Positions 1-64,000 of a stretch of DNA of 64,000 nucleotides are shown piece by piece. The position numbers were made by a program, and so were the translations under genes. This DNA comes from a virus: IMG/VR virus record IMGVR_UViG_3300035199_001057, positions 25,131 to 89,130 of that record. One strand, written 5' to 3'. The notes below the pieces were generated by a model. The model saw only the letters and a program-made list of their open reading frames with translations, was not told the origin of the DNA and made no database searches. The first letter of the stretch is position 1, and each line of letters starts with the position of its first letter.

Positions 1-1
1 C

Positions 2-3000
2 TGCCCCGCCGTTGCTAAAAACAGCAAAGTTTACAATCGATTGGTTTGTGGCAGAACAGTTAACTTCAAAACTTTTATTTAGCGCTGAGGTGTAGTCGCC
101 TTGCGACGCAATTGACATTACAGGGCCTGTGCCCGTATCTAAGGATTCTGGCTTTACCCAGGCAGAAAAGGTAAAAGCTTTTGCGTTTCCTATGATTGTA
201 GGGCTAGCTGCGCCCGAAAGATACTGCGCGCTCCCGCTTTCGAAATCCACATATTTTGGGTTGACAAAAGTTTCCGTTGAGTCAGATAAATTCAATGTTC
301 TCAAGGAGTTGCGATTAACCTTTTGAAAAGAAGCTGTGGCGTCTTGGTAAGCCCCTTTGGCATAATACGATCCTGTGTTCACAGAACCGCTTGTGCCTGG
401 ATATGCTTTTCCTGCGCGCACGTAACTCGCCGAATTGAACGCATCGCTAAAGTAACCGAATTGTTTGCTGTGATCAGATAGGAGACTCCGCAGTGGTTGG
501 CGTACCGTTAGATTTCGCCATGGCAGTGCGTTATAAACTGAATACTCGTTCGCCTCAATATCTAAGAAGCCCAAACCGTTAACTTCGGGGCCGCCGGGAG
601 CCGAAAAGCGATTAACAATAACCCAATCATTTCGGGTGCGATCCGGAAGGGCGTAGTCGAAGACCCCTGAAATAAGGGTTTCAGCTGAAGAAGCCGTGAT
701 AGCACCTACTTCGGTGAGATAGACATTATTAGTAGAGCGTCCATTTGTTAAGACAACTTCATAATCTTTGGTATAGTTTCCAATATGGGTGATATTAGAG
801 GCTGTCGTTTGTTGGATGTTTCTAATGTTTACGGGACGTTTCGCGGTTTCATCTCGATAGTACAGCGCTGTGGGCCTAGAACCTAAAGTGTTCCCGTATG
901 GCGCGCCCAAATAAAGAAGCGTCGTACCCGGGCCGGTGTGGAGATATGTAATTGACCACCCTTCTGGGCGCGTCTCCGCGGTATCTAGATTTGAACCAGA
1001 ATTCAAAGCGATGTGGCGGTACTGAAGGCCTCCCACAAATTTTTCGGTGAAGGGCCCCTGCATGGGCACTTCTTTGTCATGACCGTAAACGTCGTCGTGA
1101 AGATTTGTAACAATGGCGCCAGTCTGAAAATTATTAATCAGCGTAGAATCCACACCGCCTAGATCAACCGACGAGCTATATAGACTAAAAGGTGTCCACT
1201 GGCGAATCTTTACCTTGTCTTCATAACCCCATATACTAAAATCGAGACCCGTCTGGTTATCTCGCTCGATCATTCCTTCCCATTGTCGTTTTTTTGCGCC
1301 CAGCTTCTCTAGCTCTAAACTATCGGCACAGTCGGGGAAAGGGTGAAGGCCCGCGGGCAAATTCGCATAAGGTACGGCATTCTCATAACCCCGAATAGAG
1401 GCGACGATACCGTCGGAGTCTGTATCTCCTTTACGTACAGCATCCAAAAGGAAGTTATAATTCTTATTGGGATAATAGTTGCTACCACCTTTAATCGGTT
1501 TCTCTAGAGTCGACAAAACCTTATAAGGCTTCGCCAAGCGACGGATCGCGTAGGTAGATCCCGAATATTGCGCGCTCGTGACGCTATCTTTAAGGGTGTA
1601 ATCGGGGGCGTTCGTTTCATTGTTATTGGATTCTAAAATTTCTTGCTTATCGATATCCAATTGGGTATCCCCAGACGCCAAGACCGAAGTCTTTCTTGAG
1701 GCGCGCTGGAGCCACCAGCGGCAATTATTTTTCTGGAGATCATCTAAGGGGGCATGACCATACTTCCAATTGTAAGTAAGCTCATTGATTCCAAGCACTT
1801 GCGCGTTAAATTCCGGGATCATTTCTCTTATAATTGGCGGTTTGTTCCGGAATTTGTTCCGGTCGCCCAAGACAAAGTTCTCTATAACCGTAGAGAGCCC
1901 CTCCCGCAACATATCTAAGGACGCGGGGACCAGCTTCTGGATATATCGGCTAACTGCGTAATCGATATATTTGAAGTATTCTACATACTTATCGAAATCA
2001 TAGTCGTTATCAACCTTTTCAAAGTATTGGTTTCCGGCTTTTATCAACTCTTTGTATTGGCCGCGATATCGATTGACGTTGGTGCCCAAGAGCGTGTTAA
2101 AATAACCTACCGAAGCAAACATGTTAAGCATGTCTTCCGAAATATCTTGAAATAAGTTCTTTTCAATCGACAAGTTATATGTGATGGGTCGACTCCCGCG
2201 CGTATAAAAATCATCTGACTGGTTTTCGATTATATTAACCAAATTAGAGTCTAACAACACCTCCGGGACTTGTTGTTGAAGTGTTCCGCGTTCAAGTTTT
2301 TGTACAGCGTTGGCTGAGGAGGTGGCAAAAAAGCTACCGGATGCCGTGTGGCGTCGGTCGACCACTCCGCTAAACCAGCCTTGGCCTGCGGCTGCGGCGC
2401 TTCCCGAAGAGGCATCCTCCACGGCAAACTGGCCGACGGCATTGGAAGAAGATACCGCATTAAAGTTCCAGCGAAGGGCTAATGTATCTATCTCCGGAAT
2501 TTCTATCCTATTGATAGCATTTTGATATAAAAAGGCATTTTGGGTGGGAGAACTCGCACCGTAATTGTCCACCTTCATATTATGCTGGTCGATAACCGCA
2601 GTGTCTAGTGGCATATACCAGGCTTTGACCTCCGTGGCTTTAGTGTCGGCAAATTGTAATAGCGCGCCCGTAAAGTTGGTCCGATGAGCGCCGGCATATA
2701 CGCGCTTGTGGCTGGCCAGGAAATTTCTTCCTTGCTGGGTTGTCATGGACCCGGTCACCAAAAAGCTCTTATGCTTTAGATCCCCAATGTAATTGCATCC
2801 ATAAAACTGGACTATGTAATTCTCGGGGCGTGAGCCAGAGGGCTGATTAAGTTGAGGGTATCTCTTGGGTCTGATACTAACAGAAACGGACCATCGATCA
2901 TCGTCGTAAATATCTTCAAAATAGGAGGAAGTGAGAAGCGGTATGCCGCTGCCCGCAGTGGATGTGAGTATAAATTTGGCATTGCTAGAGTACTTGTCAT

Positions 3001-5254
3001 CCTTCGCCGTATAAACTTGGAAGTTCGCATAATCATTTGTATCCCATGTTAGGTCGTTTTCTGTACCATTAGCGGTGTGTAAACCGAACAAAGAGGAAGA
3101 TACGATGAGAGGGTAAAGATTGCTATAAGAGCTGCTTAAGCCGGGCTTAAGTGTCGCATACTCCATGATCCCGACGCGGTTGGGGAGAATGAAGTCCCCT
3201 TCGAGCGTAAAGCCCAAACCTGAACCTTCGTAGCCACCGCTATAGTCCTTTGTTCCTGAAATATACGACGTTGCGTTACTGTCGGTTCGGTACTGATAAA
3301 CGCTAGCGTCTCCGTTATCAATCTCGTTAAAGTTAACATAGCTTTTTGTTTTTATGGTCTGCTTCGTATTGTCTTCCAGTTGGTAGGCGGTATTGTTGGC
3401 GTATACGTTGAACTTTAAAACATTATCGCCAAGGCCAAAGCATCTCAAAAGGTTGCGAAATGCTTTTTCGGTACCTTTTGACTTATTGATATACGTTAAG
3501 TTGTTGTAAATGTTCTGATAAATGGTGTTCTTAATTTCTTGGAGGGTGTGCTCGTATTTAAGATGATCATCGCGATCCTCAAATTGGTTCAACAGGCCAG
3601 CATTGATAAAGATGTCCGGAACAATGAAGCCCTTGGACTCTAGAAACCTCTTATTAAAGGGCGGAGCGAACGATCCAGAGGTATAGTATTTCTCATGTTT
3701 TAGGGCCGGCAGCTTGTCCATCAGAATAGCGGCTGAGTCAAAATAACTACCGATGATCTGAAGGGCGTTGAGTAGCTGATTTTGGTCTAAATTCTCAAAA
3801 TCCGTTTCATTGGCTTGGAGCATCCATTGGGGTAAATATGAATCCAGCCCGTTGCCATTGGTGTCATCGTGAATGCGTCCCTCAAGCTTCTTTTGGGTCT
3901 TAAACGCCGCCACATTGGGTTGGAATGAATAGATGATCGGGTCCTCAAATTCCATGGGGCTAGCCGATGACGAGATTATAGCCGATCCGGTGTTTCGTGA
4001 ATATAGGGTAGAATAGCCTGTCCATGCGCCATTTGAAATGCGTCCGGAAAAGTCCAAGACAGATGAGTCGACAGAGGCTGTTTGAGTGATGCCCTCGTTA
4101 AATTTATAATAAACGCCCAAATCCGTGTTCGCGGGATCGCTATTAGTCCCGGCGCCCACTTGGCCGAACCAATAGCGTTGTATTTTTTCGGAGGTGCGGA
4201 AGGTTTTCCAATAACGAAATTCGTCGAGGGAGCCCGATAGTTTAGCATACCCCCGATCAGGACCGTCGATATATACGTTACCGGAGGGAGATTGGCCGAG
4301 GGCGCCCAATGTGGCCACCAAAGCCCCGCTAACATAAGAAACGGCTGTGCCGCCGATGACGCGATGGTTATGATCGCCGTCAATAAAGAGATCGCTTACA
4401 ACATTGCTCCCGGTGTTCTTAAAACGAAACGCGTAATGATGCCACGCGTCGTCGGCGACCGTTGCGGCTGTGATTGAACTGCCGATGCTAGTCTGCGCGA
4501 ACCCGGTGGTTCCGGACATATAAGTAACCAAGAAGGGGCTTCCGCTTGCCGCGCCTGTCATTTCAATTCGTAAACGCGCATAGTCCGCGGAACTGCTGAG
4601 AGTGCCCGTGACAAATACGTCTAAAATGACTTCTTTTTCCGTGGCGCTGTTGTCAAACGCGGCTTTTTTCAGCCAAAATTCTACAGTGTTGCCGTCGGTG
4701 CCTCCGATCTTAAGATTGTTCTCTCTATTTTTAGAGAGATCGTAAATATTAGCATCTTTTCGGAAGACGGTTTTGTCTTGTTGATAGTCATAATATAAAG
4801 ATTTGCCTGTGCCCGGGTTCGGGCCGCCTTTAATCAAGATGTATTCATAGGAAGAAGTGCCCGCTGCACCATATCCATTATACATATCTGTAGCAGTCAG
4901 GCTGGAAGTGGTCAGCGTGATATATCCGGTTGTACGCGGATAGCCGTTCTCAAAAATATAGAGGTCCAGGTAAGAAGAGCTTAACTCCCAAAGTGCTTTT
5001 TCTTTCAGGGATCCATCATAAGGATAGGTGTCATAAATGCGACTAATAGAGTCTTCATAATATTTTTCGGCGGATCCGAAACGAGCGAATGCTTTAGGAT
5101 TTGCGAACTCTTCCAAGGGTAGAAAACGATGGTTACGTTCGCGCACGGCCGCCATAAAATCAAAAGATTCTATTTGATTATCTATATCTTGTTTTGTAAG
5201 AGGCTCTGGACTTTTTAAGTTCTCGTCCTCTTTAAATAAATCTTTTAGCGACAT
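2..5254 (-). CDS. Large virion/baseplate wedge protein with LamG-like domain(s); partial, runs off the left edge (>1750 aa)
   Basis: Absent from the ORF track because it has no stop in the window. ATG at 5254 follows TAA TAA of the upstream gene. Hand translation gives MSLKDLFKEDENLK...TVEFWLKK...WHHYAFRF...LSGSLDEFRYWK...YYKFNEG (LamG-like) and NNLTYINKSKGTEKAFRNLLRCFG (wedge gp7-like). Frame was open in all stretches translated. Confidence 0.85.
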   Translation of the reverse strand, partial: MSLKDLFKEDENLKSPEPLTKQDIDNQIESFDFMAAVRERNHRFLPLEEFANPKAFARFGSAEKYYEDSISRIYDTYPYDGSLKEKALWELSSSYLDLYIFENGYPRTTGYITLTTSSLTATDMYNGYGAAGTSSYEYILIKGGPNPGTGKSLYYDYQQDKTVFRKDANIYDLSKNRENNLKIGGTDGNTVEFWLKKAAFDNSATEKEVILDVFVTGTLSSSADYARLRIEMTGAASGSPFLVTYMSGTTGFAQTSIGSSITAATVADDAWHHYAFRFKNTGSNVVSDLFIDGDHNHRVIGGTAVSYVSGALVATLGALGQSPSGNVYIDGPDRGYAKLSGSLDEFRYWKTFRTSEKIQRYWFGQVGAGTNSDPANTDLGVYYKFNEGITQTASVDSSVLDFSGRISNGAWTGYSTLYSRNTGSAIISSSASPMEFEDPIIYSFQPNVAAFKTQKKLEGRIHDDTNGNGLDSYLPQWMLQANETDFENLDQNQLLNALQIIGSYFDSAAILMDKLPALKHEKYYTSGSFAPPFNKRFLESKGFIVPDIFINAGLLNQFEDRDDHLKYEHTLQEIKNTIYQNIYNNLTYINKSKGTEKAFRNLLRCFGLGDNVLKFNVYANNTAYQLEDNTKQTIKTKSYVNFNEIDNGDASVYQYRTDSNATSYISGTKDYSGGYEGSGLGFTLEGDFILPNRVGIMEYATLKPGLSSSYSNLYPLIVSSSLFGLHTANGTENDLTWDTNDYANFQVYTAKDDKYSSNAKFILTSTAGSGIPLLTSSYFEDIYDDDRWSVSVSIRPKRYPQLNQPSGSRPENYIVQFYGCNYIGDLKHKSFLVTGSMTTQQGRNFLASHKRVYAGAHRTNFTGALLQFADTKATEVKAWYMPLDTAVIDQHNMKVDNYGASSPTQNAFLYQNAINRIEIPEIDTLALRWNFNAVSSSNAVGQFAVEDASSGSAAAAGQGWFSGVVDRRHTASGSFFATSSANAVQKLERGTLQQQVPEVLLDSNLVNIIENQSDDFYTRGSRPITYNLSIEKNLFQDISEDMLNMFASVGYFNTLLGTNVNRYRGQYKELIKAGNQYFEKVDNDYDFDKYVEYFKYIDYAVSRYIQKLVPASLDMLREGLSTVIENFVLGDRNKFRNKPPIIREMIPEFNAQVLGINELTYNWKYGHAPLDDLQKNNCRWWLQRASRKTSVLASGDTQLDIDKQEILESNNNETNAPDYTLKDSVTSAQYSGSTYAIRRLAKPYKVLSTLEKPIKGGSNYYPNKNYNFLLDAVRKGDTDSDGIVASIRGYENAVPYANLPAGLHPFPDCADSLELEKLGAKKRQWEGMIERDNQTGLDFSIWGYEDKVKIRQWTPFSLYSSSVDLGGVDSTLINNFQTGAIVTNLHDDVYGHDKEVPMQGPFTEKFVGGLQYRHIALNSGSNLDTAETRPEGWSITYLHTGPGTTLLYLGAPYGNTLGSRPTALYYRDETAKRPVNIRNIQQTTASNITHIGNYTKDYEVVLTNGRSTNNVYLTEVGAITASSAETLISGVFDYALPDRTRNDWVIVNRFSAPGGPEVNGLGFLDIEANEYSVYNALPWRNLTVRQPLRSLLSDHSKQFGYFSDAFNSASYVRAGKAYPGTSGSVNTGSYYAKGAYQDATASFQKVNRNSLRTLNLSDSTETFVNPKYVDFESGSAQYLSGAASPTIIGNAKAFTFSAWVKPESLDTGTGPVMSIASQGDYTSALNKSFEVNCSATNQSIVNFAVFSNGGA

Positions 5255-5257
5255 TTA

Positions 5258-7132
5258 TTACTCTACTCTAAATCTAAATTGCGGTGTTTGTTCCACATAG
5301 TTCCCATTAACCTTATAAACAAAATTAAGGGCATAAATCTCATCGGTCTGTAACATTGACATATCGAAATCAAAGTAGCTACCGCTGTTATCATAAGATA
5401 ATTTAGTCTGATTCTGGCTACCAGTTCCATAGGCTACAATATTGTAATTGTCTGAGATTCTCGTTATTTTATAGTATACATTTTCCACAATATCGTTCGG
5501 GGTATCCACACTCGCCTTTACATAAATGTTCGGCTGCCAATTCTTCTTGCGTGTATAGAGTCTAAAGCGCGCCGTTTCTTCAGTGCTGTATGAATCCCTC
5601 AAATTAGTAATATTGGAAACATAAGTTTGATTGGGGTTATACCCGGACGCATTAAATGTTTTTACGGTAATTGCGGATCCCGTGTGATATTGAACCATTT
5701 CAGCGGCTGTGCTGCTTGTGTGCCACACATCATAAATGGTTGTGATGCTGGAAGAAGCATAGGCAAAGGAGGCCGAATATATCCCCGTTTCAACAAAAGA
5801 GGCCGTTATATTAATATCCCCGGTGGCTGTGACTCCGCCGCCGATGGGGAGAAAGAGCTTGTCGCCAGTTGGCGCGGCTGATGACGTGATCCCTGCGGTG
5901 GTTCCGCTATAAATACTCACGAAAACGTTACCAGTACCTACCGCAGGAATATTGGTAAGCTGACCTTTAACCACATTATACAAATAAAGCTTCATCAAGT
6001 TATCGGAAGCTGGTACAAGGGAAGAACTTAGATAAAAATTTCCCCTATCGTCCAACTTGCTGTTGTCCCAGCGAGCTTCGACGATGGGCCTTTTGAAAAA
6101 GAACTGCGATCCTCGCGCAAAGAACATTTTAGTGTAATAAGATACGGTGGCGCCCTCTTCGCTGCTCGTCAAAAAGACTCCTAAACCATAATTGCTTTTG
6201 AGGCCCATGTCCGTGTCAGTAGGCAAATTATCGCTCGAACTCAGCCATTGCTCCATCAGAGGTGATATATCAATCTCCAGGTCTTCAAAGCCGGTGGTGA
6301 AAGTTTGTTGAAAAGAAGACGAAGGGGTATAATCATAGTCGCCCCCTTCGGTAGTCCAGGCCGTGTAATCCGAACCAGCCGTTGTTGTGGTTAGAGATAT
6401 GACTTCTACATTGCCGGTGGGGGCAGTAACTGCTCCCGCGGTGGCGTTTTGTATACCTGCGTCAGCGGAGTCGACGGTGGAAGTAAATTGGCTTTGATCA
6501 TCTACAACAGTTTTAAAAGTATCAGCGTAATGTGCAGCAGTTGTGAGGCCGCCGGCGGATATATCAACTTCAATCTCTGTACCGTCGATAGTGGGGGCAG
6601 AATCGTCCCCGTCGTTGAACCAAAAGTTATACCTATTGTCGCTGGCATCATATAAGCTTATGTATTTCCCCCCATAGTCTCCTTTCGTATTTGAAAGAAA
6701 GGAAGCGGTGGCGACTTGCGCAATTTTTGTATCAGTGCGGTACAGCCAATTAGACTCGTCAATGTCAGAATAGTTTTCCATATCCAGGCCGACGCCTTCT
6801 TGCCAATCGGCGGTAAGAGCCGAAGCAGTTAATATAAAATTGGCCGGTGTTGGCTGGGAATGGGCCGCATTAAACATTCGCAGATAAAAAGAGACGCTTC
6901 CACTGGCAGGTATTGTTCCTGCGGTTCGGTCCGTGGCGATAGTGTCCGTTGGAAACCGCACAAGAATGCGGCAGTTCTCGGAGGAGTCCGAAGATGCCTG
7001 GCCATATATGTGGAATACTTCCAATATATCTGATTGGCCCATGTTGCCGGATACGCCGCGCGTGGTGAGGTTTGCTTTGTAAGCATTCGTAATAGTGTTG
7101 TCTCTATCCGCTGTGTATCTTTTAATCGCCAT
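5258..7132 (-). CDS. Virion structural protein with DNRLRE-like N-terminal domain, Ser/Thr-rich
   Basis: 624 aa; ADRDNTI...NMGQSDILE...RILVRF...YLRMFNA...W.TEGGD...DLEIDIS pattern; lies between baseplate genes. Confidence 0.6.
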   Translation of the reverse strand: MAIKRYTADRDNTITNAYKANLTTRGVSGNMGQSDILEVFHIYGQASSDSSENCRILVRFPTDTIATDRTAGTIPASGSVSFYLRMFNAAHSQPTPANFILTASALTADWQEGVGLDMENYSDIDESNWLYRTDTKIAQVATASFLSNTKGDYGGKYISLYDASDNRYNFWFNDGDDSAPTIDGTEIEVDISAGGLTTAAHYADTFKTVVDDQSQFTSTVDSADAGIQNATAGAVTAPTGNVEVISLTTTTAGSDYTAWTTEGGDYDYTPSSSFQQTFTTGFEDLEIDISPLMEQWLSSSDNLPTDTDMGLKSNYGLGVFLTSSEEGATVSYYTKMFFARGSQFFFKRPIVEARWDNSKLDDRGNFYLSSSLVPASDNLMKLYLYNVVKGQLTNIPAVGTGNVFVSIYSGTTAGITSSAAPTGDKLFLPIGGGVTATGDINITASFVETGIYSASFAYASSSITTIYDVWHTSSTAAEMVQYHTGSAITVKTFNASGYNPNQTYVSNITNLRDSYSTEETARFRLYTRKKNWQPNIYVKASVDTPNDIVENVYYKITRISDNYNIVAYGTGSQNQTKLSYDNSGSYFDFDMSMLQTDEIYALNFVYKVNGNYVEQTPQFRFRVE

Positions 7133-8922
7133 TACAATATTTCTCCGTCAATATCTGTAAGGGGGTACTTAATTTCGAAAATGACATCCTTGGGGGGGAT
7201 GAGTTGTCGGCCATCATTGGAAATCAATGTCTGGTAGTCTAGATCAAATGCCGAATACTCCACTCCTGTTACCGGTACAACGGTCACGTCTTTGACGTCG
7301 AGCACAGAAGGGACATTATTTAAAAGCTTGTATACGTCAGTAATCTTGAACGGCTCCCCGATATCATACATATTATTAAGATAGTAACTTGATAACCTGC
7401 TTAGGCATACTTCTAAAACATCCTGCTTGTTAACATTGGTATACGCAATGGCGGTAAAGAAGATCTGAAGATTCTGTATCCGCGCATCCAAAATATCGAT
7501 AGTATCTCCTAACATTTTATACTTACTAATCCAACTTTTTAAATTTTGTTTAATAGTGGTATTGGTTTGGGTGAAGAGTCCGAGTTCATCAGTAGATATA
7601 ACATGAAGATTTAAGTTTTTCCCATTGAAAGAATCCGTATCTCGCGAAATAACCGCTTTTCTTACTTGCCCGAAATTAGCGGGCATGTTATAAACCAAAT
7701 TAATATAGTCATCGCGTGTAACTGCTCTATTTTGAGCGCCATAGGCCCCATAGGATCTCATTTTTATTTCTTCATTAGTCAGGTCGACGACATCCCCCGT
7801 AATAGCCTCCTCATTGACAACTTCGAGACTGTTCCGCACGGCCGACATTTGAGCGGAAGATAGAGTGTTCTCATTTAAAAATTTTATATTTACGGTGCCC
7901 ACTCCGTTAATCGCTCCAGGGGCCGCATTAACTTGCGCAGCGCTATTTCTACGATATACCACCGTTAACAAGGTATCCGCGGGCGAAACACCCAGTTTAT
8001 CAGTCTTAATGAGAACGGTAGGGTCAAAAGATTTGTCCGTAATATAGGATTTGCCGAATACGTCCAGAATAACACTAGCCGGGTCTAAGACTCGCTGCTC
8101 ATTGTTGCCAGTACCAGACCCAAATTGAAGGGTGGTCTTTTCGAACGTTTGGTCTACAACAAAGCGGCGCGGAACGGCAATAGGCTTAAGGATATTCTCC
8201 ACGGTGCCCTGATTATTGGCCGTGTTGGTTACGGGGATATACACGGTGTCCTGTGTGAGATAGTCCACTTCATAATAATTGTTTCCGTTCGCATCAAAAA
8301 CTGAAATAATTTCAGTTAGATTGGGATCGTTGATGTCTATCTGAAGAAAGCGCTCATAGGGCCCCACGTCAAACTGCTGGGTCATAAACTCGCCCGACAT
8401 TACGAGGCCCCTGGCTTTGACTGCGTAGCGGGCAGGACTTGTTCCGTCCGCGTTGGCGGTGGCCACTACCACATCGTTCGACTCCGCAAAATTTACATCC
8501 CCAATCAACGTAAACGTTCTATTGTCGGTGGTGAGCACGGTGGATCCGCGCTTTAGTATAGGGGCGTAACTCACATCTGGGGCGGGGGCGTCTGTTTTGC
8601 TCGGAACTGAGATGAAAAAGCTGGCTTCGCCGTGAGAGGCGGCATTGGGGCGGAACTTATATCCCAAGTTTTTCGACAGCTTAATGACATTTTCCGTCTC
8701 CAGCGCTGTGGTCAAAAAGGACTCGTTCGCCTGATAATCGAGATAAAAGGAAAGAATGTCCCCCACATATGCCACCATGTCAACCATCAGAGATCCAAAG
8801 GACGCTTCATTAAAATCTCTATATGCTTCAGGATAGTACTTCTGAGCGTAATTGAGTAATTCTTCTTTAATAGTCGCGTAATCGCGCGCTGTGTAGTTGA
8901 TGAGGGGTTTTTTAATGTTCAT
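7132..8922 (-). CDS. Baseplate wedge subunit (T4 gp6 / baseplate J-like)
   Basis: INYTARDYATIKEEL...DFNEASFGSLMVDMVAYVGDILSFYLDYQANESF, LQFGSG, AQNRAVTRDDY. Confidence 0.9.
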   Translation of the reverse strand: MNIKKPLINYTARDYATIKEELLNYAQKYYPEAYRDFNEASFGSLMVDMVAYVGDILSFYLDYQANESFLTTALETENVIKLSKNLGYKFRPNAASHGEASFFISVPSKTDAPAPDVSYAPILKRGSTVLTTDNRTFTLIGDVNFAESNDVVVATANADGTSPARYAVKARGLVMSGEFMTQQFDVGPYERFLQIDINDPNLTEIISVFDANGNNYYEVDYLTQDTVYIPVTNTANNQGTVENILKPIAVPRRFVVDQTFEKTTLQFGSGTGNNEQRVLDPASVILDVFGKSYITDKSFDPTVLIKTDKLGVSPADTLLTVVYRRNSAAQVNAAPGAINGVGTVNIKFLNENTLSSAQMSAVRNSLEVVNEEAITGDVVDLTNEEIKMRSYGAYGAQNRAVTRDDYINLVYNMPANFGQVRKAVISRDTDSFNGKNLNLHVISTDELGLFTQTNTTIKQNLKSWISKYKMLGDTIDILDARIQNLQIFFTAIAYTNVNKQDVLEVCLSRLSSYYLNNMYDIGEPFKITDVYKLLNNVPSVLDVKDVTVVPVTGVEYSAFDLDYQTLISNDGRQLIPPKDVIFEIKYPLTDIDGEIL

Positions 8923-8937
8923 TGTCTTTAAGGCTTC

Positions 8938-9342
8938 CTATATAAACTGTACTTTTAATACTTCCAGAAGATCCGAGAAATTAAATGTCGGCACCGAATA
9001 AAATATTTTTATATCTAGGCGGTTGTGGCGATCAGATTCGGCGTATAGTGGGCTGTTACGTGTAAACTCAATGTCGTTGATCGTTACAAAAGGCATCCAC
9101 TGTGCCACTTGCTCTTCAACTCTGTATGTAATGTCCGCCTCAATTGTATCGTACTGGTTGCTAAACAAATAGTCTCGGAGTCCTGCTCCAAACTCCGGAA
9201 GCATCACTCTTTCGCCAGGAGAGGTGAGTAACAAATTCTTTAAATTCTGTTTAGTATTCGCAGCAACGGTTTTGGTTAAGGCATAATAGCCATCCTCTTC
9301 GCTTTTCTGTAATGGTATTATAGGAGAAAATCCAAAAGCCAC
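8938..9342 (-). CDS. Baseplate wedge subunit, gp25/GPW family
   Basis: KQNLKNLLLTSPGERVMLPEFGAGLRDYLF...WMPFVTI; GTG start with GAGG RBS. Confidence 0.92.
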   Translation of the reverse strand: MAFGFSPIIPLQKSEEDGYYALTKTVAANTKQNLKNLLLTSPGERVMLPEFGAGLRDYLFSNQYDTIEADITYRVEEQVAQWMPFVTINDIEFTRNSPLYAESDRHNRLDIKIFYSVPTFNFSDLLEVLKVQFI

Positions 9343-9363
9343 TTTTATTCACCTCTCGAAATA

Positions 9364-9371
9364 TAATTAGA
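9364..9371 (-). promoter_or_regulatory. Putative phage late-promoter motif TCTAATTA
   Basis: Matches recurring CTA(A/T/C)TTA motif; 22 nt upstream of gp25 start. Confidence 0.5.
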
Positions 9372-9448
9372 TTTCTTACATAGAAATTGCTTCATTTGAT
9401 TATCCTTTCTAAGTAATTGTTATATTACTCGTTTTAAGGGCCCATGGG

Positions 9449-12400
9449 TTACTCGGAGGGAGCGTCGCTAGGTGGTGTTTCAGTGGTCGCTGGGTCGCCG
9501 CTTGGTGCTTGATCAATAAGCGGACCATATTTAATAAAGGATCCCTGTTCGTCAACCTCATCGTTACAGACAATGGGCTCTTCAATGGGCGTATCTGCCG
9601 CCGATGAAAAATTTGAAGTCCTTCCATGAAGCAACTTGGCTGCCACACCGATGGGGGTGAGTGGCCCGATACCAAAATTCCATGGCCATGGGGTTTTCCA
9701 TGTCGGATCAACAGTACTGGCGAGTGCGCCCAAGAATGCTTTAAGGATTGTTATCCCTAGCGACCCAAAATCAAAACCGCCCATGGGGGCGCCAGAGGGT
9801 CCGTTAACCGCATTGGCAGAAGATGTCCGCTGATAATCTCCTTGGGCGACAGCGATAGCTGTTAACAGCGTCTCTGCTGACATCGAAATGGTGCCATTGA
9901 AATTATTTTCCAATTGGGGGTAATATCTTTCTGCCAAAAGCTTATGAATAAGCGTAATCATGGTGCCCTGTTCTCTGATGAAAAAGCTTTGCATCAATTC
10001 TCGGAAGGCAGCTTGTGTTGGGGCATGCGGGTCCGATGCGGTTTTGGGCGTCGACTCTATGGTTTTTCCGACATAGGAATGGGGTGGGATGGCCATGTTA
10101 GCAAATTTGGCCATTATCGTGTTAATATCTTTTTTGGGTTCTTGTTCGGGGACACCAGGCGGTGGCGGTGGTGGGAACAAGACGTCAACCAAGGCGGCGT
10201 AATCGGCGTAAACTAAGGCGTTTTGCTCGTAAGGGAAAGGGCGATCAGTCCCTAGCATATCGAGAAGTTCCCCTTGTTTTTGAGAATTCCCATAGGTGCC
10301 CACATAATCATTGCCCGTGTCATCAAATTTGTACCACCCGGACAGCGCGCCGGCGCTGGTGGCGGTGCCCGCCATTGAGCTACGAAAGGCTGCGTAAGTG
10401 ATATCGACCCATTCAGGTGTCCCCTGAATATCGCCCTTTGTGCCCAACTTGTAAAGATCCTTGGCCTTTTCCACCTGTTGTAATTGCCACAAAAACATCT
10501 GTAAGATAAAGGTGTCGCGCCAGCCGCCGCTCTCTGCGCTTTCCGCAACCTCAAATCCGGGCTCCGCAAAGTCGTAGTTGGGGTTCCACGGAAAGCGGCC
10601 TGTGCCTGTCCACACCTTCTTGTTTTTGTAAGTCCCTATTACACTTTTATTGCTCGCTTCGCGCGCGATAAACTCCTCGCGTTGTTGGATCCACAGCTTG
10701 AGATCGGGGCTACCGTTTTCGCGAAAATCGTTTAGGATTCTCGTCGCGAGGGGTAGCTCGCCTTCCGTATGACCATGAATGACCTTGTCGGCCACCTCTA
10801 AATTAAAAATGGTGGGCGCCAATGTGTTGCGGTACGCCTCATCGAAAGAAGCTCGTGCTTCGTCAGCATTTTTAAAGCACGCCATCCCAGACTGTTGCCA
10901 GTTGACATGATCGCCTGAGTAATTCTTGGTGGTGGCGTCGTTGTAATGGTCTCCAGGTACAAATTCATCAGTCTGAAAGGGGGATCCCATGGCATAATCG
11001 GCCCCAGGAAACCAGAATCCGCCGCCTTTTTTATTAGTTCCAGGTAACTTAAACAGAAACGGGTCGCCGGAGTCGTGCCACTGCGCCTTTTCAATAAGAT
11101 TGGTGAAGTGGTCATACCAAAGGCGGTTAAAACCGCCGCGAAAACCTTTTTTGTCCGTTCCCCAATTATAGAAGGCCGGGGAACCTCCTGCGCCCCAATA
11201 ATAAGGGCTTGCGTTATCTTTTAGCCAGTTCGCGCGCGTGCCCCATACCGCCACCGGCTGGCCTTTTTTGCCTTCGGAATCGGTGGGAGTGTACGTACCG
11301 ACCCTGATCCTGTAGGTGAACAAGGAGTGTGTCTGGCCGGTGGCGCCGGCGGGAAACACTTCAGACTTGGTAATTGTATTCGCCGCCTCGATATAAGAAG
11401 TCTCATTAAACTGCGTAATGACTGGGGTTGTCCACCTCTTCACAGTGTTTCGAAACGCGCGGCCGCGGAGCCCCAACCCGTGCAAACCAGCAGCGTCTTC
11501 GTCCACATCATAAGCAAGGGCCGGCCACTCCCACGAGGAGTTTACCGCACTGTGCTCCGTATAAGCGTTCTTGAGAGCATCATATTCTTCCTTCTTTATA
11601 ACGTCGGCGCCAAGCACCCCGACTCCTGGTTTGAAGAAGTCATCAAAAGTGTATAACCGGTTCTCCGCCAACGTGCCAAGGTCGGTCACTCGATGATGAA
11701 CCTTATACATTGATTCAAACCATGTTAAGGAATTCCATTCCGGGGCGGCTGAAAACTCAGATGAGTAAATAGGTAGCCTTACGTAACGATGTGGAGACTC
11801 TGCCCCCTGGTCATCGAAAAAGTCGACTTTGCCTATTTTTTCTTTGAGCATCGTGTCCACCAGGCCCGGGGAGGCTGTTGGAACGTTCCCTATATCGCTG
11901 ATACCATCGGATCCCAGTAGGCTCTCATCAAAGGCGTCTTGTATGCCCGGGCGATCCACTTCCGAAACATATTGTACGAGGCGCGCGCCAAAGTCCAAAG
12001 TGAGGATTTCATCGAGAGGCAGCGTAAAAAACCATCCCAAAAAAGTTTTACCTTTGTGGGTTATAGCCTCATCGTTACCCGTCACCGCAAGACGCGCGTC
12101 CAGTTTTGTTCTCTCCTCAAGACTGAGGTTTTTATACCACCCGTGATTATTGGTGAGCCAAAAATCGCTGTTGCGGGTCCCGCCGCCTGGTAGCCATTTA
12201 AGAATCGACGTCATCATCGCATTCACGCCGCCGGCGGTGCCCATCGAATCGAGATAGGTTTCCCCTCGTGGCCAGGATTTCCAAAAAACGTCCGACGATA
12301 AATTAAAGTCTTTGTGATAATGTTCCTCATATTGCCACCATTCTGGCTCAAGATCCGCGATAGTGTCGATCGGGGAGCGAAATTGAGACACCATGTCCCG

Positions 12401-15400
12401 AAATGCAGAAACGGGAATTTTGCCCGTCATACCCCAGTCCAAAAATGGGAATTCCTGTATCAGGTCCAATTTCTCGGCCACCGTGAAGCTATCATCAAAA
12501 TTGTACCTAAATAAACGCCACAGCACGGATTTATGGCGATATTTCTTTCGCCGGTCGTAATTGTCTATGCGGTGGTCATTGGCCTGATGGACTGTCAGAC
12601 CCGCGCTCTCGGAATTCACCATCGTGCCGGCGGCGTGGCCAATGGCAACGGCTATTCCAGGGTTTCTTAGGGCCGGCATAATCTGTGGGAAGAGCATTAT
12701 CAACTTGGTATCAAAAAGAAAAAAGGCTAAGGTGGCTTGATCTATGACCAGCTGCGCCTCCCATAGGGCGAACATCAGCTGCATATTCTTTATCATGTCC
12801 TCGCTTCCTGAAAGCTTCTCGTAAAAGCGACTATTGTAATCTATTTCCACAAATTGTTCAGCGACGAAGCCAGAGTTTACCCCATCTAAAACTTCTAATA
12901 AATTATTGGTGCTGGTGAGGGCGGGAGCCGCGGCATTAAAATCTAGATTCGTTATTGGGGTGGTATGAGAATATTGAAAAGTAAATTGCCCAGTTGGTAT
13001 TGCGTCCAGGCCGACACCGGGGGACTGAGGGGCTTTAAATTTAATGGGTACCCACAAGACGTCTTCGCCCTGGTGGGCGCCGTCCAGAGTATCTATGTAG
13101 CGGTTAAGCTCAAAGTTGGTAAGTACGCGTACCTGATCCGCGTAATCAACTGCGTTGGCGCCCTCTAGCTGCCCCAGGTACTTGTCGGCCGTGGCCACAC
13201 CTTCTCCAACTTTCACCTGTTGGATCAATTTAGGACTAAAATACCCCTCTAGTTCTTGAAGCTCGTGCGGCAGTGCGCTAAATAAAACCTTTTTGACAAA
13301 ACTGACTTGGTCACTTACAATAATATTGAAGGCTTCGCTGCCTGTCATAGTCTCATCTTGGTATAAAATTCTCATCATTCCAGTGATAAATTCTTCTATC
13401 ACCTCGGTATAAAACGTCTCAAAAGATCCCCCTCCCATCACAGCAAATTGCTTTTTAAGCGCTCTTTCGATCTCTTCATCCAGGAAAGCGCCGAAGAACG
13501 GCTGAGGGGGATTGTCCTCTATCCCTTCGGTGGGGGACCACTCGTAGGAGTATAAATCATCTAGCGACGCAAATCCAAAAACAAAAAGACTTTTCATCAT
13601 TTCTTTTACCACAATTGCGCGGATCACGCAATCGAGGGCAATTTTAATATAGGCCACGTTGGTGGCGCTTTTGGTGACCGACATCGGCGAATAACAGTTC
13701 AAAGTCTCCGTCAGCTTTTGAACTTGGGAATTGAGGACGCGCTTATTGAAAAACCCTAAGAAGCACTCCCCTGTTTGGGACGCGCCCGTGGGCAAATGTT
13801 TTGTCAGACGGAGTTTGTCAAACATGTCAGCGACGCCTCCCGTTGTGCCCCCCATCTGCTCTTTACCGGCGCTGCCCCCATCTAGATATAAACCGTTTCG
13901 ACCGGTTGCCTGGAGAAGGCCTCCGAACATCTCGTTTAAAGCAAGAAGAAAAAGGTCGTTTTCTATGAGGAAACTTTCCATTGCGGTCTGAAGTGCTTCG
14001 TTTTGATAGAACTTCATTCCATTATACTTCGCATATTTTTCCATTACCTTGGGGATAACCGGTGGTTTTTCGGCTGCGTAAGCATATAAAGTTGGATCGG
14101 TTACAATGTCCATCGTGATGGCGTTTTCATCGGTGGATTTGACAGTTAAAAGAATGTTCGCGGTCTGGCCCGCAGGTGCCCACAGTTCCATCTCATCTTT
14201 GGCCTCGACGGTCGCGGCTTCTGTCTCCGCGGCATTGGTCGCGGCTTCCGCTTGTGTTGGCGCTTTTGTTTGAAGCTTCGCGCATCTCACATTAAGGACG
14301 GCCGTGGACTGGGCGAAGCGGCGCATGTAGTGGATAAAGTCCCAAGCCTTGTCCTTCGCCTTCTTCTTTGAGTATTTCGGTTTCGTGCTGTAGATCAGGT
14401 TGCCGTCCTCATCCGTAGCCTCATGGGTCACCTTCATGTCTCCATAAAGAGTGGCCAAATTATCCCTTACCTCGTCTTCAAACCCTGTAACTGCCGCTTT
14501 AAGCGCTTCAAACTCAAGAAGTGACATATCCGGGCAGTCGCTCACATGAGTGGTCCAGCTATCCGGTTTTCCGGCTTCGTACCAGTCAAAGCATGTTTTA
14601 TCCGTATATGCGCTGCTTGGCGTCCATGGGGTTTTAGCCTTGAGAGCATAATATTGTATTAGTTTTTGGAAGCGGGGATCGGCCATTACTCCGCTTTCCT
14701 CGTTTTCAAGAGCTTTTATCTCGTTATAAAATTTAGTGTTAGCATTTAGTGCATCTTCCCACTTTATATATTCCTGCGCTAGTTTTTCAAGATCATCATA
14801 TTCTTCCGCGGTCATATCAGGGCAGGCTGCGTTACCGCCGGAGCCTTTGCCCGCCTTGATCCAGTAAACGCAATCGTCCGCGTCAAGTTTTTGGATTTGT
14901 GTGTGAGCCTCAAAGCTTCCCTCTGGTGGTTCTGTTTCATCCGGCGTCACAAAGGTATACCCTTGTATCAAGTCTAGCCAGGTAGGAGCCAGCATTGCGC
15001 TGCCAGACAAGATGAGGCCGGCCATTCCGGGCGGTAGCACTGGGCCTGGAATTGTCATTAGCTGGCCTGAATAGAGAAATGTAAGCTTTTTCTTGATCCT
15101 GGGGATAAAGTAATCTTCGTAGCCGGCAATAATTTCATCTGGGTCAAAATAAAAGGAGATCATGTCATCGCCAAGCTTGGTGAAATATGAGTTGTCGGTG
15201 GTTTCTCCCGCGGATTCAACTGCCTGCGCGATGGCTTCCATAACCTCAACTGCAGCGTACCCCGAGTCTGTTTGTTTGGCACGTTTTTTAACCTCATCCC
15301 AGGCGTCGATTGGAACACCATCCTCGTCTTTGTCTTTCCCGTAGGTGGCCGCGGAGATTGGTGGAAAAAGCGGTAAGAAGGATCCGTCTGCGGTTGGTCT

Positions 15401-18400
15401 CACCGCATTGTATGTGTTCCGATAAATTGTTTTTACGCGGCCGACTTCTGTTTCAAATATATCCTCCACTCCACCAAAAATAGCATTGGCTGCCTGCTCG
15501 CTCGCAAATCTTTGAGATTCATGGTAAGGGTCGATTTTGGTTCCGCTCGGCTTTTCGCCCGGACCGCAAAGCTGCGCCGGCGTCATCGGGCCGCCAAGAA
15601 CATCGCCCACGCTATCGAGTGCCTTAGCTAAGAGACTCTTGCGGTTGGCCGCGGCGGCGGCCATGGCATTACGCAATTCTTCGGGGGACATAAAGTCCGA
15701 AAGCTCAAGCGCTTTGATATCCTCGTTCGTTCCACCGCAAATATTCAAAAGAATTCTCTTTTGGCGCTCAAAATTATTTCGGGCGGCGACAAAAAACTCA
15801 GGATCGATATCAGCTGCGATGATTCTTAAAAACTCGCGGATGCCATTTTGATTTACGTAAAAATCATAAAACTGGGTATTGTGAAGATAGGGAAGCGATT
15901 GGAGAAAGAGTAGAAAGATTTCATATAACTCGTCCGGTGCGGTTTCCTCCATGAGAGAGCACATTTGATTAATAGTAAACGCGCTAGAGATATCTCCTAG
16001 AAGCTTCTCGTAGTCTTCCAGGGAAAGCCCAGTCCTACTCGATACAGTAGCAAAACTGTTGCTCTCGCGTATGGTCGCTTCAGCTTGACTGTCAATGATA
16101 AACGCGCTTAAATCAATTTGGCCCAGTGGGGAATACGGAGCATTAGTCTTTTCGGAATCACTACAAAGCCTCATTAAGGCTTTTATAATAAGCCAAATTG
16201 CTGAGATGATTAGATCACGGGCTAGATTGATGCCCATTTGGATAAGCGCTTCTTTGAACGCTTTCATAATATCCGCTACAGGGTATTCGGTGGTTAAAAA
16301 GATTTCAACGCGTTTTTCGAAGGCTTGCGCGATGGCCTGAGTGTCTTTCTGAAGCGCTTTTTCAACTTCGTCGGCGTGGGTAAACAGATAATAAAGTGCG
16401 TAGATTGCAGCGGGGATGATCGCGAAGACTGCCGCGCAGATCAGCAACCCGTCGTTGGGGTCGTTGAAAAGATCATCTAGCTCCTTCTCGGCCGCCGTGA
16501 TTGAGCGTGCTTTAAAGCCGTCGGTGACGTGATTTGTCTCCAGTTCGTCGATACGAAGCAATATCGCTTCTAATATCGGTAACATATTGTTTTTAAACTG
16601 TTTTCGCTTCTGGGCGATAGGAGTGTCGCTAAGGGAATACACATATTCGATGCCCAGGCCCGGTTCAGCTTTCGACATCGGCGCTTTGAGCTTGGCCTGC
16701 AGCTTCGCGGCTGCGGCGCCGCCAAGGGCGCCGGGCAGGATTGCGGAACCAAGACCCGGAGCTAGGCTCTCGTGGATACTCTTAAGGGCCGCATCGGTGG
16801 CTCCGCCGGTGAGGCCAAAGTCTGGATCCAGATCAACAAAATTATACGGCCACGCATCTTGGAGTTGTATTTGGATAAAAGGATCCAAAGCTACAAGATT
16901 TTTAATGAGGCCGTTTTTTGGGTCTAATAGATATTCATAAAGTTCAATCTGCGTGCTTAGCGCGTCTTGCGTTTTGGTCAACGATTTAAGCTTCTCCTTG
17001 ATCTCTTTCATCTCGCACAGCAAGCCCGTGCACTTGCCGTCGGTGATGCTGCCCCTTAATTTTCTATCGCTCTGCGGGAATTTATCCTTTCCAAACAACT
17101 TCTCTCGTTCTTCTAGCTCGTCAAGGAGACCTTTGATTACCGCTTTTCGCTTTTCATGGGTGTTGATCTGGGTGTTTATATTGGCTTTAAGGAGCGCACC
17201 CGACTCGTCCTGGTCATTTGCGGCCGCCTGGCGCTTTTTTAGCGCTAACTGTTCATTCATCTCCGAAATGAAGGTTTTCATTTTGTTTTTTTTGCGCCAC
17301 GTATCAAGCTTGGGGACATCTGACATCATTTTGGAAAACGCTTTGAGACCGTTAGTTATTTGATCCTGAAGTGCTCCTTGGACTGTATCATCAATAGTCT
17401 CAAATATTAGTTCTAACCTAAGCGCGACGCGTTCTCCGGCTGGACCCGATGATGCCACAGCAGAGATAATATCGGCTTGATATTCTCGATACTTAATAAT
17501 AGCCTTTCTACAAAACTGCTTTTTTAACTCATCAAGGCCAAGCGCTTTTATCAAACACTGCGCAGCCACTCGCACCAACTCTGGTACAGGTACGTGATTT
17601 AATAGGGACTTGAAAAAATCGTCTGTGTTGTTGATTTTCTCAAACTTTCCTTGGACGAACGCTGATCCCATTTGGTCGCCGATGTGTTCGTAGGCCTTTG
17701 CGACTTCCGATTGCGCGTTTTGACGAGCAGTTTCCTTAATCATTGCGCGCGATGGCCTGGACTGCTTATAAAAGTTCTCGTCTAGCATTCGAACGTCGCT
17801 AATAATGAAACTTTCGATGATATCGCGCGTTAACCCAAAATCAACGATGGTTGGGCCGGGCCACATGTATTTTCGCAAGAAGCCTACAACGCCTTCTGTA
17901 ACAGACTCCTTACCGGTGCCGCCTGTGGAGAATCGATTGCCGGGGGGCAACAGCCCATACTTCGAATGAATTTCTTTTAAGTATGCGAACAAAGAATTAG
18001 TAGTTTGGTTAGCGAAGATGGGGTCATGTTTGAGTGACTTTTCGCGATTAATCTGTTCTAGCTCGGCGGTTGTAGGACTTACAATATACTTCTCGAATTT
18101 ATTTTTCAAGTTAAAAGGTTCAAAACCCTTGATGGGGGAGCGAGGATGGCGGTCAATCTGTGTCTTCCAGGTCTTCGTTTTAAAATCCATAAGTTCAAAT
18201 TGAGAATTAAATCTCATAGTCATTGTCGCCGACGCGTAGCCATCGGGATCATGGGTCTTTGACACGGCGTAGTTGCCCTGGGCCTCCTCAAATACAGGGA
18301 GTATGTCTATTTTGGCCTTCTTCAACAATTGTACCTGTAGCAGCAAGTCCATCGGTCGTTCGAAAGTCAGTTGATAGGCTTTAATGGCGTTATCGAGTTC

Positions 18401-19123
18401 TCCCAGTACCTGAATTGTCGTATCTATGTACGCTTCGAAATCAGGGCGCGTGTAGATAGCCTCATAATAATCTACTACCCCTTTCGGTGACTTTGGTACC
18501 TTAACCGGCTTTTTCGTAGACTTGCTTGCCTTGCCCGGGCCTGGTTTTCCAAAGGTGATGTCGGATTGTAACGTAGCGCTCGGTTTTGTATCTAGGCCGG
18601 CGTTGGCGTGTGTGTCGCCGGTATCTTTGGGAGGCGGGGGTTGGTTCAATGCCGCTTCACCTGCGGTGTGTTCTACTATCAAGGCGGGCACCCGGGACTG
18701 TATAAAAGCCGCCGCGTTGATATAAACATGGTATCGGATCTCGGTGGTCGACTTCTTTTGACTTTCGGCTATGTCGATTCGCGGATAAACGTTAATGGTA
18801 CCATCAAAGTTTGTGTATTGGTAGGTGCCACCAAGAAAGTTTGAGATGCTGTTGGTATTGGGCACGAGCCCTTGTTGTTGAAGAGCCTTGATGACATCTT
18901 CTCTGATGGCTGCGTTAATGGATGCTGTGGTCCCGGAAATCTTCGCGGTACCAAAGATCTCAAAGGGTACCGGTTTGGTGATCGTGTCCGTTTTCTCTAG
19001 CACGGAGAGTTCGCGCCACACCTGATTATAAAAAGGATAATTCTTGGCGAGGGACGCGGCTATAAAATCTTGGAATTTGGGCGCGTGCTTGTGTTTATAT
19101 AGTTTAATTGGGGGTAGTGCCAT
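9449..19123 (-). CDS. Giant 3224-aa hypothetical protein in the baseplate module, probably virion-associated
   Basis: Uninterrupted ORF between spike-like gene and gp25; helical/coiled-coil N half, two hydrophobic segments; no recognisable catalytic motif. Confidence 0.75.
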   Translation of the reverse strand: MALPPIKLYKHKHAPKFQDFIAASLAKNYPFYNQVWRELSVLEKTDTITKPVPFEIFGTAKISGTTASINAAIREDVIKALQQQGLVPNTNSISNFLGGTYQYTNFDGTINVYPRIDIAESQKKSTTEIRYHVYINAAAFIQSRVPALIVEHTAGEAALNQPPPPKDTGDTHANAGLDTKPSATLQSDITFGKPGPGKASKSTKKPVKVPKSPKGVVDYYEAIYTRPDFEAYIDTTIQVLGELDNAIKAYQLTFERPMDLLLQVQLLKKAKIDILPVFEEAQGNYAVSKTHDPDGYASATMTMRFNSQFELMDFKTKTWKTQIDRHPRSPIKGFEPFNLKNKFEKYIVSPTTAELEQINREKSLKHDPIFANQTTNSLFAYLKEIHSKYGLLPPGNRFSTGGTGKESVTEGVVGFLRKYMWPGPTIVDFGLTRDIIESFIISDVRMLDENFYKQSRPSRAMIKETARQNAQSEVAKAYEHIGDQMGSAFVQGKFEKINNTDDFFKSLLNHVPVPELVRVAAQCLIKALGLDELKKQFCRKAIIKYREYQADIISAVASSGPAGERVALRLELIFETIDDTVQGALQDQITNGLKAFSKMMSDVPKLDTWRKKNKMKTFISEMNEQLALKKRQAAANDQDESGALLKANINTQINTHEKRKAVIKGLLDELEEREKLFGKDKFPQSDRKLRGSITDGKCTGLLCEMKEIKEKLKSLTKTQDALSTQIELYEYLLDPKNGLIKNLVALDPFIQIQLQDAWPYNFVDLDPDFGLTGGATDAALKSIHESLAPGLGSAILPGALGGAAAAKLQAKLKAPMSKAEPGLGIEYVYSLSDTPIAQKRKQFKNNMLPILEAILLRIDELETNHVTDGFKARSITAAEKELDDLFNDPNDGLLICAAVFAIIPAAIYALYYLFTHADEVEKALQKDTQAIAQAFEKRVEIFLTTEYPVADIMKAFKEALIQMGINLARDLIISAIWLIIKALMRLCSDSEKTNAPYSPLGQIDLSAFIIDSQAEATIRESNSFATVSSRTGLSLEDYEKLLGDISSAFTINQMCSLMEETAPDELYEIFLLFLQSLPYLHNTQFYDFYVNQNGIREFLRIIAADIDPEFFVAARNNFERQKRILLNICGGTNEDIKALELSDFMSPEELRNAMAAAAANRKSLLAKALDSVGDVLGGPMTPAQLCGPGEKPSGTKIDPYHESQRFASEQAANAIFGGVEDIFETEVGRVKTIYRNTYNAVRPTADGSFLPLFPPISAATYGKDKDEDGVPIDAWDEVKKRAKQTDSGYAAVEVMEAIAQAVESAGETTDNSYFTKLGDDMISFYFDPDEIIAGYEDYFIPRIKKKLTFLYSGQLMTIPGPVLPPGMAGLILSGSAMLAPTWLDLIQGYTFVTPDETEPPEGSFEAHTQIQKLDADDCVYWIKAGKGSGGNAACPDMTAEEYDDLEKLAQEYIKWEDALNANTKFYNEIKALENEESGVMADPRFQKLIQYYALKAKTPWTPSSAYTDKTCFDWYEAGKPDSWTTHVSDCPDMSLLEFEALKAAVTGFEDEVRDNLATLYGDMKVTHEATDEDGNLIYSTKPKYSKKKAKDKAWDFIHYMRRFAQSTAVLNVRCAKLQTKAPTQAEAATNAAETEAATVEAKDEMELWAPAGQTANILLTVKSTDENAITMDIVTDPTLYAYAAEKPPVIPKVMEKYAKYNGMKFYQNEALQTAMESFLIENDLFLLALNEMFGGLLQATGRNGLYLDGGSAGKEQMGGTTGGVADMFDKLRLTKHLPTGASQTGECFLGFFNKRVLNSQVQKLTETLNCYSPMSVTKSATNVAYIKIALDCVIRAIVVKEMMKSLFVFGFASLDDLYSYEWSPTEGIEDNPPQPFFGAFLDEEIERALKKQFAVMGGGSFETFYTEVIEEFITGMMRILYQDETMTGSEAFNIIVSDQVSFVKKVLFSALPHELQELEGYFSPKLIQQVKVGEGVATADKYLGQLEGANAVDYADQVRVLTNFELNRYIDTLDGAHQGEDVLWVPIKFKAPQSPGVGLDAIPTGQFTFQYSHTTPITNLDFNAAAPALTSTNNLLEVLDGVNSGFVAEQFVEIDYNSRFYEKLSGSEDMIKNMQLMFALWEAQLVIDQATLAFFLFDTKLIMLFPQIMPALRNPGIAVAIGHAAGTMVNSESAGLTVHQANDHRIDNYDRRKKYRHKSVLWRLFRYNFDDSFTVAEKLDLIQEFPFLDWGMTGKIPVSAFRDMVSQFRSPIDTIADLEPEWWQYEEHYHKDFNLSSDVFWKSWPRGETYLDSMGTAGGVNAMMTSILKWLPGGGTRNSDFWLTNNHGWYKNLSLEERTKLDARLAVTGNDEAITHKGKTFLGWFFTLPLDEILTLDFGARLVQYVSEVDRPGIQDAFDESLLGSDGISDIGNVPTASPGLVDTMLKEKIGKVDFFDDQGAESPHRYVRLPIYSSEFSAAPEWNSLTWFESMYKVHHRVTDLGTLAENRLYTFDDFFKPGVGVLGADVIKKEEYDALKNAYTEHSAVNSSWEWPALAYDVDEDAAGLHGLGLRGRAFRNTVKRWTTPVITQFNETSYIEAANTITKSEVFPAGATGQTHSLFTYRIRVGTYTPTDSEGKKGQPVAVWGTRANWLKDNASPYYWGAGGSPAFYNWGTDKKGFRGGFNRLWYDHFTNLIEKAQWHDSGDPFLFKLPGTNKKGGGFWFPGADYAMGSPFQTDEFVPGDHYNDATTKNYSGDHVNWQQSGMACFKNADEARASFDEAYRNTLAPTIFNLEVADKVIHGHTEGELPLATRILNDFRENGSPDLKLWIQQREEFIAREASNKSVIGTYKNKKVWTGTGRFPWNPNYDFAEPGFEVAESAESGGWRDTFILQMFLWQLQQVEKAKDLYKLGTKGDIQGTPEWVDITYAAFRSSMAGTATSAGALSGWYKFDDTGNDYVGTYGNSQKQGELLDMLGTDRPFPYEQNALVYADYAALVDVLFPPPPPPGVPEQEPKKDINTIMAKFANMAIPPHSYVGKTIESTPKTASDPHAPTQAAFRELMQSFFIREQGTMITLIHKLLAERYYPQLENNFNGTISMSAETLLTAIAVAQGDYQRTSSANAVNGPSGAPMGGFDFGSLGITILKAFLGALASTVDPTWKTPWPWNFGIGPLTPIGVAAKLLHGRTSNFSSAADTPIEEPIVCNDEVDEQGSFIKYGPLIDQAPSGDPATTETPPSDAPSE

Positions 19124-19139
19124 AAAATAATCTCAATTA

Positions 19140-20642
19140 TTAATTTGTTCTATTCTTTTCGCTAAGGATCGAATATGTGCCCCAATCCTGAAGGCCCATC
19201 ATATCATTGTTGATTCTATTAAATACCTGGCTAATGGAGCTTTGTAGTTGTACCAGACCCTCCAACAATGATTTGGTTCCGCCGGCTAAAACCTGATCGG
19301 AGGGCAGATTTTTACCCCCCATGACCCCAAGAGGTCCAGTGCCGCTCATCATCCCGCATAAAATCATAAAAGGATCATAATGCGTGTGAGCGGCAGTGGC
19401 AGCATTAAAGGCGGTCTGGCTAGTAATAAAACTGTGGGTAACAGATTGTAAGTCATCCACGGCCTTGGATAGCTGGGCCAGGTACTTTTTCAAATTGTTG
19501 CCCTTGACTAGGGGCTGTAGGTCCTTGTCGTTGTTGCCCGCGATCAATTCAATTCCGAATTTGCCCATGAGCGGTGCGTCGCGCGAGTTTGTCATATTTG
19601 TCCCGGTGATTAAGCGAATTCCCGATTCGCGGGCCATGATTACCACGTCGTCGGCTTTCATTGCGGCCAAGGATTGGCCCTTCCTTTTACCCGCGCGCTT
19701 TGCGTATTCTCCGCCGGCAATGCCTAAAAGAGATTTTGAATTTGCTTTCTGGGAGAGATATAAATAGGCAGCATCTTGTTTTAAATTATTGGGCGTGCGC
19801 AAGGCGGTGGGCACTCCGGCCAGGCTTGGCTCTTGCGTCTCCAGGCGCCCCTTCGCAGCGTCCGGACCGCTACGGCCGGCGTATAGATAACAGGCGCCGG
19901 CTTGCGTGTGGCCTTTAAAACGGTATTGTTCGTCACGGCTTAGTTGTAATCCAGAATTATTTTGACCTTTAAGTTCTTTATCTCCCGGATATAAGAGACC
20001 GTCTGGTACCGTTTCTTTGAGCGCGGCACCATTAATGCCATCGTAAGCGGCCTGCATTGAAGAAGGAAGGCCGTCTATCATTTGGCGCTCCTGTGGGGCC
20101 AAGCGTTGGAGTTGTACCGGTTTGCGATTTCTACTGGTTTGTTTTCGCCCAGGTGTCGTCGATACCTGGAGGGCTGCGGGGGCATTTGGGTTCTGCGCTG
20201 GTTTTGACTTGGTTTTTTGTTCTTTTTCATAATCTGCTACGTCGAGCGCTAGTTGTGCATCAAGCTCCGCCTTGAGGTTCTTCATGGCTTCGATAGAGGC
20301 GTTTATCAACATTTGGCTTTCGGCATCAAGTGGTTCAAACTTATTAGCATAGTATTGATTCATTAATTCGGGTGCGTTAAGCAGCGCATAATTTTGATTC
20401 AACGTCCAGGTAATGAACTGTTCCTTGAAAAGCTTTTTCCCTGACGGGCCAGAGAAAAAACTAGGTATGATCTTTTCGCCGCTTCCATAGACTTCGGACA
20501 TAAGGTTGGTGAACTTGGTGCGGTCATCAGGAAGGGTAAAATAGCGTTTAGTCTCTTTGACATAATCGCGGTTCATGTTAAAAGTCAGTTGGATTTTTTT
20601 CTGTCCAACTCGGGTCGCATGGCATGTTAATATTAAACTCAT
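19140..20642 (-). CDS. Baseplate spike / gp5 C-terminal-like protein
   Basis: DAAYLYLSQK...MKADDVVIMARESGIRLIT beta-strand repeats, QPLVKGNNL, and AAHTH (HxH as in spike tips). Confidence 0.55.
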   Translation of the reverse strand: MSLILTCHATRVGQKKIQLTFNMNRDYVKETKRYFTLPDDRTKFTNLMSEVYGSGEKIIPSFFSGPSGKKLFKEQFITWTLNQNYALLNAPELMNQYYANKFEPLDAESQMLINASIEAMKNLKAELDAQLALDVADYEKEQKTKSKPAQNPNAPAALQVSTTPGRKQTSRNRKPVQLQRLAPQERQMIDGLPSSMQAAYDGINGAALKETVPDGLLYPGDKELKGQNNSGLQLSRDEQYRFKGHTQAGACYLYAGRSGPDAAKGRLETQEPSLAGVPTALRTPNNLKQDAAYLYLSQKANSKSLLGIAGGEYAKRAGKRKGQSLAAMKADDVVIMARESGIRLITGTNMTNSRDAPLMGKFGIELIAGNNDKDLQPLVKGNNLKKYLAQLSKAVDDLQSVTHSFITSQTAFNAATAAHTHYDPFMILCGMMSGTGPLGVMGGKNLPSDQVLAGGTKSLLEGLVQLQSSISQVFNRINNDMMGLQDWGTYSILSEKNRTN

Positions 20643-22825
20643 GTGCGCTGCTCATTTGAATCCGGCATCGTGCCTTCTTTGGCTTTCTCTTTTTTGGCCT
20701 TCGGTGGTTTGCCGAGAACGAGCGCGTTTTTGTGGCCGGTCAACTCTCCGAGCTTGGCTCTTAGTAGGGAATTCCGCTTGGACCAGGGGGTCGTGGACCA
20801 AAATAGCTTGTTTGCTGATAGTCTTGTGGTGTTGCGAGTGCCCGGGCCGAAGAGGTCATATAGTTGTACCATGGTCTGACCCGTTAACGGTTTGCCGCTG
20901 ATGTCTTTAATGGAAGGAACATGCCAGACGCACATGCGCGCCCACTTTTCTTTTACCTTCTCCCAACTGCCCAGAACCAGGCACAACTCTTCCGCATAAA
21001 CTGTTTTGCCCCCTGTCAAGGGCTTCACGGTCTTTTTGTCAGGATCCTTCATATCCGGAATCACCGACGGCATGTTGTTTTGAAAGTGCCACCATTCGGT
21101 TTTACGATAATGCATAAATTGTTCGCCGGCTGCGAGTTTCCTGACGTTTCCTGTTTTGCCGCGGCTGCCCTTCCCGGGAGGGATGCTATCAAAACCATTC
21201 TCCTTGGCGAGAGCGGTAAAACTAAAGCATAAGACGCGCTGCTCGATGGTCGTAAATGACATTACGCCGCCGGCGCCGGTACGGGGCACAATAACGTCCA
21301 ACTTGCGCCACCCTATATCTGTAATGTCAACCGGTGCGTCCCATGCGCCTCCCGACAATTTGTCCCAATAATTCAGTTGGCCTTCGCTCTTCATTTTAGC
21401 CATTTTGGCTTGATGCTCGGCGACATTTTTTTTCTTTTGCTTCGACGACACTCCTTTCTCCGTCTTGAGAAATTCCGCATACACGTCGTCGGCCAGCCAG
21501 TCGTCATCATTGAATTCATCCAGCGACGGCCGCGGTTTCGCCGCGGCGCCCATCCCGACCGTTGCTCCTTCCCATGGTTGCTCCGTTGGCTCTTGTACGG
21601 CAACTGGCTTGGTGTCCAACATGTTGTAGCCTTCCTTGCACCAGGCTTTCTTTGGCCCTTTTAATGTAGCTTGTACTTTGCAAGCGCCCGGGAGATCCCA
21701 CGCGTGGTCGGCCTTGAGCAGCTGTATCGCTTCGGCGGCGTCCTTCCAGGCGCCTTCGGCTTGGGTGGCCTTCGTCCATTCGGCTGCTATTCGTGGATTT
21801 ATAACCTGGCACCACGTGTGCCACCGATTTTCCTCGTTTTCATCTACCGTTATAATAAAGGGCATCTTGTCGGCCCACGTTCTGTCTTTGTATACGTAGG
21901 GGGCTGCGGCGCCTGTCTTCTTTGCGCGAGTGCTATGAAACGGCGCGGAGGCCATATTCAAGTCGATGGCTCGGCCGAGATGGTGAAAAGAAAAGAAGCC
22001 TTCTCCGGGGCCTTGCGGATTTCGGGCCGTTGATGAGCGACCGATTCCAGCAGTGGTGAAAACTCCACCTCGCGCCTTTACTTCTTTGTAAAGCTTTACG
22101 AAGTGGGGGATAATATCCTTGCGGAACCAGTTCTGGCCGGCTTTCTGGCTTGTCTGCCCCAAAAAGTAGGGGGATGATGGGGCAACCCCGCTAGCGGCGA
22201 GGGAATCGGAAGCATCCGCAATTCCAATAAAGCCCGGATGTGGAGGATCAACCGCGGCCACCTGCGCGTCTGCTTCCGCCTGTGTTAACGGCTTGTCGGG
22301 CTGAGCGGCGGGGGCCTGCGGGGTCGCTGTCATCGATTCTTGGGCTACGGCGGTGTCCCCTGGCGGCCCATCGCGGGTTACTTTAAGAAGCGTTGGCCCG
22401 GAAAAGCTTTTCATGTTTTTAAAGGTCACTTCAACTTCGGATCCCACTCTAATTCCACCCTGCGGAGTTGCCATACCATCGAGTTTATCGACCGGCGCGT
22501 AAAACGTTGGATAACAGCTGATCCGCGGAAAATCATCGGCCGCGGCCGGCACTGGAAGAAATGTATGAACCTCGGGAATGCGGGCGATAACCCGTACGTG
22601 TTCCTTGGAACTTATGGTGACATTATCCAACTGAAGCAAGACTACTGCCTTAAACTGAGTCTGGCTATTAAGTTTGTTCGGCTCAAAAGTTTCGATCATT
22701 GACTGTCGAAGCTGCTTAAAAGAATTAGCTAATTTGGGATCTAGGAGCGGTTGGTCTTCCAGAGCCACGTGGATTGAATCATTGATGGTGGAATTAAAAA
22801 TTCCGCCGAGGGCGTCATCAGGCAT
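20639..22825 (-). CDS. Baseplate hub protein with OB-like N-terminus and peptidase M15-like (LAS) peptidoglycan hydrolase domain
   Basis: N-terminal VRVIARIPE...GSEVEVTF; SFHHLGRAIDL (SxH-x6-D) and EWWHFQ (ExxH) Zn-peptidase motifs. Confidence 0.6.
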   Translation of the reverse strand: MPDDALGGIFNSTINDSIHVALEDQPLLDPKLANSFKQLRQSMIETFEPNKLNSQTQFKAVVLLQLDNVTISSKEHVRVIARIPEVHTFLPVPAAADDFPRISCYPTFYAPVDKLDGMATPQGGIRVGSEVEVTFKNMKSFSGPTLLKVTRDGPPGDTAVAQESMTATPQAPAAQPDKPLTQAEADAQVAAVDPPHPGFIGIADASDSLAASGVAPSSPYFLGQTSQKAGQNWFRKDIIPHFVKLYKEVKARGGVFTTAGIGRSSTARNPQGPGEGFFSFHHLGRAIDLNMASAPFHSTRAKKTGAAAPYVYKDRTWADKMPFIITVDENEENRWHTWCQVINPRIAAEWTKATQAEGAWKDAAEAIQLLKADHAWDLPGACKVQATLKGPKKAWCKEGYNMLDTKPVAVQEPTEQPWEGATVGMGAAAKPRPSLDEFNDDDWLADDVYAEFLKTEKGVSSKQKKKNVAEHQAKMAKMKSEGQLNYWDKLSGGAWDAPVDITDIGWRKLDVIVPRTGAGGVMSFTTIEQRVLCFSFTALAKENGFDSIPPGKGSRGKTGNVRKLAAGEQFMHYRKTEWWHFQNNMPSVIPDMKDPDKKTVKPLTGGKTVYAEELCLVLGSWEKVKEKWARMCVWHVPSIKDISGKPLTGQTMVQLYDLFGPGTRNTTRLSANKLFWSTTPWSKRNSLLRAKLGELTGHKNALVLGKPPKAKKEKAKEGTMPDSNEQRT

Positions 22826-23130
22826 TAGTTATTATCTCCTTGGATGATGTCAAGTAAATCCTCTTTGTCGCTTTCATCTAGGGCGGCCGGCGCACTTTGA
22901 TTTTTGTTCAGTATAGAAGTGAGCTTAACAAGCTGTTCGTTGGAACGTTGGAGGGTTTCCACATATTTGGACGCGATGAGTCCCAAGTTCTTGTGTGTTT
23001 CAATATCGTTATTTTTCTTTAGCTCTTGGAACAGATCTGTCAAGAGCGCTGATGTGATCGCGCGATCGTTGCGAATATTGGCAATTGCCTCTTCTAGATA
23101 TTCCTCTAGGTCTTTTATATCTCGTCCCAC
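22825..23130 (-). CDS. Hypothetical helical protein
   Basis: 101 aa, overlaps both neighbours (translational coupling). Confidence 0.7.
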   Translation of the reverse strand: MGRDIKDLEEYLEEAIANIRNDRAITSALLTDLFQELKKNNDIETHKNLGLIASKYVETLQRSNEQLVKLTSILNKNQSAPAALDESDKEDLLDIIQGDNN

Positions 23131-23807
23131 CCTTTTTTAAACTCCCTATATCTTTTTCTTATGCGATTTAAAGAGCTTACGACTTGTTTGGTGTTTAAGC
23201 CGGTTATCTCTCGTATGTATAGATAAATAGCTTTTTTGTTAAAAATTTCTATTTTTTCAGCGTCATCAAAAAGAACTTGAATTGCTTGTACTGTTTTCTT
23301 TTCATTAGGTTTCAAGGGAAGGGTGTGCCACGAGTCGATTTCTTTTTTAAGATTGAGAAAAAATTCTAATTTGATGCTATCTTCAATAATTGTATTCTGT
23401 TCAATCAAAGAAGGATCTGTCTTTTCATCTCCTGATCTTTTGTCGATATAGAAGTCTTCAAGCAAGATCTCTTTGCGGGCCTTTTTGCTCGTTTTCTTCA
23501 CTTGAGCAATAAACCAATTTTTAGTAACGACACTAAAATAAGTGAATGCCTTGGAGCCCTTATTGGGATCATATTTATTTAAAATGGTAATTAGCCAATT
23601 TTTACAATCGTCCCGAAGGGCTTCCGAGTTGGGCAACGTGTTGAATTTATAGGTAAAAACGATTTTATCAACCATTTCATCGAAGACCGGTCCAATAAAT
23701 TCCTTATATAAATCGTTACGAAGCTTAGAGTCCTCAGTATTACAATACGCTACTATGGCATCTTCATGATCTTGCGTAAAATAATAATTTTTTCTTTTAC
23801 GCGTCAT
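23115..23807 (-). CDS. Phage RNA polymerase sigma factor (T4 gp55-like, late)
   Basis: NYYFTQDHEDAI N-terminus; KYDPNKGSKAFTYFSVVTKNWFI resembles sigma region 2 / gp55; C-terminal HTH-like segment. Confidence 0.7.
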   Translation of the reverse strand: MTRKRKNYYFTQDHEDAIVAYCNTEDSKLRNDLYKEFIGPVFDEMVDKIVFTYKFNTLPNSEALRDDCKNWLITILNKYDPNKGSKAFTYFSVVTKNWFIAQVKKTSKKARKEILLEDFYIDKRSGDEKTDPSLIEQNTIIEDSIKLEFFLNLKKEIDSWHTLPLKPNEKKTVQAIQVLFDDAEKIEIFNKKAIYLYIREITGLNTKQVVSSLNRIRKRYREFKKGWDEI

Positions 23808-24117
23808 CTATTTCTTCCTCTAGGTCTTCGCCTTCTTCATCATCCTGATAAAGATAAAACGTCCTAAAATTGTCGCACTCTTGTGAGAGTACTTTCGAGT
23901 GTTCTAGCAGATTGGAAAGTGTGGGGTCGCCCATAAAGTTCTCCATATTGTAAACAACATCAACATGTTCAGCATATTCATGAATCTTTTCAATCAGATC
24001 GTCAAGCTGCCGCTGAAAATTTAAGAACCGCCTTAGTAGCTGGATTATGTACCAAATTAAAACAAAGTTTAACAAGGCGGAAAAGCACAATAATATTGCT
24101 GTAAAGTCTATTGTCAT
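23797..24117 (-). CDS. Hypothetical protein with N-terminal membrane anchor and coiled coil
   Basis: Hydrophobic residues 4-27 followed by heptad pattern and acidic tail. Confidence 0.7.
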   Translation of the reverse strand: MTIDFTAILLCFSALLNFVLIWYIIQLLRRFLNFQRQLDDLIEKIHEYAEHVDVVYNMENFMGDPTLSNLLEHSKVLSQECDNFRTFYLYQDDEEGEDLEEEIDDA

Positions 24118-24362
24118 CGTTTCTTCTCTAACTCCTTCATTTGCGCGGCTAAATCTACTTTTGAATTCTCTATAAACTCCTTCGTTACATCTCCCGTTCG
24201 CTTTTTAATGATTTTTGGCTTAGAGAGATTGGTGAACGAAGTGGGTATTCTGTTTACGTTCTTGCCGGCGCATAAAGCACAACATTCGCATGTTTCAGAC
24301 ATAGTATGCCGTACTTTAAACGTTTCTTCGCAGTCCACGCACTCATAGAGATAAATGGGCAT
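24114..24362 (-). CDS. FmdB-family zinc-ribbon protein
   Basis: MPIYLYECVDC...CALC signature. Confidence 0.85.
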   Translation of the reverse strand: MPIYLYECVDCEETFKVRHTMSETCECCALCAGKNVNRIPTSFTNLSKPKIIKKRTGDVTKEFIENSKVDLAAQMKELEKKR

Positions 24363-24602
24363 TTAAGCCCCCTCAGATACCTTATCCTCGTCAAGCTCTG
24401 ACGCTGCAGCCTCGAACTGCTCTGAAGTGTGTTCATTAAATTTAACCAGTGGCGGGTTAATTACGACAAGGCCTTCTTCGCTCTGCTTCACTTTAAAAGC
24501 CTCAAATACGGGTACAATATCCGTTTGTTCCATGAGGCTCTTTTGTAGGGCCATCATAATGGCACCAATTGCTTGTTTTGATAATTTCATTTCTTGTGAC
24601 AT
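24363..24602 (-). CDS. Hypothetical protein
   Basis: ATG at 24602 preceded by GGAGG RBS. Confidence 0.7.
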   Translation of the reverse strand: MSQEMKLSKQAIGAIMMALQKSLMEQTDIVPVFEAFKVKQSEEGLVVINPPLVKFNEHTSEQFEAAASELDEDKVSEGA

Positions 24603-24603
24603 A

Positions 24604-25338
24604 CTATCCTCCAATTTCGTTGAGTATGAATTTTTCCAGTTTAGAGATGCTGTAGCTCTCTGATTCTAGATCGGTTGACACCACCAAATCCGCGGCGACA
24701 GGTTCGTCAAACGCATCGGAAATGCCGGTGAAATTGTGTACTTTGTTCGGGTCGCCATCGGGCAAGATGGCCCGGGCGTAAAGCCCTTTGGTGTCGCGTC
24801 GTTTAAGCTCTTCTACATTGCAATGAATATAAACTAATTTGGACTGGGGGGTTGACTGGCGCACGTGTTGGCGAGTGGTGTTATAAGGATTGATGGCTGA
24901 CATGATACAGACCACGTTGTTGCGTCCTAAAACTTTTCCAACAAAGGAGAGTCTTTTAATGTTCTCTTCGCGATCTTTTCGCGAGAAGCCCAAGTCCTTG
25001 CAAAGGTTATCTCGATATTCATCCCCGTCGATCACTTCTACCTTGATGCCGCGCGATTTTAAACGTTGCGCGGCCGCGCGGGCTAACGTAGTCTTCCCGG
25101 CGCCGGACATCCCTGTCATTTGTATATACAATCCCTTTGTTTTCCCCCAGCTTATCTTATTCCATGTACGCTCGTGAAGTGTAAATAGTCCTAACATTAA
25201 GAGATGATAGGCCAATGCGACCAGACCTGTCTTTGTGAGCGAACCTGTGGCAGCATAAGTCAGTGCCGAGAGGATTATAAGACCGAGAAACTTCCATGTG
25301 AGCGCTTTCGCAAAACTTCTTTTAGCGGAATCAATCAA
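24604..25338 (-). CDS. cysC: Adenylyl-sulfate (APS) kinase with N-terminal DUF2061-like membrane domain
   Basis: TGMSGAGKTT P-loop, IDGD, LGFSRKDREENIKR, RDTKGLY, FTGISDAFDEP; N-terminal RSFAKALTWK...HERTWNKISWG; TTG start at 25338 after GGAGG. Confidence 0.92.
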   Translation of the reverse strand: MIDSAKRSFAKALTWKFLGLIILSALTYAATGSLTKTGLVALAYHLLMLGLFTLHERTWNKISWGKTKGLYIQMTGMSGAGKTTLARAAAQRLKSRGIKVEVIDGDEYRDNLCKDLGFSRKDREENIKRLSFVGKVLGRNNVVCIMSAINPYNTTRQHVRQSTPQSKLVYIHCNVEELKRRDTKGLYARAILPDGDPNKVHNFTGISDAFDEPVAADLVVSTDLESESYSISKLEKFILNEIGG

Positions 25339-25672
25339 AAAGGTCCTCCATTGTCTTGCCCCAATTGGTAAAATGGTAAGCGCGGTCGTCGATATAGACC
25401 TTCGCTGGTACCTTAGTGTTCGTAATCTCCGCAAAATAAGAGTCTAGATCGTATTTTTTCAGCCATTCTTCAATAACTGGGACGCTACGGCTGGAAAAGA
25501 CGACGAGACGGTAGCCCTCTTCTTTGAGGCGCTTAATGGCGTCAACTGCGCCTTCCATGGGGGGGTCATAGGCGTTATCCATTCCTTGCCAGCGTTTCGA
25601 ATATCGATGAATCACTCCATCAAAGTCAATCGCGATGGTATTTTTCTTTACCTCATCATCAATTTCTTTCAT
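25331..25672 (-). CDS. Small HAD-superfamily phosphatase
   Basis: IAIDFDGVI, VFSSR, KVPAKVYIDDRA. Confidence 0.85.
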   Translation of the reverse strand: MKEIDDEVKKNTIAIDFDGVIHRYSKRWQGMDNAYDPPMEGAVDAIKRLKEEGYRLVVFSSRSVPVIEEWLKKYDLDSYFAEITNTKVPAKVYIDDRAYHFTNWGKTMEDLFD

Positions 25673-26508
25673 GCTTTCCTCCTGGATGTCGCACCTTCAA
25701 TTTCTTCCCAATCAGCATTTTCTCTTACTTCGATGTTTTTTTGCCATGCCGCGCTTAAAAGGGTGGGGCTTACATTCACTTCCTTGAAAAAATTAATAAA
25801 CGCGTTGATATCTTTAGGAAAACACTTGCCCCCAAAGCCAAGCTTTCCGTCGTGACCAGGGACGTCGACGTGAGAGTTTCCCACACGACCGTCGGACAAG
25901 AATCCGCACATTATATTTGGCCAATCAAGACCTAATTGGTCGGCGGCTTGCTTCATTTCATTCATATAAGAAATTTTAGTGGCGAAGAAACAATTACACA
26001 TGTACTTTATAAATTCGGCAGATGTGCTATCAGTGCTAATAATGGGTGTGTGTTGGAATCGATCGCGATATAGCGCCCTTACGCGGTCGCAGGCGTCTTC
26101 GGATCCGCCTATGATAATTCGTGAGGCGTTTATAAAATCCAAGCGAGCAGAACGTTCCGTAAGAAATTCTGGATTAAACACAATCTCAAAGTCTGGAAAC
26201 TCTTGTGCTAGGAGTTCTGTGGTGCCGGGTACAACGGTCGATTTTAAAATAAAGATGGAGTTGGGGTTGGCAGGCGATGCGCGGCGGAAAACATCTCTCA
26301 CAATGGATAGGTCGATTTTATTGCCGTTCTCCAGATTCATTGGAGTAGGCACGCATACAAAAACAAACTCGCAATTAAGCACCTCTTCTAAAGTGTGGAG
26401 GCTTTTTTTATCATCCGCATCATACACGCAAACATGCGCATGTAACGCATATGCGCTAGCGACTGCCGAACCCACAAAGCCGTTTCCTATAATTCCAACG
26501 GTATACAT
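25669..26508 (-). CDS. UDP-glucose/GDP-mannose 6-dehydrogenase family (short, lacks C-terminal domain)
   Basis: GNGFVG, CVPTP, KSTVVPGT, NPEFL, GFGGKCFPKD. Confidence 0.9.
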   Translation of the reverse strand: MYTVGIIGNGFVGSAVASAYALHAHVCVYDADDKKSLHTLEEVLNCEFVFVCVPTPMNLENGNKIDLSIVRDVFRRASPANPNSIFILKSTVVPGTTELLAQEFPDFEIVFNPEFLTERSARLDFINASRIIIGGSEDACDRVRALYRDRFQHTPIISTDSTSAEFIKYMCNCFFATKISYMNEMKQAADQLGLDWPNIMCGFLSDGRVGNSHVDVPGHDGKLGFGGKCFPKDINAFINFFKEVNVSPTLLSAAWQKNIEVRENADWEEIEGATSRRKA

Positions 26509-26559
26509 TGTTCTATTTTATCCTATTTTTCAATATTTTTAAGACCTTGGATGCGGAAT

Positions 26560-26844
26560 TTACTTTAATTTGTCGGTCTTGAGGTAGGGATCATCACCAT
26601 ACATTTTAGTACTACCCTGTTGGTATAACTTTTGGAGGTCGCCAGTGGCCACCATATGGTTAACCACTTCATCTATCTCTTGAATTAAATCATTTCTTTG
26701 AGAGTTTACCACATTGGTAATGCGGCATGCGTTCGCTATCTCTTTGTCTGTCGCATTTTTCTTGCGCTTAATATCTTCAGCCGCCCATATGCGCAAATTG
26801 GTGATGGTAAGCTTGTCAATCAAGTTTCCTAAAGTATCTGCCAT
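26560..26844 (-). CDS. DUF4254-like helical protein
   Basis: TLGNLIDKLTITNLRIWAAED...NSQRNDLIQEID; ATG at 26844. Confidence 0.6.
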   Translation of the reverse strand: MADTLGNLIDKLTITNLRIWAAEDIKRKKNATDKEIANACRITNVVNSQRNDLIQEIDEVVNHMVATGDLQKLYQQGSTKMYGDDPYLKTDKLK

Positions 26845-26852
26845 TTTGTTCC

Positions 26853-27506
26853 TTATTCTTTTCTTTCCCACACAGTGTTAAAATTGGCTGGTTCCGGGGT
26901 GCTATTATCCCAGAATTCATAAAATTTTCGCTCGTATATATTATAGTAGGGGTCGTCCTGAAATTTAAGGGGCTCATAGCCCCATTGAGCCAGGTGGTTG
27001 GTAGTATCATCGACTGAGAAATTGCCGTGGTGGACTGTTTCGGCCCGGATGTAGCGCGGCAAAATCTTTTCAAAATCTACGCCTTGCAAAAGGGGCAAAT
27101 CTAGCCCTTCAATATCTATCTGCAGTAGCTCAAACTCGACTCCTATTAAATTATATTTCTCTAAAAGAGGGTAAAGTTCTAAATAGGGCACCTCAACACT
27201 CGTCGTTTTCGTGTTCAAGACGCTTGCTTGTTCGTGGGAATTGTGAGAGGGACGATTCGCGCGATAGTACAACGGTATAGTCCCTGAATCGGCGTGTTTG
27301 GCTTGTAACTTGGGCGTCACAATGGCCACTTGTTCAAAAAAGCAATTCTGATATTGGGAATAATATTCCTTAAGCTTTTTAAAGCTGGCGGGGTGAGGCT
27401 CCACGAAGAGCCCTGAAAGGCCTGGCCGTTCCTCAAAGAGCGCCCACACCATATCACTATGCGATTTTCCCACATTTGCGCCGAGTTGTACCACGTCGAT
27501 AGACAA
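26853..27506 (-). CDS. FkbM-family methyltransferase
   Basis: QLGANVG, FVEP, LQIDIEGLD. Confidence 0.85.
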   Translation of the reverse strand: MSIDVVQLGANVGKSHSDMVWALFEERPGLSGLFVEPHPASFKKLKEYYSQYQNCFFEQVAIVTPKLQAKHADSGTIPLYYRANRPSHNSHEQASVLNTKTTSVEVPYLELYPLLEKYNLIGVEFELLQIDIEGLDLPLLQGVDFEKILPRYIRAETVHHGNFSVDDTTNHLAQWGYEPLKFQDDPYYNIYERKFYEFWDNSTPEPANFNTVWERKE

Positions 27507-27507
27507 T

Positions 27508-28743
27508 TCATTCTCTTCCTATCACTTCAAAGGCAGGGCATGGAACAATAAATTTGCCCCCCTGGTTTAAAAACGCTGCCTCCCTTTCTACAAATTCTTT
27601 GATGAAATGCCAGGGCAACACTAATAGATAGTCCGGTGAGGCCTCTCTCATCTCTTTTTCTGAAATAATAGGAATATTAGTTCCTACCGTGTATTTGCCA
27701 AACTTGGCTGGGCTGCGCTCAGCGATGGCCGTAATATCATCAGGCGTGAGGCCATAGTACTGAAGAAGCGTGTTACCCTTTGTAGAGGCTCCGTAACCAT
27801 ACACAGTCTTACCTTTGGCTATTTCTCCACGAATAAAATCAACTGTTTGCTTTTTCATCTTTTCTAATTTAGTGTAAAATTCTTTCCACACTTCCGGCTT
27901 GGAAATGTCGGAATGCTCTTGCTCATAAGCGAGGATGGTATTGACTCGAAACTCACACACGTCGCGCAATGGCGTGGTGCCAAATGATGTTTCTTTGGCA
28001 ATAGTTTTCTGAAGGTAGACTCGGCATGAGCCGCCGTTTGTGTCATTTAAAGAGCAGTCGACAATTTTAAATCCATGGGGTTCTACTAGCTTTTTCATAC
28101 TGTTGAGTGAAAAATAGTACACATGTTCATGGCAAATATTGTCAAAGGCCATTTGCTTAACCATCAGAGGGGTATAAGAGAGTTGAACCACCCAAACACC
28201 ATCATCTTCTAGAATATTGTAAACGTCTTCAATGAAAGGGTTGGGGTCATCCAAATCATAGAACATGGCAATCGTTGTTACCACCTTACATTTTTTATCC
28301 CCATAGCCGCTTTTTTGGTACGAACTGTAAGAAAAGTAGTCTTGAACAACGCTATCTGCCACCTGAGAAGATAATTCAACAAAGGAGTCTTCAACTGGGT
28401 CAATGCCGACTTTGATAAATTCATCCGGAATAAATCTAAACATTGTTCCATCATTACATGCGATGTCCAGCCAAACATCGTCTTTTTGATATTTGATGCG
28501 GCTGCTGACTTCTTCGGCGATGTTCTTCAACTGGTTCGTCATCGAAGCGTTGGTTCCAGATCGATACCAATATTTACCGTACATTTTGTCGGGATCTACC
28601 ACTTGTGTGAGGCGGGGAGCCCCGATTTTTTCATCCATTACCAAAGTGAGAGCGGCTTTTTCTTTGCCCTCATATTCCTTATTAATGTCCGTTAAAAAGT
28701 CTGATATAAAATGGCTTCCTAGATCAAGTAGATTCTCTGTCAT
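27508..28743 (-). CDS. NDP-hexose C-methyltransferase (EryBIII/TylC3-like)
   Basis: YWYRSG, LDIACNDG, FDNICHEHVYYFS, TNGGS, YGASTKGNTLL, KFGKYTVGTNIPI, LPWHF. Confidence 0.88.
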   Translation of the reverse strand: MTENLLDLGSHFISDFLTDINKEYEGKEKAALTLVMDEKIGAPRLTQVVDPDKMYGKYWYRSGTNASMTNQLKNIAEEVSSRIKYQKDDVWLDIACNDGTMFRFIPDEFIKVGIDPVEDSFVELSSQVADSVVQDYFSYSSYQKSGYGDKKCKVVTTIAMFYDLDDPNPFIEDVYNILEDDGVWVVQLSYTPLMVKQMAFDNICHEHVYYFSLNSMKKLVEPHGFKIVDCSLNDTNGGSCRVYLQKTIAKETSFGTTPLRDVCEFRVNTILAYEQEHSDISKPEVWKEFYTKLEKMKKQTVDFIRGEIAKGKTVYGYGASTKGNTLLQYYGLTPDDITAIAERSPAKFGKYTVGTNIPIISEKEMREASPDYLLVLPWHFIKEFVEREAAFLNQGGKFIVPCPAFEVIGRE

Positions 28744-28744
28744 C

Positions 28745-29389
28745 TTAGTTTTCTCCTTTTATATAGAAATCATTTATTTTCCAGCGTGCATCCTTTATAT
28801 ACCCAAACGCATTCAAATAAGTCTCAATTTGACCATCGTCATAGTTATCCTCTATTACCAATAAAGAAACATTCCACCTTTTCAGGTTTAAGCCTTTTAA
28901 GACGTCTAGTTCTGTGCCCTCGGTGTCAATTGATATGAAATCAATGTTGGTTCCTATGTCGGCGTCTTCTAAAATAGAATCTAGCGTTCTTACCTCGACA
29001 GGGATCTCGTAGGTATCGTTTATAAGGCCGCGGCCTTCGTGGTCGGCAACTAAGCGTTGATCGGGTTCGAGTCCACTAATTGAAGACATTATATTGTTTC
29101 TACCAATATCGTAGACCGTAAACATTACTTCTGAGGCGTTCTCTTTGCCGCAAGCGTACTGTACGGCCTCCTTACGAGTCTCTTCAACTAGTTTATAGTA
29201 CTCCGGGTTGGGCTCTATACACAGCGCACGCCACCCTTTTTTCTCAAAGTACAGCGTGTTCGAGCCCCGCGTTCCGTTTGCGGCCCCAACTTCGACGCAA
29301 TTGCCTCTTTCTTTCCCATGAAAGTAAAGTTCTATCAGCACGTCCGTGCTAAATTGCCCATGATATCCTTTGATGGGTTCATAATTCAT
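28745..29389 (-). CDS. FkbM-family methyltransferase
   Basis: VEVGAANG..GSNT, IEPNP, SIDTEGTELDVLKG. Confidence 0.9.
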   Translation of the reverse strand: MNYEPIKGYHGQFSTDVLIELYFHGKERGNCVEVGAANGTRGSNTLYFEKKGWRALCIEPNPEYYKLVEETRKEAVQYACGKENASEVMFTVYDIGRNNIMSSISGLEPDQRLVADHEGRGLINDTYEIPVEVRTLDSILEDADIGTNIDFISIDTEGTELDVLKGLNLKRWNVSLLVIEDNYDDGQIETYLNAFGYIKDARWKINDFYIKGEN

Positions 29390-30100
29390 TTAACTCTGTT
29401 CCTTGCGCTTTTTTATACATTCTAATATGAGGTCCATGTCTTCCATTTGAAATGGACCGGAACAGCCATACGGGCGGCGACAGTCCCAACGGGGAACGGG
29501 CACTCCTTTGCGATATATATTCGCAGCTTCAAAGACATTCTCGGGATGATCTGACGAAATAATGGTCGCCCCGTCCTTCATAGACTCTGCTATATTGGAC
29601 AATTCAAAGTCCCAAGCCGAGAATCCCGGCTTCAAATATCTTTGAAAGTATTTCTTCCGCCAAATAGAGGGATGAAGCGTTGTGCGATAAGTGGCAGTCT
29701 GGTTAAGACATACTAGGCCCTCTTTATACGGGTCCGCGTTTCCATTTAAATGGGTATCCAAAACCGCCTTATCGGCGCGTCCGTGCTTTATTTCCTCTTC
29801 CAAGAGAGCCATTCTTTCTAGATTTACGTAATTCATTAGCATCATATCCTCGACGGTTACAATGAAATATTCGTCCTCTAAAGACTCAATAAAGGGGATG
29901 AGAGGGTCAGTCCACACAAGGCCGAAATCTTCCTGCTTGCCCAAAGAATGAAAAGTACAGTTAGAAGGCAAATCCGGCGCTGAGTCGGGGTCAAACCCTA
30001 AAAAAACAATCTCTTGGCCCGGCCAATGTTTGTTGAACAAATGGCTATAGGGCTCTAGCAAAAAAGCGTATTGATTAGAGGTAGTTACCAAAACTTTCAT
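29390..30100 (-). CDS. Putative glycosyltransferase-like protein (GT-A-like)
   Basis: FNKHWP, VTVEDMML, PSIWRK, SAWDFE motifs; TAATG overlap with gmd stop; glycan island context. Confidence 0.5.
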   Translation of the reverse strand: MKVLVTTSNQYAFLLEPYSHLFNKHWPGQEIVFLGFDPDSAPDLPSNCTFHSLGKQEDFGLVWTDPLIPFIESLEDEYFIVTVEDMMLMNYVNLERMALLEEEIKHGRADKAVLDTHLNGNADPYKEGLVCLNQTATYRTTLHPSIWRKKYFQRYLKPGFSAWDFELSNIAESMKDGATIISSDHPENVFEAANIYRKGVPVPRWDCRRPYGCSGPFQMEDMDLILECIKKRKEQS

Positions 30101-31065
30101 TATGAATTTTCCCAAATTTTAATGTCATTCAGGACCATTTTGCGTACCATCTCTTCAAAAGAAACTTTGGGCGCCCATCCTAGGGCTTTCTGAGCCTTGG
30201 CCGCACTGCCCACCAAAACATCTACCTCGGCCGGGCGCATGTGTCGCGGGTCTTGTTGAACATACTGTTGCCAATTTTCTATGCCAACGCAGTGAAAAGC
30301 CGCTTTTAGAAAATCTCTTACAGAGTGGGTTTCGCCGGTCGCGATCACATAATCATCCGGTTTAGGCTGCTGCAGCATCATCCACATCGCTTCGACGTAA
30401 TCGGGCGCATAGCCCCAGTCGCGCTTCGCATCTACGTTTCCTAAAGAGATATGGTCTGCTATGCCTAAATGAATTTTGGCGACCCCATCGGAAATCTTTC
30501 GCGTGACGAACTCTATACCGCGGCGCTCTGATTCATGGTTAAACAAAATTCCGCTGCAGGCGTAGACACCGTAAGACTCTCTATAATTTTTAGTTATCCA
30601 GTGGCCATAAACTTTAGCGACGCCATAAGGACTACGCGGGTAAAATCGAGTAGTTTCAGTCTGGGGCGTCTCCGTGACTTTTCCAAACATTTCGGAAGTT
30701 GAAGCCTGATAGAATCGAACTGGTTTATCGTAGGCGCGCACAGCTTCGAGCATTCGCAAGACACCTAATGCGTCAACGTCGCCAGTAGCTTCTGGGGAGT
30801 TCCAGCTTTCCCCTACAAAGGACATGGCGCCGAGATTATAAATTTCATCGGGTTGTGCCATTTGGATACACCGCAATAAAGAGTTTTGGTCAGTCAAATC
30901 CCCGTTAATAAAGGTTATTTTCCCCTCTAGGTGCTTTGTATTAACTCTGTTTTTGGTGGAGGAGCGACGCTCCATACCATAAATCTTATAATCCTTGGTT
31001 AATAAAAAATCAGCCAAGTAGCTTCCGTCTTGGCCATTAACGCCTGTAATCAATGCTGTTTTCAA
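30100..31065 (-). CDS. gmd: GDP-mannose 4,6-dehydratase
   Basis: ITGVNGQDGSYLA, YQASTSEMFG, PRSPYGVAK, GILFNHES, RDWGYA. Confidence 0.96.
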   Translation of the reverse strand: MKTALITGVNGQDGSYLADFLLTKDYKIYGMERRSSTKNRVNTKHLEGKITFINGDLTDQNSLLRCIQMAQPDEIYNLGAMSFVGESWNSPEATGDVDALGVLRMLEAVRAYDKPVRFYQASTSEMFGKVTETPQTETTRFYPRSPYGVAKVYGHWITKNYRESYGVYACSGILFNHESERRGIEFVTRKISDGVAKIHLGIADHISLGNVDAKRDWGYAPDYVEAMWMMLQQPKPDDYVIATGETHSVRDFLKAAFHCVGIENWQQYVQQDPRHMRPAEVDVLVGSAAKAQKALGWAPKVSFEEMVRKMVLNDIKIWENS

Positions 31066-31093
31066 GTTGCCTCCCCAGATGTTTTATAGACCA

Positions 31094-31795
31094 TTATCCG
31101 TATACTCTTTGATAGTCCAATTTAGCCTGGTCTAGTTTGTTGTCGATACCTTGGGCCTTGGCGTCTTCAAACAAGCCGACGCCTGCGTAGTGTATAATAT
31201 GGGAATCAAACCGGCTTGGCCCTCCATTCCAGTCTTGCGAAAACATGGTCATGTGATTAAATTTGTAGCCTAAGTCGTTGATCTCAAAGCCATTCTTTTT
31301 AATTAGATACCCTATATGTACATCATCGCTGCCCCAGTCAGTCCAATATTCCCCGTTGATTTTCGTATAAATCTCTCGATGTTCTTTGGATGTAACGAAA
31401 ACGCCAGTATTTATATATTCCCGATTCCAGCCAATAGCGCCAAATTTTTGCTGCGCAAGATAGATGCTCTGCAGGCGCGCATGCTGGCGAGGGCCTTTAT
31501 CCTCGCAACACGTGCCAATTTCATCGGGGTCTACAACTTCAAAAAGATTAGGGCAGTTTGGCATAATCAAGGTATCCGTATCTATATGTAAAATTCTATC
31601 ATATTCCTCATGAAGCTCATAATGCTTCATGATACGATAATGCCAGCGGCCGTCGCCAACATCGCAATCAGTAACATAATCAATCACCTGAAAATCGGCG
31701 CCAACTTTCGCGGCGTACTCTTTTAGGAGAGGATGAGTTAAGGCAACCCAATCGGGAATTCGATTGTCTGCGCGCGTAGTTATTAATAATTTCAT
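31094..31795 (-). CDS. Glycosyltransferase, GT-A fold (GT8/GT34-like)
   Basis: YDRILHIDTD (DxD), INTGVFV, IIHYAG. Confidence 0.8.
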   Translation of the reverse strand: MKLLITTRADNRIPDWVALTHPLLKEYAAKVGADFQVIDYVTDCDVGDGRWHYRIMKHYELHEEYDRILHIDTDTLIMPNCPNLFEVVDPDEIGTCCEDKGPRQHARLQSIYLAQQKFGAIGWNREYINTGVFVTSKEHREIYTKINGEYWTDWGSDDVHIGYLIKKNGFEINDLGYKFNHMTMFSQDWNGGPSRFDSHIIHYAGVGLFEDAKAQGIDNKLDQAKLDYQRVYG

Positions 31796-33231
31796 TTTTT
31801 AATCTTTTCTTGAGGAATACAAATATATTCTCCCCACTTGGTTAAAGAAGGTACGCGCTGGCCGAAATCATTGTAAACATTATAGCCTAGCCTATCAAAC
31901 GTTTCAAAATCAAAACCTCCATCTTCGGGCTTGACAAAACCGGGATAGCCTTCATATGATATATCCATTCCTGCATGGAAACCTATTTGCCATATAGGTC
32001 TTACGTTTTCAAGAATATTTTTCATTCCAAAAAGGGCTAAAGTTTCCATGCCCTCGATGTCCAACTTCACAAAATCAGGAGGTTTTATATTGTTTTCTTT
32101 TACATAATCATCAAAAACAACATATGAAATTTTTCTGGCCACGGGATCATCATCAGTACAATCATTAAATTTAGTCGTTACTACTTTTTTCTCGTTATTC
32201 AAAGCACATAAATATAATTCAATATTATACGGTTCACAGTTTTTCTTGGCCCGGTCGAAATTATCCGGAAAACCCTCAAAAGCAGATACTTCCATTCCTT
32301 CTAAGGCCATCGTGATGCCAAAAGTTCCAATATAAGCGCCGATATCGTACACAACGCTTCCGGGTTTAATTAACCTTAGTATTTTATCAAAATTGTGATC
32401 GGCTCTTCTATATAAATTTCCTTGAAGAATATATCTATCAATGTTATTGCCGGATGCAAAAAGATCATAAAATTTAATGTCATGACCCTTATAGTTAACT
32501 GTCGCATCCTTTTTTTGAATTGAAGGAAGAGTGGCGTGGTTATATCCAAAAAACTCTGAATAGGGTCTTAGGTCTTCGAAAAGCGCGGCTACATCCACTT
32601 TACATTTGCGCCAGTCGGCAAAAAACTCATCATAAATTTGATATTTTCGTTTATATAAACCTACTTGGCTTTTATCAAGCGTCTTATAGCGCCACCCCTT
32701 TTGAACAGTGCGATATCTTCCTATAAAATTATTCATATTTTCGTTGTAAGGTATTTCACAAAATTGGCACACCTCTTTAACTGTGTCATGAAATTCTAGG
32801 ATTATATCCTCCATTTTAATTAACTTTATTCTTTCCGGATAATTTTCCGTAATATGGACATAAACTTGTTTCATCCACTCAATATCTTCTAAGCAGCCCT
32901 GGTGTGTGGCGTCGTCTGCTAATCCGTAAGATGGGCCTTCATGGCCGGGTTGACCGCGGTAGATTTTAGACAAAGCCATATCTCTAGGGTCTCGTATTGT
33001 CCACAAGATTTTCATTTTCGGATTGTTGTCTAAAAAGGCACTAACCTGTTCTACATTATCGATATATACTGTATCACACTTGCTTAAATAATTCTCATAA
33101 ACCAATTGACCTCTACGTACCACTTGTTTATCTTCAGCCATAGGAGTAGCTTCAAGTTCCGGAGAGCCACGTAAAATTTCTAATAACATATTGGTGCCAG
33201 TTCGGCCACAACTTAAAACTAAAACACTCAT
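31792..33231 (-). CDS. Sulfotransferase + FkbM methyltransferase fusion
   Basis: SCGRTGTNML (5'-PSB) and IRDPRDMALS (3'-PB); C-terminal DIGAYIG, KLDIEGME. Confidence 0.85.
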   Translation of the reverse strand: MSVLVLSCGRTGTNMLLEILRGSPELEATPMAEDKQVVRRGQLVYENYLSKCDTVYIDNVEQVSAFLDNNPKMKILWTIRDPRDMALSKIYRGQPGHEGPSYGLADDATHQGCLEDIEWMKQVYVHITENYPERIKLIKMEDIILEFHDTVKEVCQFCEIPYNENMNNFIGRYRTVQKGWRYKTLDKSQVGLYKRKYQIYDEFFADWRKCKVDVAALFEDLRPYSEFFGYNHATLPSIQKKDATVNYKGHDIKFYDLFASGNNIDRYILQGNLYRRADHNFDKILRLIKPGSVVYDIGAYIGTFGITMALEGMEVSAFEGFPDNFDRAKKNCEPYNIELYLCALNNEKKVVTTKFNDCTDDDPVARKISYVVFDDYVKENNIKPPDFVKLDIEGMETLALFGMKNILENVRPIWQIGFHAGMDISYEGYPGFVKPEDGGFDFETFDRLGYNVYNDFGQRVPSLTKWGEYICIPQEKIKK

Positions 33232-33233
33232 TT

Positions 33234-33956
33234 TTAATCCCCCTTATACACTGCCCAATTCGTCTCATGATACGAACCCATGGTACCCGCATCAGACCAC
33301 TTACCCTCTAATATATCAAATGAACAAATGTCCTCTCCGATGAAAAAATTGTTTACAGTAGAGATTTCATATTCGCCACGATCGGAGCGCTTTATTTTAT
33401 CGATAACATCAAACACTTTATTACTGTAAAAATATATGCCTATACATGCTAAATTTGTTTGCGGCTTAAGTGGCTTTTCGTCAACACGAATTAGTCTATC
33501 TTTTTTAAACACTCCTACTCCATATCTACGCGGGTCCGCAACGCGTTTAAAAAATAATCTACATTCTTCATTACTAATTTTAAAGCTTGTTACATAAGAT
33601 TTTAAACTATCTTTAAAGATATTATCACCCAAAATTACTGCACACGTGTCATCACCAACAAAATCTCTACAAAGTTGTAATGCGCCAGCAATCCCATCAG
33701 GTTCATCTTGTACTCTATAAGTAAAGGAGCATCCATATTCTTTGCCGCTGCCGAGGAGAGTCATGATATTTCCGCAATGTTCTACTCCAGTGATTATCAT
33801 TATATCTTCAATTCCAGCTTCAACAAGCTTGCGTATTGGATGGTTAATCATAGGCTCTCCACCTAAAGGTAGAAGATGCTTGTTTGTTACCTTTGTAAGA
33901 GGATACAATCTGGTACCCTTCCCTCCAGCTAAAATAATTCCTTTAATTTTTCTCAT
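33234..33956 (-). CDS. rfbA: Glucose-1-phosphate thymidylyltransferase
   Basis: GIILAGGKGTRLYPLT..NKHLLP, LGDN, EKP, RGEYEI, WSDAGT. Confidence 0.93.
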   Translation of the reverse strand: MRKIKGIILAGGKGTRLYPLTKVTNKHLLPLGGEPMINHPIRKLVEAGIEDIMIITGVEHCGNIMTLLGSGKEYGCSFTYRVQDEPDGIAGALQLCRDFVGDDTCAVILGDNIFKDSLKSYVTSFKISNEECRLFFKRVADPRRYGVGVFKKDRLIRVDEKPLKPQTNLACIGIYFYSNKVFDVIDKIKRSDRGEYEISTVNNFFIGEDICSFDILEGKWSDAGTMGSYHETNWAVYKGD

Positions 33957-34896
33957 AATACCATTCTATTGTTTTTTTAATCCCCTCGGAAAAAGTACTT
34001 TTAGGCTCCCATGCTAGCTCTAATAAAATTTTTGTATTATCAATAGCATATCTAAAATCATGCCCCAGGCGATCTGTGACATACTCAATATATTCATCCG
34101 GATGGACATCCATTAGGCCGCATATGGTTGTTATTACATCAATATTTCTTTTTTCGCAATTCGAACCAATACAATAAGTTTCTCCTAAATTTCCATTAAT
34201 AAAGACATCCCACACACCTTCACAGTGATCTTTTACATAAATCCAATCTCTTACATTTACACCTTTACCATAAAGAGGGATCTTCTCTTTGCTTAAAATG
34301 GAACTTATAACAGTGGGGATAAATTTTTCTTTGTGCTGCCGCGGCCCATAGTTATTAGAGCAATTGGAAATCGTAATAGGCAGCTTAAATGTATGAAAAT
34401 ATGATTTAACGAGAAAATCAGAAGAAGCTTTAGAGGCTGAGTAGGGATTATGTGGGTTATATGGAGTTGTTTCGCTAAATTTGCCCGTTGGTCCCAGATC
34501 TCCATATACCTCATCCGTGGAAACATGATGAAATCTAATCACATCAGAAGCACGTGCGACCTTAAGCAGGTTGAACGTTCCTACAATATTGCTTTGTATA
34601 AAAACATCAGGATCTGTAATTGAATTATCTACATGACTCTCTGCCGCTAAATGAACCACATGAGTTATCTTGTGTCTTGTAAAAACATCAGCTAACTCGT
34701 CTAAAGAACATAAATTTACTTTTTCAAAAAAATATTTCTCATCATTCGAAAAGTCTTCTGTATTCTTAAGGTTGCCGGCATAAGTAAGGGCATCTAAATT
34801 TACTACTCTAGACACAGCGTTTCTTTTGGTTTGCAATACCATTTCTATAAAATTCGAACCAATAAACCCGGATCCGCCTGTTACCAATAAGTTCAA
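33943..34896 (-). CDS. rfbB: dTDP-glucose 4,6-dehydratase
   Basis: TGGSGFIGS, LTYAGN, AAESHVDNS, VSTDEVYG, YSASK, SNNYGP, RDWIYV, GHDFRYA. Confidence 0.96.
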   Translation of the reverse strand: MNLLVTGGSGFIGSNFIEMVLQTKRNAVSRVVNLDALTYAGNLKNTEDFSNDEKYFFEKVNLCSLDELADVFTRHKITHVVHLAAESHVDNSITDPDVFIQSNIVGTFNLLKVARASDVIRFHHVSTDEVYGDLGPTGKFSETTPYNPHNPYSASKASSDFLVKSYFHTFKLPITISNCSNNYGPRQHKEKFIPTVISSILSKEKIPLYGKGVNVRDWIYVKDHCEGVWDVFINGNLGETYCIGSNCEKRNIDVITTICGLMDVHPDEYIEYVTDRLGHDFRYAIDNTKILLELAWEPKSTFSEGIKKTIEWYYEKN

Positions 34897-34950
34897 TATA
34901 ACCTCGCCTTACAGTTTTTTATAATACTTTATATTGCTTAAATCTTTAAA

Positions 34951-35886
34951 TTAATTTTTGAGCTTTTCAATAAAAGCAATTCTTTCTAGAACATCAGAAC
35001 CATATGATATTTTTTTATCAATGCGTTCAGAAAACACGTTTAACATGTTAACAAAATGATCTTCTTTCGCCGTCGGGTGCTTTACACAATTTCCATTAGA
35101 CCAGACTTCAATAGGTAGTTCACATTGAGAAGGGCGCGTAAATACTCTACTTGCCTTTAAAATGCCCTTGGTGCCCCACGCTATTATTTCATTACGATAC
35201 GCATGCCCCAAGCCATAAGAAATATTTGCTATTGAGTTGGGGTACTTAAATTGTATATATCCTCTTTCGTCCACGCCGGTTCTTTCATCATAAAAATTAC
35301 AATGTGATATATCAAGGTGGCTAGTTCCCAAAATTGAGAATACAAAACTAAGTGGATATATCAAACAGTCCAACATTGCGCCGCCGCCTAATTCTTTAAA
35401 ATAGCGAATATTTTTTTTATCATCAAAATGCGGAAAACCAAAATGAGCTTCAAGACATTTTATTTTTCCAACATGTGTTGATAAGGTTTTTATTTGTTTT
35501 TGTATTGGATGGAACTCGTACATTAGCGCCTCCATACAACATAATTTCTTTTCTAGCGCTAGTTGAAAAAGCTCATTAGCTTGAGAGTGAGTTTCCGTAA
35601 AGGTTTTTTCCATCAAAAGGTGCTTTCCCGATTCAAGTACTTTCTTGCCCCACTCATAATGCAGCCCTACCGGTAAAGAAACATATATAGCCTCTACATC
35701 GCTACTTAACAACTCTTCATAAGAAAAAGCTGCCGTGTAATTTTCTTGCGCTTGTGCGGTTGCCTTTGTGGCGTCTCTCGAAGCTATGCCAGAAAGTACA
35801 AAACTATTACATTCTTTAATAGCCGGAATTACAGATCTTTTAGCAATTGAGGAACACCCCAGTATACCAATTTTTTTGTTTTGCAT
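34951..35886 (-). CDS. Gfo/Idh/MocA oxidoreductase, probable dTDP-3,4-diketo-2,6-dideoxyhexose 3-reductase
   Basis: GILGCSSIAKRSVIP, HLLMEK, NIRY..ELGGGAMLD..IYP; adjacent to the 2,3-dehydratase. Confidence 0.85.
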   Translation of the reverse strand: MQNKKIGILGCSSIAKRSVIPAIKECNSFVLSGIASRDATKATAQAQENYTAAFSYEELLSSDVEAIYVSLPVGLHYEWGKKVLESGKHLLMEKTFTETHSQANELFQLALEKKLCCMEALMYEFHPIQKQIKTLSTHVGKIKCLEAHFGFPHFDDKKNIRYFKELGGGAMLDCLIYPLSFVFSILGTSHLDISHCNFYDERTGVDERGYIQFKYPNSIANISYGLGHAYRNEIIAWGTKGILKASRVFTRPSQCELPIEVWSNGNCVKHPTAKEDHFVNMLNVFSERIDKKISYGSDVLERIAFIEKLKN

Positions 35887-35887
35887 T

Positions 35888-37291
35888 CTAAGCTTCTTTA
35901 TAATACGACGCCAAAGTTAACAAAGTTCGTGATTCTATGTTAACACTACATTCGTAAGAAGTCATTTTTTTTAATTGGTAGAGGGTAATCCATTTATGCC
36001 GATCAGACACGCTAACACTAGAATCTTTATCCAATTTTATGAGCATATATCGATTCTTTTGCTCCATAAAACGGCCGCCCTCTTCTGATTGAAAGCAGTC
36101 ATAAAAGAGGTGACTTTTTTCATCTTTAACCCCAAATTTGCTCAACTCCTTTTTCAAGGAAAATGTGTTGGAATCCAATGAATGAAAAGATGGGCCCAAT
36201 TCAGCCCCATTCCAACTAAAATCTTCTTCAACTAGTTGAACAAGGACATGAAGAACATTGTTGAACTCTTTCAATAAAAAACCATACACTTTTGGTATGT
36301 TATCTCTAACTATTGGCTGACACCATGAAGATACTTCACGTGAACCAATAGAAGCTTTAACACCTACAAGCTCAAAATTTTTGTTTTCCTCGTGACATAG
36401 GCTTTGATCGGACATTTTCCAACCATGCTTGTATAATTTCGCCAGTGGTACCAGTTTGTGTTCAATTCGCTTATTATCTTTTGCTGCTAGCAGCCATTCC
36501 CGAATGAAGCTAAGTGAATGTAGCGCATCGTGATCTGAGAGAGAAGAAAATAAAAGCTGTAATTCTAAAGAGGTAAACTTAGTCCTAATGCCTTGAGCGC
36601 CCTCGATTAACTCATCGCGCGAAATTGATCTGTCAAAAAAATCAATTGTTGCCAACACAGAACGCGTGTCCATATTAATACAATGTTCTTTGGATAGCAT
36701 GTGTCTGATATCATTTAAGGTTAACCAAGCAAACTTGTTGTCTATTATAGTTATCTCATCATCACTGGCGTGTACATTATCATTGGCCTTTTTATAAAAC
36801 TTATACCCGTGCTCCGACTGATATCCTCGTGATTTTATTTTTGGAGAGCCGTCTAAAAAGCTTTCGATATAAGCTACGCTTTTTCCCTTATGTGCTCCAG
36901 TATAATTGCTTTTAGTGGCTTGAACGGTTGGGGAATACTGAACGCTATCTAAATTACCGGGTTCGATTTTCGCCTGTAAAAGAAGCTCTATCTGCCCCTC
37001 ATTAATGCGCGAAACAATTCCTAGTATTCCTTGTTCTGGTTGATCGATTACTGGTTGATATCGCGTAATCCCTAATTCTTTATCAACAGCTCTTGCCCCT
37101 CGGATGCTAAAAAACTTTCCACTTTGGTGTGAAATAGCCTCATTGGGGAAATAATTCCATTTTTCCATTTCATCAAAATCGATTCTTAAAATGTTAACCT
37201 GCAGGGAGCGCCGGTAACGTTCTAAAGCAGAAAATAAGTTGTCTTCATTCACATCACTCAAATAACTTTTTAAAAATTGATCAAAGATCAA
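35888..37291 (-). CDS. NDP-hexose 2,3-dehydratase (two-domain)
   Basis: HQSGKFFSI.G, QPVIDQPEQGILG, LLQAKIEPGN, SPTVQATKSNY, QSEEGGRF..QKNRY, NIESRTL. Confidence 0.93.
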   Translation of the reverse strand: MIFDQFLKSYLSDVNEDNLFSALERYRRSLQVNILRIDFDEMEKWNYFPNEAISHQSGKFFSIRGARAVDKELGITRYQPVIDQPEQGILGIVSRINEGQIELLLQAKIEPGNLDSVQYSPTVQATKSNYTGAHKGKSVAYIESFLDGSPKIKSRGYQSEHGYKFYKKANDNVHASDDEITIIDNKFAWLTLNDIRHMLSKEHCINMDTRSVLATIDFFDRSISRDELIEGAQGIRTKFTSLELQLLFSSLSDHDALHSLSFIREWLLAAKDNKRIEHKLVPLAKLYKHGWKMSDQSLCHEENKNFELVGVKASIGSREVSSWCQPIVRDNIPKVYGFLLKEFNNVLHVLVQLVEEDFSWNGAELGPSFHSLDSNTFSLKKELSKFGVKDEKSHLFYDCFQSEEGGRFMEQKNRYMLIKLDKDSSVSVSDRHKWITLYQLKKMTSYECSVNIESRTLLTLASYYKEA

Positions 37292-37295
37292 AATT

Positions 37296-38642
37296 TTATT
37301 CTCCGGCGCTTTGAATTGATTTTATATTGGCACCAATTGGAGTAGACGTCGATTGTTTCTCTAGCTCTCTCATATCTCCAAAACCACCGACCTGTGAAGA
37401 ATCTTCCTGCCGCTCACACAGAAGTAAATCATATTTAGTTTTAAAATAAGCCTGTTGCGATTTCAGTTCAATATTGGTGAAATGCTCCGTATACCAAAAG
37501 TTGTTGGAGTACTCGTCCGCAAGCTCCCAGTCCACATCTTTGTGGGCCACTGGGTCGTAAAAATTAGTTCCCGGATAAGGGCACAAAATGGTGAACCCTA
37601 CGACATCCGGCTTAATTTCATCGATAAGTTGCTCTGTTAACAGGAGATCTTCGCGAGTCTCGTTGGGCATTCCAAATAGGAAAAAGCCGCGGCGCTCGAC
37701 ACCATATTTTTTGGCCCATTCAAAAACATTACGTATAGTTTTAGTTTTAAGACCTTTGCCGATTTGCTTTAATATTCTATCGCTTCCACTTTCGCATCCA
37801 ATGTTCACCTGATGACACTGAGATTTTTTAAGCCACTTGAACATCTCCTCGCTGGCGAAGCTCGCGTGAATCAAGCACTCCCATTCTGTGGTGATTCCTC
37901 TTTTGATCTTCTCCTTACAAAACTCGATTACAAAGTTAGCAGAAATATCGAAAGTGGCGTCAACAAATTTAAAATAATTCAAGTCCAATTGCTCGATTAC
38001 GTGTTCGATTTCATCGCACATTTCACTGACATCTCGTGACCTAATAGGATTGTTCCTCTTGTGAAATCGACCCGAGATAATTCTTTCCGCGCAAAAAGCG
38101 CAATTGACCGGGCAAACTCGGTTACATTGAAAAGATGCGATCCGCTTGCCATTCATTGACTCACACAGATCTACTGTGCGGTGGTTTTTAATGACTTCTC
38201 GATCAGGCCATGGCAATTCTTGCATTGGGGGTTTTGTTCCCGGGATAATGGGATCCGTGAAATTTCCACTTACGAGTTGAAAGAAAGATTCTTCGCCTTC
38301 ACCTAGTATAACATGGTCAATAGCGTCATGAGAAATACACTCTTCTGGAAGCGCCGTGGGGTGATAACCTCCAACCACTGTGCGTGTTTGGGGGCTTTTT
38401 TCCTTGATCATTTGCGCCAGACGCAATGCGTGAGGCCATGCGGGAGAGGTACATGAAAATCCAACAACGTGAGCGTCCGCGCATGCTTCAATAATAGTTT
38501 CGTCCGTATCAAAATTACCTTGATAACACTGGAGGTCGAGATCTCCCACATAATGTTTTTTAAGATAAGAGGCTATAAAGCCTAGGCCAATTGGCTCCCA
38601 TATATTCTCATAATAAGGTTGTACTAATATTACTTTTTTCAT
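37296..38642 (-). CDS. Cobalamin-binding radical SAM enzyme (class B methyltransferase-like)
   Basis: PIGLGFIASYL, VGFS, GGYHPT, GEGE, CPVNCAFC, GCESGS, GMPNET. Confidence 0.92.
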   Translation of the reverse strand: MKKVILVQPYYENIWEPIGLGFIASYLKKHYVGDLDLQCYQGNFDTDETIIEACADAHVVGFSCTSPAWPHALRLAQMIKEKSPQTRTVVGGYHPTALPEECISHDAIDHVILGEGEESFFQLVSGNFTDPIIPGTKPPMQELPWPDREVIKNHRTVDLCESMNGKRIASFQCNRVCPVNCAFCAERIISGRFHKRNNPIRSRDVSEMCDEIEHVIEQLDLNYFKFVDATFDISANFVIEFCKEKIKRGITTEWECLIHASFASEEMFKWLKKSQCHQVNIGCESGSDRILKQIGKGLKTKTIRNVFEWAKKYGVERRGFFLFGMPNETREDLLLTEQLIDEIKPDVVGFTILCPYPGTNFYDPVAHKDVDWELADEYSNNFWYTEHFTNIELKSQQAYFKTKYDLLLCERQEDSSQVGGFGDMRELEKQSTSTPIGANIKSIQSAGE

Positions 38643-39274
38643 CTGTTTGCCTCGGTATACACTTTATACTTAGAGAGATCTTGATATTCTATAGCCAAAT
38701 CTTCATTATCGTCTTTTATGCCCAGCATCAATGTGGCGCCCTTTGCTGCTATCTCAGGAAGCATATAATAATTCCAACCAAGCATGTCAAATTTTTCTTC
38801 TAAATGGCCGAGACCTTCGCGGCGGCCAAAATATGAGGCTCTTATGAACCATTCATAAGCATCCTTATTATCAGTCAATATCATTCCTCCTTTGCCACAC
38901 TTTAAAAACTTATTAGGGCCGCTAAAAGATAAACAATGGAATTGGCCCGGTATATACATATTTTTTTTAAAGGTTAGCGCGCTGTCCCAAATAGGAAAGG
39001 GCTCTAATTGATATTGACCCTTTAACTTTTTACCTATAATCGCATGGTGTTCTTGATCAAATTTAACCTTATTCCCGGCATGAATAATAGCACATGGCAC
39101 AGACATAAAAGTTCTTGCCGGGATGGTGATCTCTTCACCTTCTATTTTTAAATATTTCATACAAAGAAATAAAGCGTTGGTCGCATTATCAACCGCTACA
39201 GCATAGGGCGCACCGCTATATTCAGCTACGATCTCTTCAAACATTCTTATAACTTTATAGGGATTGTGTTTCAT
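38639..39274 (-). CDS. DegT/DnrJ/EryC1-family sugar aminotransferase (short form)
   Basis: AVDNATNAL, TFMSV, WDSA, SFSGPNKFLKCGKGGMI, GWNY. Confidence 0.85.
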   Translation of the reverse strand: MKHNPYKVIRMFEEIVAEYSGAPYAVAVDNATNALFLCMKYLKIEGEEITIPARTFMSVPCAIIHAGNKVKFDQEHHAIIGKKLKGQYQLEPFPIWDSALTFKKNMYIPGQFHCLSFSGPNKFLKCGKGGMILTDNKDAYEWFIRASYFGRREGLGHLEEKFDMLGWNYYMLPEIAAKGATLMLGIKDDNEDLAIEYQDLSKYKVYTEANR

Positions 39275-39297
39275 TATTTTTTCTTTTGTGTGTAGTC

Positions 39298-39326
39298 ATT
39301 ATATCACTTTTTTTATTTTTTTTCAA
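39298..39326 (-). promoter_or_regulatory. sigma70-type promoter TTGAAA-17-TATAAT with extended -10 TG
   Basis: Minus strand TTGAAA aaaaataaaaaaagtga TATAAT in the gap upstream of the aminotransferase. Confidence 0.75.
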
Positions 39327-39337
39327 GTAAGTCAAGA

Positions 39338-41050
39338 CTAAAAATCCCACTTTTTAAAATTTTCATAAACATATTGAGGCGCCGGGCGCCATTCGTATTC
39401 TCCCAGAAACAAAACAGGGGTATTGTGAGGGTTCCAATTTTCTTCATATCGTTGCGCATCGGACTTTTTCGACCATACCACGTGGGGGCAACCGCACAAC
39501 GATGCCAAATGCATTGGACCAGAAGAGGGGCCAATAGCTGCGCAGGCGTTTGAAAGTAGTGCTACGGTTTCCTCAAGTGGGATGTCGCGACAGTCTTTAG
39601 TACCCTCGATATGAAAAGCCTGCGCCGTCGTGCCAATGGACACAACACTATAACCGTCCGCGAGAAGAAGACCAACAAGTTCGCTCCAATTGTCGACCGA
39701 CCAGTTATCATCTTTACGTAACTCTCTCGCGCGGGCGTGAATTATAACAGTCTTGGAAGATTCTTCCCCCAATTTCTCTTGAAATTTCACATAGTTAGGG
39801 ACAATCAGGTGTTTGCTAAAGGGCTGTGGTTCTGTGAAGTGGGTATAAGGAGGGTTACCTACGCGTTTTGGCGCAGCCCAGGTGATATTCCACCCATCAT
39901 ACTCTTCGAATATCGCTTGAAACGTATCGCGATTGAGCTTGTGATCATGCATGAAAAAGGAATCCGCAAGACCGCCTGTTGCCGCATACCCAATAAAACG
40001 AGTCGCAAAATCTTTATATAGATACTCAGATGTGGGGCGCGCAATACAGACGGTTTCGTCGTAATGTTGCGACAGTTCGCGTATATACGCCTGCCACGCA
40101 AACAATTCCCAGCCAAACTCCCCTATCCAAGGCCCCGCAATCAAAACCTTGGGCTTTTGTACTTGAAAAGCTTTCTTTTCTAGCTGCTCTTCGTAATGTT
40201 TCACCACTCGCACAGCCCATTGATCACGCGTATACTTTTGTACTTCCTGATGTCCGGCTGTACTAATTCGCTGGCGCTCTTCTGGATGTTCTAAATAATA
40301 GTCAATTTTCGCGTTTAAATCGTCAATATCTTCAAAAATAACAAGATGTTCGCCATCTTGAAAGGTTTTTTCGCGACCTTCCCAATCGTCGGATAAAACA
40401 AACCCTTTGGCTCCCAAAAGCTTATAAATCCTGTCAGAAGCACCGGCAGTCGTACAAAAATTTAAATTAATCTTGCTGCGGCTAGCAATTTCTGAGTGTT
40501 TTTCGCCAAAAGCATTTGATATGACTTCTACACCGGCAGTCACTTGTTCGATTTTTCTTCGACGTTCTCCATAGAGATTCCCAATGAATGACACATCAAT
40601 ATCTTCCTCCAAATCCTTTGGGAACTCTAGATCCGAATCAAAACCATCAGGCACTAAAAACCCATGAGGGTTGTATTTCTTTGCTTCCTGAAGTACATTC
40701 TCTTTGTCACAACAAAAATAATCGCAATTTTTAGTTTTTTCAATAAATTCCGGGGTATTATAGGTTACGAGAGGGTCCGGGAACCAATAGCATAGCGCTG
40801 TCATTGAGCGACATATTTTAAAAACCTTAAGAGCGACGCCCGTGGCCTTGGCAAAGATAACCAAATCAGGCTTTTCTTCTTTTACCGTATTTACTATTTC
40901 ATCGTTACAAGCTGCGTATCCTAGCGCCTCTTGGCGGTGCGGGGTGCTATAAGGGATAACGGTGTGTCCTAGCTTCTGTAATCCCCGAAATTGAGAGGTA
41001 TTAGAGGATACTCCCTCGTTGTCGAACCTAGCTGCGTATAGTATTTTCAT
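39338..41050 (-). CDS. Two-domain glycosyltransferase: CgeB/GT4-like + GT9 (heptosyltransferase-like)
   Basis: DVSFIG, SKINLN, RIYKLLGAKGFVLSD, YYLEHPEERQRI; then NWSVDNW..LV, IGPSSGPMHLASLCGCP. Confidence 0.85.
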   Translation of the reverse strand: MKILYAARFDNEGVSSNTSQFRGLQKLGHTVIPYSTPHRQEALGYAACNDEIVNTVKEEKPDLVIFAKATGVALKVFKICRSMTALCYWFPDPLVTYNTPEFIEKTKNCDYFCCDKENVLQEAKKYNPHGFLVPDGFDSDLEFPKDLEEDIDVSFIGNLYGERRRKIEQVTAGVEVISNAFGEKHSEIASRSKINLNFCTTAGASDRIYKLLGAKGFVLSDDWEGREKTFQDGEHLVIFEDIDDLNAKIDYYLEHPEERQRISTAGHQEVQKYTRDQWAVRVVKHYEEQLEKKAFQVQKPKVLIAGPWIGEFGWELFAWQAYIRELSQHYDETVCIARPTSEYLYKDFATRFIGYAATGGLADSFFMHDHKLNRDTFQAIFEEYDGWNITWAAPKRVGNPPYTHFTEPQPFSKHLIVPNYVKFQEKLGEESSKTVIIHARARELRKDDNWSVDNWSELVGLLLADGYSVVSIGTTAQAFHIEGTKDCRDIPLEETVALLSNACAAIGPSSGPMHLASLCGCPHVVWSKKSDAQRYEENWNPHNTPVLFLGEYEWRPAPQYVYENFKKWDF

Positions 41051-41367
41051 TTTTCGAAAAACTCCCCGTCGTTAATTGCTTTGTCGTCGATGTAAAAATC
41101 AGCGGCCGGTTTCCCCAGCATTAGCTTGTGGAACTGAACCCCCCACTCTCTCAATTGCTGATAAGTGAAATCATATAAGAGCCGATAAGATTCTAATTCA
41201 TTCTGATTGGTGCGCCCCATGCCGCGGGCCGTGAGCATGATAATAGTATGACCAGCATCATAAAGGGAGTTTACCCTTTGGATGCGATCCCGGTGAGGTG
41301 TGGACTTCTCATAATCGCTTCCTTCGGTGGCGCAAATTGTTCCATCAATATCAAACACATACGTCAT
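41047..41367 (-). CDS. Small HAD phosphatase (capsule-biosynthesis phosphatase type)
   Basis: FDIDGTIC, LTARG, GKPAADFYIDDKA; ATG at 41367 overlaps transaldolase stop. Confidence 0.85.
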   Translation of the reverse strand: MTYVFDIDGTICATEGSDYEKSTPHRDRIQRVNSLYDAGHTIIMLTARGMGRTNQNELESYRLLYDFTYQQLREWGVQFHKLMLGKPAADFYIDDKAINDGEFFEK

Positions 41368-42032
41368 TATTCTATCCAATGAGAGAAATCTTTTAAAAAC
41401 CCTTCGACGGATTCATCGGTTTTGGGATGCTTAGTCGCCGCTACCAAAACTTTATAACCCGCAGTGACAATATGCGCACCGTTCGCCCATGCGTCTTCGA
41501 CATCATAAGCATTGCGAATGCTGCCGGCAATAATTTCACAATTTAAATTATTAATATTAATAACTTGACGCGTACGTTGAAGAACCTTAGCTGGGTTTCC
41601 TTGAACATCCAAAAGGCGATTGTAAAATAAAGATACATAGCGCGCCCCAGCATGCGCGGCCAACTGTAACTGTGTTGCTGAGAAACAACACGTACAATTA
41701 ACTTCTATGCCCGCTTCCGTTAAGTCGTGTACAACTTGGAGTTCCTCATAGCCAATGGGGATTTTAATATTAAGATTGGAATACCCAATTTTTTCTTTCA
41801 TTTCAAAGGCTTGGTGGAGCATCGCGGAAGGCTCCTGCGCAAAAACTTCTGCGCTCAGCGGAACATTTCCATACGTGCTACATAAAAACGCGATCTTTTT
41901 AATGTGCTCAAAGAAGTCTGCTTTAGGCTCTTTGGCTAACAATGAAGGGTTGGTTGTCACCCCGCGAATCACTCCCTTTTTAAGAGCGTCTTCAATCTCA
42001 ACTAAATTTGCGGTGTCTAAAAAGTATTTCAT
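41367..42032 (-). CDS. Transaldolase (TalC/Fsa family)
   Basis: FLDTANL, GVTTNPSL, IKIP, NCTCCFS, YVSLFYNR, IIAGSIR, HPKTD. Confidence 0.92.
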   Translation of the reverse strand: MKYFLDTANLVEIEDALKKGVIRGVTTNPSLLAKEPKADFFEHIKKIAFLCSTYGNVPLSAEVFAQEPSAMLHQAFEMKEKIGYSNLNIKIPIGYEELQVVHDLTEAGIEVNCTCCFSATQLQLAAHAGARYVSLFYNRLLDVQGNPAKVLQRTRQVININNLNCEIIAGSIRNAYDVEDAWANGAHIVTAGYKVLVAATKHPKTDESVEGFLKDFSHWIE

Positions 42033-42454
42033 TCGGTATCCTCCGTGTGTACATATGTGGTGCCATCCTCAACAATATGAGAATCGCCGTCGTCATCGCG
42101 TGTTGAGGTTTCAATTATTACACAATCTGTTACAGCCATGCGCATATGCATGAGGCCGACAGGAATGTGAAAAAGATCCCCCTCGTTTAAAATCAATGAA
42201 GTATTCTTTGCGCGTCCAATGCGCATACCTACCTTGAGAATCCCACGTTCAATATAATAAGATTCTTCTTTTTTAACGTGATATTCCAAACTGCTTTGTG
42301 TCCCTTTGCGCATAAAGATTCGCTTTACAGTATAATCGGGACCCTGAGCTAATGTCCTCATGTCCCCCCAATATTTCTCAACCACAGGAAGAGATGGGGC
42401 TTTCATGGGAACGTTTTGAATTCCATAGAGAATGTCGGTGCCCTTATTGGCCAT
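42029..42454 (-). CDS. Cupin-domain protein (mannose-6-phosphate isomerase type II-like)
   Basis: VEKYWG, SSLEYHVKKEE, IPVGLMHM, IETST. Confidence 0.8.
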   Translation of the reverse strand: MANKGTDILYGIQNVPMKAPSLPVVEKYWGDMRTLAQGPDYTVKRIFMRKGTQSSLEYHVKKEESYYIERGILKVGMRIGRAKNTSLILNEGDLFHIPVGLMHMRMAVTDCVIIETSTRDDDGDSHIVEDGTTYVHTEDTE

Positions 42455-43139
42455 AATATTTTTTATCTCCATGTTTGCGCAAAAAATGTTTGTCTAGCAA
42501 TGCTGAATCACAGGTTACAGTTCTATTATAGCGCATTGGGCGCGTTAATACCAGAGTTTTATACGCCATTTCTGCGATATTTTCCAAAACAATGGCGCAC
42601 TCAAGCGCTTCTTCCATTGAACTCCCCCACACAAACACTCCATGTGCCGGCGAAAGAGCCGCTTTCACCGACATGGGTGAAATATTTCTTGTAGTAAAAT
42701 GGTCTATAATTTTCAAACCTGTATTCTTCTCATAGTCCGTTTGGATTTCTTCTTCCGTCAAGTCTTCCACCACTGGAATAGGGCCATAAAAATAGTCAGC
42801 ATGGGTAGTGCCAAAGCATGGAATGTCCAACTTGGCCTGGGCAAAAATAGTACAATACTTGGAATGAGTGTGTACTATGCTATTGATTGCGGGAAACGCG
42901 TTATACAGGGCCAAGTGAGTGGGAGTATCCACCGATGGCTTTTTACCTTTCAGGTGGCGACCGGTCTTCAGATCCACTGTCGCTATATCCCTAGTCATTA
43001 GTTCCTCAAAAGGCACTCCCGATGGCTTGATGTACATGCGGTCGCCCGATTTAGTTCGACAACTGGCGTTCCCCCAAGTTAAAATGACGAGTCCTTCGTT
43101 AATAAGGGCCTGATTTGTTTTAATTAATTTTTTTAACAT
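42444..43139 (-). CDS. araD: L-ribulose-5-phosphate 4-epimerase (class II aldolase family)
   Basis: TWGNAS, IKPSGV, PSVDTPTH, VHTHS, GTTHADYFYGPIP, HGVFVWG, LLDKHFLRKHG..KYYGQ. Confidence 0.93.
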   Translation of the reverse strand: MLKKLIKTNQALINEGLVILTWGNASCRTKSGDRMYIKPSGVPFEELMTRDIATVDLKTGRHLKGKKPSVDTPTHLALYNAFPAINSIVHTHSKYCTIFAQAKLDIPCFGTTHADYFYGPIPVVEDLTEEEIQTDYEKNTGLKIIDHFTTRNISPMSVKAALSPAHGVFVWGSSMEEALECAIVLENIAEMAYKTLVLTRPMRYNRTVTCDSALLDKHFLRKHGDKKYYGQ

Positions 43140-44061
43140 AGTCTCTAAACGTTTCGTAAGCAGGAGTACCGCTGCCGCGTTGCTGGACCGCCAAACCTGC
43201 CCATATATTACTCAGCTTCAGGGCCTCGACCGGGCGGCGTTTGTAATCAGTCATGCTGAGGAGGGCTAAAAAACTGTCGCCTGCTCCACATGTATCTACG
43301 ACGCGTATGGAATCAAGGGCCGAAACGTCCCATATCCGGTCTAAAACTAGTTGGGCGCCCTCGTCACCGCGGGTTATACATAGATTAGCATTGAATAGCT
43401 TTTGCAACTCGCGTACATTGGCCGTGTGAATTGCGCAATTGTCGGTGAACTCCGCTTGGTTGAGACAAATCAAATCAACGTCTTTGTACAATAAATGATT
43501 AGAGGTGTGCGTTGAAGTTTGAGAACTCGCTATAATGGGCGCAGTGCTATTTTCCTTCACGATCCTCACAATTGGCGCGCTTAAAAGGCCGCCGCGATAA
43601 TCAACCAATACTACCCTATCATACTCTTCTTCCAGCGCACGTTGGAGCACTTCTATATTGTGCGCAGATAACTCCGCTAGGCCACCGCCTCTGTTCACCT
43701 GAAGATGTTTATAGGCAGTGTCGCCATGCGCAATCCAATAGCGGCTTTTAACAATATTTTCATATTCTTCTTCATATAACCCTATGAAATTAAGGCGCTC
43801 CTCTTTGTGCTCTTCCAGGGTGTGCCGATATTCGTCATTACCCACGAGAGTTACAAATGTACATTGTGCGCCAAGGGCTAATATATTTTTTACTACGTTG
43901 TACGCGCCACCAAAAGAGTATTCCTTCGAAGTTTCGACCGCCTTAAGAGTGGGGCTTTCCAAAGAAAGCCCAGCCGCGTCCGCATGAATAGTGGCATCAA
44001 GGATGCTGTCTCCAATGACCAAAACGTGAACATTTTTGAAGGATTTAATTATTTCTTCCAT
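43120..44061 (-). CDS. PfkB-family sugar kinase, HldE/RfaE domain I-like
   Basis: VLVIGDSILD, LSLESP, GGAYNV, LVDYRGG, TRGDEG, DTCGAGD. Confidence 0.88.
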   Translation of the reverse strand: MEEIIKSFKNVHVLVIGDSILDATIHADAAGLSLESPTLKAVETSKEYSFGGAYNVVKNILALGAQCTFVTLVGNDEYRHTLEEHKEERLNFIGLYEEEYENIVKSRYWIAHGDTAYKHLQVNRGGGLAELSAHNIEVLQRALEEEYDRVVLVDYRGGLLSAPIVRIVKENSTAPIIASSQTSTHTSNHLLYKDVDLICLNQAEFTDNCAIHTANVRELQKLFNANLCITRGDEGAQLVLDRIWDVSALDSIRVVDTCGAGDSFLALLSMTDYKRRPVEALKLSNIWAGLAVQQRGSGTPAYETFRDYVKKIN

Positions 44062-44921
44062 GTCTCTTTAGACCGCGCTTTTTTAATAATTTCAGTGGTA
44101 GAGTAATTGTCGACAAAAGGGCAGATCTTTATTTCAATATCCGCGGATACATTGTCTCGTTCGCGCACTTCGTCGGCTGTCCATTCCCCCCCTTTTACGA
44201 GGATGTCTGGTTGAATAGATTCGCGCGTATCGTGTGGATCCACATTATCAAATATAATAACCTGATCCACTGGCGCCAAGGACTCTAAGACTTTTTTGCG
44301 ATCGGACTCTGTGTTAATAGGCCTTGATGGGCCTTTAAATTCTCGTACCGCTGCGTCCGAATTAATGCCAACCACGAGCTTGTTGCCCAAGCTCTTCGCG
44401 AACCTCAATAGTTCAATATGACCCGTATGAATGATATCAAACACACCGTTGGTAAAAACAATCTTTTCCCCTTTGTTTTTAGAAAGCTTTTCTATTCGCT
44501 TAACATGGCGTCCCTCCCCAAAGTCGGTGCCGAACCATGAATCCAAAATATGTTGCACTTGTTGATAGGGAGTGAGCCAGCTTCCGAGGCAAAGTACATT
44601 AGCATTATTATGCTCGCGGCACTTAGGGGCTGTAAACTCGTTGTGTATTAAAGCAGCGCGTACTGTTTCATGTCTATTGGCCGCAATGCTCATGCCCACG
44701 CCAGTGCCACAAATTAAAATACCTTTGGCAACCTCTCCATCCGTGATAATGTGAGAAAGTTGATCCGCGTAGTCAACATAATCTACTTTTATATCTTCTT
44801 GGTGGGGGCCCAAGTCTAGGGGAACAATGCCGTGCTCTTTTAGATACTTCTTAATTTGGGCTTTGAGGGTAAACCCGTTGTGGTCAGAGGCAATAACAAC
44901 TATGGATGGAGCTTCTTTCAT
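44049..44921 (-). CDS. Fusion of RpiB/LacAB sugar-phosphate isomerase and HldE/RfaE domain II nucleotidyltransferase
   Basis: ASDHNG, CGTGVGMSIAANR, HNNANVL, GRHVKR; then FTNGVFDIIHTGH, VGINSD, KGPSRP, PDILVKG, YSTT; ATG at 44921. Confidence 0.92.
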   Translation of the reverse strand: MKEAPSIVVIASDHNGFTLKAQIKKYLKEHGIVPLDLGPHQEDIKVDYVDYADQLSHIITDGEVAKGILICGTGVGMSIAANRHETVRAALIHNEFTAPKCREHNNANVLCLGSWLTPYQQVQHILDSWFGTDFGEGRHVKRIEKLSKNKGEKIVFTNGVFDIIHTGHIELLRFAKSLGNKLVVGINSDAAVREFKGPSRPINTESDRKKVLESLAPVDQVIIFDNVDPHDTRESIQPDILVKGGEWTADEVRERDNVSADIEIKICPFVDNYSTTEIIKKARSKETWKK

Positions 44922-44925
44922 TATA

Positions 44926-45768
44926 TTATTTCTCTTGTAGTAATGCCATAAACAATTCATATGCGCGCCCGCGTCGGGAAATAAGATCCGCGAGCAACTC
45001 TTCGCCACTCAACGTAAAACATTCCTCGCTGGCGAAGCCTAGCATTTTTTTCTTTGTAAGAAGTTTACAGTTAAGCATCTTGGCTTCCGCAGCTAGGCGA
45101 CAAAAAGTCTCCAACACTTGAGGAAAGAAAACCAACACTTTATACTGCGCTAGTTGCGCTAAAAGTTCTTTTTCTCCGCAAGGTTCGATATCATCAAAAG
45201 AGATATTGTTTTTTTTACAATACTCCGCCGCCTGGTAATATCCCTTAACAGGGTTCCTAGATTTAAGTATAGCATATTCTCTAGTTTTTGCAACCCCCAT
45301 GAGCGACTGGATGTATTTTAGCTTCGAATCCTCCCAGAGACTACAACCGATATTATATACGTTAGTAATTTGAAGGTTGTTCTCCATTATTGTTTTACAT
45401 ATATCGCTCAAGACCACCACTCCATGAGCATTTCTATAAAAATCTTGATTGATCAACTGTTCGGCGGGTACAACAAAATCGCGAAAAACGCTCGGATCTC
45501 GGGTTCTTACATATTTGTGATCATGTTCATAGATAATATATTTTTTTTGACGAAGCTCTTGTTTAAAATATTCGGGGAGTTGCGTGAAATTTCCAAGTAT
45601 AAATGTGTCATACTGAGAGAGGGTTTTGTCTGTGACGGTTGCGCATTGAATCTTGTCTATATGAATATTCTGAAAAGCAAGGTGGTTAATTAAGACGCTG
45701 TCATTTGATTCACCGCCCCCAAGATATTGGTCTCGGAAAATGTCGGCCACAAAAGCTACTTTTTTCAC
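44926..45768 (-). CDS. Putative glycosyltransferase (GT-B-like)
   Basis: GGGESND, YEHDHKY, ETFCRLAAEAKMLNC; GTG start overlaps previous TGA. Confidence 0.65.
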   Translation of the reverse strand: MKKVAFVADIFRDQYLGGGESNDSVLINHLAFQNIHIDKIQCATVTDKTLSQYDTFILGNFTQLPEYFKQELRQKKYIIYEHDHKYVRTRDPSVFRDFVVPAEQLINQDFYRNAHGVVVLSDICKTIMENNLQITNVYNIGCSLWEDSKLKYIQSLMGVAKTREYAILKSRNPVKGYYQAAEYCKKNNISFDDIEPCGEKELLAQLAQYKVLVFFPQVLETFCRLAAEAKMLNCKLLTKKKMLGFASEECFTLSGEELLADLISRRGRAYELFMALLQEK

Positions 45769-47015
45769 GCGATTTCTACTTCGTCTAAGGTGCGCCCCCA
45801 TGCCACATCTGTTCGATGTCTCTCGATAACCGCCGCCATCTTCGCATACTGGTTTTCCTCAGAAAAGTTCTTTAGGATCCACTTTTGAAGCTTTTTGGCT
45901 TGAGACTTATAGCGGCCATGGTCTTTGTATACTTCTCGCAGGCGCATCTTGTAAGAACCTTGCTGGGGAAAACACCACATGGAGTCTTTTTGAATCACCC
46001 CTTCCCATACAGCCTCGGGCTGGACAGGGCCAATGTCACACCCAACGGTGGCAAAATGGGGGCGCATCTTCTCGCGGCCTTTCTTGTCTTTTTTAGGCAT
46101 ACAGAGAAAATCTAAGTATCCACTCCACTCAGGCGCTAGAACCGGAAGCCCGGAATAAGCGGCCTCGAAATGAGGGAGGCCAAAACCTTCGCCATGGGCC
46201 AGGGAAACAAAGGCCTTAATTGTGGGAGAGATATAAAGGGAATGGATCTCCTCTTCAGACATATCTCCATGTAACAGGTATACCTTGCATTGTCGAGCAG
46301 GATAGGGAGAGAGTAGTTTCCGAAGTGTGTTCATTGCCATTCTTCGATCAAGCAGGGATCCGCCCTTCGAAAAGGTTTTAACAACGAGGCCAACATCAGG
46401 ATTGTCAATAAATTCCTCCACGAACCAGCGGACTGTATTTTCCACATTTTTTCGAGGGCCCCACTGGGCCATGGTCAAGAAGTTAAACTTTGTCGTTAAA
46501 GATAAGTCCAAGTCGACCTTCTTATAATTTTTTACAGGGTAGTGTACCACTTCTACGTTTGGATTACATCTCAAAGTAATCTGCTGTCCGGTAGTTTTGT
46601 GGGTGCCCTCGTATTCAGTGCCAACTAAGCTATTTCTTCCATGAGAAGAAACCGTTATGACCTCATCCATCATGTTTGCGCGTTCGAGCCATACAGGTGC
46701 CACTTTGGTAGTTTCTATTCCTGCGGTTACACCAATATTAATAGGGGCAATACGCTCCCACTCATTTGGAATTCCCACTTGGATGCTCATATCAATAGGC
46801 AACTGTTGTTGTTGAAGTTGAACCGTTTTGCCAACCAAGGAGTCAAGCCATTGTCGTTCTTCGGTGTCTTCCCAGACCCAACTAGATTGTCCCCACTCAG
46901 TAGGGGCAAAATATATATCTATTCCTTCGACTTTGCGCAATGCGCGCAATACAAACCGAGCATGTTCGCCGTACCCGGTACGAGTCAGCGCTGGGCCTTT
47001 TACTAATACTTTCAT
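45765..47015 (-). CDS. Glycosyltransferase family 4
   Basis: TGYGEHAR, RKN, HGEGFGLPHFEAAYSGLPV, WSGYLDF. Confidence 0.9.
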   Translation of the reverse strand: MKVLVKGPALTRTGYGEHARFVLRALRKVEGIDIYFAPTEWGQSSWVWEDTEERQWLDSLVGKTVQLQQQQLPIDMSIQVGIPNEWERIAPINIGVTAGIETTKVAPVWLERANMMDEVITVSSHGRNSLVGTEYEGTHKTTGQQITLRCNPNVEVVHYPVKNYKKVDLDLSLTTKFNFLTMAQWGPRKNVENTVRWFVEEFIDNPDVGLVVKTFSKGGSLLDRRMAMNTLRKLLSPYPARQCKVYLLHGDMSEEEIHSLYISPTIKAFVSLAHGEGFGLPHFEAAYSGLPVLAPEWSGYLDFLCMPKKDKKGREKMRPHFATVGCDIGPVQPEAVWEGVIQKDSMWCFPQQGSYKMRLREVYKDHGRYKSQAKKLQKWILKNFSEENQYAKMAAVIERHRTDVAWGRTLDEVEIA

Positions 47016-48280
47016 TAGGCTACCTCCTCAACTGTCCAAGCCTGGGGTGCATTTCGCGTCTCCCAGGATCCTAGTTTCTCATGAATATCTGTAAGAATCT
47101 TATCCCAATTGCTACAGAAATCTTCAAAATTATAGTTCTTTTGTACATGCGCTCTGCCGGCGGCGCCTAGGGCTGCTCGTTCTTCTGTGGTTTTATTATA
47201 CATTTCCACAAGAGCGTCAACTACTACTTCTTCTGACAAGCGATCTTCGTAAATATAGGGGATCGATTGGGATCCAATAATTGCCTTCGAAGTTGGCTCT
47301 AGACCAACGCCGAACCAATTTTCACCGTCGGTTACTTGCTCTTGAAGGCCGCCTGTCATAGTAACAATAATCGGAGTCTCGCATGCTAGCGACTCTAAGG
47401 TTGCGAGGCCAAAACCTTCGGCATCGGATACGTTAATGGTACAGTCAGCTGAATTATACATCAATGCTAGCCTGTGCTGGTCAACCTTCTGTTGACTAAA
47501 TAGCACCTCTCCATTATCAAGCCCCAAATTGTTGATGATTGCCTCTAGATCTTGACCATGGTTATCTTTAACCTCGGTATGCATAACTAAGCATGCCTTG
47601 TCTTTCCCTACTTTTTCTAAAAACTTCCCAAACCAAAAGATCAAAGACCCGCTCTGTTTTCGTCGAGCGTTCCGATTATTCCAAAAGAAAACCATCTTGT
47701 CCGGTGAGTAGTGTTCTCCCAGCGCGCTTTTCTTAAACTCTTCGACGTGCTCTTTTTCGAGGCGGGAGAACACGCTTGTATCAACTGAGTGCGGAACGTA
47801 CCGGCAGTCTACTGTTGGGGATACGGTCTTTACAACGTCCTCGGTTACCTTCGAAATCGCCAAAACCACGTCATTGGAATCATAAAAAACTTTATTAAAA
47901 TCCGGATAAGGATAATTGTCCCATACGTGATAGTAGACCATGGGCATGTGAGGGCGGATTTCATTTTCCATCTCCCACAGCCAGCCCCAGAATCGCGGAT
48001 CGGTCATAAACCAGAGGATATCAGGTTTGTGTGAGCGCATAATTGATCGAATCATCTCCTGAGTACCGTACCCGTCGACGGGATAGATAACCCAATCGTC
48101 TTCAAACTCTTTAGTTTTAATGGGATCATAATTAGGATGCTTCACAGCACCTCCTAAAGACACCACTTCATATTTACCTGTCCTAAGAATCGATTCAATC
48201 ATGTATTTGGTTTGTGTGCCTACCCCGGATGGAGAAAGCGGCATATCGCCAAGTGTTAAAATTTTTATTTTTTTATCCAT
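47015..48280 (-). CDS. Glycosyltransferase family 4
   Basis: SGVG, NRNARRK, EGFGLATLESLACETPII, TGGLQEQ; ATG at 48280. Confidence 0.92.
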   Translation of the reverse strand: MDKKIKILTLGDMPLSPSGVGTQTKYMIESILRTGKYEVVSLGGAVKHPNYDPIKTKEFEDDWVIYPVDGYGTQEMIRSIMRSHKPDILWFMTDPRFWGWLWEMENEIRPHMPMVYYHVWDNYPYPDFNKVFYDSNDVVLAISKVTEDVVKTVSPTVDCRYVPHSVDTSVFSRLEKEHVEEFKKSALGEHYSPDKMVFFWNNRNARRKQSGSLIFWFGKFLEKVGKDKACLVMHTEVKDNHGQDLEAIINNLGLDNGEVLFSQQKVDQHRLALMYNSADCTINVSDAEGFGLATLESLACETPIIVTMTGGLQEQVTDGENWFGVGLEPTSKAIIGSQSIPYIYEDRLSEEVVVDALVEMYNKTTEERAALGAAGRAHVQKNYNFEDFCSNWDKILTDIHEKLGSWETRNAPQAWTVEEVA

Positions 48281-48287
48281 TCGTCCC

Positions 48288-49088
48288 TCATGTACAATGT
48301 TCAGTTTTATAGTATTCGCATATGCCAAATCTGCCATGACAAGAAAGCTTGTTTTTAACAAAATTGGACTTCCTAATATTATAAAGCGCTTTGTTTAACA
48401 ATTTAAGAGCGTTTTGAATTTTTTTTGCTCCATTGGAAACTTCAAAGATCTCAACGAGATTCGATTTTGCTGTTCTTTTTAATAAAGCAAAATGGGTCTG
48501 TACATCTTTTAAAGCCATGTTATGCTTGGCGCACCAAAAATGCTTATACAGTGTTAGTTGATATGTAACCATTTTGTCTGTCTTACGCCGATTATCCCAA
48601 CCCCATGAACAGGTCTTCCAATCAATAATATGATACTTGTCATCTTTGGTTTTAATAATCAGGTCTATAAAGCCTTTAAATTTAAGATCTGTTTCCGGCA
48701 TTGATTCGTATAGTTCTTCTTCAACCGATATCAATTCAAAAGTCCCAAAAGTTTTTTTCAGCCCGGGCAAAATATAATCCGTCAAAGTCTCTCCTTGCAA
48801 GCGCATGCTAGCAATGAGATCTGCTCTAAACTCAATCGTGGTGTCCTCTGATTTAATCTGTTGAAGGTTTTTTAAGAACTCCTTTTGAAACATTTCTTTA
48901 GGATCGAAAGCAGGGACCGAGGCACCACTGTGTTCTTTAACCATATTTTCGCATACAGTGTGGAGGGCTGTACCAAAAGCAGTAAACTCGTTTCCCTTGA
49001 ACTCTTTACGTTTTTCAATATAATTGAGCTTATGCTTCCATGGGCATGTCACCCATTCTTTTAATGCGGAATATGATATGTGTGTCAT
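48288..49088 (-). CDS. PD-(D/E)XK nuclease, Cas4/AddB-like
   Basis: ISYS.L..W..CP, GTALH, GFIDL, IIDWKT, QL.LY, C-terminal C...CEY...C. Confidence 0.88.
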   Translation of the reverse strand: MTHISYSALKEWVTCPWKHKLNYIEKRKEFKGNEFTAFGTALHTVCENMVKEHSGASVPAFDPKEMFQKEFLKNLQQIKSEDTTIEFRADLIASMRLQGETLTDYILPGLKKTFGTFELISVEEELYESMPETDLKFKGFIDLIIKTKDDKYHIIDWKTCSWGWDNRRKTDKMVTYQLTLYKHFWCAKHNMALKDVQTHFALLKRTAKSNLVEIFEVSNGAKKIQNALKLLNKALYNIRKSNFVKNKLSCHGRFGICEYYKTEHCT

Positions 49089-49098
49089 GGGCTGCTCT

Positions 49099-49383
49099 CT
49101 AGCTACGTGGAGTTTTCTTAGAGGTTGAAGATGGAGGGGGAGAAGCTTTAGTTTTGACCTTTAGCGCAAAGATCCAGATCCCCGTTCTTTCTTTTTGAGT
49201 GGCGCCGTTATAAGCAGCCCCTTTTTTTAAAAGAGAAGCACCCTTGTAACGCGGGTGGTGCTTGGCCACCCAGCCAATAACATCTCGGGTGGAAATACTA
49301 GTTGAAGGCTCATGTAAGCGCGCTGCGTGGATAGTAGCGCTAACATATAGCCTTCCTTCTTTCTCTTTTGCTTTAAACTTCAT
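49099..49383 (-). CDS. Hypothetical basic protein
   Basis: 94 aa, AAGGA RBS, overlaps upstream gene. Confidence 0.6.
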   Translation of the reverse strand: MKFKAKEKEGRLYVSATIHAARLHEPSTSISTRDVIGWVAKHHPRYKGASLLKKGAAYNGATQKERTGIWIFALKVKTKASPPPSSTSKKTPRS

Positions 49384-50068
49384 TTTTTTCTTCCTTCTTG
49401 GTATTAACCAAGGCTTGAATTTTATTATATAATACTGGGCTAATGTCTTTCAACTTGCGCTGGTCTCCTAAAAAATAATGTTCGAACCCGTTAGCCCAAT
49501 ATTCTTTGAGGGCTGTAATCGCATAAGGAGAGTAAAACAACTCCGCGGTTAATCCCCTCAAGGAATCATATCCTAAATCTCTATAAAGGTACATATCAAA
49601 GCTTTTATCATATTCAGGGTTTAAAAAATATACCATGTTAGCGCGCTTTGAAGCGGGAAGTAAGTGATACAAGTGCTTCCTTTTTGCCAGGAATTCTCTC
49701 TCTAGACTTTCATCTCCGTAAATATCATCATAATTTCGCGCCTCCAGGGAGTGTGCGATTTCATGAACCACATCGTCTACCATATCTTCAGCATCGTCTT
49801 GATGATTGGAAATATATATAGTTCCGTCCTTATAGAGGGCATTAAAATGCTTGCCATTTTCAGAGAAGTCGTCAAATTCTCCTATATATATATTGTCAAA
49901 ATTATCAGCTAAAGATTGGGGAATTTTAGCCCCTAGGGTTGCCAATACCAAGTCTAGATCCACCTCCGACGAGAGAGGTTCCAGCACATAAACCGGTTTT
50001 CCAAAGACTGTGTTTTCCTTGAACTCCCGTTTGATCTTTTCATTGTTATCCTGAATGTGTTTTTTCAT
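49373..50068 (-). CDS. Putative zincin-like metallopeptidase
   Basis: VVHEIAHSLE (HExxH) and EYWANGFE; likely ATG at 50068. Confidence 0.65.
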   Translation of the reverse strand: MKKHIQDNNEKIKREFKENTVFGKPVYVLEPLSSEVDLDLVLATLGAKIPQSLADNFDNIYIGEFDDFSENGKHFNALYKDGTIYISNHQDDAEDMVDDVVHEIAHSLEARNYDDIYGDESLEREFLAKRKHLYHLLPASKRANMVYFLNPEYDKSFDMYLYRDLGYDSLRGLTAELFYSPYAITALKEYWANGFEHYFLGDQRKLKDISPVLYNKIQALVNTKKEEKNEV

Positions 50069-50327
50069 TATATTCTCTGAAAAGTTTTTCGCCTTCTTCA
50101 ACATCTGCCAATGCTTGTTGATAGCCGCGAATAAAGTTCTCCTCTGCGACAACCAAAAGAAACTCAGGAAACTCCTCAGCTATAGTCTTAATTATCATCT
50201 CGACGTTAACTTCCCCATTCTCTGGTTCTGTCTTTTCTCCCACATACGAAACGAGCCACTTTTTTAGCTCGGTATCCCCTTCCACTTTCTTTAAAAGGTC
50301 CGGGTTCTCATCATTATTATAACTCAT
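50046..50327 (-). CDS. Hypothetical protein
   Basis: GGAG RBS before ATG at 50327. Confidence 0.7.
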   Translation of the reverse strand: MSYNNDENPDLLKKVEGDTELKKWLVSYVGEKTEPENGEVNVEMIIKTIAEEFPEFLLVVAEENFIRGYQQALADVEEGEKLFREYNEKTHSG

Positions 50328-50375
50328 ATTTTTCTCCAAGTCAATATAAATATTATATTTATTTTTTTCTAATTT

Positions 50376-51689
50376 TTAAAGGATTTTTGCTGCGATTGAA
50401 GCGATCTTAGAACGTTCGCCCTTTACTAGGGCGATGTGGCCTGAAATTTCGTAAGATTTAAATTTTTCTACTGCGTGTGTGAGACCATTGGAGGTTTCAT
50501 CAATATAAACATTATCAATTTGTTCGATATCGCCGGTTAAAACTATTTTAGTGTTTTCGCCCACACGAGTAATAATGGTTTTCAATTCATGAGCAGTAAG
50601 ATTTTGAGCCTCGTCAATTATAATGAAAGCATTGGAAATTGATCGACCGCGGATATACGTAAGCGCCTCGACCTCAATCGTACCATCCGCCATATACATT
50701 TCAAGCGCAGCCTTATCATTTCCTAGCAAAAATTGAAGGTTGTCTTGTACTGGGGCCAGCCACGGAAGCATTTTTTCTTCTAGGGTACCCGGTAGAAAAC
50801 CAATATCCTTTCCTAGTGGTTGAATTGGCCGCGAAATCACAAGGCGTCGGTATGTCTCATTTTCCATAACTTGATGGAGGCCTGCTGCTATGGCTAATAA
50901 AGTCTTTCCTGAGCCGGCCTGGCCAACTAGTGTTACCACATCTATAGATTTGTCCTGCAGGAGGTCGAGGGCAAATATCTGCTCCTTGTTGCGTGGCTTG
51001 ACTCCCCAAAGTGGGTTCTGGATCCTTTCGTTGATACGACGAAGAGGCGTACTATACGTGATAAACCTTGCTAGCCCCGTTTTCTTTTCGTTTTGGTTGG
51101 ACACAAGCATTATAAATTGATTAGGTTGGAGGGCTAGATCTTCCTCTTCAATGAAGATGTCTTCCCCCGCGTAAAACCTATCAATAACAGGATCATCCAC
51201 TAAATGCTCTATATAGCCTGTGTATATGTGGCTCGTATCCTGGATCACCTGATCTGTAAGATAATCTTCGGTGGCTAATCCCAGCGCATCGCACTTTACC
51301 CGCATGTTAATATCGCGCGTAACTACAATAACCTTGGTGCGCGGGCGCGCACTCTTTTGGTTCAATGCCACCCCTATAATCTCGTTATCCGGAATATTAA
51401 GGTCCAAATCGGGCGGTAAATCATCGTTAACACATAATTTAACGTATAGCTTGCCGCGGCCAGCGCCCATTTTCACACCTTTATATAGGCTCCCAAATTC
51501 ACGAAGACTGTCTAAGCGGCGAATTACGGCGCGGGCATTAACACCAACGCTGTCTTGTCTTTTCTTGTGTCTATCTATTTCTTCTAGAACTTTCAAAGGA
51601 AGCACAACGTCGTTGCCGGCGAAGGCTCGAATGCTATTAGAATCAGTTAGGCACGTGCTTGTATCCAGAACATATATATTTTTTGCCAT
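50376..51689 (-). CDS. phoH: PhoH-family protein with N-terminal PIN domain (PhoH2)
   Basis: YVLDTS, VLEEID, DN.I, VTRDINMR; GQAGSGKT, GFLPG, RGRS, IDEAQN, GDIEQID; ATG at 51689 after GGAG. Confidence 0.93.
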   Translation of the reverse strand: MAKNIYVLDTSTCLTDSNSIRAFAGNDVVLPLKVLEEIDRHKKRQDSVGVNARAVIRRLDSLREFGSLYKGVKMGAGRGKLYVKLCVNDDLPPDLDLNIPDNEIIGVALNQKSARPRTKVIVVTRDINMRVKCDALGLATEDYLTDQVIQDTSHIYTGYIEHLVDDPVIDRFYAGEDIFIEEEDLALQPNQFIMLVSNQNEKKTGLARFITYSTPLRRINERIQNPLWGVKPRNKEQIFALDLLQDKSIDVVTLVGQAGSGKTLLAIAAGLHQVMENETYRRLVISRPIQPLGKDIGFLPGTLEEKMLPWLAPVQDNLQFLLGNDKAALEMYMADGTIEVEALTYIRGRSISNAFIIIDEAQNLTAHELKTIITRVGENTKIVLTGDIEQIDNVYIDETSNGLTHAVEKFKSYEISGHIALVKGERSKIASIAAKIL

Positions 51690-51704
51690 ATGGGACTCTC
51701 CAAG

Positions 51705-51712
51705 TAAATAGT
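51705..51712 (-). promoter_or_regulatory. Putative late-promoter motif ACTATTTA
   Basis: 16 nt upstream of the PhoH start. Confidence 0.5.
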
Positions 51713-51782
51713 TTTCTGTTTTTTTCTTCAAAAACAAAACAATTGTTTTTTTTTCTCATAGTTATTATAAGAGGGTCCCATT

Positions 51783-52574
51783 GTGATCGGAGGGAATACA
51801 AACATTAAACCAATAACATATTTATTATGCGTATTAATGTTTAGTATATTCTCCTGTGGCGCTACTGCCCCAAAAAACGTCGTCCTTGGCCAAGCGCGGC
51901 AATCCTTTTTATATCTAGAGAAAAAAGTGGTGCTTGAGCAATGCGGCGATCACCGGTGCCTTAAACAAGAACTAAATTCTATGGCCTCCGGTTTTGTCAT
52001 CAAAGCTACCCCCGATGGATCCTATGGAATAACAGCCGCGCATGTGTGCGATACTAGTCTTCCACAAACTTCCACCCCTATTAAGCATGTTTCTACATAT
52101 ACAGTAACGAGTCTTATGGGCGACGAGTACAAAGCTGTTGTCCTAGCTTCCGACATCAAAAATGATATATGTTTGATCTATATCAAGGGCCTCATCAATA
52201 TTCCTGTAATAAAAATATCTAATACAGAGCCCAAACCAGGCGATACCGTATATAATATTGGCGCGCCAAGGGGCATATATCAACCGAACATGGTCCCCAT
52301 GTTTGAGGGTGTGTATAATGGCAAAGCCAGCTTGTACGCATTTTATTCTTTGCCGGCAAACCCTGGAAGTAGCGGATCAATGATTCTCAACGAAAAGGGA
52401 GAACTAGTGGGGGTTCTCCATTCTGTGTATGTCAAATTCCCCCAAGTTGTTTTGTCAGCACGCTATGACGTCATACATGAGTTTATTCGCAAAAACATTA
52501 TCAAGTATGAGACTTATAAATCTGTAATGAGTGTCTTAGAACTGAAAGACGTTTTCGCCGCGCACAAACTATAG
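51783..52574 (+). CDS. Trypsin-like (S1) serine protease, probable lipoprotein
   Basis: ASGF, TAAHVC, DIC, G.PRG, PGSSGS; hydrophobic leader ending FSCG. Confidence 0.9.
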   Translation: MIGGNTNIKPITYLLCVLMFSIFSCGATAPKNVVLGQARQSFLYLEKKVVLEQCGDHRCLKQELNSMASGFVIKATPDGSYGITAAHVCDTSLPQTSTPIKHVSTYTVTSLMGDEYKAVVLASDIKNDICLIYIKGLINIPVIKISNTEPKPGDTVYNIGAPRGIYQPNMVPMFEGVYNGKASLYAFYSLPANPGSSGSMILNEKGELVGVLHSVYVKFPQVVLSARYDVIHEFIRKNIIKYETYKSVMSVLELKDVFAAHKL

Positions 52575-52576
52575 GT

Positions 52577-52909
52577 TTACTTTTTCCAAATAGACGTTCC
52601 CGCCTTATTATAAACAATGCGTATATGCTGATGGAGATACTTTGCCCTTAAATAATCTTTTGGGGCGGCCGCTCCGGAGAAGATGTCTTCGTCCATATGC
52701 CTGAAAAACATTTCGCAACAATTTTCAGTAAAAAGGTGAAAATCTTCTTTTTTGGGCGTAGGATAAGCCCGATAGACTCTTTGGAAGATTGGCTGTTTAT
52801 CAACATAGAAAGTAATGCGGTTGCCGGCTTGGAGTGGAACGTATTCGACCTTAATGGAGATTCCCGTAGGGTCGCATACATAATTTACTTCCCGGATATT
52901 TGTGCTCAT
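52577..52909 (-). CDS. Hypothetical protein
   Basis: 110 aa; overlaps GAPDH stop (ATGA). Confidence 0.6.
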   Translation of the reverse strand: MSTNIREVNYVCDPTGISIKVEYVPLQAGNRITFYVDKQPIFQRVYRAYPTPKKEDFHLFTENCCEMFFRHMDEDIFSGAAAPKDYLRAKYLHQHIRIVYNKAGTSIWKK

Positions 52910-53961
52910 ATAACAGTAAATAGATAGTCATCAAAAGATTTCATGTGCTCAATATAAGCGTCGCCACATAACCACCATAGCGCGGCAGAACAGCTACTAA
53001 GCAATGAATTGCCGTCTTGAGGGGTAAAACAAAATCCGGAAACAATAGTGTCACCTTGATAAGTAAGGGTGTGAAGGGAGGGGATAGAGACGACCGTGTG
53101 ATTGAATATTCTGCCATAATACCCGTGATCACGACCAAAAGAAAACACTCGATTTGCTGAAGTTTTGTGAGTTAGGGCTGTAAATTTATTGGCTTCGAAG
53201 GCCTTTGTGATGGACTCTACAGAGTGATGCCCTTTTATCCGCATGTTAAAACGAATAATATGCATATATTGAGTGTTAAGTTTCATGGCACTGGAAAACA
53301 GATTCATATGTTTTGTCATTGTCGCGAAAACATCTTGCGCATCTCGCGCGTGGTGTGTGCCAAAACTTTTATCTGAATGTTTGCCCACTTCTGGTGATGG
53401 TATAAAGGAGGTCTTTTGGCTGATATCATTGGCGCGCCTTATACACACAAAATCCGCTTTGACCAAATCTGTCTCGTTGGGCGCAATAGTTTTAACCAGG
53501 GAACATATATTATGGGTGTTACAACTTACAACCTGCACAAAATTTGAGTCCGAATCTTTTAATGCTTCGTCATTGATCCCAAAAGCATATGGAATTCCAA
53601 AATTCTTTTCGCTTCCCTGAGCTATGAAAACTTTTTCTGGGTATTTTACATAATGTTCTTTTTTGTGTTCGTTCCCAGCCGGTGTACAGTCAATCACAAC
53701 GTGCGCCGCTTTTAAAGCTGTCTGAAAATCGTATGCCACATCATGACCTAACTCTTTAAAAACTGGAATTAGCTCCTCATTTACAGCGAGTCTCGCCCCT
53801 CTTTTTATCAGACTATTAACTTTTGCCACTTCGTCCACTAAAGGGGTACGCTTGTGAAAGATCACATGTCCAATATTTAATTTTTTTCTAAAGTCTGCCA
53901 GAATTCCAATAAGCGGCTCACCAATGGTTCCGGTGCCGACAATTAAAATATTTTTGCGCAT
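52906..53961 (-). CDS. Archaeal-type (class II) glyceraldehyde-3-phosphate dehydrogenase-like protein
   Basis: IVGTGTIG, VIDCTP.G, IAQGSEK, VVSCNTH (catalytic Cys), RRAND, THHARD; ATG at 53961 after AGAGG. Confidence 0.8.
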   Translation of the reverse strand: MRKNILIVGTGTIGEPLIGILADFRKKLNIGHVIFHKRTPLVDEVAKVNSLIKRGARLAVNEELIPVFKELGHDVAYDFQTALKAAHVVIDCTPAGNEHKKEHYVKYPEKVFIAQGSEKNFGIPYAFGINDEALKDSDSNFVQVVSCNTHNICSLVKTIAPNETDLVKADFVCIRRANDISQKTSFIPSPEVGKHSDKSFGTHHARDAQDVFATMTKHMNLFSSAMKLNTQYMHIIRFNMRIKGHHSVESITKAFEANKFTALTHKTSANRVFSFGRDHGYYGRIFNHTVVSIPSLHTLTYQGDTIVSGFCFTPQDGNSLLSSCSAALWWLCGDAYIEHMKSFDDYLFTVI

Positions 53962-53969
53962 GCGACCTC

Positions 53970-54170
53970 TTATTTCTTCTTTTTCTTTTTGGCTTTTGGT
54001 TTCGGCTTTTCGTTCCATATCTTAACTCTATAATTGGATCCGCACTTGCCGCACCTCTTTATTTTAACCAAGTCGTTATCTGCCAACACTTCTTCCTTCT
54101 TTGCGGCGGCTTCTTCGTAAGATTCAAAAATACCGAGCGTTTTCCAGCTTTTAGTGGGAGTTTCTTCCAT
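53970..54170 (-). CDS. Small hypothetical protein with Lys-rich tail
   Basis: GAGGTG RBS; first gene after a sigma70 promoter. Confidence 0.7.
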   Translation of the reverse strand: MEETPTKSWKTLGIFESYEEAAAKKEEVLADNDLVKIKRCGKCGSNYRVKIWNEKPKPKAKKKKKK

Positions 54171-54197
54171 AATTCACCTCTATGGTTTGTTACGTAG

Positions 54198-54226
54198 ATT
54201 ATACAACATCTTTAATTTAAAGTTAA
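54198..54226 (-). promoter_or_regulatory. sigma70-type promoter TTAACT-17-TATAAT
   Basis: Minus strand TTAACT ttaaattaaagatgttg TATAAT in an intergenic gap. Confidence 0.7.
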
Positions 54227-54230
54227 GAAA

Positions 54231-55397
54231 TTACATTCCGCCTAAAAGCGTCATTGCAATTAAACCAGGGAGGGGCTCTTTTATATACACCCCTGAAAAC
54301 AAAGTTTCTGTGCGGCCGCCGACATAAGAAAAGGCGGCTTCAAGTTGATTACTGATAACTGGATCATTAGCCATCTCTGGAGTGGTAACTAAAAGTAACA
54401 CCCCCATTTTAGGCTGCCGAGTAGGCTTGGAGCACGGGGAAGCGTTTAAGCATCCTTGGAATACAGTGGATCCTAAGTCGGGTGCGCTGGGGTTTCTTAC
54501 TACGGTGCTTCCTAAGAGCATCCGGCCTGGGGTGGCAAGACATTTCTCTAAATCTTTTGAATCGAAAGCTTGGATGGGAGAAGCCTCCGTCGCCAGCTTA
54601 AGTACCTGCGCAAATAGTTTGGCAAAATTTAAATTGGCGGCCGGGTACATGTTCAGCATGCCAACTTTTCCCCGCAGAAGGTGAAGCTGCTTTTCGTTGT
54701 CGATAATTATATGAGGATCTTTTTTAACATCTTGGAGTACTTTATTTGAATTTGATTTAATCGTGGGATTTAAAAGCTCCTGCGCGGACGGTTTGCTTAT
54801 AATATATATAACTTTGCCGGTCGCCTCAATAGATGACAAATATCGATTTAAGGATTTATGAAGCTCATAAGAAGCGCTCCCGGTTCCACCGCCTCCGCCA
54901 ATCAGCACAAAAAGCCAATCAACTTTGCCAATACGAGTTCGTAACGCATGCTCAACTAAAGCGCTATTGTCGCCAAGTACTTGTTTTCCAAGCTTTATAT
55001 CTTTTCCAACGCCGTCTGCGCCGGGAATCAAAAGAAAATTCTCCGGAGCAACTCCATCTGGTTGATCTTTTTCTGTGGTGTTAATCAAAAGGGTTTTATT
55101 AAACCCTAAGTCAAGAAAAGCTTTGGCCATTTTGCCGCCACCACCGCCGATGCCCAAAAACGCACAATTAATTGCGCTTGGAGCCACGTTGGGGGCTAGC
55201 ATTTTTTCGTCAGGAGATGGATCATCGCTATAGGCTTCTGCGAAATCAAAGTCATCAAATCCTAAAGAATCTTCTTTAGGGAGGGACCAGCTTTCATCTT
55301 CTCGTATTGGTACAAGATGAGGCTCATCTGTCGTGGAAATTTCTTCCACCTCTTCTTCAATGTCTTCGTACTCCTCGATATCCCAATCGTCACTCAT
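54231..55397 (-). CDS. Tubulin/FtsZ-family GTPase with acidic N-terminal extension
   Basis: GIGGGGGKMA (T1), INT, GVGKD, GGGGGTGS (signature), IDNE, N..FA, FDSKD (T7-like). Confidence 0.9.
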   Translation of the reverse strand: MSDDWDIEEYEDIEEEVEEISTTDEPHLVPIREDESWSLPKEDSLGFDDFDFAEAYSDDPSPDEKMLAPNVAPSAINCAFLGIGGGGGKMAKAFLDLGFNKTLLINTTEKDQPDGVAPENFLLIPGADGVGKDIKLGKQVLGDNSALVEHALRTRIGKVDWLFVLIGGGGGTGSASYELHKSLNRYLSSIEATGKVIYIISKPSAQELLNPTIKSNSNKVLQDVKKDPHIIIDNEKQLHLLRGKVGMLNMYPAANLNFAKLFAQVLKLATEASPIQAFDSKDLEKCLATPGRMLLGSTVVRNPSAPDLGSTVFQGCLNASPCSKPTRQPKMGVLLLVTTPEMANDPVISNQLEAAFSYVGGRTETLFSGVYIKEPLPGLIAMTLLGGM

Positions 55398-55425
55398 GAT
55401 GATTTCTCCTGTGAATATGTTAATA

Positions 55426-55433
55426 TAAGTAGT
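55426..55433 (-). promoter_or_regulatory. Putative late-promoter motif ACTACTTA
   Basis: 29 nt upstream of the tubulin/FtsZ start (AGGAG RBS). Confidence 0.5.
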
Positions 55434-55461
55434 ATAAGGGGGGATAAAAAATAGTTAAAAA

Positions 55462-55816
55462 TGGTGGAGACGTTGGGAGTCGAACCCAAGTCCAAAAAGC
55501 AATACTGATCACGTCATTCACAAGAATAGATACAATTACCGCCGTTGTACCAACCACCTAATATCCTATCAGGGAATCCATTTACCGCTCTTAATGGCGT
55601 CGGCTGCCAAAAATATCTAGTCGTAAGGTGACTAAAAATCCCTTTTTACTGATTTTTTATAAGAAGGCAATCAGCAGCCCCCTGGTTATGCCGCTAAGGC
55701 GTAATCAAATTCAACGTTATCGTTGGCTTTTATAAAGGTTAAGTATTTTGGCTGTGATACTTACACAGTCTTGCACGTTAATCAGTCTCGTTCTCTGTCG
55801 AAGCCGTTTCGTCCCC
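55462..55816 (-). ncRNA. ssrA: tmRNA (one-piece, 355 nt), tag peptide ANDNVEFDYALAA
   Basis: 5' GGGGACG pairs with 3' CGTCTCC-ACCA (G3:U70 alanine identity); T-arm TTGGG-TTCGACT-CCCAA; tag ORF 55727-55686 GCC AAC GAT AAC GTT GAA TTT GAT TAC GCC TTA GCG GCA TAA. Confidence 0.96.
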
Positions 55817-56176
55817 ATTTCTTTCATTTTCAAAAAACGATTCAATATCGAATTTCTTAATTAGTTTTCTAAAATCAGTATAGTCAATTCCTAGGAATTT
55901 TGAACTTTCTTTTTTAGATCTACAGATACTCACCGCGGTTTTAAGTACAGCCTCCGAAGTTATAGCGCGCATAGAGTGCCATAACGGCATGCCATAATAT
56001 TTACCGCCCAGCGCCCTAGTTGAAAGCTCTAGTTTAATAGCTATAAGATCTTCTAAAGATAAATTGTTAATAGAGTTTAATACTTGTTTATTTAATTTAT
56101 CTTCTTTACTAAATTTGTTAATTATACTATAATTTTCATATAAACCATAGTATTTAGTTCTTTTCTTCCAAGTCAT
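55778..56176 (-). CDS. Fis-like HTH DNA-binding protein; 3' end overlaps the tmRNA
   Basis: AVSICRSKKESSKFLGIDYTDFRKLIKKFDI resembles the Fis/NtrC HTH_8 pattern. Confidence 0.7.
   Translation of the reverse strand: MTWKKRTKYYGLYENYSIINKFSKEDKLNKQVLNSINNLSLEDLIAIKLELSTRALGGKYYGMPLWHSMRAITSEAVLKTAVSICRSKKESSKFLGIDYTDFRKLIKKFDIESFFENERNGDETASTENETD
55858..55865 (-). promoter_or_regulatory. Putative late-promoter motif ACTAATTA upstream of tmRNA, inside the Fis-like gene
   Basis: 42 nt upstream of the tmRNA 5' end; coding location in AT-rich DNA lowers confidence. Confidence 0.4.
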
Positions 56177-56219
56177 ACTAAATAAGAGAAATACCTAATA
56201 ATACTAAGTATTTAGTTTG

Positions 56220-56248
56220 ATTATATCACATTTTGAGAATTAAGTAAA
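56220..56248 (-). promoter_or_regulatory. sigma70-type promoter TTTACT-17-TATAAT with extended -10 TG
   Basis: Minus strand TTTACT taattctcaaaatgtga TATAAT upstream of the Fis-like gene. Confidence 0.75.
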
Positions 56249-56251
56249 GGG

Positions 56252-57052
56252 TTAAATTGCGAATTCTTCGGTTTCCTCGGCATCGACGTCAAGGGGGGTC
56301 TCGTCGCCTTCGTAATCGGGAGATTCTGGTTCGCTACTTGTGATTTGAAGCTCCTCTTCAAATTTATCAAAATAGAGCTTAAGATTCGTCAGTAAGTAAT
56401 CATAAAACAGATCTCGATCTTCCGCATTGGCCAAGCTCTCAAAAGCGTCGAGGATCTGTTTTTCCACTTTGTTAAAGGTAATTGAGGCAAAGTTTCTTCC
56501 TGTTAAGTCTTCACCAGCGATGGTGAAAGTATCCTCTTCCTCTTCTTCTGTCTCTTCGTCTTCCATGTCCACATCACGAACAGGAATAAATTTATCTTCC
56601 GAACCGTCGTCGTCTACGTTAATCGTAAGATCTTGTTCTTCCAAAGGCTCTTCGGCCACTGCAGCCTCTTCTGAATCTAGATCTGCTACAACTTCAACCG
56701 GCTTGAGGGTATTTTCAATAGCGTTTAGGATGTGCGAACGGAACGAGGTGCGCTGTTCGCTTGCGCTAGTAAGCGCTTTGTACCCTTCTTCAACAATAGG
56801 GATAATATTTCTCAGCAGTTCCTCTAGTACGTTAATGCCCGTATTTTGGTGGGGCTGCGCATCGGGTACATCTGTTTTAGCAGCTTCTACAACTAATTTG
56901 CGCACAATGGCGCGGAGACGCTGCTCTGTTTTGCTTTCTTTTAGGACATCCGCTTTTTTATTCTCTAAAAAGCGCTTCAAGTCTTTTCGAATTAACTGGC
57001 GTAAACGCTTCTCTTCTTTTATTTCGTTAATCATTTCATCGCGATCAATCAT
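56252..57052 (-). CDS. Acidic hypothetical protein, probable head-associated/internal protein
   Basis: Repeated (I/L/V)xE motifs (INE, LKE, VVE, LEE) and LR.LIR; very acidic. Confidence 0.7.
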   Translation of the reverse strand: MIDRDEMINEIKEEKRLRQLIRKDLKRFLENKKADVLKESKTEQRLRAIVRKLVVEAAKTDVPDAQPHQNTGINVLEELLRNIIPIVEEGYKALTSASEQRTSFRSHILNAIENTLKPVEVVADLDSEEAAVAEEPLEEQDLTINVDDDGSEDKFIPVRDVDMEDEETEEEEEDTFTIAGEDLTGRNFASITFNKVEKQILDAFESLANAEDRDLFYDYLLTNLKLYFDKFEEELQITSSEPESPDYEGDETPLDVDAEETEEFAI

Positions 57053-57055
57053 ATT

Positions 57056-59179
57056 TTAGCCCTCAAGGTTGTTTAGTAAATAGTTGTAGAATTCATTAAC
57101 AATTTCGTCTTCTTCTTCTTTTTTCCCCGAACCGCCTGCGACGGCACCCGCGCCCATGGCAGATATTTCTTCCAGATCTTCTTCCTCTTCGTCCTCATCG
57201 CCGGATACGCGGCGTTTTCCCACATAGGGAGGATTGCTCAACCCGGGTTGAAATGACCCAAACATATCCGTCTCTTCTATCACTTCTTCCATCAGCCCAC
57301 GAAAAATGCCCAGATGATACTGGGCCTCCTCAATATTGGCTGTACCAAGCTTATCTTTAATTATATCATATATTTCAGGATCATAAAAGCCCATTATTTT
57401 TTCAAACGTTTCTTCGTCTGCGTGTTCAAGCGCACTGCGCAGATTAGTACCTGACATTTCTCCCACTTCGGGGATGTCAATCGAAACATGGGGGGCAATT
57501 GCGATATAACCATGCTTGCCCCAACCTTCCAGGTCTTCACCTCTGTGGTATTCGCGAAGATAGCGGGGAGAACCGTCCTTCTTTACGCCGCCCAAAGCTG
57601 CGAAGCGAGGATCTTCGGCCATATCTTTAGCCCCCACGTAGTATATAACGGCCGTAGTATTGGGATCAAAATCCTCAAGAATTTCTAGTGCCTTATAAGG
57701 GTTTTTAGTGTTTACCACCCGAGAAGAAGCAATATCGTGCTGAGACGCAATCACTTGTTTATCGGAGAAGTCAAAAGGAGAGCGCGGTGGCGAGACTTTA
57801 CCCGATGTCGCTATAAAGGTATGGTCGTAGCCCCTTTCGTCTTGAATTTTTCGAAAAACTTCCGCATGGTGGCGCCCCATGGGCTGAAATCTACCCGGGT
57901 AAATACCCACGATGTTCTCTATTCTATCAGTCTGCTCGTTTAAGCTCATTGGAGGCATATTACCCCTACCGTACTTAAATAAACCTAATAACTGATTAAT
58001 GGGGGCGAAATTGCCGGTAAATTTATACATCGCGCAATCCCCGCCTTTGTGACAGTATTGAAAAGCAAACCCTTCCACTACAGTGTCGACATTATCATGA
58101 TGTTTTAATTTTTCTAATTGGCGACGTAATATGTCATGCGCTTCGTCCTTATAGGGCCCTTGATACTTTTGAATTGCGCGAATCGCGGCTTCAACTTCTG
58201 TTTTTAACTTGGCCACCTCATGTTCATTGTCTAAAACATAAGCGCTGTGCAGTCCACGCAACAATTCCACAGCAAAGTCATGTATCGCCGCCTCAATGGG
58301 CCACATTTTGCTCTTGATGAGCCCGGGCGCGCTTTCTTTAACAAATAAGGTAATCTGATCTTTAAGATCGCGGCTTAAGCCCTTACCGATCTGGGTCAGA
58401 CTTAGGTACTCTTCTCTTTTTAATATCCGCGTCACGACTTGACGCTGCTTCTCCTCATCTAAATCGGGGACCTGTATCTTTATCTCTCGTAAAAGCGCCC
58501 TTTCTAAAAGGTCATCAATTGTAACATCGCCTGCCAATCCGGCAGCCTTAATGCGCGCTAGCGTATCGTCAATTATGCGCTCGTCTGTAATATTATTAAG
58601 CTCTAAAAAAGCAGTTCGGCGGACGCTAAAAGGCTCAGTAGCCAGTACTGCTTCGAACCTATCAATAAGAGCGTCAAGAGCAGCCGATTCCTTTTCATTT
58701 TCAGCTACTTCTAACTGGTTGTTGTCGTGGTTATAACGTTTATGACCCATCCGATGAATATTGATAACATTATCATCATAGTTGATCACATTAGCGGCCA
58801 ATGGCCCTTGGATTTCAGCGTTATAAAATATTTCCCCGTCTTCCCCAAAAATAGAAGTAATTTCTTTTTCTGAAAGCGTGCTAACGGCTTTGGCGTACGC
58901 ATCAAAAGCTTCTACATAAGCCTTCCGCGCCTTTTCGCCGCCTTGAAATTTACGAGCGAGCAGATCATCAAAAGTCATGCCGCCTTTGGCCATGTCACCC
59001 TTGTTACGGGCTGCGCGAGGTTCTCCATTAACGTAACCCAAGAAGATATTAAAACCATCTGTCTTTTCAGTGCCCACAAGTTCGCCTGCGGCCGCCTTCA
59101 TCAGAATATCGGCAATATCATCATAAGTTAAGTCTCTATTGTCATAGAGATGATTTAAATGTCCGGAAACGCCGCCCAT
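57056..59179 (-). CDS. Fusion: ligase-like nucleotidyltransferase domain (KxDG) + HIGH-class cytidylyltransferase-like domain
   Basis: GHLNHLYD...TEKTDGFN...EGFAF...YKFTGNFAPINQLLG; IYPGRFQPMGRHH, SPFDFSDK, VGAKD, MSGTNLR; acidic tail. Confidence 0.7.
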   Translation of the reverse strand: MGGVSGHLNHLYDNRDLTYDDIADILMKAAAGELVGTEKTDGFNIFLGYVNGEPRAARNKGDMAKGGMTFDDLLARKFQGGEKARKAYVEAFDAYAKAVSTLSEKEITSIFGEDGEIFYNAEIQGPLAANVINYDDNVINIHRMGHKRYNHDNNQLEVAENEKESAALDALIDRFEAVLATEPFSVRRTAFLELNNITDERIIDDTLARIKAAGLAGDVTIDDLLERALLREIKIQVPDLDEEKQRQVVTRILKREEYLSLTQIGKGLSRDLKDQITLFVKESAPGLIKSKMWPIEAAIHDFAVELLRGLHSAYVLDNEHEVAKLKTEVEAAIRAIQKYQGPYKDEAHDILRRQLEKLKHHDNVDTVVEGFAFQYCHKGGDCAMYKFTGNFAPINQLLGLFKYGRGNMPPMSLNEQTDRIENIVGIYPGRFQPMGRHHAEVFRKIQDERGYDHTFIATSGKVSPPRSPFDFSDKQVIASQHDIASSRVVNTKNPYKALEILEDFDPNTTAVIYYVGAKDMAEDPRFAALGGVKKDGSPRYLREYHRGEDLEGWGKHGYIAIAPHVSIDIPEVGEMSGTNLRSALEHADEETFEKIMGFYDPEIYDIIKDKLGTANIEEAQYHLGIFRGLMEEVIEETDMFGSFQPGLSNPPYVGKRRVSGDEDEEEEDLEEISAMGAGAVAGGSGKKEEEDEIVNEFYNYLLNNLEG
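57077..57084 (-). promoter_or_regulatory. Putative late-promoter motif ACTATTTA
   Basis: 25 nt upstream of the 57052 start, inside the end of the preceding gene. Confidence 0.5.
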
Positions 59180-59440
59180 TTATTTCCCCTCTTCTAATAC
59201 CTTTACTTGTTCTTCTAAAAGCGTGATTTTTTCTTCTAATTTGCGGTTCAATTTCTTTATTTCGTTGAGATGTTGGCGCGCAACACTTAGTTGACGACTT
59301 TCGCGTTGGCTTTTGGGAATAAAATGCTCTAGAATATTAACAACAGACTCTACATAAGCGCGTACGCTCGGTCGGCTTTTAGCCTCCCCCAACAAGAATC
59401 GTTTTGTTAGTCGGTTGAGATCAACCTTCACTTTTTTCAC
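59180..59440 (-). CDS. Small coiled-coil hypothetical protein
   Basis: 86 aa with C-terminal heptads; coupled to neighbours. Confidence 0.7.
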   Translation of the reverse strand: MKKVKVDLNRLTKRFLLGEAKSRPSVRAYVESVVNILEHFIPKSQRESRQLSVARQHLNEIKKLNRKLEEKITLLEEQVKVLEEGK

Positions 59441-60203
59441 TCAAGATATCTTGAATTACACCAGAAACCATCTCACGCAAAGCGGCTTCTTCGTCTTCTT
59501 CTAGATCGCGTATACGCGCTTGAGGGTCAATAGGGTGTGGGTCAGCTTTAATCTGTGCTTCCTCTTCTTCCTCTAAAGCTTCTTCGCTGGGGTATTCTTT
59601 CTGTACCCCTTCGTAGTTATCGATGAGGTTAACCACGGGCACGATATCTTCGTTAATTTCTTGTTTTTCGGGCGCTTTAAAGCCCCATTTTTCCATCAAG
59701 AGGGTGTTGAGTTCTTGATTTTTCCAATCTTTTGTCGACATTGATCGATCTCCTTTGTTTTTAGTGCTTCTATAAATAGTTTCATAAAGCTGAATATTGC
59801 TACTCTTTAAATTGTCTTCCCAGTCGCGAAAAAATAAATTTCCACATTCGTAAGCTTCTCGTTCCATTTCTCGCAAGTGTTCGTTGTTTTGAGCGTAGCC
59901 CTCTTCCGTGGCGCCATGCTCAGATCCTAGATCTCCGCGGCAATTTTGCATATGATGAACTAGTTCGTGCGACAGAGAGCGCAATATGTCTTTAGGGTGC
60001 CGCGCCGACGTATATACTGTGATTTTCATCGTCCCGGGCTCATAGGCCGCAGTGCGACCCAGCGGGTTTTTACTGTTGGCTGTATCTTCTAGAAACTCAA
60101 CCGCGGGTTCCTCCGTAAGAGAAAATTTCTTAATAAAAGAAGCAACGAGATTATCGGATAGTTTTTGTAGATTTTGCATAGAAGCCTTATAGTGTAACAT
60201 CAA
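59421..60203 (-). CDS. HExxH metallopeptidase-like protein with acidic C-terminal domain (start probably 60179)
   Basis: TAAY.P, RHPKDILRSLSHELVHHMQN, MEREAY. Confidence 0.75.
   Translation of the reverse strand: MMLHYKASMQNLQKLSDNLVASFIKKFSLTEEPAVEFLEDTANSKNPLGRTAAYEPGTMKITVYTSARHPKDILRSLSHELVHHMQNCRGDLGSEHGATEEGYAQNNEHLREMEREAYECGNLFFRDWEDNLKSSNIQLYETIYRSTKNKGDRSMSTKDWKNQELNTLLMEKWGFKAPEKQEINEDIVPVVNLIDNYEGVQKEYPSEEALEEEEEAQIKADPHPIDPQARIRDLEEDEEAALREMVSGVIQDILSEKSEG
59773..59780 (-). promoter_or_regulatory. Putative internal late-promoter motif ACTATTTA(TA)
   Basis: Followed by AAGGAG and an in-frame ATG at 59741. Confidence 0.55.
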
Positions 60204-60211
60204 TAATTAGT
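60204..60211 (-). promoter_or_regulatory. Putative late-promoter motif ACTAATTA
   Basis: Intergenic, 25 nt upstream of ATG 60179. Confidence 0.5.
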
Positions 60212-60254
60212 TATATTAACGGCTTACTACTAGAAATATATAGATTTAAATAGA

Positions 60255-60614
60255 TTACCAATATCCGTTTGTTATCTCACCAATCGCGTTGTGAAAACAA
60301 ATTACTTCGTACGCAATACACGCATGTTTATAAAAGATATACCCATAAATAAGTAAACAAACAGCTAAAGCATACTTGACAATTGGATATTGGCGTATTT
60401 TCCACAAGATAATTCCGCTAAGAAAAGTCACCCCCAGTTTCACATACATAAAAAGGCTTAAATCTATATCCATCAACGCAGCCATCAGCGGGTTGGCTTC
60501 ATCAGCGTAATTATGGTTAACCCAGAGCGCAGACGCAAACGCATCAATTATACAAAATCCCATCAAAAAGACTAAAAGTACACCGAAGATCTGATCATAA
60601 TATTTAATTTTCAC
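60255..60614 (-). CDS. DUF5658-like membrane protein
   Basis: Three hydrophobic segments; D...EANPLM...K motif; GTG at 60614. Confidence 0.7.
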   Translation of the reverse strand: MKIKYYDQIFGVLLVFLMGFCIIDAFASALWVNHNYADEANPLMAALMDIDLSLFMYVKLGVTFLSGIILWKIRQYPIVKYALAVCLLIYGYIFYKHACIAYEVICFHNAIGEITNGYW

Positions 60615-60840
60615 GAAGAGTATCCTCCTCGCAAGAATTACTTGCGTCTCCTTCCACCTGTTGAAGGCGCGCAATCAGTTCCAAGAGATCTTCCTTTGTA
60701 AGACATGTACCTTCTAACCCCTCTAAAGCCTCGGATACAATACTTTCACACTTGCTGGTTGCGTTGTCTATCCTTTTCTCTATGCCACACCCTATAATAA
60801 GAAACATCGAAAATAGAGTAGCTAAAGTGGCATTTTTCAT
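60604..60840 (-). CDS. Small putative lipoprotein
   Basis: MKNATLATLFSMFLIIGC lipobox; GGAGG RBS. Confidence 0.7.
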   Translation of the reverse strand: MKNATLATLFSMFLIIGCGIEKRIDNATSKCESIVSEALEGLEGTCLTKEDLLELIARLQQVEGDASNSCEEDTLREN

Positions 60841-62933
60841 GGCGTCTCAGGCGCCTCCTCCCCGCATGCGGTTTCACTCAATATTTCGGACAGGTGATTA
60901 TAGATTTCCGTGGTGGATGTGGAAAGGGGATACCATTTTCCTTTATCGCTGGCAATTGAGAGTGCTTCCCACCCCGCATTACCAGTTTTATAATAAGAGG
61001 GAGAAAAAGTATATATCGACAGGCGTGGATCTTGAGGGATTAAATTCACGAGAATGTTTTGGTTAATGTAACCACCATATGGCCCTCCGGAATTGGGATT
61101 GACAGGTGCCACTACATCAGATGTTAGATAACTTTGCCCCTGCTCATCCGAAAATACTATAATTACATGATTTGCGTTCGGCCGCCACTGTACATTAAAA
61201 CTTTGCAACGTGGGATCTGAATCCACAGCAGAACTCCACTTAAGATCCTTCTTCTGATAAGGGAGTGCCGATGGGGGGATAATCCCTTCAAATAGAAGGT
61301 ATATCACATCATAAAGCATTTCATAGCCACCTTGTGTTTGGAACCCGGTACCGGCAATTGTCTGATAAAAGGTGTCAAAAGGCTCTAAATCTGATACGAT
61401 AACCGCCTTTTCGATCCAATCTGCCTGATAGGTGGGGGCGTATATAAAGCCCCACTTGACGGCGCTTTGATCGGCGAATTCATTGGAGAAAATGTTGAAT
61501 GCTGCGAGCACCGCGTTGATTTCTTCATCCATGGAGCCTGACCCATCGACAATAAAAATGATATCGGTATCTTGCATTTCCTTGCCATCATCAATCTTTC
61601 CATCACAATTGTCATCCTGGCCATTACACGCGTCTTTATCGTCCGGAATTACCTCATCTAGACACAAATTGGGGACGAAAACCTCACCGGTGCCGTACAT
61701 AGCATAATTTCCCCATTCTCCAGCATCGCAGATCATCTCGCCTGGCATACATATTCCGATATCTATGGTCTCAAGTGGCCCGGTATAGCACGCTTGGGTC
61801 AGATTTTCATCGATTAATTGGTTACAATTTTCATCATGATTGTTACAAACTTCTTCTAGGATAACTTGACCCACCAAAGGGTCACATGGTACCGGTCCCG
61901 CTGCGGGGACATAAGCACAAAGCGCTTGGCACTCACTCATGGCCAACGCGTCGCACTCTGGAGTAACACATTCACATGTCTTAAACCCCTGGCCGCACTT
62001 TAAAGGCGGTTCAGCGCAAGGATACAATACCCCTATTTGGTCCCAAGTACACAGACAATTGAGTTCTTCGTCAATCATCCCGTCACAATCATTATCTTGG
62101 CCATCGCAAACTTCAGGGAGCGGTTGTTCCGCGGTACAGAACCACGCGCCGTCCACACAGATATTAATATTCTCTTCACAAACAGTATTACATTTGTCAA
62201 TCAACCCTTCATCGGTCTTACCATTGCAATCATTATCTACCCCATCACATATTTCTTCAGGGGTGGGCCCACAGAGGCCACATTCGTTCAATTGGCCCTC
62301 ATCCACTAAATCATCGCAATCGTTATCGACATAATCACACACTTCTTCAGCCGGAAGGGGAGCATCACAAGCTATAACCTCCCCATCAACACAAACCCCT
62401 AGGCCATCGCCGCATATAGTATTACAGGGATATTCGCCTTCGTCGGTGGTACCATCACAATCATTATCCAAACCATCACAGATTTCTTCTATACAAGGGT
62501 CACAAACACCATACTCAAAGAACCCTTTGTGACAATAGACTTTAAGGAACCCATTTACCCCATCAGCCGTAACACATTCTTCTTCGCGAATAACCTCATT
62601 GGTGGGAATACACTCTAAAACCTCTTCACATTCGCCCATTTCAATGATTTTGTTCCCATCACATGTATCTACAATGGCCTTGGCTCGCCAAACCTCATCT
62701 AGAGGCGGACAGTAATAATACCACGTGTCATAACAGTCATCTTCATATTTTTTTTTGGAATATTCTATGTAAGCGTCGGAAGGAGTCCAAACTAGAATGT
62801 CCGGAATATTATATTGTATGGTTCCGCCCGATCCGCCCTGTTTTTTAGAGCAACTGGTCACTAAAACCATGGCTAAACACACTAGCATGAATTTTTTGAA
62901 GATATTCGATGCTAATAATGTGTACCTTTTCAT
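60837..62933 (-). CDS. Lipoprotein with Cys-rich MopE-like repeats and C-terminal vWA domain
   Basis: LVTSC lipobox; six E.CDG.DNDCDG..DE-type repeats; DIIFIVDGSGSM (MIDAS DxSxS), IVFSDE; ATG at 62933. Confidence 0.85.
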   Translation of the reverse strand: MKRYTLLASNIFKKFMLVCLAMVLVTSCSKKQGGSGGTIQYNIPDILVWTPSDAYIEYSKKKYEDDCYDTWYYYCPPLDEVWRAKAIVDTCDGNKIIEMGECEEVLECIPTNEVIREEECVTADGVNGFLKVYCHKGFFEYGVCDPCIEEICDGLDNDCDGTTDEGEYPCNTICGDGLGVCVDGEVIACDAPLPAEEVCDYVDNDCDDLVDEGQLNECGLCGPTPEEICDGVDNDCNGKTDEGLIDKCNTVCEENINICVDGAWFCTAEQPLPEVCDGQDNDCDGMIDEELNCLCTWDQIGVLYPCAEPPLKCGQGFKTCECVTPECDALAMSECQALCAYVPAAGPVPCDPLVGQVILEEVCNNHDENCNQLIDENLTQACYTGPLETIDIGICMPGEMICDAGEWGNYAMYGTGEVFVPNLCLDEVIPDDKDACNGQDDNCDGKIDDGKEMQDTDIIFIVDGSGSMDEEINAVLAAFNIFSNEFADQSAVKWGFIYAPTYQADWIEKAVIVSDLEPFDTFYQTIAGTGFQTQGGYEMLYDVIYLLFEGIIPPSALPYQKKDLKWSSAVDSDPTLQSFNVQWRPNANHVIIVFSDEQGQSYLTSDVVAPVNPNSGGPYGGYINQNILVNLIPQDPRLSIYTFSPSYYKTGNAGWEALSIASDKGKWYPLSTSTTEIYNHLSEILSETACGEEAPETP

Positions 62934-62994
62934 CCTATAGTAATTATAGCAGAAAAAATGCTTTTTAACTAGGTTTATGAACAAATGTTCGTTA

Positions 62995-63339
62995 TTATTT
63001 GATTTGTTGGGGTAATCGGACGAGGCGTACGCCCAAAATCTTGTCGCCCTGCTCGTCTTTGAGGACTTTGATCTTCTCTTTTATATAAGTAAGATATTCT
63101 GCGCCCGTGCCGGGCTCCATAAGGAATTTTAGACTAAGGGTTGAAATTTTATTGCCGGCATTGTCTTTTTCAGAGGCGTGCACCGTCTTGACAATGGTTA
63201 TTCCTGGTATAGCGCGGATCGCATTGTATATAACACCATATAAAGAGGTGTCCGGCTGCGATTTGATCGCTAGAATCATTTCATAGTGTTGTTTTGCCTC
63301 ATTTAAGTGTTTTTGCCAGTTTTCAAGCAAAATTTTCAT
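62995..63339 (-). CDS. Hypothetical protein with MKILLENWQKHLNE leader
   Basis: GAGG RBS, late motif upstream; leader typical of large-phage head proteins. Confidence 0.7.
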   Translation of the reverse strand: MKILLENWQKHLNEAKQHYEMILAIKSQPDTSLYGVIYNAIRAIPGITIVKTVHASEKDNAGNKISTLSLKFLMEPGTGAEYLTYIKEKIKVLKDEQGDKILGVRLVRLPQQIK

Positions 63340-63360
63340 ATTTAACCCTCTTTTACACGA

Positions 63361-63368
63361 TAATTAGT
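63361..63368 (-). promoter_or_regulatory. Putative late-promoter motif ACTAATTA
   Basis: 22 nt upstream of the 63339 start. Confidence 0.5.
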
Positions 63369-63573
63369 ATTTTAAGCGTGATATTTGCTGTAAAGTGAAG
63401 TCTAAACACCAAAAAACGTCCCCATTACTCCATAAGACCTTAATATCCGTAATCTTTTCCTCCGGATGGAAGGCTTGCGCCTCTTTTTTGTCTATTACAA
63501 GCCCCACACGCCTAACATTGTCAAAATGGACTAAATCCCCGATTTTAATGAATTTTTTACCATTTTTAGTCAT
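63364..63573 (-). CDS. Small hypothetical protein (SH3/KOW-like)
   Basis: IKIGDLV...GLVI...KVLWSNG pattern. Confidence 0.65.
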   Translation of the reverse strand: MTKNGKKFIKIGDLVHFDNVRRVGLVIDKKEAQAFHPEEKITDIKVLWSNGDVFWCLDFTLQQISRLKY

Positions 63574-64000
63574 TCCCTTCTTCTAGGGAGCCTCCAAAAC
63601 CCGGTGGAGCGCTCTTAGAACGCTTATAAGAGGGTTTTTCCATCTTTCCGCCCACATTGTAGGTGTTTTTACCCTGTCCGATCATCTTAAACTTCAATTT
63701 TGAGTAATTTTTCTTCACATTTTGCTGAAAATCTTCTTTTACAGGGTCTTCTGGGGGAGCTGCCTCTTCGAAAGTCTCTGGATTATCATCGATTCCGGCC
63801 AAAAGATCGTCGATACTAGTCGTTTTAGGGTCCCAAGGATCCTCCTCTGGTTCCATTTCCTCTGGTTCTTCTTTTTCAACCCTTTCAACGCCGTAATCGA
63901 GTTTACTTTTATAATTGGGATCAACTTTCCACACATATTTAAAGGGATCATCCGCGGAGGCATTAACTTCTTCTTCTTTTTCTTCAAAAGTTACATCTGG
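63566..64000 (-). CDS. Acidic hypothetical protein; partial, start lies beyond the right edge
   Basis: Frame is open to position 64000 (PDVTFEEKEEEVNASADDPFKYVWKVD...); ends RSKSAPPGFGGSLEEGND. Confidence 0.7.
   Translation of the reverse strand, partial: PDVTFEEKEEEVNASADDPFKYVWKVDPNYKSKLDYGVERVEKEEPEEMEPEEDPWDPKTTSIDDLLAGIDDNPETFEEAAPPEDPVKEDFQQNVKKNYSKLKFKMIGQGKNTYNVGGKMEKPSYKRSKSAPPGFGGSLEEGND

Follow-up and report, generated by a model that had tools for sequence, protein, structure and literature searches.

The window analysed here is a stretch of 64,000 nucleotides from the 89-kb virus record IMGVR_UViG_3300035199_001057, which corresponds to ~27% of a genome according to CheckV. Positions 39338-44921 on its minus strand carry seven overlapping genes for an RpiB::HldE-II fusion, an HldE-I-like PfkB kinase, AraD, a cupin, a short transaldolase (TAL), a small HAD phosphatase and a two-module glycosyltransferase. 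An overlapping block of these seven genes had been claimed in the preliminary description, and all of them were confirmed at the positions read earlier on the minus strand and matched their families; the overlaps between adjoining genes, taken as longest ORFs, are 13, 20, 29, 4, 13 and 4 bases. No paper describing this cassette was found in the literature. The cassette is a tightly packed, widely conserved and undescribed enzyme set on a marine phage fragment.

The fusion of RpiB with an HldE-domain-II nucleotidyltransferase (44049..44921, minus strand) comprises 290 aa from M29; the longest ORF (44049-45008) begins with GTG, and the start was placed at M29 because homologues are ~288 aa long. 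Its RpiB part matches PF02502 (E 7e-48) and TIGR01120 (149.5 bits, above the cut-off of 138.65), and its nucleotidyltransferase part matches PF01467 (E 1e-20) and TIGR02199 (157.8 bits, under the cut-off of 181.5). Both domains are present in all of the best 120 fusion homologues, most of which have ~288 aa, and the catalytic and phosphate-binding residues of RpiB are invariant in 23 fusions. The PfkB-family sugar-phosphate kinase (43120..44061, minus strand; PF00294, E 6e-21) resembles HldE domain I, for which TIGR02198 is its best NCBIfam match (E 1e-34, 120 bits, cut-off 345), whereas ribokinase reaches just 52 bits; among PDB entries it weakly matches heptose-7-P kinase 4e84. The kinase is predicted to phosphorylate the anomeric position, and the HldE-II-like character of the transferase suggests that the product is probably ADP- rather than GDP-linked.

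AraD, an L-ribulose-5-phosphate 4-epimerase (42444..43139, minus strand), scores 269.4 bits against NF006047, above the cut-off of 257, and matches E. coli AraD (1JDI) with E 8e-57. What we take to be the metal ligands, catalytic residues and phosphate pocket of AraD are kept in the alignment to 1JDI, except that Ser75 is replaced by Val. In loci of types II and III and in one Acidobacteria contig, the AraD slot is occupied by the other L-Ru5P-epimerase subfamily, NF005123 (328 bits for the L057 epimerase, cut-off 251). The gene is missing from 4 of the 47 distinct cassettes through at least three separate losses and is therefore not obligatory, so that an L-pentose step would represent no more than one version of the route. 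Among cultured phage genomes AraD was not found, the 23 matching records being bacterial or unannotated fragments. To judge from sequence, RpiB and AraD are phage add-ons and canonical pentose-5-phosphate enzymes; the unusual-pentose step once proposed for this pair would fit the enzyme classes, but not as a fixed part of the pathway.

The short (TalC/FSA-size) transaldolase (41367..42032, minus strand; PF00923, E 6e-42) belongs to a sugar-operon lineage and is the sole TAL in the 89-kb record. It matches the B. subtilis transaldolase 3r8r (E 3e-43), its Schiff-base Lys90 as well as Glu62 and Asp6 are invariant, and it is predicted to carry out the C3 donor-transfer step. The small metal-binding cupin (42029..42472, minus strand) matches Cupin_1 (28 bits) and MannoseP_isomer, the C-terminal family of mannose-6-P isomerase (24.9 bits). 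None of H65, E70 and H109 varies among 24 homologues, the closest Atlas clusters are viral cupins assigned to Pfam families of mannose-6-P isomerase or lyxose isomerase, and the PDB profile matches are generic cupins. These weak family matches are consistent with a ketose/aldose phosphate isomerase that would replace GmhA. The small HAD phosphatase (41047..41379, minus strand) matches phrog_1238 (E 9e-30), TIGR01689 far under its cut-off (E 6e-12), and the PDB entries 9iqw, a 'capsule biosynthesis protein' (E 1e-14), and 1xpj (E 5e-9); it may remove the terminal phosphate of a sugar bisphosphate. The two-module glycosyltransferase (39338..41050, minus strand) combines an N-half of PF13524 (81 bits) with a weak GT9-like C-half (PF01075, 26.8 bits, cut-off 22), and the halves are separate genes elsewhere, e.g., in L006, L012, L020 and L203. 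This protein is the putative user of the cassette product.

That the cassette forms one functional unit had been proposed together with a synteny search, and this search showed that dozens of contigs from uncultured, T4-like marine phages have the block, arranged in one of three gene orders (RpiB is unfused in one of them), and that it also recurs in assemblies of Acidobacteria, Woesearchaeota and Saccharibacteria. Each of the 8 loci retrieved with the fusion protein has the six-enzyme block in collinear order, and the fusion, kinase, cupin and TAL occur together in all 36 loci retrieved with the cupin. RpiB and the kinase lie at most 8 kb from TAL in 47/47 distinct cassettes, with RpiB either fused or adjacent. 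Thus, synteny kept across loci and gene orders supports the single unit, and this constant linkage ties RpiB to the pathway, as expected from the biosynthetic role ascribed to it. RpiB is found in none of 80 cellular TAL loci and is also absent from alpha-type operons and from the Saccharibacteria beta-type locus L343, and it is therefore unneeded for the core chemistry. The reported lack of GmhA holds for the record and for near-complete related genomes: SIS/GmhA (TIGR00441, PF13580, PF01380) was detected neither in the 89-kb record nor in any of five genomes of related phages, of which four have a completeness of at least 94%, and HldD was not detected above cut-off in the record or the related genomes.

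Among 59 distinct TALs from all loci, a branch (99/91) splits the 47 cassette-borne ones from cyanophage TalC (P-SSM2, Syn30), from a TAL of Bacillaceae and from further viral TALs that stand alone. In a 123-row tree made by a quick method, the cassette clade (96) falls within a 71-row group (98) shared with sugar-operon TALs, and another clade (99) unites TalC with the housekeeping TALs. Although the cassette TAL and TalC share a short TAL/FSA-size fold (PF00923, TIGR00875-like) and both occur in marine T4-like phages, the motif after YVS is LFY[N/C]R in the former and PFVGR in the latter, and the cassette TAL is part of an overlapping operon whereas the talC genes of P-SSM2 and Syn30 stand among unrelated genes. 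The cassette TAL shares <60% identity with each of 502 phage TalC records (30.6-41.4% in the 25 rows listed). The nearest TAL relatives in phages reside in operons with a GHMP kinase, NTP-transferase, SIS isomerase and TAL, and the flanks of related TALs in 80 cellular loci contain SIS (65/80), GHMP kinase (38/80), NTP-transferase (37/80) and HldE-II-type transferase (12/80). Since the sister operons pair TAL with a GmhA-like SIS, TAL represents an extra step and not a substitute for GmhA. As placed by phylogeny and gene neighbourhood, the cassette TAL is a biosynthetic partner and not an auxiliary gene of the cyanophage TalC type, which is new here and agrees with the role first suggested for it. 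The comparison with LmbR and TalC that had been called for separated the cassette TAL from TalC, LmbR being compared by operon layout alone.

So far as Table 2 of PMC4351081 and the corresponding account in PMC5854111 describe it, the GDP-octose of lincomycin is made by LmbR transaldolase, LmbN C8 isomerase, LmbP (a predicted kinase), LmbK phosphatase and LmbO guanylyltransferase. The lincomycin/celesticetin pathway, to this extent, shares with the cassette a dedicated transaldolase within a nucleotide-sugar cluster, followed by an isomerase, kinase, phosphatase and nucleotidyltransferase. The LmbR/LmbN/LmbP/LmbO layout given there is that of the operons holding the nearest relatives of the cassette TAL, a likeness of layout and not of LmbR sequence, and these sister operons lend comparative support to the earlier analogy with LmbR. 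The cassette differs in having a cupin instead of SIS as isomerase, a PfkB kinase and an HldE-II-like transferase, in the addition of RpiB and AraD, and in being carried by phages and not in an antibiotic cluster. LmbP is probably of another kinase class than PfkB.

The cassette is best explained as a self-contained route to an ADP-linked higher-carbon sugar, which would resemble ADP-heptose synthesis with a chain-building front end. For the product itself the balance tips slightly towards ADP-octose, and we infer, for both the order of steps and the substrates throughout, a path from pentose-5-P and a C3 unit through octulose-8-P. RpiB would convert ribulose-5-P to ribose-5-P, providing an aldopentose-5-phosphate acceptor; with AraD, xylulose-5-P could instead pass through L-ribulose-5-P to an L-configured pentose-5-P, where action of RpiB on L-ribulose-5-P is putative. 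TAL would transfer a dihydroxyacetone unit from fructose-6-P or sedoheptulose-7-P (S7P) onto the aldopentose-5-P to give octulose-8-phosphate, as LmbR does, and the cupin would turn this ketose into an aldose in the role of GmhA or LmbN. C1 phosphorylation by the HldE-I-like kinase, removal of the terminal phosphate by the small HAD and formation of the ADP-sugar by the HldE-II-like domain would follow, and the GT9-like half of the adjoining transferase would consume the ADP-sugar, with a surface glycan of phage or host as the probable acceptor. Transaldolase requires an aldose acceptor and yields a ketose, in keeping with the presence of two isomerases and one C-C-forming enzyme. A simpler, uncharacterised module, which stands alone in cyanophage S-CAM1 and adjoins tail-fibre genes, shares with the cassette an HldE-II-like transferase (42% identity), a kinase, HAD (51%) and a second-type cupin (34%) but lacks RpiB, AraD and TAL. 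In some phages (L006, L019) this module lies beside the cassette, and therefore the cassette product should differ from that of the simpler module.

The same enzymes could instead make ADP-heptose, a possible but rather unlikely outcome in which the cupin would replace GmhA on S7P, the kinase, HAD and nucleotidyltransferase would act as HldE-I, GmhB and HldE-II, AraD would be accessory, and TAL and RpiB would merely raise S7P together with host transketolase. The PfkB kinase and cytidylyltransferase-fold transferase indeed score best against HldE I/II, the GT9-like half of the adjoining transferase likewise best matches a heptose-pathway family, and a phosphatase step is common to both; however, every heptose-family score is under its equivalog cut-off, GmhA/SIS and HldD above cut-off are absent, the HAD is EcbF/BcbF- or 1xpj-like and not GmhB, kinase and transferase are separate genes with the latter joined to RpiB, and TAL, AraD and cupin are extra. 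S7P formation is the textbook role of transaldolase, and a minimal TAL/isomerase/kinase/transferase module fits conversion of erythrose-4-P to S7P equally; yet S7P is normal wherever transketolase works, and why it should call for a TAL lineage of its own that co-evolves is not obvious. From the TAL-less S-CAM1 module it follows that a route headed by a cupin can draw on a host ketose phosphate, but phages with both modules would then produce one sugar twice. Most cellular TAL relatives pair with a GmhA-like SIS and are without RpiB, as a heptose route would allow, but AraD, found in 43/47 distinct cassettes as two paralogous subfamilies, is left unexplained, and making xylulose-5-P from D-ribulose-5-P is beyond it. 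Moreover, the sole characterised nucleotide-sugar cluster with its own TAL, within the lincomycin accounts cited above, yields an octose.

An NDP-pentose (ADP-linked L-arabinose or ribose), with AraD and RpiB feeding the kinase, HAD and nucleotidyltransferase and with TAL and cupin as side players, is an improbable product. RpiB and AraD are pentose-5-P enzymes, and for RB69 and DLP3 the relevant part of PMC13326640 proposes a route from ribulose-5-P to NDP-arabinofuranose by an isomerase, C1 kinase, HAD phosphatase and nucleotidyltransferase (RB69 gp51, gp52-53 and gp55; AfhE/AfhF of HY126; DNA arabinosylation), a logic that shares with the cassette the pentose-phosphate pool and a phosphatase like 1xpj, the structure given there and matched by the cassette HAD. 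That route, as set out there, uses an SIS arabinose-5-P isomerase and a bifunctional MurU-like transferase with an APH-like kinase and is without TAL, cupin, RpiB and AraD, so that its isomerase, kinase and transferase families are unlike those of the cassette. A pentose route needs neither TAL nor cupin, yet both have evolved together with the cassette and persist in its three gene orders: TAL is present in 46/48 cassette-bearing rows, being cut by or beyond the contig end in L001 and L005, and the cupin in 48/48 rows of one locus set and 58/63 cassette-bearing loci of another. Minimal cellular modules, furthermore, have TAL without RpiB or AraD. Barely credible, finally, is that TAL, RpiB and AraD are just auxiliary genes of pentose-phosphate metabolism that happen to stand beside an unrelated sugar-activation operon. 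Although talC is common in cyanophages, as the matching phage records attest, and a psbA/psbD cyanophage is among the carrier genomes (G005), translation joins RpiB and the nucleotidyltransferase in one protein, the genes overlap, the set stays intact in three rearranged orders, the TAL clade is apart from TalC, and AraD is missing from cultured phages; synteny and phylogeny contradict this idea.

Upstream, the cassette adjoins a syntenic gene for a conserved 291-aa protein (44926..45801, minus strand), for which searches gave no Pfam, NCBIfam or PHROG family and no PDB match; in many loci of type I, its homologue adjoins the fusion gene. Next to it lie two GT4-type glycosyltransferases (45765-47015 and 47015-48361, minus strand; PF00534, phrog_2170), whose upstream placement is kept in related loci. 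Contigs of one public marine run (X1) span the entire stretch, and X2 and X3 each yielded one 2.4-kb contig over AraD, kinase and fusion that differs by 46-48 substitutions and is free of indels.

The seven genes that the preliminary description placed at 39338-44921 were confirmed by their open reading frames and family matches; all of them lie on the minus strand and overlap or abut. Their products are an RpiB domain fused to an HldE-II-type nucleotidyltransferase (RpiB::HldE-II), a PfkB kinase resembling HldE-I, an AraD-type epimerase, a small cupin, a short transaldolase (TAL), a HAD phosphatase of 110 aa and a 570-aa transferase in which a PF13524 module is joined to a weak GT9 one. The longest reading frame of the fusion gene starts at 45008; the best 120 homologues listed all contain both domains, and since most of them are about 288 aa long, the start was assigned to M29 (44921), which agrees with the gene end proposed earlier. 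Among homologues of the fusion, P0002 is a triple fusion of RpiB with two nucleotidyltransferase domains, and P0019 has the order transferase-RpiB-transferase. The window forms the final 64 kb of an 89-kb virus record, estimated by CheckV to be about 27% complete. The absence from the window of SIS/GmhA, the usual first isomerase of the ADP-heptose route, holds for the entire 89-kb record, in which TIGR00441, PF13580 and PF01380 have no match, and the sole TAL of this record is that of the cassette. The cassette is part of a large sugar island, which also has dehydratases for GDP-mannose and dTDP-glucose, a 2,3-dehydratase, a B12-radical SAM enzyme, a sulfotransferase-methyltransferase and two GT4 genes; PhoH and a PD-(D/E)XK nuclease are located upstream.

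The gene set recurs as a unit. The fusion protein retrieved eight IMG/VR loci, all with the collinear block (8/8; 32-68% protein identity), and the cupin retrieved 36, each of which has the fusion, kinase, cupin and TAL. With a TAL profile, 79 loci were found, and 63 of them, carrying cassette genes, fall into three gene orders: fusion-kinase-AraD-cupin-TAL-HAD as in the window (type I), HAD-fusion-AraD-kinase-cupin-TAL (type II), and AraD-unfused RpiB-kinase-TAL-cupin, in which HAD, nucleotidyltransferase and a second kinase follow at a distance of a few kb and transferases of GT9 and PF13524 type are close by (type III). After removal of identical copies 59 distinct TALs remained, 47 of them cassette-borne; RpiB and the kinase lie within 8 kb of the TAL in 47/47 cassettes, and 43/47 possess AraD, numbers that, like the locus counts, show cohesion and not natural frequency because the loci were fished with cassette genes as bait. 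A T4-type gp23 is encoded in each of five related genomes, which measure 157-284 kb and of which four are at least 94% complete, and one also has psbA and psbD; each possesses a single TAL, that of its cassette, and none has an SIS_2 (PF13580) gene. In the genome with psbA/psbD, G005, a 205-kb T4-like cyanophage holding the loci L034 and L054, there is no separate talC.

Among four public marine metagenome runs, the whole stretch is covered in X1, and parts of it are without cover in X2-X4; X2 and X3 each yielded one 2.4-kb contig that spans AraD, kinase and fusion and differs by 46-48 substitutions without any indel. No RNA run is listed as holding the stretch. The cassette DNA has no match among 50,697 phage records, and the fusion protein matches 145 deposited phage records in one half only, none covering 80% of the query. 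AraD matches 23 records of the phage collection, and the 15 listed are Salmonella genome contigs, unannotated records labelled as Salmonella, Escherichia or Listeria phage, and unannotated gut fragments. Full-text literature searches found no paper describing the gene set; a survey of pelagimyophages, the main text of which is without transaldolase, reports rfaE and glycosyltransferases in a host-recognition cluster (PMC7029224).

Judged from family scores and site residues, the cassette enzymes look active and canonical. AraD aligns with E. coli AraD (1JDI) at E 8e-57 and scores 269.4 bits against NF006047, over the cut-off of 257. In this alignment D76, H95, H97, H171, D120, Y229, T116, N28, K42, S44, G45 and S74, which we take to comprise the zinc ligands, the acid/base catalytic residues and the phosphate pocket, are all kept, and S75 is replaced by Val. 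The RpiB domain exceeds the equivalog cut-off of TIGR01120 (149.5 versus 138.65 bits), and 23 fusions show no variation at its Asp-His, Cys-Gly-Thr, His-Asn and Arg-His-x-x-Arg positions; Cys/Thr, His/Asn and Arg-His-Arg are presumably site residues. Assignment of this domain as erythrulose-4-P isomerase (DerI, 82 bits versus 240) or as galactose-6-P isomerase (LacA/B, about 81 bits) was rejected. The TAL retains the Schiff-base Lys, Glu, Asp and the phosphate-binding Ser-x-Arg, and the His/Glu/His metal site of the cupin is kept in 24 homologues of two types. A profile search of the PDB with the cupin returned generic cupins only, oxalate decarboxylase first and mannose-6-P isomerase 7zvm at E 4e-4; the clusters closest to it in the Atlas consist of viral cupins, in part with mannose-6-P isomerase or lyxose isomerase families, which serves as a lead only. 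The best family of the kinase is TIGR02198 (HldE domain I; E 1e-34), at 120 bits versus a cut-off of 345, and the nucleotidyltransferase domain reaches 157.8 bits against TIGR02199 versus a cut-off of 181.5. The latter domain also matches PDB 5x9q, deposited as 'Putative cytidylyltransferase' and presumably an HldC, at E 1e-28. The HAD protein is EcbF/BcbF-, 1xpj- or 9iqw-like, with 20.3 bits for HAD-IIIA versus a cut-off of 44.6, and searches found no paper naming 9IQW. In the 570-aa transferase the GT9 half scores 26.8 bits against PF01075 (cut-off 22) but only 23.5 bits against TIGR02193 (cut-off 185); neither this protein nor a 291-aa neighbour has a useful sequence match in the PDB.

The TAL belongs to a lineage distinct from the cyanophage auxiliary transaldolase TalC. 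In a tree of 61 rows, a branch with support 99/91 parts the 47 cassette TALs from the TalC of P-SSM2 and Syn30, a Bacillaceae TAL and other viral TALs, and in all 502 records the identity between cassette TAL and phage TalC is below 60% (30.6-41.4% in the rows listed). In a second tree of 123 rows, built by a quick method, the cassette clade (support 96 by this method) takes in Acidobacteria, Woesearchaeota and Saccharibacteria versions and is nested in a 71-row group (98) with 48 cellular and four viral TALs, whereas a separate clade of 23 rows (99) unites the housekeeping Bacillota TALs with cyanophage TalC; two more groups of SIS-linked TALs lie nearer to this housekeeping/TalC clade. Of the phylogenetic comparison proposed in the preliminary description, the part against TalC separates the two, and the cassette TAL is embedded in an overlapping operon rather than standing alone among unrelated genes. 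The viral TALs nearest to the cassette clade (L183-L187, L192-L194 and L208) were considered as solitary genes, which is ruled out by their neighbours: they are preceded by an HddA-like GHMP kinase, a MurU/HddC-like NTP-transferase and a GmhA-like SIS isomerase. At L187:2779-6672, and likewise at L183-L185, L192-L194 and L208, these genes form an operon together with an SDR and the TAL; in L183-L187 and L192-L194 this operon is directly upstream of the portal gene. A motif, YVSLFY[N/C]R, was discarded as diagnostic of the cassette TAL; since TALs of SIS operons have YVSLFW, YVSLFG or YVSLFY then GR, it marks the wider sugar-operon lineage at most.

A profile of the sister TALs retrieved 80 cellular loci, from Methylomirabilota, Chloroflexota, Myxococcota, Verrucomicrobiota, Planctomycetota, Ignavibacteria, Zixibacteria, Omnitrophota and some archaea. 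An SIS gene is in the flank of 65 of them, usually directly upstream of the TAL, and the flanks also hold a GHMP kinase (38), an NTP-transferase (37), an HldE-II-type transferase (12) or a PfkB kinase (10). A cupin is found only once, in a Saccharibacteria transferase-kinase-cupin-TAL arrangement, and RpiB or AraD in none of the 80. The adjacent SIS-TAL pair, usually accompanied by a kinase and a nucleotidyltransferase, is common in uncultured lineages among them. These flanks and the viral sister operons thus reveal a widespread module, in which a TAL is paired with a sugar-phosphate isomerase and often also with a nucleotidyltransferase and a kinase of C1 type.

To our knowledge, lincomycin biosynthesis is the only characterised example of such a TAL-isomerase module. 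In the accounts of that pathway, LmbR transfers a C3 unit from fructose-6-P (F6P) or sedoheptulose-7-P (S7P) to ribose-5-P to yield octulose-8-P (PMC5854111; PMC4351081), which is isomerised by LmbN, with LmbP as predicted kinase, LmbK as phosphatase and LmbO as guanylyltransferase (PMC5854111; PMC4351081 Table 2). The cassette shares with it a dedicated TAL, of the sugar-operon lineage, within a sugar-nucleotide cluster, and the layout of the L187-type viral operon is that of LmbP/LmbO/LmbN/LmbR. The two differ in that LmbN is an SIS-type C8 isomerase, whereas the cassette, whose phage and cellular relatives have SIS, has a cupin in the isomerase slot; LmbO is a GDP-forming NTP_transferase with a partner kinase, whereas the cassette has a cytidylyltransferase-like HldE-II transferase and a PfkB kinase. 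The likeness to LmbR is one of gene layout; no Streptomyces record was among those returned by the genome-contig profile searches.

A transaldolase takes an aldose phosphate as acceptor and releases a ketose phosphate. The cassette has exactly one C-C-forming enzyme of this kind and, in the most parsimonious reading, two aldose/ketose isomerases, RpiB with a canonical pentose-5-P site and the cupin. RpiB would convert a ketopentose-5-P to an aldopentose-5-P, TAL would extend this to an octulose-8-P, and the cupin would isomerise the latter to octose-8-P. The kinase would then form the 1,8-bisphosphate, HAD would release octose-1-P, the HldE-II domain would activate it to ADP-octose, and the GT9-like transferase would pass the sugar to an acceptor. 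Cells that have the core module minus RpiB and AraD would draw ribose-5-P from metabolism, as in Streptomyces; the two pentose-5-P enzymes added in the phage lineage point to pentose-5-P as the input that this lineage controls. We class the cassette as a probable heptose/octose-type route to a sugar nucleotide in which the front end and the isomerase are new. That its genes make up one pathway to an ADP-activated higher sugar, with TAL and RpiB biosynthetic, is very probable, and an eight-carbon sugar, as predicted from the enzyme set, is somewhat favoured. The interpretation offered earlier is thus partly supported: the TAL lineage and the constancy of RpiB (47/47) favour the assignment of TAL and RpiB to one biosynthetic pathway, but AraD, found in 43/47, is not obligatory.

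AraD would convert xylulose-5-P to L-ribulose-5-P, and if RpiB adds the proton to C2 on the face that it uses with its D-substrate, TAL would receive L-arabinose-5-P as acceptor, so that the change would be confined to exocyclic carbons of the final sugar. Action of AraD on C4 of the octulose was rejected, since its phosphate pocket is conserved and suited to a two-carbon aldehyde phosphate. As AraD-less cassettes need three changes on the 61-row tree, its loss, or gain, took place repeatedly; another L-Ru5P-epimerase subfamily (NF005123) takes the place of AraD in types II and III and also in an Acidobacteria contig, and one AraD-less cassette is followed by different transferases (GT8, GT10). 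The repeated loss, the replacement and the different transferases are in keeping with AraD acting outside the core route, to switch the stereochemistry of the side chain. AraD may be an early-acting counterpart of the 6-epimerase HldD, for which no protein exceeds the TIGR02197 cut-off in five records, with generic SDR matches only. Two related genomes have an HldD-like SDR a few kb from the cassette (G002:C1:150307-151059 and G003:C1:141526-142299; 108 and 143 bits versus a cut-off of 274.6), and the window has no counterpart at that position.

The same core of TAL, isomerase, kinase and transferase would fit equally a route to ADP-heptose, in which F6P and erythrose-4-P give S7P and then the heptose; this rival is favoured by the heptose-type kinase, transferase and GT9 module and by the pairing of cellular TALs with GmhA-like isomerases, and RpiB with TAL could also push carbon to S7P via the host transketolase. 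We consider this product unlikely and rank it second, mainly because AraD is then left without a role. Measured against the known ADP-heptose route, GmhA (SIS_2) has no counterpart in the 89-kb record and the five related genomes, and the cassette HAD is of another type (9iqw/1xpj-like) than the HAD-IIIA phosphatase GmhB. The genome of Acidobacteria bacterium SZAS-3 (G006), with an AraD-less cassette (L217) on a clearly cellular 346-kb contig, does not separate heptose from octose by its gene content: every HldE-like gene maps to the cassette locus, including a second, divergently transcribed HldE-II-like transferase beside the cassette, and the one GmhA-like gene of this genome, which scores 183.7 bits and so stays below its cut-off, is isolated next to two alpha-amylase genes.

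An NDP-pentose formed by the RB69/DLP3-type route, as outlined in PMC13326640, the only source found in a literature search for AfhE/AfhF, is highly improbable, as it would leave TAL and the cupin idle though they are rarely missing; hexose and nonose products were considered and set aside. Some phages carry both the cassette and a simpler transferase-kinase-cupin module, which argues that the two make different sugars. The Synechococcus phage S-CAM1 carries the simpler module alone, beside tail-fibre genes: at NC_020837.1 176821-178569 (L011), a nucleotidyltransferase, a kinase-like protein, HAD and cupin are located between a carbamoyltransferase gene and the tail-fibre genes, and the annotations of the HAD as 'phosphoheptose isomerase' and of the cupin as 'cysteine dioxygenase' both look wrong.

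Returning to the octose, we tentatively propose a wider and still doubtful picture, in which TAL-initiated chain extension would be a widespread unrecognised octose route in two enzyme 'dialects', SIS/GHMP kinase/NTP-transferase or cupin/PfkB/HldE-II, carried by uncultured bacteria, archaea and marine T4-like phages, with the LmbR route as one special case. Phage RpiB would feed ribose-5-P and AraD, as the HldD counterpart, would set an L-side chain before assembly, yielding an ADP-L-erythro-D-manno-octose-like sugar that the GT9-like enzyme might place on the virion or host surface. An octose as product would make this the first nucleotide-octose pathway known outside antibiotic biosynthesis and the first in viruses, and LmbR-type chain extension would then be a general means of diversifying glycans among environmental bacteria, archaea and abundant phages of the ocean. 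Even a heptose would imply a GmhA-independent, cupin-based entry to ADP-heptose-like sugars, which matter in lipopolysaccharide, protein heptosylation and innate immune sensing. A class of phage genes annotated as 'transaldolase' and 'ribose-5-phosphate isomerase B', now read as pentose-phosphate auxiliary genes, would thereby be reassigned to glycan biosynthesis.

Two further minus-strand reading frames lie near the cassette. The 259-aa frame at 49373-50152 matches PF07737 (anthrax lethal factor N/C-terminal domain) over about 40 residues, at 25 bits versus a cut-off of 27.4, and may hold a metalloprotease-like motif only. Directly downstream of the cassette, at 38639-39274, is a 211-aa DegT/DnrJ-type aminotransferase frame, which matches its family in two short stretches and may be truncated or split.
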